Positions 1 through 35,132 of a DNA stretch of 35,132 nucleotides are shown piece after piece. This DNA comes from an uncultured Rhodothermales bacterium. GTDB lineage: Bacteria; Bacteroidota; Rhodothermia; Rhodothermales; BA12. The notes under the pieces were generated by a model. It saw nothing but the letters and a program-made list of their open reading frames with translations, was not told the origin of the DNA and did no database searches. The translations under genes and the position numbers were made by a program. The stretch lies in assembly GCA_965365535.1 (NCBI GenBank), contig CBDUCD010000002.1:1-35132 (forward strand), written 5' to 3'. Within the stretch, counting starts at the first letter, position 1; the number at the start of each line of letters is the position of its first letter.

Positions 1-1
1 T

Positions 2-49
2 CTCAACCCCCACCGCCCGGCCTTCAACGTGGGCGTGCTGCAGACGTGA
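2..49 (+). CDS. 3' end of an upstream gene running in from outside the window (LNPHRPAFNVGVLQT-stop)
   Basis: Open frame from the window edge, all third positions G/C, TGA at 47-49. Too short to identify. Confidence 0.4.
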   Translation, partial: LNPHRPAFNVGVLQT

Positions 50-122
50 CGGCGCGAGGATCGAGATCGGGGCCGTACCGTTGCCTACCGGAGCCAGCTT
101 AAGTCAGATAAGAGTGCCTGCC

Positions 123-1631
123 ATGATTCCAACTCGATTCGCAGTGCTCGTATTCAGCCTGTTGCCGGCGCTTCCGGCGGCGGCACAGACGCCTTCGCCC
201 GCCGCCCCCCCAGCCGGGTGGCCTGCCCCTGTAGCTGTCGAGGGGCTCGGGGCAACCGCGTTTCCCAACTCGGGCGCGCCAGAGGCCCAGGAAGCGTTTC
301 TGCGGGGCGTGCTGCTGCTCCACAGCTTCGAGTTCGGCCCGGCGGCCAGGGCGTTCCGGGCTGCACAGGCCGCCGACCCCGACTTTGCGCTCGCCTACTG
401 GGGCGAGGCCATGACGTACAACCACCCGCTCTGGCGGCAGCAGGACTCCACGCGGGCGTGGGCCGCGCTGAGACGTCTGGCGCCCACTCCGTCGGCACGC
501 CGGGCGCTGGCGCTTACCGAGCGAGAGCGGCTCTACCTCGACGCCGTCGAAACGCTCTACGGTGGGGCCGGCACAAAGCACGACCGCGACCGGGCCTACA
601 TGGACGCCATGGCAAGCCTGCTCGACCGTTACCCGCTTGACGACGAGGCGCGCGCCTTTTACGCCCTCGCCATTCTCGGCACCGCCGATGGCAGCCGCGA
701 TTTTGCCACCTACATGCGCGCTGCCGCCGCCGCGCAGCCCGTCTTTGCGCGCAACCCGCAGCACCCGGGCGCAGCGCACTACATCATCCACTCTTTCGAC
801 GACCCTATCCACGCGCCGCTCGGGTTGCCTGCCGCTGAGGCGTACGCCGACATCGCGCCCCGCGCGGCGCACGCTCAGCACATGACCTCCCACATCTTTG
901 TCGCCCTTGGCCTCTGGCAGCGCGTCGTCGAGGCTAACATACGTGCCCGCGACACGCAGGACGCCGAACTGGCCGAGGCGGGCGAGCGGCCCAACGTCTG
1001 CGGTCATTACGCCGCCTGGCTGCACTATGGATACCTGCAACAGGGGCAGGAAGCCGAAGCGGATACGCTTATGGATGCGTGCCATGCGCGGGTGCTGGAA
1101 GCGGCAAACGCGGGCGAGTGGGCGTACTTCGCCGCGATGCGCGCCCGGCACGTCGTCGATACCGAGCGCTGGGCGCTTGCCCGTCGCTGGGCCGTGCCCC
1201 TAGAGGCTATTCCGGCAGGTACAGGCAGCGAGGGCTACGGCGAGGCGGACCTCATCTACCGGCTCACCGACGCCCTGGCAGCCCTGAAACAGGGCGATAC
1301 CCGGCCCGCACGGACCCTGGTGGCCGGCCCGCGCCCCACCGCCGCCGGCGCGGCCCTCCAGGTGGATGCGCTGGCGGGCTTGGTAGCGCTGCACGACGGA
1401 CAGGCCGACGCGGGGCTGGCGCTGCTCCGACAGGCGGCGGCCGCCGAAGAAGCGTTGCCCCTCGAATACGGTCCTCCTCCAACCGTCAAGCCCACGCACG
1501 AACTGCTGGCCGAGGCCCTCGCGGCCCAGGGCCACCAGGCAGAGGCCGCCGAAGTCTTGCGCCACGCCGTAGACCGCACGCCTGGTCGTAACCCCGCCGT
1601 GCGCCGCCTCGCCGAGGTCGGTGAACGCTGA
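123..1631 (+). CDS. Secreted TPR-like alpha-helical repeat protein
   Basis: ATG at 123 gives a Sec signal peptide (MIPTRFAVLVFSLLPALPAAA-Q). TPR-like segments (AFRAAQAADPDFALAYWGEAM) and His-rich motifs HPGAAHYIIHSFD and HAQHMTSHIF. Confidence 0.8.
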   Translation: MIPTRFAVLVFSLLPALPAAAQTPSPAAPPAGWPAPVAVEGLGATAFPNSGAPEAQEAFLRGVLLLHSFEFGPAARAFRAAQAADPDFALAYWGEAMTYNHPLWRQQDSTRAWAALRRLAPTPSARRALALTERERLYLDAVETLYGGAGTKHDRDRAYMDAMASLLDRYPLDDEARAFYALAILGTADGSRDFATYMRAAAAAQPVFARNPQHPGAAHYIIHSFDDPIHAPLGLPAAEAYADIAPRAAHAQHMTSHIFVALGLWQRVVEANIRARDTQDAELAEAGERPNVCGHYAAWLHYGYLQQGQEAEADTLMDACHARVLEAANAGEWAYFAAMRARHVVDTERWALARRWAVPLEAIPAGTGSEGYGEADLIYRLTDALAALKQGDTRPARTLVAGPRPTAAGAALQVDALAGLVALHDGQADAGLALLRQAAAAEEALPLEYGPPPTVKPTHELLAEALAAQGHQAEAAEVLRHAVDRTPGRNPAVRRLAEVGER

Positions 1632-1685
1632 GACGCTCGGTCCTTTTTGCGCGTGGCTTTTCCGCTCAGCCCGCACCGCTACCCC

Positions 1686-2726
1686 ATGCCCCGCGTCCTC
1701 CTTTTTTCCGCGCTGCTGCTCGCGGCCTGCTCGTCCAGCCGGCCCGCGCCTGCCGACCCGGCGGCGCCCGTCGCCGTCGAAATCGTCGAGACGGGCACCG
1801 ATGCCCTGCTCGTAAGTGTGGACGCCGCGCCCGGCGTGCTGTGGACGGCGGGGACGGGCGGCACGTGGGGCCGCTCGCGCGACGGCGGGCGCACGTGGAC
1901 GGTGGGCACCGTGCCCGGCGCCGACACGCTCCAGTTCCGCGATGTCGAGGCGTTTTCGCCCCACGAGGCCGCCCTTCTCAGCATCGGGCCGGGCGCGGCC
2001 AGCCGCATCTACACCACGGACGACGCCGGCGCCACGTGGGCGCTGCGCTGGACGAATGCCGACGGCGACGCCTTTTACGACTGCATGGCCTTTTTCGACC
2101 GGCAGCACGGCTTCGCCTTTTCCGACGCCGTGGGGCTGCGCCTGCCCCTTGTCGAGACGCGGGACGGCGGCAGGGTGTGGACGCCTGTCGAAGAAAGCCG
2201 CGTGCCCGCCGCGCGCCCCGGCGAAGGCGGCTACGCGTCGTCGGGCACCTGCGCCGTGGCGGACGGGCAGCGGGGCTGGATCGTCACGAATGGCGGCGAC
2301 GGCCCCGACCGCGTGTTCTCGACAGGGGATGGCGGCGCGACGTGGCAGGTGTCCACCACGCCCATCGCCTCCGGCGATAGCGGGCGCGGGCTGTCCACGC
2401 TTGCCGTCGCCCGAGACGGGCTGCGCGCCGGGCTGCTGGGCGCCGTCGAGGGCGTGAACCTGCTGCGGCTGGACGCGGCGCCGGGCGCGGCCTGGCAGCG
2501 CGACGGCGCCACGACGGCGGACGCGGTGTACGGGCTGGCCGCCGTGCCCGGCGGCCCCAACGCGACGGCGCACGTCGCCGTCGGGCCGGGCGGGCTCGAC
2601 GTGCAGCGGCCCGGCGGCGCGTGGCAGCACCTGTCGGACAGCGTGCTGTGGGGCGTCGCGGCGGTGGGCAGGGGGAGGGCCGTAGCCGTCGGGCGCGACG
2701 GGCGCGTGGCGATTGTCAGGTTCTGA
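1686..2726 (+). CDS. Lipoprotein with BNR/Asp-box repeats (Ycf48/sialidase-like beta-propeller)
   Basis: ATG at 1686; lipobox LLLAAC. Four Asp-box repeats: SRDGGRTW, TDDAGATW, TRDGGRVW, TGDGGATW. Confidence 0.85.
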   Translation: MPRVLLFSALLLAACSSSRPAPADPAAPVAVEIVETGTDALLVSVDAAPGVLWTAGTGGTWGRSRDGGRTWTVGTVPGADTLQFRDVEAFSPHEAALLSIGPGAASRIYTTDDAGATWALRWTNADGDAFYDCMAFFDRQHGFAFSDAVGLRLPLVETRDGGRVWTPVEESRVPAARPGEGGYASSGTCAVADGQRGWIVTNGGDGPDRVFSTGDGGATWQVSTTPIASGDSGRGLSTLAVARDGLRAGLLGAVEGVNLLRLDAAPGAAWQRDGATTADAVYGLAAVPGGPNATAHVAVGPGGLDVQRPGGAWQHLSDSVLWGVAAVGRGRAVAVGRDGRVAIVRF

Positions 2727-2846
2727 CGGGCGCGCTCGGGCCGGGGCAGGGCAGCATCTGGATACGTTTCGGCCTGTCGGGCGCCGGGAGGGGTGCCTAT
2801 CTTCCGCCGCCGCCCGGCCATTCGTCCCCTCTCGCCACCCCGCTGT

Positions 2847-5801
2847 ATGCCCCGTTTCATCCTGCTTGCTGCCCTGCTGCTGGGCGCCGCCCCGGCCTCG
2901 GCCCAGTCCAGCCTGGACGTGACGCTGCTCGACCTCTACACCCGCGCGCCCCTGGGCGGGCTGGACGTGCGCGTCGAAAACAGGCAGATCGGCTTTGCGC
3001 GGATGGGCACGACCGATAGCGGCGGGCGCGTCCACTTCGACGGGCTTTCGACGGCCGGCGCCTACACCATCGTCGTGCCCGCCTCGGAGGGGTACTACGA
3101 GCAGACGGCGGGCGATTTGCGGCTGCGCGCCAACGCCACGCGCGCCCTCGTCCTCCAGATGATCCCCCTCACGACGATTGACCTGGAAGGCGTCGAGATC
3201 TCGGCCAGCCGCTTTGCCGAGCTCAACCGCACCAATGCCGAGGTAAGCGCCACGCTCACGCCGCGCGAAATCCAGGATCTGCCCGTCGAGGGGCGCGACC
3301 TGACGCGGGCGCTCTACCGCCTGCCGGGCGTGACGCAGGCGACGGGGTTTTATCCCGAGGCGCCCAACGTCAGCGTGAATGGCGCCAACAGCCTGTTCGT
3401 CAATTACCTCATTGATGGGCTCGACAACAACGACCAGTTTCTGGGCGGCCAGCGCTTTGCCGTGCCCCTGGGCTTCGTGCAGGACGTGACGGTGCTCACC
3501 AACAACTTCTCGACCGAGTTCGGGCGCACGGGCAACGGCGTCTTCAACGTGACCACGAAGTCGGGCTCGAATGCCTTCGAGGGCGAGGCCTTTTACCTCA
3601 CGCGCCCCGGCCCCGCCCTCGACGGCGACGCGCAGTTTGCGCAGCGCGACCTGCTGGGCAACCCCGTCAAAGAGGGCTTTGCCCGCCACCAGCTGGGCGT
3701 GGGCGTGGGCGGCCCCCTCAGGCGCGACCAGACGTTTTTCTACGCCAACGTCGAGCAGACCTTCGACACCAAGGACAACCTGCTCAACGTGCCCGAGCTG
3801 GGCGTGGCCGAAACGGTGCGCGGCTACAACCAGACGACGTACGCCTCGGCCCGCGTGGACCAGCGGTGGTCGCAGGCCCTCCGGTCGGCGCTGCGTGTGA
3901 ATGTGGGCTTTGTGGCCAACGACCGGCAGGGTGGCGGGCTGGACGGCGGCGTGCTGTTCCCCTCGGCGGCCAGCGCGCAGGTGCGCAGCAGCGTGAACGC
4001 CGCCCTCACGAACACCTACACGCGCGGGCGCCTGCTTGTCGAGAGCAACTACCTGTATGGCCGCTTCCGCTGGGATTACGCCCGGCCCGACGGGCCAGAC
4101 CGCCCGCAGACCGTCGTCGTCGGCCCGAATGACCAGACGATTGCCATTCTCGGGCATCCGGGCTACGTGTTCGACAGCCACCAGCACACGTTTCAGACGC
4201 AGCAGAAAGTGACCGTCGGCGTGGGCGCGCACCGCCTCAAGGCCGGCCTCGACCTGCTCGCCACGGATCACAGCCTGTACGGCGGCGGCAACCCGGCGGG
4301 CAACTACACCGTGAAGCTGACCGCGGCGCAGGTGGACGCCCTCCGGGGGCGCGGCGACGCCCTCGACGTGGCCGACATCCCCGCCACTGCCGAGGTGCTC
4401 CGCTACAGCGTCGAACTCCAGCCCAAGAGCTACGGCGTCTGGCAGCGGCTTTACGCCTTTTACGTCGAAGACGCCTGGACGCCCACCTCGAAGCTGACGC
4501 TTACGCTCGGGCTGCGCTACGACTACGACAACCTCTCGCGCGGCGGCAGCAGCCGCGCCGACGGCGACAACGTGGCGCCGCGCCTGTCCTTCAACTACGG
4601 GCTGGACGCGCGCAGCGTCGTGCGGGGCGGCTACGGCATCTTCTACGACAAAATCGTCTATTCCGTCTATTCCGACGCCCTCCAGCAAAACACGGCCACG
4701 CCCGGCTACCGCGACCAGCTGGGGCAGCTCGTCGCGAAGGGGATTCTCCCCGCCGACACCGACCTCGACCGCGTCACGTTCGACGGGAATGCGACGGCGG
4801 ATTTCACGTCGGGCATCACCTACCTCAACGGCCCCACGCCCGCCCAGGTCGAGGCGAATCGGGCGGGCATCTCCTTTTACGAGCGGCGCATCCTCAACCC
4901 GGACGGCTACCAGAACCCGCTTACGCACCAGGCGTCGCTGGGCTACCAGCGCCAGCTCGACGCGCGCACGCTGTTCTACACCGACGTGGTCTTTACGCGC
5001 TCGTACAACCTGTTGCGGCTGCGCAACCTGAACGCGCCCGCGCCTTTCAGCTATCAGGGCGTCGAGGGTGCCGCCGACGTGCGCCTGCCCGCCCAGGCCG
5101 ACGCCACGCGGCCCATCGCGCAGCAGCCCGGCGGCGCCCTCAACATCGTGATGACCGAGAGCGGCGGCCACGCCGAGTACCGGGCGGTGATGTTCAACCT
5201 CGTCCGCGAGCGGCAGACGGGCGATCCGTTCGCGTACCGGCTTTCGTACACGCTATCGCGCCTGCGCAACGACACCGAAGACATCAACTTCCGCGCGATG
5301 GACGCCAACGACTTCCGCGCCGAGTGGGGGCCGAGCATCAACGACCGCACGCACGTGCTGAACGGCATCGTGTACTGGGCGCCCGCCCGCCCCCTCACCG
5401 TCAGCCTCGCCGCCCTGCTCCAGAGCGGCCAGCCCATCAACCGCATCCCGGATGCCGCCGTTTTCGGCACGACCGACCTCAACGGCGACGGGCGTTCGTT
5501 TGGCGACGCGTACGTGGGCAACTCCGACCGGCAGCCCGGCGAACGCCGCAACTCCGACCGCCTGCCGTGGTCGAGCACCTTCGACGTGGGCGTGCAGTAC
5601 GCCGTGCCGTTCGCGGGCCAGAGCGTCGAGGTGCGCGCCGACATCTTCAACGTGTTCGACGCGCAGAACCTGAGCGGCTACGCCAACAACGCCACCCAGA
5701 GCAACCAGGTGCAGGTGGGCCCGGCGAATTCGGGCCTGCTCGTGCGCCGCAACGCCGGCGCCCCGCGCCAATTCCAGTTCGGCCTGCGGGTGGTGTTTTG
5801 A
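2847..5801 (+). CDS. TonB-dependent receptor, Oar-like, with N-terminal carboxypeptidase-regulatory-like domain
   Basis: Signal peptide MPRFILLAALLLGAAPASA. Plug motifs (NYLIDGLDNND, EFGRTGNGVFNVTTKSGSN), barrel motifs (LTLTLGLRYDY, APRLSFNY), C-terminal PRQFQFGLRVVF ending in Phe. Confidence 0.93.
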   Translation: MPRFILLAALLLGAAPASAQSSLDVTLLDLYTRAPLGGLDVRVENRQIGFARMGTTDSGGRVHFDGLSTAGAYTIVVPASEGYYEQTAGDLRLRANATRALVLQMIPLTTIDLEGVEISASRFAELNRTNAEVSATLTPREIQDLPVEGRDLTRALYRLPGVTQATGFYPEAPNVSVNGANSLFVNYLIDGLDNNDQFLGGQRFAVPLGFVQDVTVLTNNFSTEFGRTGNGVFNVTTKSGSNAFEGEAFYLTRPGPALDGDAQFAQRDLLGNPVKEGFARHQLGVGVGGPLRRDQTFFYANVEQTFDTKDNLLNVPELGVAETVRGYNQTTYASARVDQRWSQALRSALRVNVGFVANDRQGGGLDGGVLFPSAASAQVRSSVNAALTNTYTRGRLLVESNYLYGRFRWDYARPDGPDRPQTVVVGPNDQTIAILGHPGYVFDSHQHTFQTQQKVTVGVGAHRLKAGLDLLATDHSLYGGGNPAGNYTVKLTAAQVDALRGRGDALDVADIPATAEVLRYSVELQPKSYGVWQRLYAFYVEDAWTPTSKLTLTLGLRYDYDNLSRGGSSRADGDNVAPRLSFNYGLDARSVVRGGYGIFYDKIVYSVYSDALQQNTATPGYRDQLGQLVAKGILPADTDLDRVTFDGNATADFTSGITYLNGPTPAQVEANRAGISFYERRILNPDGYQNPLTHQASLGYQRQLDARTLFYTDVVFTRSYNLLRLRNLNAPAPFSYQGVEGAADVRLPAQADATRPIAQQPGGALNIVMTESGGHAEYRAVMFNLVRERQTGDPFAYRLSYTLSRLRNDTEDINFRAMDANDFRAEWGPSINDRTHVLNGIVYWAPARPLTVSLAALLQSGQPINRIPDAAVFGTTDLNGDGRSFGDAYVGNSDRQPGERRNSDRLPWSSTFDVGVQYAVPFAGQSVEVRADIFNVFDAQNLSGYANNATQSNQVQVGPANSGLLVRRNAGAPRQFQFGLRVVF

Positions 5802-5956
5802 GGAATGTCGAACGCAGCGAGGGTCGGATGATGGCGATTGAAACTGTAGGCTCCTGCCTTTGCTCATCCGCTTGCCCTACTCCCGGTCGAAAGGATGGGA
5901 CCTTGATTACGCGATGGTTTCGAGCAGCAATTATGCCCAGTCGGTTCTAAGGCTAC

Positions 5957-8900
5957 TCAGCGTACGAGATGGAGCGACAGCGTTTGTGTGCGTGTGCCAG
6001 TGCCTGTGGTAACCATGGCGCGCACGAAGTACAGTCCTGCGCTGTGTGTTGACAGGTCGAGCATAAGGTGTGTTTCGCCCGCACCGAGCACCGCCGTCGG
6101 GTAGCGTTCCACGCGGCGTCCGAGGGCATCATAGACTTCGACTGCTGCCTCGCCTGATGCACGAAGGGAGATAGACAGTGTCACCACGCCGGACGAGAGC
6201 GAAGGATAGAGATGCACGGTGAGCGCCTCGGGCAGGCTTTGCACTTCTTCCTGAACACGAAGCGCTGGATCCCACGTCTCCTGCGTGTCCAGTGTGCGCA
6301 GAACTTCGGTGGCGTCGCGTTCTCGTCCTAGCGCTCCCAAGCTTGCTGCGCGAGCCAGAACCCCCTCGACCGGATCTTCCGTCTGTGCACTTTGAGCCAG
6401 TGCTTCTTCGTAGCGTCCTTGCTGAACGAGCGCTGCCAGTGCAGGGATGGGTTCCTCGTATGGCCGAACATATGCTTCGCACGTCGAAGCCTTACACGGA
6501 AGCGTCAGTGTGAGGTTGGGATTTGACCCTAGGTATGGCCAATAGGTCACCGCGCCGTAAAAGGCGTTTGGAGAAGGAGGAGCGAATCCCCACCAGTTCT
6601 GGATAGCGTCGACGGTAAACGAGCTACCCGTGAGTGTTTTCGCTGCGTCATACACCAACGCGCGCCCATCGTCATCGTAAATGGCGTTGTATCCGCCCGT
6701 AGCAACGGTGCCCAGATAGGCCCGCGCCGAGGTCGATTCCATGAGGTAGATTTCATAGCCACCATTGTCATGGATGGTATTGCGTGACGCACTTGCCATT
6801 GAGATCGACGCTGCGTAGCCGACGTAAACTCCATGCCCCGCGTTCTGCATGACCGTGTTGCGGCGGAAAACAGAGACGGTTCCTCCGTAAACGTAGACGG
6901 CTGTGCCATTGCCCATCCAGACACTGTCGTAGATGCGGATGTCGGGCGCCCGCAGTTGGAGTGCGTATGCACCGCCGGTAAAGCGCGCTTGCTGAAACAC
7001 GCTGCCTGCGCCATACACGAGCACGCCAGACCATTGCGCTGCCGTAGTACCCTCAAAAAACACCGGTGCGATGGCCGTCCCCAGCACCTGTACCTGCTTA
7101 TCAAACCGGATGCGCGCGCCTCGACCCAGTTTGAAATGAACATCGGACTGCACCGTTACTGGCCCGCTGAAGGTCACGGTTACGTAGTCGCTAACCGTGA
7201 CCACGGTACCCGAAGCAAAGGTGCCGCCCGGAACGGTTTGAGAAAAAGTGTAAGTTGGGTTGGGCTGCGGCAGGGCGTGCAGTTCGGCTTTCAGAAAGTC
7301 GGCGATGCCACGCGTGAGGAAGACGTGCTCCTGGCTTTCGCGCGATTCTCCCACAGCATCGCCAGCAAGGTATGACCGGGCAAAGGGCGAGCGCGTAACT
7401 CGGATGGCAGGGCTGTCCTGAAGCACATTGTGCGTCAGGTTTTGCGCGGTGAACAGGTTCTGTACAAAAGAGCCGCGCGTCTGCACCGTCGTGTTGTAGT
7501 CGAGCGCACTTACCGTGTGGACAAAGGCGTGATGGTAGGCGGGGGCCGTGAGATGGAGCCGGATCACCATAGGGTCTTCCTGCGCGAGAACCATCCCGAT
7601 GATGGGCTGGATAAGTGCGGCGAATTGAAACCGGGATACGCGGCGAAACACTTCCTCCCACGTCAGGCCTGCCCCGCGCAACGAGTCGAGTTCCTGCACG
7701 AGATCTCGGGTGGTCGTGCGGTAGCCACCTGGCGCGCTGCTGTACGGGCGTGCTTCACCCAGTACCCACTGGCTACCATCGAAGTAGTCGCTATCACGGC
7801 AGAGGGTGCCACAGGCATAGTCGCTCCGGGCATAAACGGTAGAGCGTTGTCCCATGGCGGGCGCGGCCCGCGCGGTTGTCACCATCTTCCAGTGGCCGAC
7901 GAGCCATGCTTCAATTTCAGAGGTGAGCAGGGTTTCACCGGGCAGGAGCCGGTCGCCGGGCGCGTCTGCTTCGAGTTGGTCGAGAGCAGCCGGGGAGCCG
8001 TTAACAACAGCTACGTTGCGCGACTGCGCAGGGTAATCGCCGACGGCCATCAAGTCGCTGTACAATCGTGCCTTGAGCACATCGTGGGTAAAGGTGAAAG
8101 CGGTTGAATTGGCAGTAAAAGATGCTTCAAAGGCATTGAAAACCAGAAGTTGCCGCACTGCAGGCGCGCGCAGCACGCCCTCAGCAACGCTTGTGAAGTC
8201 ACCCATTGAGAGGTCAAGCACCAGCCCGAAGACGCTGTGGTGGAGAATGTCGTCCACCAGTTGCTGCACGCCGATGGGGATGTGTCCTCCCTGCTGCGCA
8301 CCGTCGTATGAAACGAAAAGTGGCACATGGTGTGGGCGCCTCGTGGACTCCATCCACGCCAGAGCATACCGCGCGACGATGCCACCAAGACTCGGCCCGA
8401 CGACGGCCTGGATAGACCCGCCCGGCGCCAGGTTAGCGTTGACATACGCGATGAAGTGCGCCAGCGCCAGTCCATTGCGCTGGATAAAGTCGAGCGAGTT
8501 GCCGTAGTCGAAGATGACGACATCGTACCCCTCAGCCAGCAGTTCAATGCCCATGTTGACGCTGTCACGGTTGAGCAGTCGGTTGAAGATGTCGGCCGGG
8601 GTGCGGGCATTGCCGAATCCGGTACCTACGTCGAGGCCGTCCGTGACGATGATGGGACGGTGCAGCTTGCCCGTCGTGTTTCCCGCGCCGAAATAAATGG
8701 CGTAACGGTAAGGGGCGCCCTTGACGCCATCGAACGCTTGGAGGCGGGGGTTAGAGCCCGGTTCGTAGTAGGATGCATCGTAGGTGAATGTGCTCATCAC
8801 TGAGTCAACCATCACATCGGGGCAGCGCCACGTACTCGTGGTCTGGCAAGGCGCACGAGCCGGCGCCACCTCAAGGGGGACCGCGAGCGTTGTGGCTGCG

Positions 8901-9463
8901 TGCCCAGGCATGGCGATTGTAACAACTACCATTTGGGTGCCGGGCCTATCGAAGTGCACTCTGAGGGGCTCTCCTGGAATCATGCGCCGCACGTCGCTGC
9001 TACCTTCTACATTGAGCCACACGTTTGCGTCGCCTGCATCAATAATCAAGGCTGGATCGACCACAAGAGAGAATGGGGCGCCTGCTACAGCGACGCGTGC
9101 CTCCGGTGCGTCGAGAAAGGACGCTTCGAGACGTCCCTCTTCGCGAAGGATTGCAAGGGGAAGCGTGTGAGATGCATGCCAGTAGGCTGCGCGAGAGGCA
9201 ACTGCCCAGGGGGCAGCGTCGTCTCCCGCGATGCCCGAACGCAGGTGCCAAGAAGCATGGCGAAGCCGCCACCCCCGGCCGGTAAGTCCTCGATCCAGAT
9301 CCCTGTTAGAACCGGCTGACTTTGCCTCTGCAGACAGGTCATAGTGTTCGGTGGGCACTTTGGCGCGGAGCGCATCATAGGCGGCGCGCCAGGGAATAGG
9401 CTGTTGAGCCCTAGCGGGCAGCGGCAATAGCGCTGCGAGCAGGAGTAGATAGAGAGGTCGCAT
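5957..9463 (-). CDS. Large secreted alpha/beta-hydrolase (lipase/PGAP1-like) with parallel beta-helix region and T9SS type A sorting domain
   Basis: Signal peptide MRPLYLLLLAALLPLPARA-Q from ATG 9463 (alternative 9499). Nucleophile elbow VVGPSLGGIVARYAL, RPIIVTDGLD, SQEHVFLT. Beta-helix-like repeats ending AIQNWWG. CTD with YPS...VEVYDALGRRV...SAGLYFVR...LHLVR. Confidence 0.85.
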   Translation of the reverse strand: MRPLYLLLLAALLPLPARAQQPIPWRAAYDALRAKVPTEHYDLSAEAKSAGSNRDLDRGLTGRGWRLRHASWHLRSGIAGDDAAPWAVASRAAYWHASHTLPLAILREEGRLEASFLDAPEARVAVAGAPFSLVVDPALIIDAGDANVWLNVEGSSDVRRMIPGEPLRVHFDRPGTQMVVVTIAMPGHAATTLAVPLEVAPARAPCQTTSTWRCPDVMVDSVMSTFTYDASYYEPGSNPRLQAFDGVKGAPYRYAIYFGAGNTTGKLHRPIIVTDGLDVGTGFGNARTPADIFNRLLNRDSVNMGIELLAEGYDVVIFDYGNSLDFIQRNGLALAHFIAYVNANLAPGGSIQAVVGPSLGGIVARYALAWMESTRRPHHVPLFVSYDGAQQGGHIPIGVQQLVDDILHHSVFGLVLDLSMGDFTSVAEGVLRAPAVRQLLVFNAFEASFTANSTAFTFTHDVLKARLYSDLMAVGDYPAQSRNVAVVNGSPAALDQLEADAPGDRLLPGETLLTSEIEAWLVGHWKMVTTARAAPAMGQRSTVYARSDYACGTLCRDSDYFDGSQWVLGEARPYSSAPGGYRTTTRDLVQELDSLRGAGLTWEEVFRRVSRFQFAALIQPIIGMVLAQEDPMVIRLHLTAPAYHHAFVHTVSALDYNTTVQTRGSFVQNLFTAQNLTHNVLQDSPAIRVTRSPFARSYLAGDAVGESRESQEHVFLTRGIADFLKAELHALPQPNPTYTFSQTVPGGTFASGTVVTVSDYVTVTFSGPVTVQSDVHFKLGRGARIRFDKQVQVLGTAIAPVFFEGTTAAQWSGVLVYGAGSVFQQARFTGGAYALQLRAPDIRIYDSVWMGNGTAVYVYGGTVSVFRRNTVMQNAGHGVYVGYAASISMASASRNTIHDNGGYEIYLMESTSARAYLGTVATGGYNAIYDDDGRALVYDAAKTLTGSSFTVDAIQNWWGFAPPSPNAFYGAVTYWPYLGSNPNLTLTLPCKASTCEAYVRPYEEPIPALAALVQQGRYEEALAQSAQTEDPVEGVLARAASLGALGRERDATEVLRTLDTQETWDPALRVQEEVQSLPEALTVHLYPSLSSGVVTLSISLRASGEAAVEVYDALGRRVERYPTAVLGAGETHLMLDLSTHSAGLYFVRAMVTTGTGTRTQTLSLHLVR

Positions 9464-9543
9464 AAGTTTAGGGAGACAGCGAGGGCGCAACTTGCCCATG
9501 CTACCATGAGGTAGGGAAAGAGGAAGCAGATTTTGATCTTGCT

Positions 9544-10033
9544 TCAGAACGTGCCCAGCGTCAGATACACGGCTGGGTGAAAGCGGAGTCTTGTCATTAG
9601 GCCGTACTGACTATGCCACCTATCCAGCGCCAGCGACGGGCAGTATTCTCACGGTCACGCCTGCTTCGAGAGGAAGCGTCGGTTCGACCAGGAGTTCTCC
9701 CAAGAACCCGGCATCCTGCGTCTCGCCGAAGGACGCGGAGGCGCCCAAATCACCCGCGGCCCATAGTCGCAACTTGTTGTCTCGGCGTACTCTATAGGAT
9801 GCCCATGCTGATGCCGCCGGCCTGGGCGTCTCCGTCAGAGGGCATATGGCTCACACTCAGGTTGCCGCGCAAAGCAGACGCATTGGTTTGGCCAGGCAGC
9901 ACTAGAGACGAGGAAATGTTCGTGCGCAGGGGGCCTAAAGCTCCGCTCAACGAACCCCTGCCGGCTTTATGTGAGCGGCGGCTGTAGAAGCCACGGCCCC
10001 ACACACAAGAGTCAGCAAAAGAGAAAATCTCAT
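9544..10033 (-). pseudogene. Decayed small outer-membrane beta-barrel-like gene
   Basis: ATG 10033 gives signal peptide MRFSLLLTLVCGAVASTAAA. Pieces in shifted frames read ALRGNLSVSH...GGISMG, SYRV...LRLWAAGDLGASASF...LEAGVTVRILP, and RLRFHPAVYLTLGTF-stop (terminal Phe, TGA at 9546-9544). At least three frameshifts are needed to join them. Confidence 0.55.
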
Positions 10034-10062
10034 GGCAGGCTGAAGTAGAATAAATAAAATCA

Positions 10063-11271
10063 TCACCTCTTGGAGTGCTGAGGGGCTTTGTAGATGTACA
10101 AATCCGTCGTCGTCAGCCAGTACACCCGCTCTCCGTCCGACCACGCGGCTGCTCCGTAGCCCCCGCCCGTGCCTTCCTCGCCCAGCGCCTCTGCTACCAC
10201 CTCGCCCGTCACGGCGTCGAGCGCGTAGAGCGGGCCGTAGTGGCTGTGATAGACGAGCCCACCGGCGTACGAGACAGGCGCAGTGGCGTAACCGCCCATC
10301 GGACGCGACCATAACTCGCGCCCCGTGCTGGCCTCGAGCGCGGTGATGCCGAGTTCGTCCTGGACGAAAAGTCGCAGCGTGCCAGCGTCTTCTCCAAGCG
10401 TGAGGTCGGCAGCGGTGAGGCCGTTGGTTTGCCAGAGCAGTGTGCCGGTGGCTACGTCGACGCAGGCCACGAAGCCGGTGCCGAGGTTGCCGCCGAAGTA
10501 GGCGCGGCCCTCGTGGACGACGAGGCGGGCATAGGACGACGACCCACGGTCTGCCACCAGTACACGCCACTGCTCGGTCAGCGTTGCCTTGTCCAGCGCT
10601 ACGAGCGCCACCGACTGTTTTCGTTTCTCCTCATCCATCCATGTGTCGAGATAGAGTAGCAAACCGGGAACCGTCGCCATGCCTGCCGAGAGGTGAGGAG
10701 TCGCCACCTGGTTTACGATAGCCCCAGTGCCTTTGTCGAACACGAAAATGGCATTGCTGCGAGGAGGAGTATAATTGGTGGCCTGCACATAGACGTTATG
10801 TTCGTCTTGGGCAGGCGAGTTGACGTCGTAGAATGTCCATGCTTCAGGCAGCGTGCCAGTCCAACGAAGTGTACCATCGCCCACGCGCACAGCTTTGAGT
10901 ATTGGCGTTTCATGACCGCGAAAATAGACTGTGCCGCCATCGCGGTCGTCAGTGATCATCTCAGTAGTAAGCGTGAGGCGGTGGGAGGGCCACGGCTGAT
11001 ACCAGTGCACTTTACCTGTGACAGGATCAGCCCCCCAGAGTCGGTAGTCAGGTGAGAGCAGTAGCGTGCCGTTGACAACGGCGGGAAGCACTTTTGCATT
11101 GAGTCCGTCATGGTCGGGCGCAAACGGCACGGTAGCGATCAGCTGCATCTTCAGTGTTCCATCAATTTTAGGCTGGGGTGAGGATGAATGGGTGAAGTCG
11201 CAGCCTGCCACGAAGAAGAAGGCTGTCAGTGCCAGCGCGCGGCAATGGAAGGCGTACCAGAATTGGTTCAT
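10063..11271 (-). CDS. PQQ-binding-like (BamB-type) beta-propeller lipoprotein
   Basis: Lipobox FVAGC. Repeated PQQ-type units: GADPVTGKVHW, AVRVGDGTLRW, ALDKATLTEQW, CVDVATGTLLW, ALEASTGRELW, LYALDAVTGEV. Confidence 0.88.
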   Translation of the reverse strand: MNQFWYAFHCRALALTAFFFVAGCDFTHSSSPQPKIDGTLKMQLIATVPFAPDHDGLNAKVLPAVVNGTLLLSPDYRLWGADPVTGKVHWYQPWPSHRLTLTTEMITDDRDGGTVYFRGHETPILKAVRVGDGTLRWTGTLPEAWTFYDVNSPAQDEHNVYVQATNYTPPRSNAIFVFDKGTGAIVNQVATPHLSAGMATVPGLLLYLDTWMDEEKRKQSVALVALDKATLTEQWRVLVADRGSSSYARLVVHEGRAYFGGNLGTGFVACVDVATGTLLWQTNGLTAADLTLGEDAGTLRLFVQDELGITALEASTGRELWSRPMGGYATAPVSYAGGLVYHSHYGPLYALDAVTGEVVAEALGEEGTGGGYGAAAWSDGERVYWLTTTDLYIYKAPQHSKR

Positions 11272-11280
11272 CAGTGTGAT

Positions 11281-11334
11281 TGTATAGTGCGCGGAGGAAC
11301 GAGGAACGCTCTTCGTTCCTCCGCACGTTGTACA
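11281..11334. promoter_or_regulatory. Intergenic stem-loop (possible mRNA stabiliser or attenuator)
   Basis: Perfect 12-bp inverted repeat GCGGAGGAACGA (11291-11302) / TCGTTCCTCCGC (11313-11324), extendable imperfectly to TGTA...TACA. No U-tract. Confidence 0.6.
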
Positions 11335-11349
11335 TCGTCGTCTGTCTTG

Positions 11350-12987
11350 TCAACGGAGAATTTCCCGCTGAAGCCAATCCCTTGCATCATCCATCGGAGG
11401 AGCTTGGCCCGATGTGCCGTTGGTGCGCAGCCGGCTGTAGCGCGTCAGTTCGAGGTGGTTGTAACCACCCACGTAACCACGCTCGTCGCTCGTGCCGTAG
11501 AGGAAGTTGTTTATGCGATCGTTGGCGTTGCCATTGGGGCTCCATGTGCCCTTTTCAGCAGCAAAGAGGCCGTCGTTTTGTTGCGGTATGGCAGCAGTGT
11601 ACACGTAGGTCACCTCACGCCAAGGCCCATCGCCCGTACAGGTATTTTCGCGCGCGAAGAAAAGCGCTTCGAGGTCGAATTCGCTAGCCGGATCCAGAGG
11701 CCCCCCGCCGCACGACGGGTCATATTCGAGCCGAGTGTCTGTGCGCTGTTCGTACCGGATCGCACCAAGAATACGGGCCCAGTACGTATCGGTGGCGCGC
11801 ATGGCCGTAGCGGCGCCACGCCATCGTGCGACGCTCTGCGCGCGTCGCTCACGACATCCTGAAGCGGCGAAAATGGTGCACATTGTGTGCTCCCAAGCTT
11901 CCGCCTGCCCATCGGCATACAGCGCGAGCTGGTTGACTTGGTCAGCGACGGCAGTCTCTTTGTTTACGTCGTATCCTGACTTGTCACCACCGATAGCCTC
12001 GCTAAACGTGCGAACTACTGTGTGTTGCCGCTCTTGACCTGTAATTGACCGGTAATAGGTAGGGCTTGGCAAGCTGTTGAGAGAGTTAATGATAGTTCCT
12101 CCCGGCGCAATAAGAGATTTGGCTCCAACAAGCGTTGCCTGTGCATCTCGTGCAATGATGTCTGGATATATATTGTTCATAAAATCATTCATAGCAGGAA
12201 TTACTTGAGCTTGAACAGCTTGGTTTCCCTGTCTTAAACCAGATCGAGTCTCGTGAAGTTTTAGTCGCCAATTATTGATGAAGTTGAAATCACAAAAGTC
12301 AATAGTATTGAGTGCATCTGCAAGCATTGTAACACTGTTGATACCAAATCTAGTGATCCAAGACGTGCGCTCCGTCAGTCCATATTTGATGGTTTGTGTG
12401 TAATCAGTGATAATTGGGTTGACATTGCGATAGCCGCTCTCGTTATAGAGGGCTGCTTCCGCCAAAGGTAGTCCTTGGTGTGGCGTGCTGACCGTGATCG
12501 GAATCACGCGTAGCGTTGCGCTCTGACCGGTGCGGTAGGGAAACGAACTCAGCCCCAGCGACGACGCGCTTCCCGCAATAAAGCGGGCCAGGTACCCACC
12601 GATGACGCCGTGCCCCACAATGACGAGATCGACGTTGACCGGGCCGTTAGCCTGCACCTGAATCAGGCGTTGCGCGATCTTAGCTGTTAATTGCGAAACC
12701 ACCCGGGTACGCACGTCAGCATTGTTGACGAGTTGCATCAGATGGTCTGAAGAGCGGGCGTTGAGTAGCGACGCTACTTCGGCGTCGAGGTTGATCACGT
12801 GGTTAAGAACCCCCGAGTTTTGCCAGGCTTGGGGTGTGCCACGCGCGCCCCAGATGGTCTGGGTTTCGTCGGGGTTGAGCTTGTAGCCCGAGATAAAGAC
12901 ACCCATGCGATAGCTTGTCTGTGCCGAAGCTATGCTTGCCACGAGAAACAGTAGTAAGACCGGGAAAGAAATGCGGAGAGGGTTCAT
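11350..12987 (-). CDS. Secreted lipase-like alpha/beta-fold protein with degenerate nucleophile elbow
   Basis: Signal peptide ...VASIASA-Q. Motifs in lipase order: VFISGY, LVIVGHGVIGGYLAR, TVSTPHQGLPLA, NDGLF, NHLEL. Confidence 0.78.
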   Translation of the reverse strand: MNPLRISFPVLLLFLVASIASAQTSYRMGVFISGYKLNPDETQTIWGARGTPQAWQNSGVLNHVINLDAEVASLLNARSSDHLMQLVNNADVRTRVVSQLTAKIAQRLIQVQANGPVNVDLVIVGHGVIGGYLARFIAGSASSLGLSSFPYRTGQSATLRVIPITVSTPHQGLPLAEAALYNESGYRNVNPIITDYTQTIKYGLTERTSWITRFGINSVTMLADALNTIDFCDFNFINNWRLKLHETRSGLRQGNQAVQAQVIPAMNDFMNNIYPDIIARDAQATLVGAKSLIAPGGTIINSLNSLPSPTYYRSITGQERQHTVVRTFSEAIGGDKSGYDVNKETAVADQVNQLALYADGQAEAWEHTMCTIFAASGCRERRAQSVARWRGAATAMRATDTYWARILGAIRYEQRTDTRLEYDPSCGGGPLDPASEFDLEALFFARENTCTGDGPWREVTYVYTAAIPQQNDGLFAAEKGTWSPNGNANDRINNFLYGTSDERGYVGGYNHLELTRYSRLRTNGTSGQAPPMDDARDWLQREILR

Positions 12988-13020
12988 GGCTGCAATGGTC
13001 TAAAAGGGTTAAGGAAAAGG

Positions 13021-13923
13021 TCAGCGCGTCTCGATCCGGACGTTAGACCTGTTGACGACGATGCGGCGGGTGACGTCCCACCCTCCTTCTGTATCGCTGA
13101 AGAGGTAGGTTTCCTTATTCAACACCACGGGATAGCCGTCGTGCAGAGCGACCTGGCGCAGCTCGACCATCTGGAAGCGACCCTGCTGGTCACGCAGCGC
13201 TGTGCGGATGGGCGTTGCGCCTAGTTCCAAGTCGTACACGACATCCACCGACGCGGTACCCTGCGCGGCCTCCTGTTGGGACGGCTTTTCGTGGACAATA
13301 ACCATACGATTTCCCTGAAGCTGGAACTGGAGACCACTCTGACGCAATGCCGTTAGCGTGGTGGTGCGGCGTGTAGCAGCATCGGTGCTGGTGCGGCCCA
13401 ACAATGATGAAGCTTCAGTCTCAACGCCCTCCTCGGGGGCGGGCATCTCCATCAGTTTCTTACCGCTTTTACCGTACAACCGCACCAACCCTTTTGCCTT
13501 CACGATGCGCGCAAGCGGGTCAAAACCGGGATCAGGCGCGGGCATCTCTCCCTTTACGTTTTCATACAGGTCATCAGGCATCCCCATGAAGCCGTCGGTA
13601 ATGAGATAGTCCACTGTCGAGGCCCCATCACGCCCAATGCCCACAGTGACATGTGCCTTGCGGTAACCAAGCAGCATGGTTGACGTGGACGGGTCTCTGC
13701 CTTTACTGCTGCCATCGACAAGTTCACCGGCCCAGAGTGGAGACGAAATGGTTTCAGTCTCGTCGTAAGACAGTACAAGAGCAGCACTGGAAGAGAGGTC
13801 GTCGCCAGAAACGCTAGGGCTTGCCGCGTCGCATCCAAAAAGCGACAGGGTGAGTGCTGCACCGAGCGCCCCGCTAGCCCAGCGTGCGCGAGGAGAGAGG
13901 GCAAAAAGGGGGTGTCTGTTCAT
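13021..13923 (-). CDS. Hypothetical lipoprotein, beta-strand-rich
   Basis: 300-aa ORF with signal peptide ending LSLFGC and a Ser-rich tether. Co-oriented with neighbours, gaps of 33 and 46 nt. Confidence 0.8.
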   Translation of the reverse strand: MNRHPLFALSPRARWASGALGAALTLSLFGCDAASPSVSGDDLSSSAALVLSYDETETISSPLWAGELVDGSSKGRDPSTSTMLLGYRKAHVTVGIGRDGASTVDYLITDGFMGMPDDLYENVKGEMPAPDPGFDPLARIVKAKGLVRLYGKSGKKLMEMPAPEEGVETEASSLLGRTSTDAATRRTTTLTALRQSGLQFQLQGNRMVIVHEKPSQQEAAQGTASVDVVYDLELGATPIRTALRDQQGRFQMVELRQVALHDGYPVVLNKETYLFSDTEGGWDVTRRIVVNRSNVRIETR

Positions 13924-13969
13924 GACGGTGTTGCGTTATTGAAATGTTAATGGTGGGTAGGCAGTCTGT

Positions 13970-16522
13970 TCAGCCGCCTGATGAGCCGAGAAGCGCGATC
14001 TGCGCGTAATAGCGCTCTCGAATCTCACCGCCGCGCGCAGCGCATTGCACGGCGATGAAGTAGGTGCCGCTGGCGAGCGGTGGAAAGGACAAGGCAACGC
14101 GATGGTCACCCTGAGGGAGTAGTGCGTCGTGCAGTAGCATGAGGCGGCGCCCTAGCAGGTCGTACAAGTCAATGGTGACCCAGGCTGCTTCGTTTAGGTG
14201 GATGGGTAACGCCGCTGCTGTGCGTGCCGGGTCAGGGTAGGGTGGGAGCAGGGCAAACACTGCCAGGCGAGGAGCATTCCACGTCAGATCAAGGAGCGTT
14301 GTAGTGCCATCGGCATCTGCCACGCGTGCGGAAAAATGGTAGGCGCCACTCTGGAGAGGAAAGGCGTACGTGATCTGTATATCGGAGTGTTCGACGGCAA
14401 TGCCTTGGGCAAATCCTCCCGAAGGCAACTGTGCCACGGCTGCCGAAGCATCTGCCGCCAGAGGATGTGCTGCCAAGAGGTGCAGGTGTACCTCTGAGCC
14501 ATCATGCGAAACGGTGGATGTGATTTCGCCGATGGATCCTGCGGGGGCGGGCGGCATCAGCACACGTGCGCGCAGCATGGGCCGAAAGTTTGCAAGCGAT
14601 TGGCCCTGCACCGACACCGCTGATGCGGCCATCCAAAGGCCTTCGGCAGTACGAAAGAAGCCGCCTTCGCCTCCCGCGTCGAGTCCAACGGCAAAAGCGT
14701 TGTTGTCGTCGGCGTCATTTGTGACGACGATCATGAGTGTGTCCGGAAGTGCCTCTTGCCACGTCTCGGCACCCAGTAGGGCCGCCTCGAATGTGACCTC
14801 ACCGGGAGCGCGGAAGCTGTAAACCCGCTGTGGACCCCAGAGGCGTTTGGCGGGGCGCCCGTTTTGGAAGTTCCATACTTCGACATCAACGTCGCGCTCT
14901 GTGCCAGCAGGCACACCCGAACCCGAGACTTCGCTCATATACAGGCCGTACACACTGACCTCGTAGAGCCAGCGAGGGGTTGCCGACCTGCTTCTGGAAA
15001 CAGGAATGACGAGGCCGGCAGCTTGCCCTGGTGAGAGCCGGAAATAGCGCGCCGTCGCTGTGAAGGCATCGGGTATGCCGTCGTCGAGCGCAATGTCGCG
15101 CGCGTATCCACTTGGCACTCCATCTATGCGAGCCGTCGCAGCGACGGCCTCGTTATCAGGGGAGGAGGACCGCGACAGGACTACATAGCCGTCGGCAAAC
15201 AGGCCCGCTCCTGCTGCGAGTCGAGCCGATACTCCAGCTTCGCTTAGGGCGGGTTCGCCGTGCAGTGGCATAAGTGCTATTTGCGCTTCAACTCCCGCTG
15301 TGATGTATCCTACTTCTACAGCTACCTCTCGCGCGAGAGGCACGCGGGTAATGGCAAAGCTCAAAGGGGGCAACAAGGCGTGTAGTACGCCCGGCAACGC
15401 TCCTGACAGGCGAGTTGGCGCTTGGCCTGTAGCTGCAACCTGTTGCAGCATATGCGTTGCCCACCGCTGGTGCAGTATCTCAAGGCGAGGGAGATGGTGC
15501 CTTTTCAGAAGGGCTTCGAGGCCATCTTCGCCTGTTCGCACGTCGGCGACATACGTCCGCAGCGCCGCCAATCCTATTTGTGAGAAGAGGAAGTGCGTCC
15601 ACTGTGCGGCCCGAGCGTAGTCTGGCAGAGGGCTGGCATCGTCCCAACTCAGTAGCGAGCGTGGATCGGAAAAGAGAAATGCATCGGGCGCTCGCAACGT
15701 GAAGCCGCACAAGAATTCTGCGTACTCGGAGAGCCCTTCGTTGATGAATACACTCTCGTGTGAACCCTTTTCGTAGCCCGCGTGAATCAGGTGCTGAAGT
15801 TCATGTGCAAACGTTGCTGCCGCACTTTCAGGGCGACCTCGTTCACCGTAAACAAGCGTTGGGTAGAGATCCACGAATACGACGTCGCGCCTGTTCGAGT
15901 GTGGGGAACCGGTCAGGTGTATGGGGTCAAAAAAGCCTGCAACGTAACTTCCTGAAGGCTGGAAGCCGTCTTGGATGTCGAGCAAGAGCAGATCGACGCG
16001 TTTGTCGTCGTCCGGGTCGGGCAGATCGCCGAAAAGCGCCGTGACGATTGCGGCAATGCCTTGCTCGGGCGCGTGCGAGGTGGGGGGCGTTTTTGTAGTC
16101 GCGTAGGCAATGAGGCGACTGAGGGCCTCGCGGCCAGGCGACGTTTCCAGCAGCGCGCGCTGCATTGTGTCCACCCAGACGGTTACGTGCGCCCCTCGGT
16201 ACAGCTTCTCAGCGGTGACGGTGAAAAACCGATCCTGATCGAGGATGTCTCGCACCCAGAACGTGTGCTGTGTTTCTGAGGTATCCGCAAGTGCTTTTGC
16301 TGCAGAGTGTTTTGAAGACGTGCCCCGTACGGGAGGGGGATAACGCTTCATGAGGTGTGGCGTCACGTGTACGGGAGTGCCAGGCGTCTCTGCTTCAAGA
16401 GGAGGCGTGAAGCTCGCGAGACCCTCTACCGCTGGGCTCTCCTGAGCATAAGTACGGCTCAGCGTGCACAAGGCGAGTAGCACAAGACAGGTGGTAGAAC
16501 CGAAAAGGGTAATGGGTCGCAT
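13970..16522 (-). CDS. Secreted zinc metallopeptidase (M30/hyicolysin-like gluzincin) with T9SS type A sorting domain
   Basis: Signal peptide; YVAGFFDP, AHELQHLIH (HExxH), FINEGLSEYAE (third ligand). CTD with PYPDP...DLYDLLGRRL...LASGTYFI. Confidence 0.85.
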   Translation of the reverse strand: MRPITLFGSTTCLVLLALCTLSRTYAQESPAVEGLASFTPPLEAETPGTPVHVTPHLMKRYPPPVRGTSSKHSAAKALADTSETQHTFWVRDILDQDRFFTVTAEKLYRGAHVTVWVDTMQRALLETSPGREALSRLIAYATTKTPPTSHAPEQGIAAIVTALFGDLPDPDDDKRVDLLLLDIQDGFQPSGSYVAGFFDPIHLTGSPHSNRRDVVFVDLYPTLVYGERGRPESAAATFAHELQHLIHAGYEKGSHESVFINEGLSEYAEFLCGFTLRAPDAFLFSDPRSLLSWDDASPLPDYARAAQWTHFLFSQIGLAALRTYVADVRTGEDGLEALLKRHHLPRLEILHQRWATHMLQQVAATGQAPTRLSGALPGVLHALLPPLSFAITRVPLAREVAVEVGYITAGVEAQIALMPLHGEPALSEAGVSARLAAGAGLFADGYVVLSRSSSPDNEAVAATARIDGVPSGYARDIALDDGIPDAFTATARYFRLSPGQAAGLVIPVSRSRSATPRWLYEVSVYGLYMSEVSGSGVPAGTERDVDVEVWNFQNGRPAKRLWGPQRVYSFRAPGEVTFEAALLGAETWQEALPDTLMIVVTNDADDNNAFAVGLDAGGEGGFFRTAEGLWMAASAVSVQGQSLANFRPMLRARVLMPPAPAGSIGEITSTVSHDGSEVHLHLLAAHPLAADASAAVAQLPSGGFAQGIAVEHSDIQITYAFPLQSGAYHFSARVADADGTTTLLDLTWNAPRLAVFALLPPYPDPARTAAALPIHLNEAAWVTIDLYDLLGRRLMLLHDALLPQGDHRVALSFPPLASGTYFIAVQCAARGGEIRERYYAQIALLGSSGG

Positions 16523-16805
16523 AGCCGGAAGCGTGATGACCCAGCTTAACCCAAGAATCAGCGTGGCCTATACGACAGGCCTCTGCAATTCCGCCGCGCG
16601 TGCTCTATCCCAACCCGGAGGTTTCTCCACTGCACTAAAGTAGGGCAACAGTATCTGTCGCATCGGCGATAGCATCTGGAGAGGGGGCACGCACCTCACG
16701 GCGAAAGCGGGATATTCCTCCATCTCCGAAATTCAACCGGGCCGTAGCTTGAGAGATGCCTTTTCATGGAGGCCCGTTAAGCCCCAGTAGCTGCCAGACA
16801 GGGTG

Positions 16806-18035
16806 ATGCCTTTGCCAAGTGTTTTTCACCTGACCCTTCGGTACAGCCGCCTGCACTCTTTGCCCTGGTTGGGGTGGGGAAAAGTGGTGGTAGCCGCCGC
16901 GTGGTGCGTCTGCGCATCCGCTCAGGCCCAACCCGCAAATTCTGCGCTTACCGCTGAATTTATTCAGGCGCCCGACACCATCAGTTCAGCTCCCAGCGCC
17001 AGCGGGTTCGTGGGCGAAATTCAAGATGGCGTGCCGGTGCTTACCCGTTTTCGTTTCTACCGCGACAGTGTCGTGGTGCTTACCACCCCGCGCGGAGACT
17101 CGCTGGCGCTCTCCTACGTTGCCTTCTACGATATCGCACGTGCCTTTGAAGCATTCGACATGCCTGGCAATGCCAACTTCGAGACCGGCTTTGAATACGA
17201 AGAGGGTAGCCTGCGCCTCTTTCTGGCTTCCTCGCCTTTGCTTGTAGTTATGCTACTCCTTTTGCTGCCGCTGCTGCTACTTGTGCTGTGGCTTCTCGCG
17301 CGCAGCCGTCGAGTCAGAGCTCGTGCCCTCGACGAGCAGCAGCGTGTGGCTCGGTTACGGCGGTTGAGTGAACAGAGCCGCGAGGACGAGCGCCGCCGCT
17401 TGGCCCGCGAACTGCACGATGGGCCGCTGCAAGAACTCTATGCGCTGCGGATGAGCTTGGCACGCGCACAGCCGCCAGACGACGAGCAGGACGCGCTTGT
17501 TGTCCACATCGCCGATGATCTTCGGACGCTTACGGAAGAGCTTCGCTCGCCGCTGCTCAGCGATTACGGCCTCGTCGAAGCCCTGCGTACCTTGTTCGAG
17601 CGCCACCAGACGCGCACCCATCTAAGCATTGTCTTCGACCCCGAAGCTATGCTTGTCTCGCAGCCAGCGATGATTCCAGAGCCCCAGGCGACGGCCTTGT
17701 TTCGCGTGGCCCAGGAAGCACTCAGCAACGTGGCACGCCACAGCCGGGCGCAGCACGTGCGCGTTCGTTTACGGACTGAGCGCCAGCGCGATGCACCGGG
17801 CTTTGCCCTCGAAGTCGAAGACGATGGTCAGGGTTTTAGCGTCCCACGTCACTTTGAAGACTTGGGTAGCGCGGGACACTTCGGCTTGCTGGGTAAGCGC
17901 GAGCGCATGGAAGTGCTGGGCGGCGGGCTCAATGTGCAGTCGGTACGGGGGCAGGGTACACGCGTCGTGGCGTGGGTGCCCGAGATCATTCCCGGTGAGG
18001 TTTCGCAGCGTGCTACCCTTCCGGTATTCTCCTGA
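16806..18035 (+). CDS. Sensor histidine kinase, NarX/UhpB (HisKA_3) type
   Basis: H-box ARELHDGPLQ, N-box FRVAQEALSNVARHS, G1 VEDDGQGF, G2 GHFGLLG. One long Leu-rich TM segment after a roughly 100-aa exported domain. Start codon uncertain. Confidence 0.92.
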   Translation: MPLPSVFHLTLRYSRLHSLPWLGWGKVVVAAAWCVCASAQAQPANSALTAEFIQAPDTISSAPSASGFVGEIQDGVPVLTRFRFYRDSVVVLTTPRGDSLALSYVAFYDIARAFEAFDMPGNANFETGFEYEEGSLRLFLASSPLLVVMLLLLLPLLLLVLWLLARSRRVRARALDEQQRVARLRRLSEQSREDERRRLARELHDGPLQELYALRMSLARAQPPDDEQDALVVHIADDLRTLTEELRSPLLSDYGLVEALRTLFERHQTRTHLSIVFDPEAMLVSQPAMIPEPQATALFRVAQEALSNVARHSRAQHVRVRLRTERQRDAPGFALEVEDDGQGFSVPRHFEDLGSAGHFGLLGKRERMEVLGGGLNVQSVRGQGTRVVAWVPEIIPGEVSQRATLPVFS

Positions 18036-18052
18036 ATTATCGCTGCCACCTC

Positions 18053-18670
18053 ATGTCCTACCGTATTTTGCTTGCCGACGACCACGCTGTGTTCCGCGCC
18101 GGGCTGCGCCGGCTGCTCGAGGATCAGCCCGACCTCGAAGTGGTGGGTGAAGCAGCCACGGGCTTGCAAGCGGTAGCCATGGCCCGACGCGACAAACCCG
18201 ACGTGCTCGTGCTGGACGTGCAGATGCCTGAAATGCCCGGTCCCGAGGTGGTGTTCGCCTTGCGCCGGAGCGAGCCTGCGGTGCGCATCATGGGTCTCTC
18301 TGCGTATGAGGACCCCGCCTATGTCGAGCGCTTTGTCAGAGGTGGCGCGTCGGGCTACGTCACGAAAGACCGTCCGCCCGCCATGATTGTGCAGGCCGTT
18401 CGGCAGGTGGCCGAGGGTATGCCGGTATGGCTGGTGCGCCAGCCCTTGATGTCGCCGCTCTACATCCTCACGGAGCGCGAGCGCGAAGTGCTGGGCCTGC
18501 TGGGTGCTGGCCTGTCCAACGATGAGATTGCACACGCGCTGCACGTGTCCGAGTCCACGGTGCGCAACACCCTGACCACGGTATATGAAAAGATCGGTGT
18601 AGCGCATGCGCGTGCCGCTGTGGCTTGGGCATGGCGGCACCATCTGGTGAATGACTCACCATCCAGATAG
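18053..18670 (+). CDS. NarL/FixJ-family DNA-binding response regulator
   Basis: Receiver ILLADDH...VLVLDVQMP...GYVTK; LuxR-type HTH LTEREREVL...GLSNDEIA...SESTVRN. Confidence 0.95.
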   Translation: MSYRILLADDHAVFRAGLRRLLEDQPDLEVVGEAATGLQAVAMARRDKPDVLVLDVQMPEMPGPEVVFALRRSEPAVRIMGLSAYEDPAYVERFVRGGASGYVTKDRPPAMIVQAVRQVAEGMPVWLVRQPLMSPLYILTEREREVLGLLGAGLSNDEIAHALHVSESTVRNTLTTVYEKIGVAHARAAVAWAWRHHLVNDSPSR

Positions 18671-18803
18671 AGAGTGGAGAAAGCTCCAGAGGCGGGGCGC
18701 AGAGACTCCCGCGAGAAGCACCGTTTCTGCCTGGCTTCTCCTCCCATGGCAGCGTACGTTGAGTGTCGTTACGGTTCCGTCACCCTAACCATGCTCAACT
18801 TCA

Positions 18804-19295
18804 ATGAAAAAGCTCTCCATTGTACTGACCATCATCCTCGTTTCATCAACAGGTTGTGATAGCAACGGGGCGTTGCCTCTGCCAGGATCTGCACTCCTCA
18901 TCCAGCTCGACGCCGATACACTTCGCCTAATTAGCTGCGACAGCGTGGCAATTTACGCGGACGATGGGGCACCGCTAGCGCGCCTGAAACGCACTAGGCC
19001 GGACCACTGGACCGTGGCTGCGACTGAAGTGGGTGTGCGTGTGATATTCTCTGACCAGCCTACAGAGGCTCCAATCTGGGGTGGCATTTCACCAGAAATA
19101 TCCTTTTCTACCGTCGCCACTGGCAGCGCACAACCCAGTAATAGCACCAGTACCGAAGGCCCTCCGGTAGCTGTATGCCACCTCGTGCAGGACCACGGGC
19201 GCTGGCGCATGGTGTGCGTGATGGTTACTCCTGGCACGGTGGAACCGACTTCTGCTCGTCACAGGGTATCGCTGTCGTTTGTAGCCCTTTCGTGA
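18804..19295 (+). CDS. Hypothetical lipoprotein
   Basis: Type II signal peptide MKKLSIVLTIILVSSTGC; 163 aa; three further Cys. Confidence 0.65.
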   Translation: MKKLSIVLTIILVSSTGCDSNGALPLPGSALLIQLDADTLRLISCDSVAIYADDGAPLARLKRTRPDHWTVAATEVGVRVIFSDQPTEAPIWGGISPEISFSTVATGSAQPSNSTSTEGPPVAVCHLVQDHGRWRMVCVMVTPGTVEPTSARHRVSLSFVALS

Positions 19296-19431
19296 AGCAA
19301 TGAATGCGTCGTTGCGTGTGGATCCGCAGCGAGTGGGGATTCGCGGCTTGGGTCACCAACTTTGATTTTGGCGTAGATTTTCCGCGCAACCGCCGCCTTC
19401 TACGTTTTTCAGCACGCTCCGATCATTGCCC

Positions 19432-20667
19432 ATGAACTGCCGGCTCCGCGTGCCTGCTTTCCACGGCCTTCTACTTCTCCTCACCCTCGTGCTCGCCGCG
19501 TGCGGCGGAGGCGGCGCGTCGCCTGCCGATCCCTTTGCCGGGAGCGCCTCGTGGAGCGACGTCGAGCGGCAGGCGCGCGGGCAGACCGTGGACCTGATGA
19601 TGTGGAACGGCGACCCGTTTATCAACCATTACATGCAGGATTTCGTGGCGCCCGCGCTGCGCGACTCCTTCGGCATCACCCTCCGCATCAGCGCCGGCCA
19701 GGGCGGCGAAATCGTGACGGCCCTCATGGGCGAAATCGAAGCCGGGCGCGCGGCGGGCGCCTACGACCTCGTCTGGATCAACGGCGAGACGTTCTACCAG
19801 CTCCGCCAGATTGACGCGCTCTACGGCCCCTTTGCCCACAAGCTGCCCGCCGCGCAGTTCGTGGACTACGACAACCCGTTTATCGGCCTCGACTTCCAGC
19901 AGCCCGTCGAGGGTTTCGAGGCGCCGTGGGGCAACGTCCAGCTGGCCCTCATCTACGACAGCGCCCGCGTCGCCCGCCCACCCCAGACGCGCGACGAACT
20001 CGCCGCGTGGGTCAGGGCCAACCCGGGCCGCTTTACCTTCGACGCCGCCTTTACCGGCATGACGTTTCTCAAAGCCCTGCTCGTGGACTTCGCCGGCGGC
20101 CCGGGCGCCCTCGACGGGCCGTTCGACGGGGAGCGGTACGCGCGCGCCAGCGCCCGGCTCTGGCAGTACCTCAACGGCATCAAGCCTTTTCTGTGGAAAG
20201 AGGGGGCGGCGTTTCCGCCCAACGTGGCCCAGCTCCACCAGCTTTTCGTGGGCGGCGAGGTGGATTTCACGATGAGCAACAACGACGCCGAGGTGGACAA
20301 CAAAGTCCTGCTCGGCCTTTTCCCGCCCACGGCCCGCGCGTATGTGCCCGCCTTCGGCTCCATCCAGAACAGCCATTACCTCGGCATTCCCCGCAACGGC
20401 GCCGACAAGGCGGGGGCGCTCGTGGCCATCAACTTTCTCGAATCGCCCGCCGCCCAGTACGAGAAGATGCGGCCCGAGGTGTGGGGCGACGGCACGGTGC
20501 TGAGCATGGACAAGCTGCCGCCCGCCTGGCGCGACCGCTTCGCGCACATCCCCTCGCGCCGCCTGGCGCCGCCGCGCGCCGACATCGCGGGCCGCGCCCT
20601 CCAGGAGCTGGCCCCCGAGTACATGATCCGCCTCTACGACGACTTCCGCGCGAACGTGGTCGAGTAG
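19432..20667 (+). CDS. ABC transporter substrate-binding lipoprotein, YnjB-like
   Basis: Lipobox VLAAC. Motifs ARGQTV, DLVWINGETF, EAPWGNVQ, NPGRFT, FTGMTFLK, GALVAINFLESPAAQ, WGDGTVL resemble YnjB-family binding proteins. Confidence 0.85.
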   Translation: MNCRLRVPAFHGLLLLLTLVLAACGGGGASPADPFAGSASWSDVERQARGQTVDLMMWNGDPFINHYMQDFVAPALRDSFGITLRISAGQGGEIVTALMGEIEAGRAAGAYDLVWINGETFYQLRQIDALYGPFAHKLPAAQFVDYDNPFIGLDFQQPVEGFEAPWGNVQLALIYDSARVARPPQTRDELAAWVRANPGRFTFDAAFTGMTFLKALLVDFAGGPGALDGPFDGERYARASARLWQYLNGIKPFLWKEGAAFPPNVAQLHQLFVGGEVDFTMSNNDAEVDNKVLLGLFPPTARAYVPAFGSIQNSHYLGIPRNGADKAGALVAINFLESPAAQYEKMRPEVWGDGTVLSMDKLPPAWRDRFAHIPSRRLAPPRADIAGRALQELAPEYMIRLYDDFRANVVE

Positions 20668-20674
20668 CCCGCCC

Positions 20675-22990
20675 TCAGCGCCCGCCCGCCTCCGACATTG
20701 CCACGGTCGAGCCGACGAGGTATTGCTCGACGTAGTCCGTCAGCAGGGTGAACAGGTGGAGGCGCGTGCGGCCCCCGGCGATGCCGTGGTTGCGGCCCGG
20801 GTACACCATCAGGTCGAACTGCTTGCCGGCGGCCTGGAGCGCGTCTATCATCTGGACGGCGTTCTGGTAGTGCACGTTGTCGTCGAAGTCGCCGTGGACG
20901 AGCAGCAGGTGCTGATTCTCGCCCAGGCGCGCGGCCAGGCGCGACGGGGCGCCGGCGTCGTAGCCCGCGGCGTTGCGCTGCGGCGTGCTCATGTAGCGCT
21001 CGGTGTAGATGGTGTCGTACTGCCGCCAGTCCGTGACGGGCGCGACGGCCATGCCCACGCGGAACGTCTGCGGGCCGCCGTCGCTCAGCAGCGACATCAG
21101 CGTCATGTAGCCGCCATAGCTCCACCCCCAGATGCCCACGCGGCTGCTATCTACCCAGGGCTCGCGGGCGAGGTGGCGGGCCGCCGCGATCTGGTCGGCG
21201 GCTTCGAGCTGGCCCAGCTTTTTGTACGTCGCCGTGCGGAAGGCCGCGCCGCGCCCGCCCGTGCCCCGGTTATCCACCGAGACGACGATGACGCCTTTTT
21301 CCTCGGCCAGATATTCGTGCCAGAGCTGGCGGCTGCCGCCCCACGCGTCGCGCACCGTCTGCGAGCCCGGCCCGCCATAGACGTACATCAACACGGGATA
21401 TTTGCGGGACGGGTCGAAATCCGACGGCTTGAAAATCATCGTTTCGAGGGGCAGGCCGTCGGCGCCGGCCACCCGGGTGAATTCGATGGACGGGCGCCGG
21501 TACCGGGCGAGGGTGGCGACGAGTTCGGCGTTGCTTTCGAGGGTTTTCAGGGGCGTGCCGTCCACGCGGTGCAGCGACACGACGGGCGGCTGCCGGGCGG
21601 TCGAGTACGTGTCGATGTAGTAGCGGCGGTCGCGCGAGAGGCTCACGTCGTGCCACCCCTTTTCGCGCGTGATCTGGACGGGCGGCTGCTTGCTGGCCTC
21701 GCGGGCGCCCAGCGACACCTGCTGCTTGTAGAGGTGCCGCTCGACGGGACTCGCGGCGGTCGAGACGAAGTAGATCAGGCCTTTTTCCTCGTCGGCGCCC
21801 AGGAAATTCGTCACGTCCCAGTCGCCGTCGGTAAGCTGGCGCACGAGCGTGCCGTCGTTCTGGTAGAGGTAGAGGTGGCGGTAGCCCGTGCGCTCGCTGA
21901 CCCAGATAAAGTGCTTGCCGTCGCGCAGGTACGTGAGCGCGCCCACGTCGAGGTCGGAAAAGCCCGTCTCCACGTCTATCCACGTGTCCGAGCGCTCGGT
22001 GAGAACCGTTTTGACGGCCATCGTCTGCGGGTCGCCATACAGCACGTCGAGCGCGTTCTGGTCGCGGTTGAGGCGGAACATCCACACCTGCGCGCCCGCA
22101 TCGCCGGGCGTCCAGCCCAGGAGGGGGATGTACTCGTGGGCGTCGCCGCCGGCCTGCCACGTGTCGGTCTCGAAAAAGCGGAGGGTGCCCGCCGCCACGT
22201 CCGCCACGCCCACGCGGATTTCCGAATTCGCCTCGCCGGCCTTCGGGTAGCGGAAGCGCGTGAACTCGGGGTACTGCCCGCGCAGGTCGGCGAGGGGGTA
22301 TTCGCGCGTGTTCGACTCGTCGAGCTGCACGAACGCGATGAATCGCCCGTCGGGGCTCCAGCTCCAGCCGTCGCGCAGGCCGAACTCCTCCTCGTACACC
22401 CAGTCGGTCGTCCCGTTGATAATGGTGCCCGGCGCGCCGTCGGTCGTGAGGGCGGTTTCCTGCATCGTGGCGAGATCTACGACAAACAGGTTGCGGTTGC
22501 GCACGAAAGCGGCCCGCTTGCCGTCGGGGCTCAGTTTGGCGAACATCTGGTAGCCCCGGTCGCGCGGGGCGAGGGGCGTCAGCCGCCCGCTGGCGGTGTC
22601 GTAGAGGTAGTAGTAGCCCTGCGTGTTGAGGCGCCACACGGGCGCCGAGTCGGTGTAGAGCAGGACGGTGCCGCCGTCGGCGCTGTAGGCGTAATCCTCG
22701 ATGGCGATGCGGCGGCCCACGTCGGCGGCGTCGAGCCGGCTGCCGTCGAGCAGGCGGGTGCGGGCGTCGGTTTCGAGGTTGTAGCTCATCAACCCTGTCG
22801 CGCCGCCGTCCTCGCGGGCCACGTACACGACGACGGGGCCGTCCTGCGCCCAGCGTCCGCCCTCGAAAGAGGTGCCGCTGAACAGGCGGGAGGCGTGGAT
22901 GGCTTCAAGCGTCAGGGGCTGCTGCTGCGCGTGGGCGTCGTGGAAGAGGAGCGCGGCGGCGAGCAGCAGCGCGAGGCGGGCGGTTTTCAT
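20675..22990 (-). CDS. Dipeptidyl peptidase IV, peptidase family S9B
   Basis: Signal peptide MKTARLALLLAAALLFHDAHA. DWVYEEEF double-Glu motif, catalytic GWSYGG, HGDFDDNVH and YPGRNHGI. Confidence 0.95.
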   Translation of the reverse strand: MKTARLALLLAAALLFHDAHAQQQPLTLEAIHASRLFSGTSFEGGRWAQDGPVVVYVAREDGGATGLMSYNLETDARTRLLDGSRLDAADVGRRIAIEDYAYSADGGTVLLYTDSAPVWRLNTQGYYYLYDTASGRLTPLAPRDRGYQMFAKLSPDGKRAAFVRNRNLFVVDLATMQETALTTDGAPGTIINGTTDWVYEEEFGLRDGWSWSPDGRFIAFVQLDESNTREYPLADLRGQYPEFTRFRYPKAGEANSEIRVGVADVAAGTLRFFETDTWQAGGDAHEYIPLLGWTPGDAGAQVWMFRLNRDQNALDVLYGDPQTMAVKTVLTERSDTWIDVETGFSDLDVGALTYLRDGKHFIWVSERTGYRHLYLYQNDGTLVRQLTDGDWDVTNFLGADEEKGLIYFVSTAASPVERHLYKQQVSLGAREASKQPPVQITREKGWHDVSLSRDRRYYIDTYSTARQPPVVSLHRVDGTPLKTLESNAELVATLARYRRPSIEFTRVAGADGLPLETMIFKPSDFDPSRKYPVLMYVYGGPGSQTVRDAWGGSRQLWHEYLAEEKGVIVVSVDNRGTGGRGAAFRTATYKKLGQLEAADQIAAARHLAREPWVDSSRVGIWGWSYGGYMTLMSLLSDGGPQTFRVGMAVAPVTDWRQYDTIYTERYMSTPQRNAAGYDAGAPSRLAARLGENQHLLLVHGDFDDNVHYQNAVQMIDALQAAGKQFDLMVYPGRNHGIAGGRTRLHLFTLLTDYVEQYLVGSTVAMSEAGGR

Positions 22991-23082
22991 GGACGGTAGC
23001 ATGGTGTTGCCGTGAAAATAGGGTGCTCCCGCGCGCAACGCCGACCCGAGGGTGCACCTTTCCGCCCCAATCCCTCGCCCCC

Positions 23083-24189
23083 GTGACGCCTCCCGCCCCA
23101 CCGCTGACGGTTACCGTTGCCCGCATTGATCTGGGCGCCATCCGCCACAACGCGCGCCTGCTGGCCCGCCAGGCCGGCGCGTCCCGGCTGATGGCCGTCG
23201 TCAAGGCGGATGCCTACGGCCACGGCGCCGCCCCCGTCAGCCAGATGCTCGAAAGGGACGGCGTCCGCGATTTCGCCGTGGCGACGGTTGCCGAGGGCGT
23301 GGCGCTGCGGCGCGCGGGCGTGGGCGGGCGCATTCTCGTGTTCGCGCCGCCGCAGCCCGCGTTTCTCGAAGCGTACGCCGCGCACAACCTGGAGGCGTCC
23401 ATCCCGTCGCTCGAAGGGGCGCGGATGGTGCGTGCCAGCGGGCTGCCCCTTGCCGTCCACCTCAAGGTGGATACGGGGATGCACCGGCTGGGCGTGGCGC
23501 CCGCCGAAGTCGCCGACGCCGTCGCGCTGCTGGACGCGCCGCCGCTCCGCCTTGCCGCCCTCTGGACGCACTACGCCACGGCGGACGAAACGGGCGACAC
23601 GTTTGCCGACCGGCAGCGCGAAAAGCTGCTGGCCGCCCGCGCCTGCGCGCCCCACGTGCCCGTCCACGCCGCCAACAGCGCCTCGGTGATTACCGGGCAC
23701 GGAACGGTCGAAGGCGCCGACGTGGTGCGCTGCGGCGTGGCGCTTTACGGCCTGCCCGCGCCCGAGGAAAGCCGCGTCGGCGGCGAAAGCCTGCGCCCGG
23801 CCATGCAGTTCGTCTCGCAGGTGGTGGCCGTGCGGCGCGTGGCGGCGGGGGAGGGCGTCTCGTACGGCCTCGCGTGGCGGGCGCCCGCGCCCACGTGGAT
23901 TGCGACGGTTGGCGCCGGCTACGCCGATGGCGTCCGGCGCGGGCTGTCGGAAAGGGGCGAGGTGGGCATCGGCGGCAGGCGCTACCCCATCGCGGGGCGC
24001 GTGTGCATGGACGCCTTCATGGTCGCCGCAGGGCCGGCGGACGAGCCGTGCCCCGTCGCCGTGGGCGACGAGGTGGTGCTGTGGGGGCCGGGCGGGCCGT
24101 CGGCAGCCCAGGTGGCCGGGTGGCTGGGCACCATCCCCTACGAGGTGGCGTGCGGCGTGGGCGCCCGCGTGCCGCGCCTTTACCCCTGA
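23083..24189 (+). CDS. alr: Alanine racemase
   Basis: PLP lysine motif AVVKADAYGHG, HLKVDTGMHRLG, GVSYG, GYADG, GRVCMD, GTIPYE. GTG 23083 chosen as start (uncertain). Confidence 0.96.
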   Translation: MTPPAPPLTVTVARIDLGAIRHNARLLARQAGASRLMAVVKADAYGHGAAPVSQMLERDGVRDFAVATVAEGVALRRAGVGGRILVFAPPQPAFLEAYAAHNLEASIPSLEGARMVRASGLPLAVHLKVDTGMHRLGVAPAEVADAVALLDAPPLRLAALWTHYATADETGDTFADRQREKLLAARACAPHVPVHAANSASVITGHGTVEGADVVRCGVALYGLPAPEESRVGGESLRPAMQFVSQVVAVRRVAAGEGVSYGLAWRAPAPTWIATVGAGYADGVRRGLSERGEVGIGGRRYPIAGRVCMDAFMVAAGPADEPCPVAVGDEVVLWGPGGPSAAQVAGWLGTIPYEVACGVGARVPRLYP

Positions 24190-24365
24190 ACGGACTGGCG
24201 GGCGGCGCGCTCGTCCACGCGGGCCAGCAGGTGGGACAGCGTGCAGCCTTCGCCGCGCCCCACGGGCGGGGCACCCGGCGCCCGCACGGGACGCGTGGGT
24301 GCGGGCGTGGCGAGGGCGCGGAGGGCGCCGGGCAGCAGGTCGCGGAGCGATACGGGCTGGGCCAT
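24180..24365 (-). CDS. Possible small hypothetical protein (61 aa)
   Basis: ATG-initiated ORF filling the gap after alr, with a 10-nt convergent overlap. Amphipathic N-terminus PVSLRDLLPGALRALA. No recognised family. Confidence 0.4.
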   Translation of the reverse strand: MAQPVSLRDLLPGALRALATPAPTRPVRAPGAPPVGRGEGCTLSHLLARVDERAARQSVQG

Positions 24366-24508
24366 CGGTAGAGCGGGGTTAGCCTGGCGCCCAAGCTCGC
24401 CCCGGCCCGTGACAGTCCTGTGTCGTGCCGCGCCGTGTGAAAGCGGCGTGGGATTGTAATGAACCCGTTGCGCAACCGTTAACTTCCCGCCCGCTTTGCC
24501 GCCCTTCT

Positions 24509-25027
24509 ATGCGCCAGGTCACGTTTCAACGGCTCGTCTGCGCCCTGCTCCTCGCCGGGGCGGTGGCGTCGTGGCTGCCGTTCGGGCGCGACATGCAGGC
24601 GCGGGCCGAGTGGGTGGACAGGCTGCTGCGCCTGTCGGACCGGGCGACGGACGAGGCGCTGCGGGCCGTGTACGTGCGCGCCCTCGAACGCGTCCCGCCG
24701 GACACGCGGGCGTACGTCGAGGCCATCGCCGGGCTGGCCGTGTCGCGCCCGGCGTGGTTTGGCGTCGAGGCGTTCACGCCCGAAGCCCTCGACCTCATCG
24801 AGCAGCACATGGGCGCCGTGCCACCCGCCCGCGCGGACGACCCCGCCTTTGTGCCCGCGCCCGCCTCGCCGCCGCCCGTGCGAATGACGGCCACGGGTGG
24901 GCTGCTGGCCGGGGAAAGGTTCAGGCTGCCGGCCCGCGCCGGCGTGCTGATGGCATCGGCGGCCCCCGCCCTTGCGCGCCCCCTCGCGCGCCTCGTGGGC
25001 CGGGCCCTCTCGCCCCGCGCGCCCTGA
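24509..25027 (+). CDS. Membrane/secretion-targeted uORF of secDF ending PRAP-stop; candidate arrest (monitoring) peptide
   Basis: ATG 24509; N-terminal hydrophobic segment LVCALLLAGAVASWLPF; helical middle; Pro/Ala linker; C-terminus LSPRAP-TGA, 108 nt before secD. GC3-biased codons. Confidence refers to the CDS; the function is inference. Confidence 0.75.
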   Translation: MRQVTFQRLVCALLLAGAVASWLPFGRDMQARAEWVDRLLRLSDRATDEALRAVYVRALERVPPDTRAYVEAIAGLAVSRPAWFGVEAFTPEALDLIEQHMGAVPPARADDPAFVPAPASPPPVRMTATGGLLAGERFRLPARAGVLMASAAPALARPLARLVGRALSPRAP

Positions 25028-25135
25028 CGGCCAGGCCCGCCCGCCGGGCCGGCCCCCCCTCTGCAACGTGACCGGTCGCCACGCCTCTCGCCGAGAGGGC
25101 GTGCGCGCTGCCCATCGCCCTTTTCCCTTATCTCC

Positions 25136-27016
25136 ATGCGAAACAACGCCATCCGCATTGGCCTGGTCGTCTTTTTCATCCTGCTGACCGGCTACTACCT
25201 CTATCCCTCCGTCCGCTACTACTTTCTCGACCGCAAGCTCGACGCGATGACGGACGAGCAGCGCACCGCCTACCTCGCCGAGGGCGAGAACTTCCAGAAG
25301 GTGCGCGGCCTCAAAGAAGAAGCCCTCAACCTCGGCCTCGACTTGCAGGGCGGCATGCACGTGACGATGGAAGTGGGCGTGCAGGCCCTCATCCGCGCCC
25401 TGGCGACGGAAAACGACGCCACGCTCGAAGCCGCCCTCGCCGACGCGCAGCGCGCCTCGGCCACGTCCGACGAGCCGTTCGTGGACCTGTTCGTAGCTGC
25501 GTTCGAAGCCCGCGACCCCGACGCCCGCCTGTCGCGCTACTTCCGCAACGACGCCTCGGGCCTGGGCCGCAGCGCCTCGAACGCGCAGGTCGCCGCCTAC
25601 CTCAACCAGGAGGCCAATGACGCCGTGGATCGCGCCGTCGAGATCGTGCGGCAGCGCGTGGACCGCTTTGGCGTCACGGAGCCGTCCATCGTCAAGCAGG
25701 GCACGCGCCGCATCGTGGTCGAGCTGCCCGGCATTGACGAGCCCGAGCGCGTGCGGCGCCTGCTGCGCGGCACGGCCCGCCTCGAGTTCCGCCTCATGGC
25801 CGACCCGCAGGCGCTCCAGCGCTCGCTCGGCGACATCATCGCGTACTACGACCGCAGCGGCGCCGCCCCCGGCGACACGGCGGCTGCCGCGCCGGCAGAC
25901 TCGGCCGCCGTCGCCCCCGGCGACACGACGCTCGACCTGACGAACCTGGCGACGCCGCCCGACGAAGAAGTCAAAAACCCCATCCTGCGCTACCTCAACG
26001 CCTATCCGCAGGCGTCCGTCGTGTTCGGGACGGTGGCCATCGCGGACACGGCGGCCCTCAACCGCGCCCTGTTCACCCCCGACGTGCAGGCCCTGCTGCC
26101 CGCTGGCGTCGAACTGATGTACGAGGCCCGGCCCGTGGCCGGCGGCGACGCCATCAACATCCTGGGCGTGCGCAAAAACGTCGAACTCACCGGCGACGTG
26201 ATTACCGAGGCCAGCGTGGACTTCGACGAGACCAACCGCGCCGAGGTCATCATGAACATGAACCCCGAGGGCGCGCGCACGTGGGCCCGCCTCACGGGCG
26301 CCAACATCAACAAGCAGATCGCCATCGTGCTCGACGGCGTCGTGTACTCGTACCCCAACGTGCTCGGGCGCATCTCGGGCGGGCGCTCGTCCATCACCGG
26401 CTTGGATTCGCGCGAGGAGGCGTCCGACGTCGTCACGATTCTCAAGTCGGGCTCGCTGCCGGCGCCCGTCAACATCATCGAAGAGCGGACGGTCGGGCCG
26501 AGCCTGGGCGCCGAGTCCATCCGGGCGGGCCTGCGCTCGCTCATCATCGGCCTCACCCTCGTCGTCATCTTCATGATCGTGTACTACCGCACGGCAGGCG
26601 TGCTGGCGGACATCGCGCTGCTGGTCAACGTCATCTTCATTCTGGGCATTCTGGCGGGCTTCAACGCCACGCTCACGCTGCCGGGCATGGCGGGCATCGT
26701 GCTCACGATTGGTATGGCCGTGGATGCCAACGTGCTCATCTTCGAGCGCGTCCGCGAGGAGATGGCGCACGGGCGCACGCTGCGCGCCGCCGTGGACGCG
26801 GGCTACAGCAAAGCGTTCAGCGCCATTCTCGACGCAAACGTGACGACGTTTTTCACGGGCCTCATTTTGTACTCGTTTGGCGTGGGTCCCATCAAGGGCT
26901 TTGCCGTGACGCTCATGGCGGGCATCCTCGCGTCGCTGTTCAGCGCCATCGTCATCACGCGCATCCTGTTCGACTGGCTCGTCGAGGATCGCAAAGCCCT
27001 CGTCTCGATTGGTTAG
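25136..27016 (+). CDS. secD: Protein translocase subunit SecD
   Basis: LNLGLDLQGGMHV, RVDRFGVTEP, RIVVELPG, VGPSLG, ATLTLPGMAGIVLTIGMAVDANVLIFERVREE. Confidence 0.98.
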   Translation: MRNNAIRIGLVVFFILLTGYYLYPSVRYYFLDRKLDAMTDEQRTAYLAEGENFQKVRGLKEEALNLGLDLQGGMHVTMEVGVQALIRALATENDATLEAALADAQRASATSDEPFVDLFVAAFEARDPDARLSRYFRNDASGLGRSASNAQVAAYLNQEANDAVDRAVEIVRQRVDRFGVTEPSIVKQGTRRIVVELPGIDEPERVRRLLRGTARLEFRLMADPQALQRSLGDIIAYYDRSGAAPGDTAAAAPADSAAVAPGDTTLDLTNLATPPDEEVKNPILRYLNAYPQASVVFGTVAIADTAALNRALFTPDVQALLPAGVELMYEARPVAGGDAINILGVRKNVELTGDVITEASVDFDETNRAEVIMNMNPEGARTWARLTGANINKQIAIVLDGVVYSYPNVLGRISGGRSSITGLDSREEASDVVTILKSGSLPAPVNIIEERTVGPSLGAESIRAGLRSLIIGLTLVVIFMIVYYRTAGVLADIALLVNVIFILGILAGFNATLTLPGMAGIVLTIGMAVDANVLIFERVREEMAHGRTLRAAVDAGYSKAFSAILDANVTTFFTGLILYSFGVGPIKGFAVTLMAGILASLFSAIVITRILFDWLVEDRKALVSIG

Positions 27017-27104
27017 CAGGGGGAGGGCGTGAGGATGATTCAAACCTCCAGCCCTGAACCTCTAATCCCTACCATTTTCTATTCAAGCATATAACTCCAA
27101 TCAT

Positions 27105-28028
27105 ATGCGCATGTTTGAAAACACGCACTACGCGTTTCTCGAAAACCGTAAGTATGCGTACATCATATCGGCCACCATCATCCTCATGGGGATGGGATTT
27201 CTGGCGTTTCGCGGCATCGAAACGGGTATTGACTTCATGGGCGGCATGGAGTTCGTCGTCGAGACGACGCAGCCCCTGGCCGTGCCCGACGCCCGCGCGG
27301 CGCTGTCGCGCGAGTTTGGCGTCGAACCCGAAGTAAAGCGCTACGACGAGGACATCCTCGTCCGCATGACGGGCGAGGGCGAGCAGGAGGCCACGGGCGA
27401 GCGCGTGGTGCAGGCCCTCACGGCGGCGTTTCCCGACGCCAGCCCGAAGGTGGTCAAAACCGACGCCATCAGCCCGCGCTTTGCCGACGATTTGCGCGAG
27501 GGCGCCATCTACGCCGTGCTCGGGTCGCTTCTCGTGATTCTGCTCTACATCTCGATCCGGTTCGAGTGGCGCTTTGGCGCGGGCGCCGTCGTGGCGCTTT
27601 TCCACGACGTGCTCATCACCCTCGGCCTGTTTGCGATGCTGCACCACATTTTGCCGTTTTCGCTCCAGATCGACCAGACCATCATCGCCGCGTTTCTGAC
27701 GATTGTGGGCTATTCCATCAACGACACGGTCGTCGTCTTCGACCGCATCCGCGAGGACCTGGCGGCGCGCAAGGGCGAGGCGTTCGAGGTCGTGGCCAAC
27801 GACGCCATCAACCAGACGCTTTCGCGCACGGTGATCACGTCGGGCACGACCTTGCTCGTGGTGCTGGTGCTGTTTATTTTGGGCGGCGACGTGCTCAAGG
27901 GTTTTTCGTTCGCCCTGCTCGTCGGCATCGGCGTGGGCACGTATTCGTCTATCTTCGTGGCCACGCCCGTCGTGCTCGAACTGCGCAAGCGGATGAAGCC
28001 GGCGCCCGCCCTCGCCCCCAAACGGTAA
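27105..28028 (+). CDS. secF: Protein translocase subunit SecF
   Basis: GIDFMGG, YISIRFEW, ALFHDV, LTIVGYSINDTVVVFDRIRE, GTYSSIFVA. Confidence 0.98.
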   Translation: MRMFENTHYAFLENRKYAYIISATIILMGMGFLAFRGIETGIDFMGGMEFVVETTQPLAVPDARAALSREFGVEPEVKRYDEDILVRMTGEGEQEATGERVVQALTAAFPDASPKVVKTDAISPRFADDLREGAIYAVLGSLLVILLYISIRFEWRFGAGAVVALFHDVLITLGLFAMLHHILPFSLQIDQTIIAAFLTIVGYSINDTVVVFDRIREDLAARKGEAFEVVANDAINQTLSRTVITSGTTLLVVLVLFILGGDVLKGFSFALLVGIGVGTYSSIFVATPVVLELRKRMKPAPALAPKR

Positions 28029-28047
28029 CCCCTAACCCCTCCCTGCC

Positions 28048-28401
28048 ATGAACTTCAACGTGGATGAGCGCTACGGCGCGGTCGTCATTACCCTTAAAGG
28101 CAACGTCATGGGGGGGCCCGACGGCGCCGACCTGCGCGACCAGTTGCAGGAGCTCAAGGACGCGGGCAAGAAAAACGTGGTGGTGGACCTCTCGCACGCC
28201 AAGTTCATGAACTCGAGCGGGCTCGGGATGCTCATCTCGGCCCTCACGACGATGCGCAACGCCGGCGGCGACCTGCGCCTCTCGCACGTGGCCGACCGCA
28301 TCCAGTCCCTGCTCGTCATCACGAAGCTCATCACCGTGTTCAAGCACTACGACACGACCGAGGAGGCCGTGCAGTCGTACGAAACCGACCCCGTGGCCTG
28401 A
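28048..28401 (+). CDS. STAS-domain anti-sigma factor antagonist (RsbV/SpoIIAA-like)
   Basis: VVVDLSHAKFMNSSGLGML phospho-Ser motif, GGDLRL; 117 aa. Confidence 0.92.
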   Translation: MNFNVDERYGAVVITLKGNVMGGPDGADLRDQLQELKDAGKKNVVVDLSHAKFMNSSGLGMLISALTTMRNAGGDLRLSHVADRIQSLLVITKLITVFKHYDTTEEAVQSYETDPVA

Positions 28402-28420
28402 CGGCGCCATTCCAGCGCGG

Positions 28421-28458
28421 AGGCGGCAGGTCGAAAACGGGCCTGCCGCCTTCTTTTT
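28421..28458 (+). terminator. Rho-independent terminator of the secD-secF-STAS unit
   Basis: Stem AGGCGGCAGG (28421-28430) / CCTGCCGCCT (28442-28451) followed by TCTTTTT. Confidence 0.85.
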
Positions 28459-28551
28459 GGGCTTTGAGGCTGCGGGGGGTGCCGCGGCACGTCCCGACCA
28501 ACGGCACCAGCACCGGATGGCAGCACGAGGGCAGGGCGCAGAGGCCGTGCC

Positions 28552-28575
28552 GGGCGCAATGCATTGCGCCCCTAC
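28552..28575 (-). repeat. GTAG-type REP-like palindrome
   Basis: Minus strand reads GTAG followed by the perfect 20-bp palindrome GGGCGCAATGCATTGCGCCC. A degenerate second unit (GTCG-GGACGTGCCGCGGCAC) lies at about 28474-28498. Confidence 0.65.
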
Positions 28576-28672
28576 GCACCCATCCCGCTTTTCTCCTGAC
28601 GGCCCCGCCGCGCGCCGTTCCAGGCGCCGCGCCCCGCCTCACCAACCACACACCACCACACCACCTCGCAAC

Positions 28673-29950
28673 ATGCCAGTCACCGTAATCATCGGCAGCC
28701 AGTGGGGCGACGAGGGGAAAGGCAAGCTCGTCGATCTCTTCAGCGCCGACATGGACGTGGTGGCCCGCTACCAGGGCGGCGCCAACGCGGGCCACACCAT
28801 CAAGTGGGGCGACCAGACGTTCGTGCTCCACCTCGTGCCCAGCGGCATTTTCCACCCGCACGTGACGTGCGTGATCGGCAACGGCGTCGTGATTGACCCG
28901 GTCGCGCTGCTCGACGAGATCGGCACGATTGAAAAGCTGGGCTACAGCGTCGAGGGGCGGCTGCTGATCTCGCACACGGCCCACCTCATCATGCCTTACC
29001 ACAAAAAGATCGAGCAGGCCCGCGAGCAGGCCCGCGAGGGCGGCGCCATCGGCACGACGGGGCGCGGCATCGGGCCGGCGTACGTGGACAAGTTCGCCCG
29101 CACGGGCATCCGCGTCGTGGACCTGCTCGACCGCGACCGGCTGCGCCGCAAGCTCACGACGGCCATCGAGGAGAAAAATGCCGTCCTGAAGGGCGTCTAT
29201 GGCGCCGAGACGCTCGACGTGGACGCCATCGTCGAGGAGTACGTCGAGTTCGACCGCCTCATTGACCCGTACGTGACCGACACGGCGTACTACCTCAACA
29301 GCGCCCTGGCCGACGGCAAGCGCGTGCTGGCCGAGGGCGCGCAGGGCTCGCTGCTGGACGTGGACTTTGGCACGTACCCTTTCGTGACGTCGTCGCACCC
29401 GACCGTGGGCGGCTGCTGCACCGGGCTGGGCGTGCCGCCGACGGCCATTAGCCGCGTCGTGGGCATCGTCAAGGCGTACTGCACGCGCGTGGGCAACGGG
29501 CCGTTCGTGACCGAACTCGACGACGCGACGGGCGAGCAGCTGCGCCGCGTGGGCCACGAGTTCGGCGCCACGACGGGCCGCCCGCGCCGCTGCGGCTGGC
29601 TCGACCTCGTGGCGCTGCGCTACTCGCGCACCATCAACGGGCTGACCGACCTCGCCATCACCAAGCTCGACGTGCTCTCGGGGCTCGACGAGGTAAAGGT
29701 GTGCACGCACTACCGCATCGGCGAAAAGGAGACCATCCGCTTTCCCTCCGACCTGGCCGCGCTCGAAAAGGCCGAGCCTGTGTACGAGACGTTTGCGGGC
29801 TGGCACGAGGACCTCACCGGCGCGCAGGACGTGAACGACCTGCCGGACGCGGCCCGCACCTACCTGCGGTTCGTGCAGCAGCAGGTGGGCGTGCCCATCT
29901 CCAGCATCTCGACCGGCCCCAAGCGCGAGCAGACCGTGGTGCTGGCATGA
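28673..29950 (+). CDS. purA: Adenylosuccinate synthetase
   Basis: GSQWGDEGKGK, RYQGGANAGHT, IGTTGRGIGPAY, EGAQG, EFGATTGRPRRCGWLD; ATG 28673. Confidence 0.99.
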   Translation: MPVTVIIGSQWGDEGKGKLVDLFSADMDVVARYQGGANAGHTIKWGDQTFVLHLVPSGIFHPHVTCVIGNGVVIDPVALLDEIGTIEKLGYSVEGRLLISHTAHLIMPYHKKIEQAREQAREGGAIGTTGRGIGPAYVDKFARTGIRVVDLLDRDRLRRKLTTAIEEKNAVLKGVYGAETLDVDAIVEEYVEFDRLIDPYVTDTAYYLNSALADGKRVLAEGAQGSLLDVDFGTYPFVTSSHPTVGGCCTGLGVPPTAISRVVGIVKAYCTRVGNGPFVTELDDATGEQLRRVGHEFGATTGRPRRCGWLDLVALRYSRTINGLTDLAITKLDVLSGLDEVKVCTHYRIGEKETIRFPSDLAALEKAEPVYETFAGWHEDLTGAQDVNDLPDAARTYLRFVQQQVGVPISSISTGPKREQTVVLA

Positions 29951-30345
29951 AGGCGCTGCGCGTGGCGGCGTACGCGTGGGCGCTGCCCAACACGGCACTC
30001 GGGCTGGCGCTCGCGGCCCTCGCCCGGGCCACGGGCGGGCGCGTGGAGGTGGTCGAGGGCGTGGTGGAGGCGACGGGCGGCTGGGCGGCGTGGCTGCTCG
30101 AACGGGCTGTCCCGCTGGCCGGCGGCGCCAGCGCCATCACGCTGGGGCACGTCGTCGTGGCGCGGTCGGCGGCGCTCGCGGCGCGCACGCGGCGCCACGA
30201 GCGCGTCCACGTGCGGCAGTACGAAAGGTGGGGGCCGTTTTTCCTGCCCGCATACTTCGGCGCAGGGGCGTGGCAGGGGCTGCGCGGGCGCGATCCGTAC
30301 CACGCCAACCCCTTCGAGCGGGAGGCTTTCCGCCAGGCGCCATGA
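29947..30345 (+). CDS. Small membrane-associated HExxH protein (minimal zincin, DUF4157-like)
   Basis: ATGA overlap with the purA stop; AITLGHVV, HERVHVRQYERWG, NPFEREA. Confidence 0.8.
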   Translation: MKALRVAAYAWALPNTALGLALAALARATGGRVEVVEGVVEATGGWAAWLLERAVPLAGGASAITLGHVVVARSAALAARTRRHERVHVRQYERWGPFFLPAYFGAGAWQGLRGRDPYHANPFEREAFRQAP

Positions 30346-31058
30346 CCCGCGTAAAGGACGTGCTGGCCGTGTGCAACGCCTTTCTCGACGCCGCCAGCTT
30401 TCCCGCCGACGACCCCAACGGCCTGTGGCACGGCAGCTCCGACCAGCCCGTGAAACGCGTCGGCCTCGCCCTCGAACCGCCCTTCGCCATTGCGGGGTGG
30501 CGCCGCGCCAGCCGCCTCGACGCCGCCTGGCTGCACCGCCCGTGGCCACCCGAGGGCGAGGAAATCCCCGAAGGCTTTCCCATCATCGCCCATCACCTCA
30601 GCTTCGACGAGCGGCTGACGCCGGGCTGGAGTCCCGTTATTGCAACCTACTTCGGCCTGCGCCACGTCGAGCCGCTGGGCGAGAAAAACGGGCGCCCCAT
30701 CGGCATGATCGGGCAGGTGGCAAAGGCGCCGCTGCGCGACTGGGTTGCCCACCTGGACGCGGACTTCGGGGGCCACGAGGCCCTCGCCGGCAGCTTGCCG
30801 GCCCGCGCGCCGGTCGAGAAAATCGCCTTTGCGGGCGCGTTCTGGCCCGAACTCGTGGCCGAGGCCGCCGCGCGCGGCGCGCACCTGTTCGTGACGGGGC
30901 AGCTGCGCCCGCCCGGCCTCGAAACGCTGCCCGGCCTGGGCATGGCCGCCCTCGCCACGGGCCACGAACGCGCCGAGCGGTGGGGCCTCCAGGTGCTGGG
31001 CGCCTTTCTCGAGCTTCAGTTTCCCGACGTGGTGTTCGAGCGGCTGCCGTTTTTGTAG
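30342..31058 (+). CDS. Nif3-like (DUF34) dinuclear metal-centre protein
   Basis: ATGA overlap with the previous stop; NGL...VKRVGLALE, LHRP, HHLSFD, FVTGQ, ATGHERAERWGL. Confidence 0.82.
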   Translation: MTRVKDVLAVCNAFLDAASFPADDPNGLWHGSSDQPVKRVGLALEPPFAIAGWRRASRLDAAWLHRPWPPEGEEIPEGFPIIAHHLSFDERLTPGWSPVIATYFGLRHVEPLGEKNGRPIGMIGQVAKAPLRDWVAHLDADFGGHEALAGSLPARAPVEKIAFAGAFWPELVAEAAARGAHLFVTGQLRPPGLETLPGLGMAALATGHERAERWGLQVLGAFLELQFPDVVFERLPFL

Positions 31059-31732
31059 ATGGCGCCCAGCAGGGCGTCGGCGTCTTCGAGCGAGTCGAGC
31101 AGCAGGTCGGGGCCGTGCGGCGCCAGCTCGTCGCGGCCAAAGCGGCCCGTGCACACGCCCACGGCAAACGCGCCAATGCCGCGCCCGCACGCGATGTCGT
31201 GCTCGGTATCGCCGAGGATGACGACGTCGTGGCCCGAGAAGGTGTGGCCCCCGTGCTGCGCGGCCCGCTGCACGGCAAGGGCGGGCAGGTCGGGCCGGTG
31301 CGCGCTGTCGCTGCCAAAGGCGCCAAAGGGGAAGTACTGCGCCAGCCCCACGCGCGCCAGCTTCTGGTAGGCGAGGGGTTCGAGGTTGCCCGTGACGAGG
31401 CCGAGCAGGGCGTCCGGGCGGGCGGCCAGCGTCTCGACGGCGTGGCGGGCGCCGGGCAGCAGGCGCACGTCGGCGTGGGGCAGCGCCCGTTCCATCTCGT
31501 CGCGGTAGGCGTCGGCGATGGAGAGGAGCAGGGCGGGGCGCCTGCCCTCGGGCACGCCCAGCATCGCCAGAATCTCGCCAAAGATCTGCGGGTCGGTTTT
31601 GCCCGAAAACGAGACGGGCTCGGTGTCCACCGCGTGCCCGAGCACGCGCGCGAGGGCGGTTTCGACGGCCTGCCGCCCCACGCCGTGGGTAAGCAGCAGG
31701 GTGCCGTCTATGTCGAAGAGGAAGAGTTTCAA
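31016..31732 (-). CDS. HAD-superfamily hydrolase (phosphoglycolate phosphatase-like)
   Basis: TTG start giving MKLFLFDIDGTLL (motif I DxD), LVTGN (motif II), ILGDTEHDIACG (motif IV). Confidence 0.92.
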   Translation of the reverse strand: MKLFLFDIDGTLLLTHGVGRQAVETALARVLGHAVDTEPVSFSGKTDPQIFGEILAMLGVPEGRRPALLLSIADAYRDEMERALPHADVRLLPGARHAVETLAARPDALLGLVTGNLEPLAYQKLARVGLAQYFPFGAFGSDSAHRPDLPALAVQRAAQHGGHTFSGHDVVILGDTEHDIACGRGIGAFAVGVCTGRFGRDELAPHGPDLLLDSLEDADALLGAIYKNGSRSNTTSGN

Positions 31733-31959
31733 GAGGCGTGAGGTTGGGGTTGTTGAGGGAGTCTGGCGGTCAGCCGGAGCCGGCGGCGCGCCACGACGGC
31801 CCGCGTGCCGTCGCTGAAGGCGACGAGGGCCGTGGCAAAGCGCGTCGAGACGACGCACCTGCCGTCGGCGCGGCGCACGGGGTTGCACGGGCGCCCCCGC
31901 CATTCGGGGCGCGTGAGGCGGTCGCCGAGGTAGTGGTAGCGGAACGGGGGTTCGGACAC
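31729..31959 (-). CDS. Small basic hypothetical protein (76 aa) translationally coupled to the HAD gene
   Basis: GTG 31959 start; YHYLGDRLTRPEWRGRPCNPVRRADGRCVVS...VVARRRLRL. Its TGA overlaps the HAD TTG (TTGA, 31732-31729). It appears in the ORF track only as the tail of an antisense ORF. Confidence 0.65.
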   Translation of the reverse strand: MSEPPFRYHYLGDRLTRPEWRGRPCNPVRRADGRCVVSTRFATALVAFSDGTRAVVARRRLRLTARLPQQPQPHAS

Positions 31960-32046
31960 GGGGGCGGCAGGGCAGGGGCGGCGCGGGTGGAACCAAGCCG
32001 CCCGCCGCCTTCTTAACGACGCCCCAAGATAGACACCGACCCGCCG

Positions 32047-34824
32047 ATGGCCGCCTCCCAAACGCCCCACCGCCTCTACCTGCTCGACGCGATGGCGCTG
32101 GCGTACCGCGCCCACTTCATCTTTATCTCGCGGCCGCTGCTCAACTCGAAAGGCGAAAACACGTCCGCTGCCTACGGATTCACTACGTCCCTCCTCAAAC
32201 TCATCGAAGACCACGAAATCCAGCACCTGGCTGTGGTTTTCGACGCCCTGACGGGCCCGCCCTCGTACCGCGACGCGCTGTACGAGCATTACAAGGCGAA
32301 CCGCCCGCCCATGCCCGACGACCTCAAGCGCAACCTGCCGTGGATCAAGGAGATCGTCGCGGCGCTCGACGTGCCGTGCCTTGAAAGGGCGGGCGTCGAG
32401 GCGGACGACGTCATTGGCACGCTGGCGCGCAAGGTCGAAGGCGAGGGCGGCAGCGTCGTCATCGTCTCGCCCGACAAGGACTTCCGCCAGCTGCTCAGCC
32501 CGCACGTGTCCATTTTCCGCCCCGCGCACCGGGGCGAGGCCTTCGACATGGCGACCGACGAGACGTTTCGCGCCGAGTATGGCCTCGACCCCATCCAGTT
32601 CATAGACGTGCTCGCCCTCATGGGCGACGCGTCCGACAACGTGCCGGGCGTGCCGGGCATCGGCGAGAAAACGGCCATCACCCTGCTCCAGCAGTACGGG
32701 TCGGTCGAAAACCTGCTCGAACACGCCGCCGACGTGAAAGGCAAAAAAGCCCGCGAGGGGCTGCTCGCCCACGCCGACGACGCCCGGATGAGCAAAAAGC
32801 TCGTCACCATCCTCACCGACGTGGACGTGGACGTGGACTGGCCCGGCTTCCGCGTGGGCACCCACGACGAGGCGGCGGTGCGCGACGTGTTCGAAAAGCT
32901 GGAGTTCCGCTCCCTTCTCGGGCGGCTGGGCGCGGCCCGCGCTGCCGCCCCCGCCGCCGACCTGTTCTCGGTCGAAGACCCGTCGCTGAGTTTCGACTTC
33001 GGGCCGTACGAGGAGGTGACGGGGCTGAAAGACGCCCCTGTCGAGTACCACATCGCGCGCAGCCGCGACGAACTCCCCGCCCTGGCCCGGTCGCTGGCTG
33101 CCCAGCCGCGCTTTGCCCTCGACACGGAAACCACCTCGACCGACGCCATGATGGCCTCGCTCGTGGGCCTGTCGTTTTCGTGGCAGGAAGGGCAGGGCGT
33201 GTACGTGCCCACGCCCCTGCCCGACGGCACGCAGACGCCCGAAGTGCTCGAAATGCTGCGGCCCGCCCTCGAATCCGACGCGCTCAAGGTGGGGCAGAAC
33301 CTCAAGTACGACCTGCTCGTGCTCGACCGCCACGGCGCCCGCGTGGCCGGCGAACTTTTCGACACGCTCGTGGCGCACTACCTCATCGCCCCCGAGGAGG
33401 AGCACAACCTCGACGCCATTGCGCGCAAGTACCTCTCGTACCGCATGGTGCCCATCACCGCCCTTATCGGCACGGGCCGCAACCAGAAGTCCATGCGCGA
33501 CGTGCCCATCGAGGACGTGGGGCCGTACGCCTGCGAAGACGCCGACGTGACGCTGCGGCTCTACCCCATTCTGGCCGAAAAGCTGGCCGAGGTGGGCATG
33601 ACCGAGATTGCCGAGACGATGGAGTTCCCCCTCGTGCGCGTGCTCGAAGCGATGGAGAAAACGGGCATCCGCGTGGACGCCTCCATGCTCGCCGACATCA
33701 GCCGAACCCTCGCCGACAGCCTCAAAAAGCTCGAAAAGGAGATTTACACCGCTGCCGGCGCGCCTTTCAACATCGGCTCGACGGCGCAGCTGGGCGAGGT
33801 GCTTTTTGGCAAGCTGGGCCTGCCCGTGCGCCAGAAAACCTCGACGGGCAAGCCCTCGACCAAGGAAAGCGCGCTGTTCGAGCTTTCGACGGAGCACCCC
33901 TTGCCGGGCCTGGTGCTCGACTGGCGGCGGCTCACCAAAATCAAGAGCACGTACGTGGACAGCCTGGGCGGGCTGCGCCACCCCGAGACGGGCCGCGTCC
34001 ACACGTCGTTCAACCAGACCATCACGGCCACGGGCCGCCTCTCGTCCTCGAACCCCAACTTGCAGAACATCCCCGTCCGGACGGAGGTGGGGCGCGAGGT
34101 GCGGCGGGCCTTCGTGCCGCGCGAAGGGTGGCTTTTGATGGCCGCCGACTACGTGCAGATCGAACTGCGCATTCTGGCGGCCATGAGCGGCGACGCGGCG
34201 CTGAAAGAGGCGTTCAGCAGCGGCGACGACATCCACACCGCCGCCGCCGCCCGCGTGTTCGGCGTGGCCCCCGGCGAGGTGACGCGCGACATGCGGCGCA
34301 AGGCGAAAGAGGTCAACTACGGCATCCCGTACGGCGTGTCGGGGTGGGGGCTGGCGCAGCGGCTGCGCTCGTCCGTAACCGAAGCGCAGGCGCTGATAGA
34401 CCAGTACGCGCAGTCGTACCCGGGCGTGATGCGCTACCTCGCCCTCGAAGTCGAAAAGGCGCGGCAGCGGGGCTACGTCGAGACGCTGTTGGGGCGTCGG
34501 CGCTACGTGCCCGCCATCAACGCGTCCAACCGCAACGAGCGCGCCTTTGCCGAGCGCGTGGCCGTCAACATGCCCATCCAGGGCACGCAGGCGGACATGA
34601 TCAAGCGGGCGATGGTGGCCATCCACCGCCGCATGGAGGCCGAAGGAATGCAGGCGCGCCTGCTATTGCAAGTCCACGACGAACTCGTCTTCGAGGTGCC
34701 GCCGGGCGAAGTCGAGGCGCTGCGCCGCCTCGTGCACGACGAGATGGTGGGCGCCCTCCCGCTCGACGGCGTGCCCGTGGAGGTGGACGTGGACACGGGC
34801 ACCAACTGGCTCGACGCGCACTGA
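32047..34824 (+). CDS. polA: DNA polymerase I
   Basis: 5'-3' exonuclease (LLDAMALAYRA, YKANR, EADD); 3'-5' exonuclease (DTET, QNLKYD, YACEDAD); polymerase motifs ADYVQIELR, RRKAKEVNYGIPYG, QVHDEL. Confidence 0.99.
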   Translation: MAASQTPHRLYLLDAMALAYRAHFIFISRPLLNSKGENTSAAYGFTTSLLKLIEDHEIQHLAVVFDALTGPPSYRDALYEHYKANRPPMPDDLKRNLPWIKEIVAALDVPCLERAGVEADDVIGTLARKVEGEGGSVVIVSPDKDFRQLLSPHVSIFRPAHRGEAFDMATDETFRAEYGLDPIQFIDVLALMGDASDNVPGVPGIGEKTAITLLQQYGSVENLLEHAADVKGKKAREGLLAHADDARMSKKLVTILTDVDVDVDWPGFRVGTHDEAAVRDVFEKLEFRSLLGRLGAARAAAPAADLFSVEDPSLSFDFGPYEEVTGLKDAPVEYHIARSRDELPALARSLAAQPRFALDTETTSTDAMMASLVGLSFSWQEGQGVYVPTPLPDGTQTPEVLEMLRPALESDALKVGQNLKYDLLVLDRHGARVAGELFDTLVAHYLIAPEEEHNLDAIARKYLSYRMVPITALIGTGRNQKSMRDVPIEDVGPYACEDADVTLRLYPILAEKLAEVGMTEIAETMEFPLVRVLEAMEKTGIRVDASMLADISRTLADSLKKLEKEIYTAAGAPFNIGSTAQLGEVLFGKLGLPVRQKTSTGKPSTKESALFELSTEHPLPGLVLDWRRLTKIKSTYVDSLGGLRHPETGRVHTSFNQTITATGRLSSSNPNLQNIPVRTEVGREVRRAFVPREGWLLMAADYVQIELRILAAMSGDAALKEAFSSGDDIHTAAAARVFGVAPGEVTRDMRRKAKEVNYGIPYGVSGWGLAQRLRSSVTEAQALIDQYAQSYPGVMRYLALEVEKARQRGYVETLLGRRRYVPAINASNRNERAFAERVAVNMPIQGTQADMIKRAMVAIHRRMEAEGMQARLLLQVHDELVFEVPPGEVEALRRLVHDEMVGALPLDGVPVEVDVDTGTNWLDAH

Positions 34825-35037
34825 CCCGGGGCTGCTTCGCCCGCCGCCGGGCCGAGATTCTGGACGGCCTTTCTCACCCGCGCGCCGGCAAATCCGGGCG
34901 GCTCAGGGCGGTGCTTTCCCGGCAGCGGAGGCTGACCTGGTATCAGGCCGAGCACCACGCGCTGCTGCGGTCCGCGTCGCAGTCCCAGCCACACCCCTGC
35001 AAGTCCGGTAGGCGCCAGAAGCGCGGCAACGGCAATC

Positions 35038-35120
35038 GGGCGTATGCGACAACGCTCTCAGCCATGGCGCATGAGCCGTATTGTATTTAGAAGAAGGGCG
35101 GGTTTGAAGGCTCCGCCTAT
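35038..35120. repeat. Two degenerate REP-like imperfect palindromes
   Basis: GGGCGTATGCGACAACGCTCT (35038-35058) and GAAGGGCGGGTTTGAAGGCTCCGCCTAT (35093-35120) in the non-coding stretch after polA. Confidence 0.35.
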
Positions 35121-35132
35121 GTTGGCCGGGTC

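Follow-up and report, generated by a model that had tools for sequence, protein, structure and literature searches.

Directly upstream of secD in the window, the 35,132-nt stretch of Rhodothermales DNA analyzed here as a whole, lies an upstream open reading frame (uORF) that probably encodes a Pro-stop arrest peptide, which would act at the termination stage to monitor protein export and regulate secDF. The frame belongs to a family that is linked exclusively to secD, with conservation that is graded along its C terminus and extends to the stop codon. The family occurs throughout the order Rhodothermales, directly upstream of secDF, and the sister order Balneolales has a homologous family.

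A coding frame with a predicted targeting segment lies directly before secD

The uORF of secDF (24509 to 25027, forward strand) opens at an ATG at position 24509 and comprises 172 codons followed by a terminal TGA (25025 to 25027). Its last codons, CTC TCG CCC CGC GCG CCC TGA, read L-S-P-R-A-P-stop, and related genomes carry homologues in the same place before secD. The GC contents at the three codon positions, 0.80/0.58/0.93, are similar to those of alr, secD, and secF in the window, which marks the frame as coding rather than as a chance GC-rich ORF. The next gene, secD (25136 to 27016, forward strand), encodes 626 amino acids with the Pfam domains Sec_GG, SecD_1st, SecDF_P1_head, and SecD_SecF_C and matches solved SecDF/SecD structures; secF follows on the same strand (27105 to 28028; 307 aa; SecD_SecF_C, E = 9e-67). 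An earlier note on this DNA had described a 172-aa gene of this kind directly before secD, ending in L-S-P-R-A-P and the TGA, and the frame, its coding-type GC, and the 108-nt spacer to secD confirm that description.

The signal-bearing protein begins with a predicted targeting segment (residues 1 to 26; 24509 to 24586, forward strand), in which a basic n-region precedes one hydrophobic core. The top 15-residue Kyte-Doolittle window (2.33) begins at residue 9 and is preceded by two Arg and no Asp or Glu. Judged by hydropathy, the window protein resembles 95% of 149 family proteins in having a single N-terminal core with a basic n-region, and across the family the core begins at a median residue 12; the prediction of a targeting segment covers a cleavable signal and an anchor alike. 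A small, presumably periplasmic helical domain (residues 37 to 110; 24617 to 24838, forward strand) is followed by a Pro/Ala-rich linker (residues 103 to 143; 24815 to 24937, forward strand) that is gapped and variable in alignments. The last 15 residues (24980 to 25024, forward strand) form a conserved C-terminal module ending in P(-4)-R-A-P(-1), which we propose as the arrest sequence, with the forward-strand TGA as the candidate occupant of the A site of the stalled ribosome.

The AlphaFold2 model of the protein has a moderate mean pLDDT of 69.8. It places helices at residues 4 to 22, 29 to 42, 49 to 61, 66 to 75, 91 to 102, and 144 to 166, followed by a free tail, and gives the linker residues 103 to 143 no regular secondary structure (pLDDT 55 to 68). 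The spacer is long, with 149 residues here against a median of 158 for the family. The succession of signal, helical domain, Pro/Ala spacer, and tail that had been read from the letters is thus borne out by hydropathy and by the structure model. The protein matches no Pfam or NCBIfam family, and a Foldseek search of its model against the PDB returned no matches at E ≤ 0.001. Identity with YajC is ruled out: the ORF does not match PF02699, and the genome's own YajC (Pfam PF02699) match sits on contig C47, not before secD.

A uORF family is linked exclusively to secD

Single-protein searches with the window protein found two relatives only; the family emerged from the DNA upstream of secD, which was inspected at 41 loci from 40 genomes of the same order. 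Thirty-eight of these 41 loci carry, on the secD strand and 89 to 380 nt from secD, a uORF of 87 to 201 aa with an N-terminal signal-like segment and the end [G/A]-P-stop. A search with the family profile collected 276 representative protein clusters. Across 41 genomes, linkage of the family to secD is exclusive: all 38 profile matches at E ≤ 1e-7 lie directly upstream of secD on the same contig and strand, and the other two matches are weak, one falling within secD itself and one in a frame with four stops.

Two nearly complete genomes, G029 (98% complete) and G034 (99%), have no profile match to the uORF family. Some near-complete genomes without a family match keep secDF with its helical insert (the SecD of G029 is part of the SecD alignment). 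A family that can be missing in this way looks more like a regulatory add-on than like a core subunit.

In a search with a SecD alignment, the nearest named loci belong to Rhodothermales metagenome-assembled genomes, and one family member comes from Rhodocaloribacter litoris. GTDB places Rhodothermales within the phylum Bacteroidota. Profile-profile comparison connects the family to Balneolales uORFs ending in G-A-P or N-A-P (94%, E = 1.4e-7). The subfamily of the window's own genus is tied to the rest of the family by a non-circular profile-profile comparison (96.6%, E = 5e-10), and through such comparison only; a family HMM built without this genus does not match the window protein.

Only the N-terminal ~100 residues and the last ~13 are conserved in the family, and the middle varies. 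Aligning the ORFs upstream of secD in relatives had been put forward as a check on the arrest hypothesis, and the outcome, a retained end behind a variable middle, is the predicted one. Across the order, the conserved N-terminal ~100 residues take in a domain that looks folded. Classical monitoring substrates typically have variable mature parts, so the protein could have a function of its own.

The peptide end and the stop codon are conserved together

Among the best 149 of the 276 clusters, 147 end in Pro, and the two exceptions are truncated. Counted position by position, Pro occupies -1 and Gly or Ala -2 in 149 of 149 proteins, and Pro occupies -4 in 136 of 149. The final tripeptides in this set are L-G-P (81), R-A-P (20), Q-G-P (15), M-G-P (13), and R-G-P (11). 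The commonest end in the family is Q-P-L-G-P-stop, and R-A-P-stop is a minority form (20 of these best 149). The earlier idea of a lineage-specific derivative of R-A-P-P gives way to an order-wide P-x-[G/A]-P-stop family in which the window's end is one variant. Information content amounts to 4.3 bits at -1 and ~1.4 bits at -13, beyond which it stays at a baseline of ~0.5. Such graded C-terminal conservation is the pattern expected of a peptide that is read by the exit tunnel and the peptidyl-transferase center.

All 38 extracted uORFs end in Pro, and as stop codon they use TAG in 29 cases, TGA in 9, and TAA in none, against a background in the window's own genome of 58% TGA, 28% TAG, and 14% TAA; because relatives share ancestry, these stop-codon counts overstate the statistics. 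Ends of the form x-G-P are followed by TAG in 27 of 27 uORFs, drawn from >20 GTDB families with GC contents of 0.44 to 0.73. R-A-P ends are followed by TGA in 9 of 11, and all nine TGA cases fall within the window's own family. The adjoining codons are less uniform: the last Pro is encoded by CCC (19), CCG (13), CCA (3), or CCT (3) in the 38 uORFs, and the -2 residue by seven different triplets. Since the stop is fixed while neighboring synonymous sites vary, selection acts on the peptide together with the stop codon and not at the level of a DNA motif. In 22 of the 38 uORFs the stop is followed by C, which is also the commonest base at this position genome-wide (401 of 981).

Of 1728 crude gene calls in the window's own genome, 169 (9.8%) have Pro as their final residue; 48 finish with A-P and 2 with R-A-P. 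A Pro or R-A-P end alone is not rare in a GC-rich genome, so the weight rests on the comparison across relatives.

The family's helical domain is homologous to an insert in SecD

An hhalign comparison of the uORF family with the N-terminal SecD alignment (95.9%, E = 5.3e-9) maps residues 37 to 110 of the window protein onto SecD residues 86 to 169, whereas reversed and block-shuffled controls reach ≤21%. The SecD segment, encoded at 25391 to 25642 (forward strand), is a helical insert: the gap between Sec_GG and SecD_1st is ~4 residues in Thermus thermophilus SecDF (3AQP) and 78 residues here. The uORF-family HMM also matches inside secD itself (E = 9.5e-4), and a reciprocal HMM search of 27,862 sequences ranks SecD first, then 72 family proteins, and no other ORFs. 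At the level of the family, the helical domain of the uORF proteins is thus homologous, as a paralogue, to the SecD insert, and this homology is a new point. The signal is confined to the family level. The three-sequence subfamily of the window compared directly with SecD gives 0.7%, which is not significant, the SecD-insert HMM hits neither the window protein nor the two sequences closest to it, and the Balneolales uORF profile lacks similarity to SecD.

The uORF-secD spacer lacks a predicted RNA switch

The C-rich spacer between uORF and secD (25028 to 25135, forward strand; 108 nt) contains neither a Shine-Dalgarno-like motif nor a terminator-like site. Its C/G ratio is 1.73, and 13% of co-directional spacers in the same genome are equally skewed; the median ratio is 1.47 for the uORF family versus 1.21 for 147 own-genome spacers. 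The skew is modest and near the genome background. A gene for Rho is present in the genome.

Unmasking of the secD start from a hairpin, as in SecM, was considered and rejected. The fold of the window spacer is no more stable than that of shuffled sequences (z = -0.57), and consensus folds of three and four close relatives contain weak long-range pairs only. In a footprint simulation at 27 loci, in which 30 nt around the uORF stop were kept single-stranded, a stall did not raise the accessibility of the secD start from -20 to +10 (mean, 0.576 free versus 0.567 "stalled"). A gain of more than 0.05 occurred at 2 of 27 loci, versus 1 of 27 at each of two control positions. A search for an intrinsic terminator or attenuator in the spacer found none. 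In the window, uORF and secD share a frame with the TGA alone between them, but a read-through fusion was discarded as well, in-frame spacers occurring at 12 of 28 loci, about the one-third expected by chance.

The closest known arrest peptides are of the Pro-stop kind

The earlier note had proposed a variant of the RAPP type of ApdA/ApdP. Closer in kind are uDF_NAP-stop and uA_NSP-stop of Bacteroidota (PMC10987492), so that the kind is already covered by published surveys. As described in the text of that survey (Fujiwara 2024, Nat Commun, PMC10987492), peptidyl-tRNA of both peptides builds up in PURE systems, toeprints place the stop in the A site, and stalling needs residues -3 and -1 together with the stop codon. 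The window uORF shares with uDF_NAP-stop its position directly before secDF, an N-terminal localization signal, the invariant final Pro, and a host in Bacteroidota as defined by GTDB. Cytophagales uORFs of this type found here end in I-S-P-N-A-P-stop and the window in L-S-P-R-A-P-stop, the S-P-x-A-P ends being one residue apart. However, Asn at -3 matters in uDF_NAP-stop, whereas this position is Arg in the window, whose final tripeptide is R-A-P instead of N-A-P, and Leu, Arg, Met, or Gln across the family. Most Rhodothermales members carry Gly, not Ala, at -2, the proteins are ~170 to 190 aa long instead of ~115 to 130 aa, and the family contains the SecD-related domain. Stalling of uDF_NAP-stop has been shown in vitro, whereas for the Rhodothermales family it is a prediction. 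An hhalign comparison of the family with 11 collected Cytophagales-type N-A-P-stop uORFs gave 0.9%, no detectable relationship.

The survey text defines monitoring substrates as unannotated uORFs of secDF with an N-terminal signal or transmembrane segment, a conserved C terminus, and a spacer of >30 residues (PMC10987492). The window uORF has the secDF position, a signal-like segment, a conserved end, and a spacer of 149 residues (close to the family median), in agreement with the monitoring-substrate layout first proposed for it. The same text lists "RAP*" among its motif queries, groups clusters in its methods by C-terminal Pro rather than by N-A-P, and reports six clusters in "three orders" of Bacteroidota, which it leaves unnamed, with 396 sequences under uDF_NAP-stop (PMC10987492). 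The Rhodothermales family may already be within that data set, since our survey of P-stop uORFs likewise yields exactly three order-level groups, Rhodothermales, Balneolales, and Cytophagales. A literature search for arrest peptides in Rhodothermales found no papers.

ApdA/ApdP and the related R-A-P-P-like (RQH) peptides, as far as these reports describe them, also lie upstream of secDF and have an N-terminal signal and a variable spacer (PMC7897499, PMC10951233, PMC10987492). These peptides are defined among uORFs of secA, secDF, or yidC that encode an N-terminal signal; the window uORF has this position and such a segment, and its R-A-P would fill the P-site side of the peptidyl-transferase center at the stall. 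In the motif (R/Q/H)-(A/G/D)-(P/G/S)-(P/G), however, a stop codon here replaces the fourth residue, and most family members have L-G-P, not R-A-P. [quoted passage not shown] In the uORF family, by contrast, the A site would be taken up by a stop codon and a release factor, so the hydrogen-bond mechanism cannot apply as such.

SecM, VemP, and MifM, in the accounts cited here, share the targeting signal, spacer, C-terminal arrest module, and position upstream of a translocase gene, and stall in elongation to unmask a hairpin-held Shine-Dalgarno sequence (PMC10987492, PMC11470409). Between uORF and secD, in contrast, there is no Shine-Dalgarno motif, and unmasking is not predicted. The mature parts of SecM, VemP, and MifM are unrelated to the machine they regulate, whereas the middle domain of the uORF proteins is a paralogue of a SecD segment. 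The tryptophanase leader peptide TnaC is another termination-stage stall: the P site contains peptidyl-Pro-tRNA, the A site contains UGA, and the stalled ribosome blocks Rho and so affects the next gene, which follows a spacer similar in length to that before secD. TnaC senses free tryptophan and has no export signal.

Termination-stage arrest and alternative explanations

From these sequence patterns, we infer stalling, export-driven release, and any effect on secDF as follows. While peptidyl-Pro-tRNA occupies the P site and the stop codon the A site, release-factor-catalyzed hydrolysis would be slow, and the ribosome would pause at the end of the uORF. By then ~130 residues would have emerged and be engaged by the translocon. 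Export would end the pause by pulling on the chain, and the length of the pause would thus read out export capacity and set secDF expression. Without a Shine-Dalgarno motif at secD, coupling could run via transcription instead of hairpin unmasking: the stalled ribosome would keep Rho from acting on the C-rich spacer, by analogy with TnaC. This coupling is tentative, and so are two refinements that we regard as possible but doubtful. One is a sensor specific for SecDF, in which the tethered nascent chain would be recognized or pulled by SecDF via the SecD-like domain rather than by export generally; the uORF would then probably have arisen from the 5' part of secD or have swapped sequence with it. 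The other is an arrest specific for the release factor, with dependence on RF1 where TAG follows P-x-G-P and on RF2 where, in the window's family, TGA follows S-P-R-A-P. R-A-P-stop might be a natural bridge from R-A-P-P elongation arrest to Pro-stop termination arrest.

The SecD-like domain could also belong to a stable periplasmic or membrane-anchored SecDF accessory, an operon partner that is a free-standing copy of the SecD insert and whose C terminus is a docking or processing tail without programmed stalling. The order-wide retention of the domain and its homology to SecD 86 to 169 (hhalign 95.9%, E = 5.3e-9; controls ≤21%) would fit such a protein, as would the reciprocal search that ranks SecD first and then 72 family proteins only, the exclusive linkage to secD, and the lack of a predicted RNA switch. 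It would leave unexplained, however, why the stop codon is conserved amid varying synonymous sites, why conservation rises steadily to the final residue, and why the linker is variable and disordered; moreover, some near-complete genomes retain secDF and the insert although no family member was found in them, and Foldseek found no fold match to solved structures. We consider an accessory of this kind unlikely, and the accessory and arrest roles are compatible rather than mutually exclusive.

Slow termination at Pro-stop might instead be constitutive, with no sensing of export, and tune secDF via Rho shielding, mRNA stability, or a fixed uORF:secDF ratio. In E. coli, termination after a C-terminal Pro is slow. 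The conserved Pro and stop codon, the C-rich, G-poor spacer with neither terminator hairpin nor Shine-Dalgarno motif, the Rho gene in the genome, and the lack of predicted hairpin unmasking are all consistent with such a pause. We nevertheless hold it to be improbable, as it would need neither the conserved N-terminal targeting segment nor the long spacer, and the C/G skew is weak when set beside other spacers of the genome. Coincidence has a negligible chance. Long spurious ORFs are plentiful on both strands of the window, and Pro and R-A-P end 9.8% and 2 of the 1728 crude gene calls, respectively, but a chance open frame in GC-rich DNA with a fortuitous R-A-P-stop is refuted by the coding-type codon-position GC, the same-position homologues with the same ends at 38 of 41 loci, the 276 profile clusters, and the profile-profile tie of the genus subfamily to the family (96.6%, E = 5e-10).

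If termination-stage arrest holds true, the secDF genes of a whole order, and in another form those of its sister order, would be under an arrest switch at termination, extending a mechanism for which the demonstrations so far come from a few peptides, with E. coli and B. subtilis as heterologous systems. The natural variation in the family (Leu, Arg, Gln, or Met at -3, Gly or Ala at -2, and TAG or TGA) would be a ready mutational series on the release-factor block, and its TAG and TGA forms could show whether the block differs between RF1 and RF2. The SecD-like domain points to a route to a sensor specific for one export component and to the origin of such a sensor. Database members of the family carry the name "hypothetical protein," and the analysis flags several hundred such entries for annotation.

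Genomic context and layout of the uORF

A single plus-strand frame lies between the alanine racemase gene alr (23023-24189; Pfam Ala_racemase_N and _C) and the translocase genes secD (25136-27016) and secF (27105-28028). This upstream open reading frame (uORF) runs on the plus strand from an ATG at 24509 to a TGA at 25025-25027 and encodes 172 residues with the C-terminus L-S-P-R-A-P. The window has a GC content of 65.5%, and spurious ORFs are abundant on both strands. At codon positions 1/2/3, the GC content of the uORF equals 0.80/0.58/0.93, resembling alr (0.78/0.57/0.90) and secD (0.67/0.44/0.92). Searches of Pfam and NCBIfam matched the protein to no family. Because YajC (PF02699) is encoded elsewhere in the same genome, on contig C47, the uORF is not a YajC substitute.

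The N-terminus of the protein is basic, and a single hydrophobic core begins at residue 9. An AlphaFold2 model of moderate quality (146-row alignment; pLDDT, 69.8; pTM, 0.38) predicts a helix at residues 4-22, four short helices within 29-102, and another helix at 144-166, with 103-143 lacking regular structure and the tail free. Hydropathy and model bear out the layout described in the earlier note, with an N-terminal signal/TM segment, a small helical domain, a flexible spacer, and the C-terminal L-S-P-R-A-P.

The uORF and secD share a reading frame in the window and are separated only by the TGA and 36 sense codons (25025-25135). A read-through fusion was considered and rejected, since the spacer length is a multiple of three at only 12 of 28 loci of relatives and the shared frame therefore looks like chance. 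Upstream, a stretch of 9 bases, CGTTAACTT (variable at one of them; ~24470-24480), is kept ~30 nt before the uORF start in the window and in the same-order genomes G001 and G002, the sequence downstream of it having otherwise diverged. A second short conserved block lies ~115 nt upstream. Both blocks may be promoter elements; a single sigma-70-like consensus match was found in this region, on the minus strand. A 61-amino-acid (aa) ORF on the minus strand (24183-24365; GC3, 0.90), oriented divergently from the uORF, overlaps the final bases of alr. It matched no Pfam or NCBIfam family, and G002 carries a 65-aa counterpart in the same place, with a similar N-terminus and a common internal motif. 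This ORF may be a genuine small gene.

Conservation of the Pro-stop ending

Taken alone, the R-A-P ending is no more than chance: Pro is the last residue in 169 of 1728 crude gene calls from the genome, A-P closes 48 of them, and R-A-P closes 2. The comparison with relatives decides. Single-protein searches returned two relatives only, one from a same-genus genome (45% identity), whose gene also lies between alr and secD, and one metagenomic protein of 172 aa (58% identity). All three proteins end in A-L-S-P-R-A-P and diverge at residues ~125-160. In addition, secD was located in 40 of 41 same-order genomes, one of which carries two loci (41 in total), and the upstream 1.5 kb was examined at all 41. 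A rule-based script extracted a uORF of 87 to 201 aa, on the secD strand and with an N-terminal hydrophobic segment, at 38 loci; the final two residues are G-P or A-P in all 38, and the distance to secD is 89 to 380 nt (28 loci measured). The ORF ending in R-A-P-stop before secD, reported in the earlier note, is thereby confirmed by codon-position GC and same-place homologues, and the pattern it had proposed to look for in relatives was recovered, with a [G/A]-P-stop end at 38/41 loci and a variable middle among the closest three.

The exceptions are G029, with a class II aminoacyl-tRNA synthetase gene in the uORF's place; the low-GC genome G034, in which the 1.5 kb upstream of secD holds no Pro-ending ORF; and G006 (locus L029), in which the N- and C-parts of the uORF lie in different frames, the latter ending in Q-P-M-G-P-TAG. 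As the G006 assembly is only 70% complete, this split may be an assembly error. Such a synthetase gene directly precedes secD at two loci, L019 and L046 (G029 and a named Rhodothermales metagenome-assembled genome [MAG]), and the family is patchily distributed within Rhodothermales. G009 carries two secD loci (L031 and L033) with nearly identical uORF 3' ends and spacers; given a contamination estimate of 7%, a mixture of two strains in the bin, rather than a duplication, may explain this.

A family profile of 37 sequences (36 loci and the metagenomic protein; near-duplicates L012 and L033 left out) gave 276 matches at E <= 1e-3, 189 of them at E <= 1e-10, against 1.84 billion representative proteins. 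Among the best 149 of the 276 matches, with the window's own excluded, 147 end in Pro, and the other two are truncated (80 and 125 aa); the terminal tripeptides are L-G-P (81), R-A-P (20), Q-G-P (15), M-G-P (13), R-G-P (11), and others (6). Information anchored at the C-terminus rises from ~0.5 bits further in to ~1.4 bits at -13 and 4.3 bits at -1 (counted back from the stop), with Pro at -1 in 149/149, G (123) or A (26) at -2, and Pro at -4 in 136/149. One family member, in Rhodocaloribacter litoris, is annotated "hypothetical protein."

The profile matches 36 genomes among the 41 relatives. At E <= 1e-7 there are 38 matches, and each of them is followed directly by the secD match, in the same contig and orientation. 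No match was found in G029 (98% complete), G034 (99%), or G026 (94%). The window's genus subfamily is divergent within the family. An HMM built without this subfamily does not match the window protein; in a profile-profile comparison, the three-sequence subfamily aligns with the family minus those rows over residues 1-99 (96.6%; E, 5e-10).

A SecD-alignment scan of one genome per species yielded 567 confirmed SecD loci, the nearest being Rhodothermales MAGs, and the best 80 were kept. Within these best 80 of 567, 35 have a [G/A]-P-stop uORF, and none was found in Ignavibacteria, Calditrichia, or most Chitinophagales-type records. The uORFs of records labelled Rhodothermales or Rubrivirga end in x-G-P or R-A-P. 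Balneolales-type uORFs (L053-L069; ~182 aa) have their N-terminal motif in common with the Rhodothermales family and end in G-I-A-I-[G/N]-A-P, and Cytophagales-type uORFs (~115-130 aa) end in I-S-P-N-A-P. Homology between the Rhodothermales and Balneolales profiles extends over 81 N-terminal columns (94%; E, 1.4e-7). The Cytophagales set shows no similarity to the Rhodothermales profile (0.9%).

Stop codon identity

All four Pro codons occur at the last position of the 38 uORFs (CCC, 19; CCG, 13; CCA, 3; CCT, 3), with seven distinct triplets at -2 and ten at -3. Since codons vary at all three positions, selection acts on the amino acids and not on a DNA word. The stop codons are TAG in 29, TGA in 9, and TAA in none, counts that are not independent trials because relatives share ancestry; the genome background is 58% TGA, 28% TAG, and 14% TAA. 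TAG follows 27/27 x-G-P ends, in genomes from 44% to 73% GC and from >20 GTDB families. All nine TGA cases are R-A-P ends within the window's own family, and the two R-A-P ends in other families both have TAG. Named records added 10 Rhodothermales-type uORFs (9 new records), with TAG in 10/10. A stop codon that does not vary, next to saturated synonymous sites, is indicative of a function that would be exerted at the moment of termination. This fixed identity is one of two features of the family that deserve specialist attention. Balneolales-type uORFs tolerate all three stops (TAG, 9; TAA, 4; TGA, 1 among 14 aligned), in contrast to the strict TAG after Rhodothermales x-G-P.

A SecD-like helical domain

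The other such feature is a domain derived from SecD. The family profile weakly matches the window's own secD at 25391-25639 (E, 9.5e-4). In hhalign, the 146-row family aligned with 28 Rhodothermales SecD N-termini over 78 columns (95.9%; E, 5.3e-9), mapping residues 37-110 of the window protein onto SecD residues 86-169. Reversed profiles gave <= 0.8%, and eight block-shuffled SecD alignments gave 1-21% (E >= 1e-3). Reciprocally, an HMM of SecD 84-170 was run against 27,862 sequences (six-frame ORFs of >= 60 aa from the genome plus 151 family proteins); SecD ranked first, and the remaining matches, 42 of them at E <= 0.01, were all family proteins (72). By these comparisons and controls, the middle domain of the family is a paralogue of part of SecD. 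The HMM did not individually match the window protein and its two nearest relatives, and the genus subfamily alone gave no significant score against SecD, its best local alignment still falling in the same register. The Balneolales uORF profile shows no similarity to SecD.

The corresponding segment of Rhodothermales SecD (in the window, 25391-25642, plus strand; SecD residues 86-169) is a helical insert of ~78 residues that separates the Sec_GG strand from the SecD_1st domain and to which Pfam assigns nothing. It is an insert relative to Thermus thermophilus SecDF (3AQP) because the flanking elements are ~4 residues apart there versus 78 in the window SecD. It is absent from the T. thermophilus and D. 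radiodurans SecDF structures; match lengths in the SecD scan suggest that Balneolales, Cytophagales, and Ignavibacteria SecD also carry it. The domain can be read in two compatible ways, as a handle that would make a sensor SecDF-specific or as a sign of a structural role for the protein. The portions of the literature consulted hold no statement on a SecD-paralogous domain in such uORFs.

Relation to published arrest peptides and proposed coupling to secDF

Fujiwara et al. 2024 (PMC10987492) screened the uORFs of secA, secDF, and yidC in >30,000 GTDB genomes for an N-terminal signal, a conserved C-terminus, and a spacer of >30 residues, with "RAP*" among the motif queries. Their uDF_NAP-stop group merges six secDF clusters from "three orders" (396 uORFs). 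Translated in both the E. coli and the B. subtilis PURE system, these peptides build up as peptidyl-tRNA; toeprints show the A site occupied by the stop codon, and the effect depends on that codon together with residues -3 and -1. Judged by the operational screening criteria, the window uORF departs from this group only in lacking N at -3, and between its S-P-R-A-P-stop and the S-P-N-A-P-stop of the Cytophagales uORFs a single residue is exchanged. In contrast, the R-A-P-P mechanism of ApdA/ApdP requires an A-site Pro-tRNA (Morici 2024, PMC10951233), where the window uORF has a stop codon; as described there, it cannot be transferred unchanged.

The comparisons delineate a secDF-linked gene family with a targeting segment, a long spacer, C-terminal conservation rising to the last residue, and a conserved stop codon. 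By sequence, the uORF is a member of this order-wide Pro-stop family of the uDF_NAP-stop kind, from which we infer stalling. The putative arrest-peptide assignment of the earlier note is correct as to kind, and its reading as a lineage-specific R-A-P-P derivative gives way to this order-wide family. The three orders go unnamed in both the Fujiwara 2024 text and its preprint. Since Pro-stop uORFs occur in exactly three order-level groups among the best 80 of 567 loci here too, chances are about even that Rhodothermales are already in that dataset. No paper mentioning an arrest peptide along with "Rhodotherm" turned up in a full-text search. The Pro-stop kind is known, and this family is possibly already catalogued.

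In the proposed mechanism, the ribosome would pause while terminating the uORF, its P site occupied by peptidyl-Pro-tRNA; the pause would be relieved as the tethered nascent chain is exported, and it would raise secDF expression, the last being the weakest step. Most loci have no Shine-Dalgarno-like motif before secD, the window's uORF-secD spacer folds no better than shuffles, and no terminator-like site was found in the spacer. In predicted folding of 27 loci, holding 30 nt around the uORF stop single-stranded did not open the secD start (0.576 versus 0.567), with an accessibility gain at 2/27 loci versus 1/27 for controls. The spacers are C-rich (median C/G, 1.47 versus 1.21 for co-directional spacers of the genome) and Rho is encoded in the genome, so a TnaC-like route to secDF would be possible, if unsupported. 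In one genus group (L024, L027, L030, and L031), the spacer contains two hairpins, neither followed by a T-run, which are well conserved and show a few compensatory changes.
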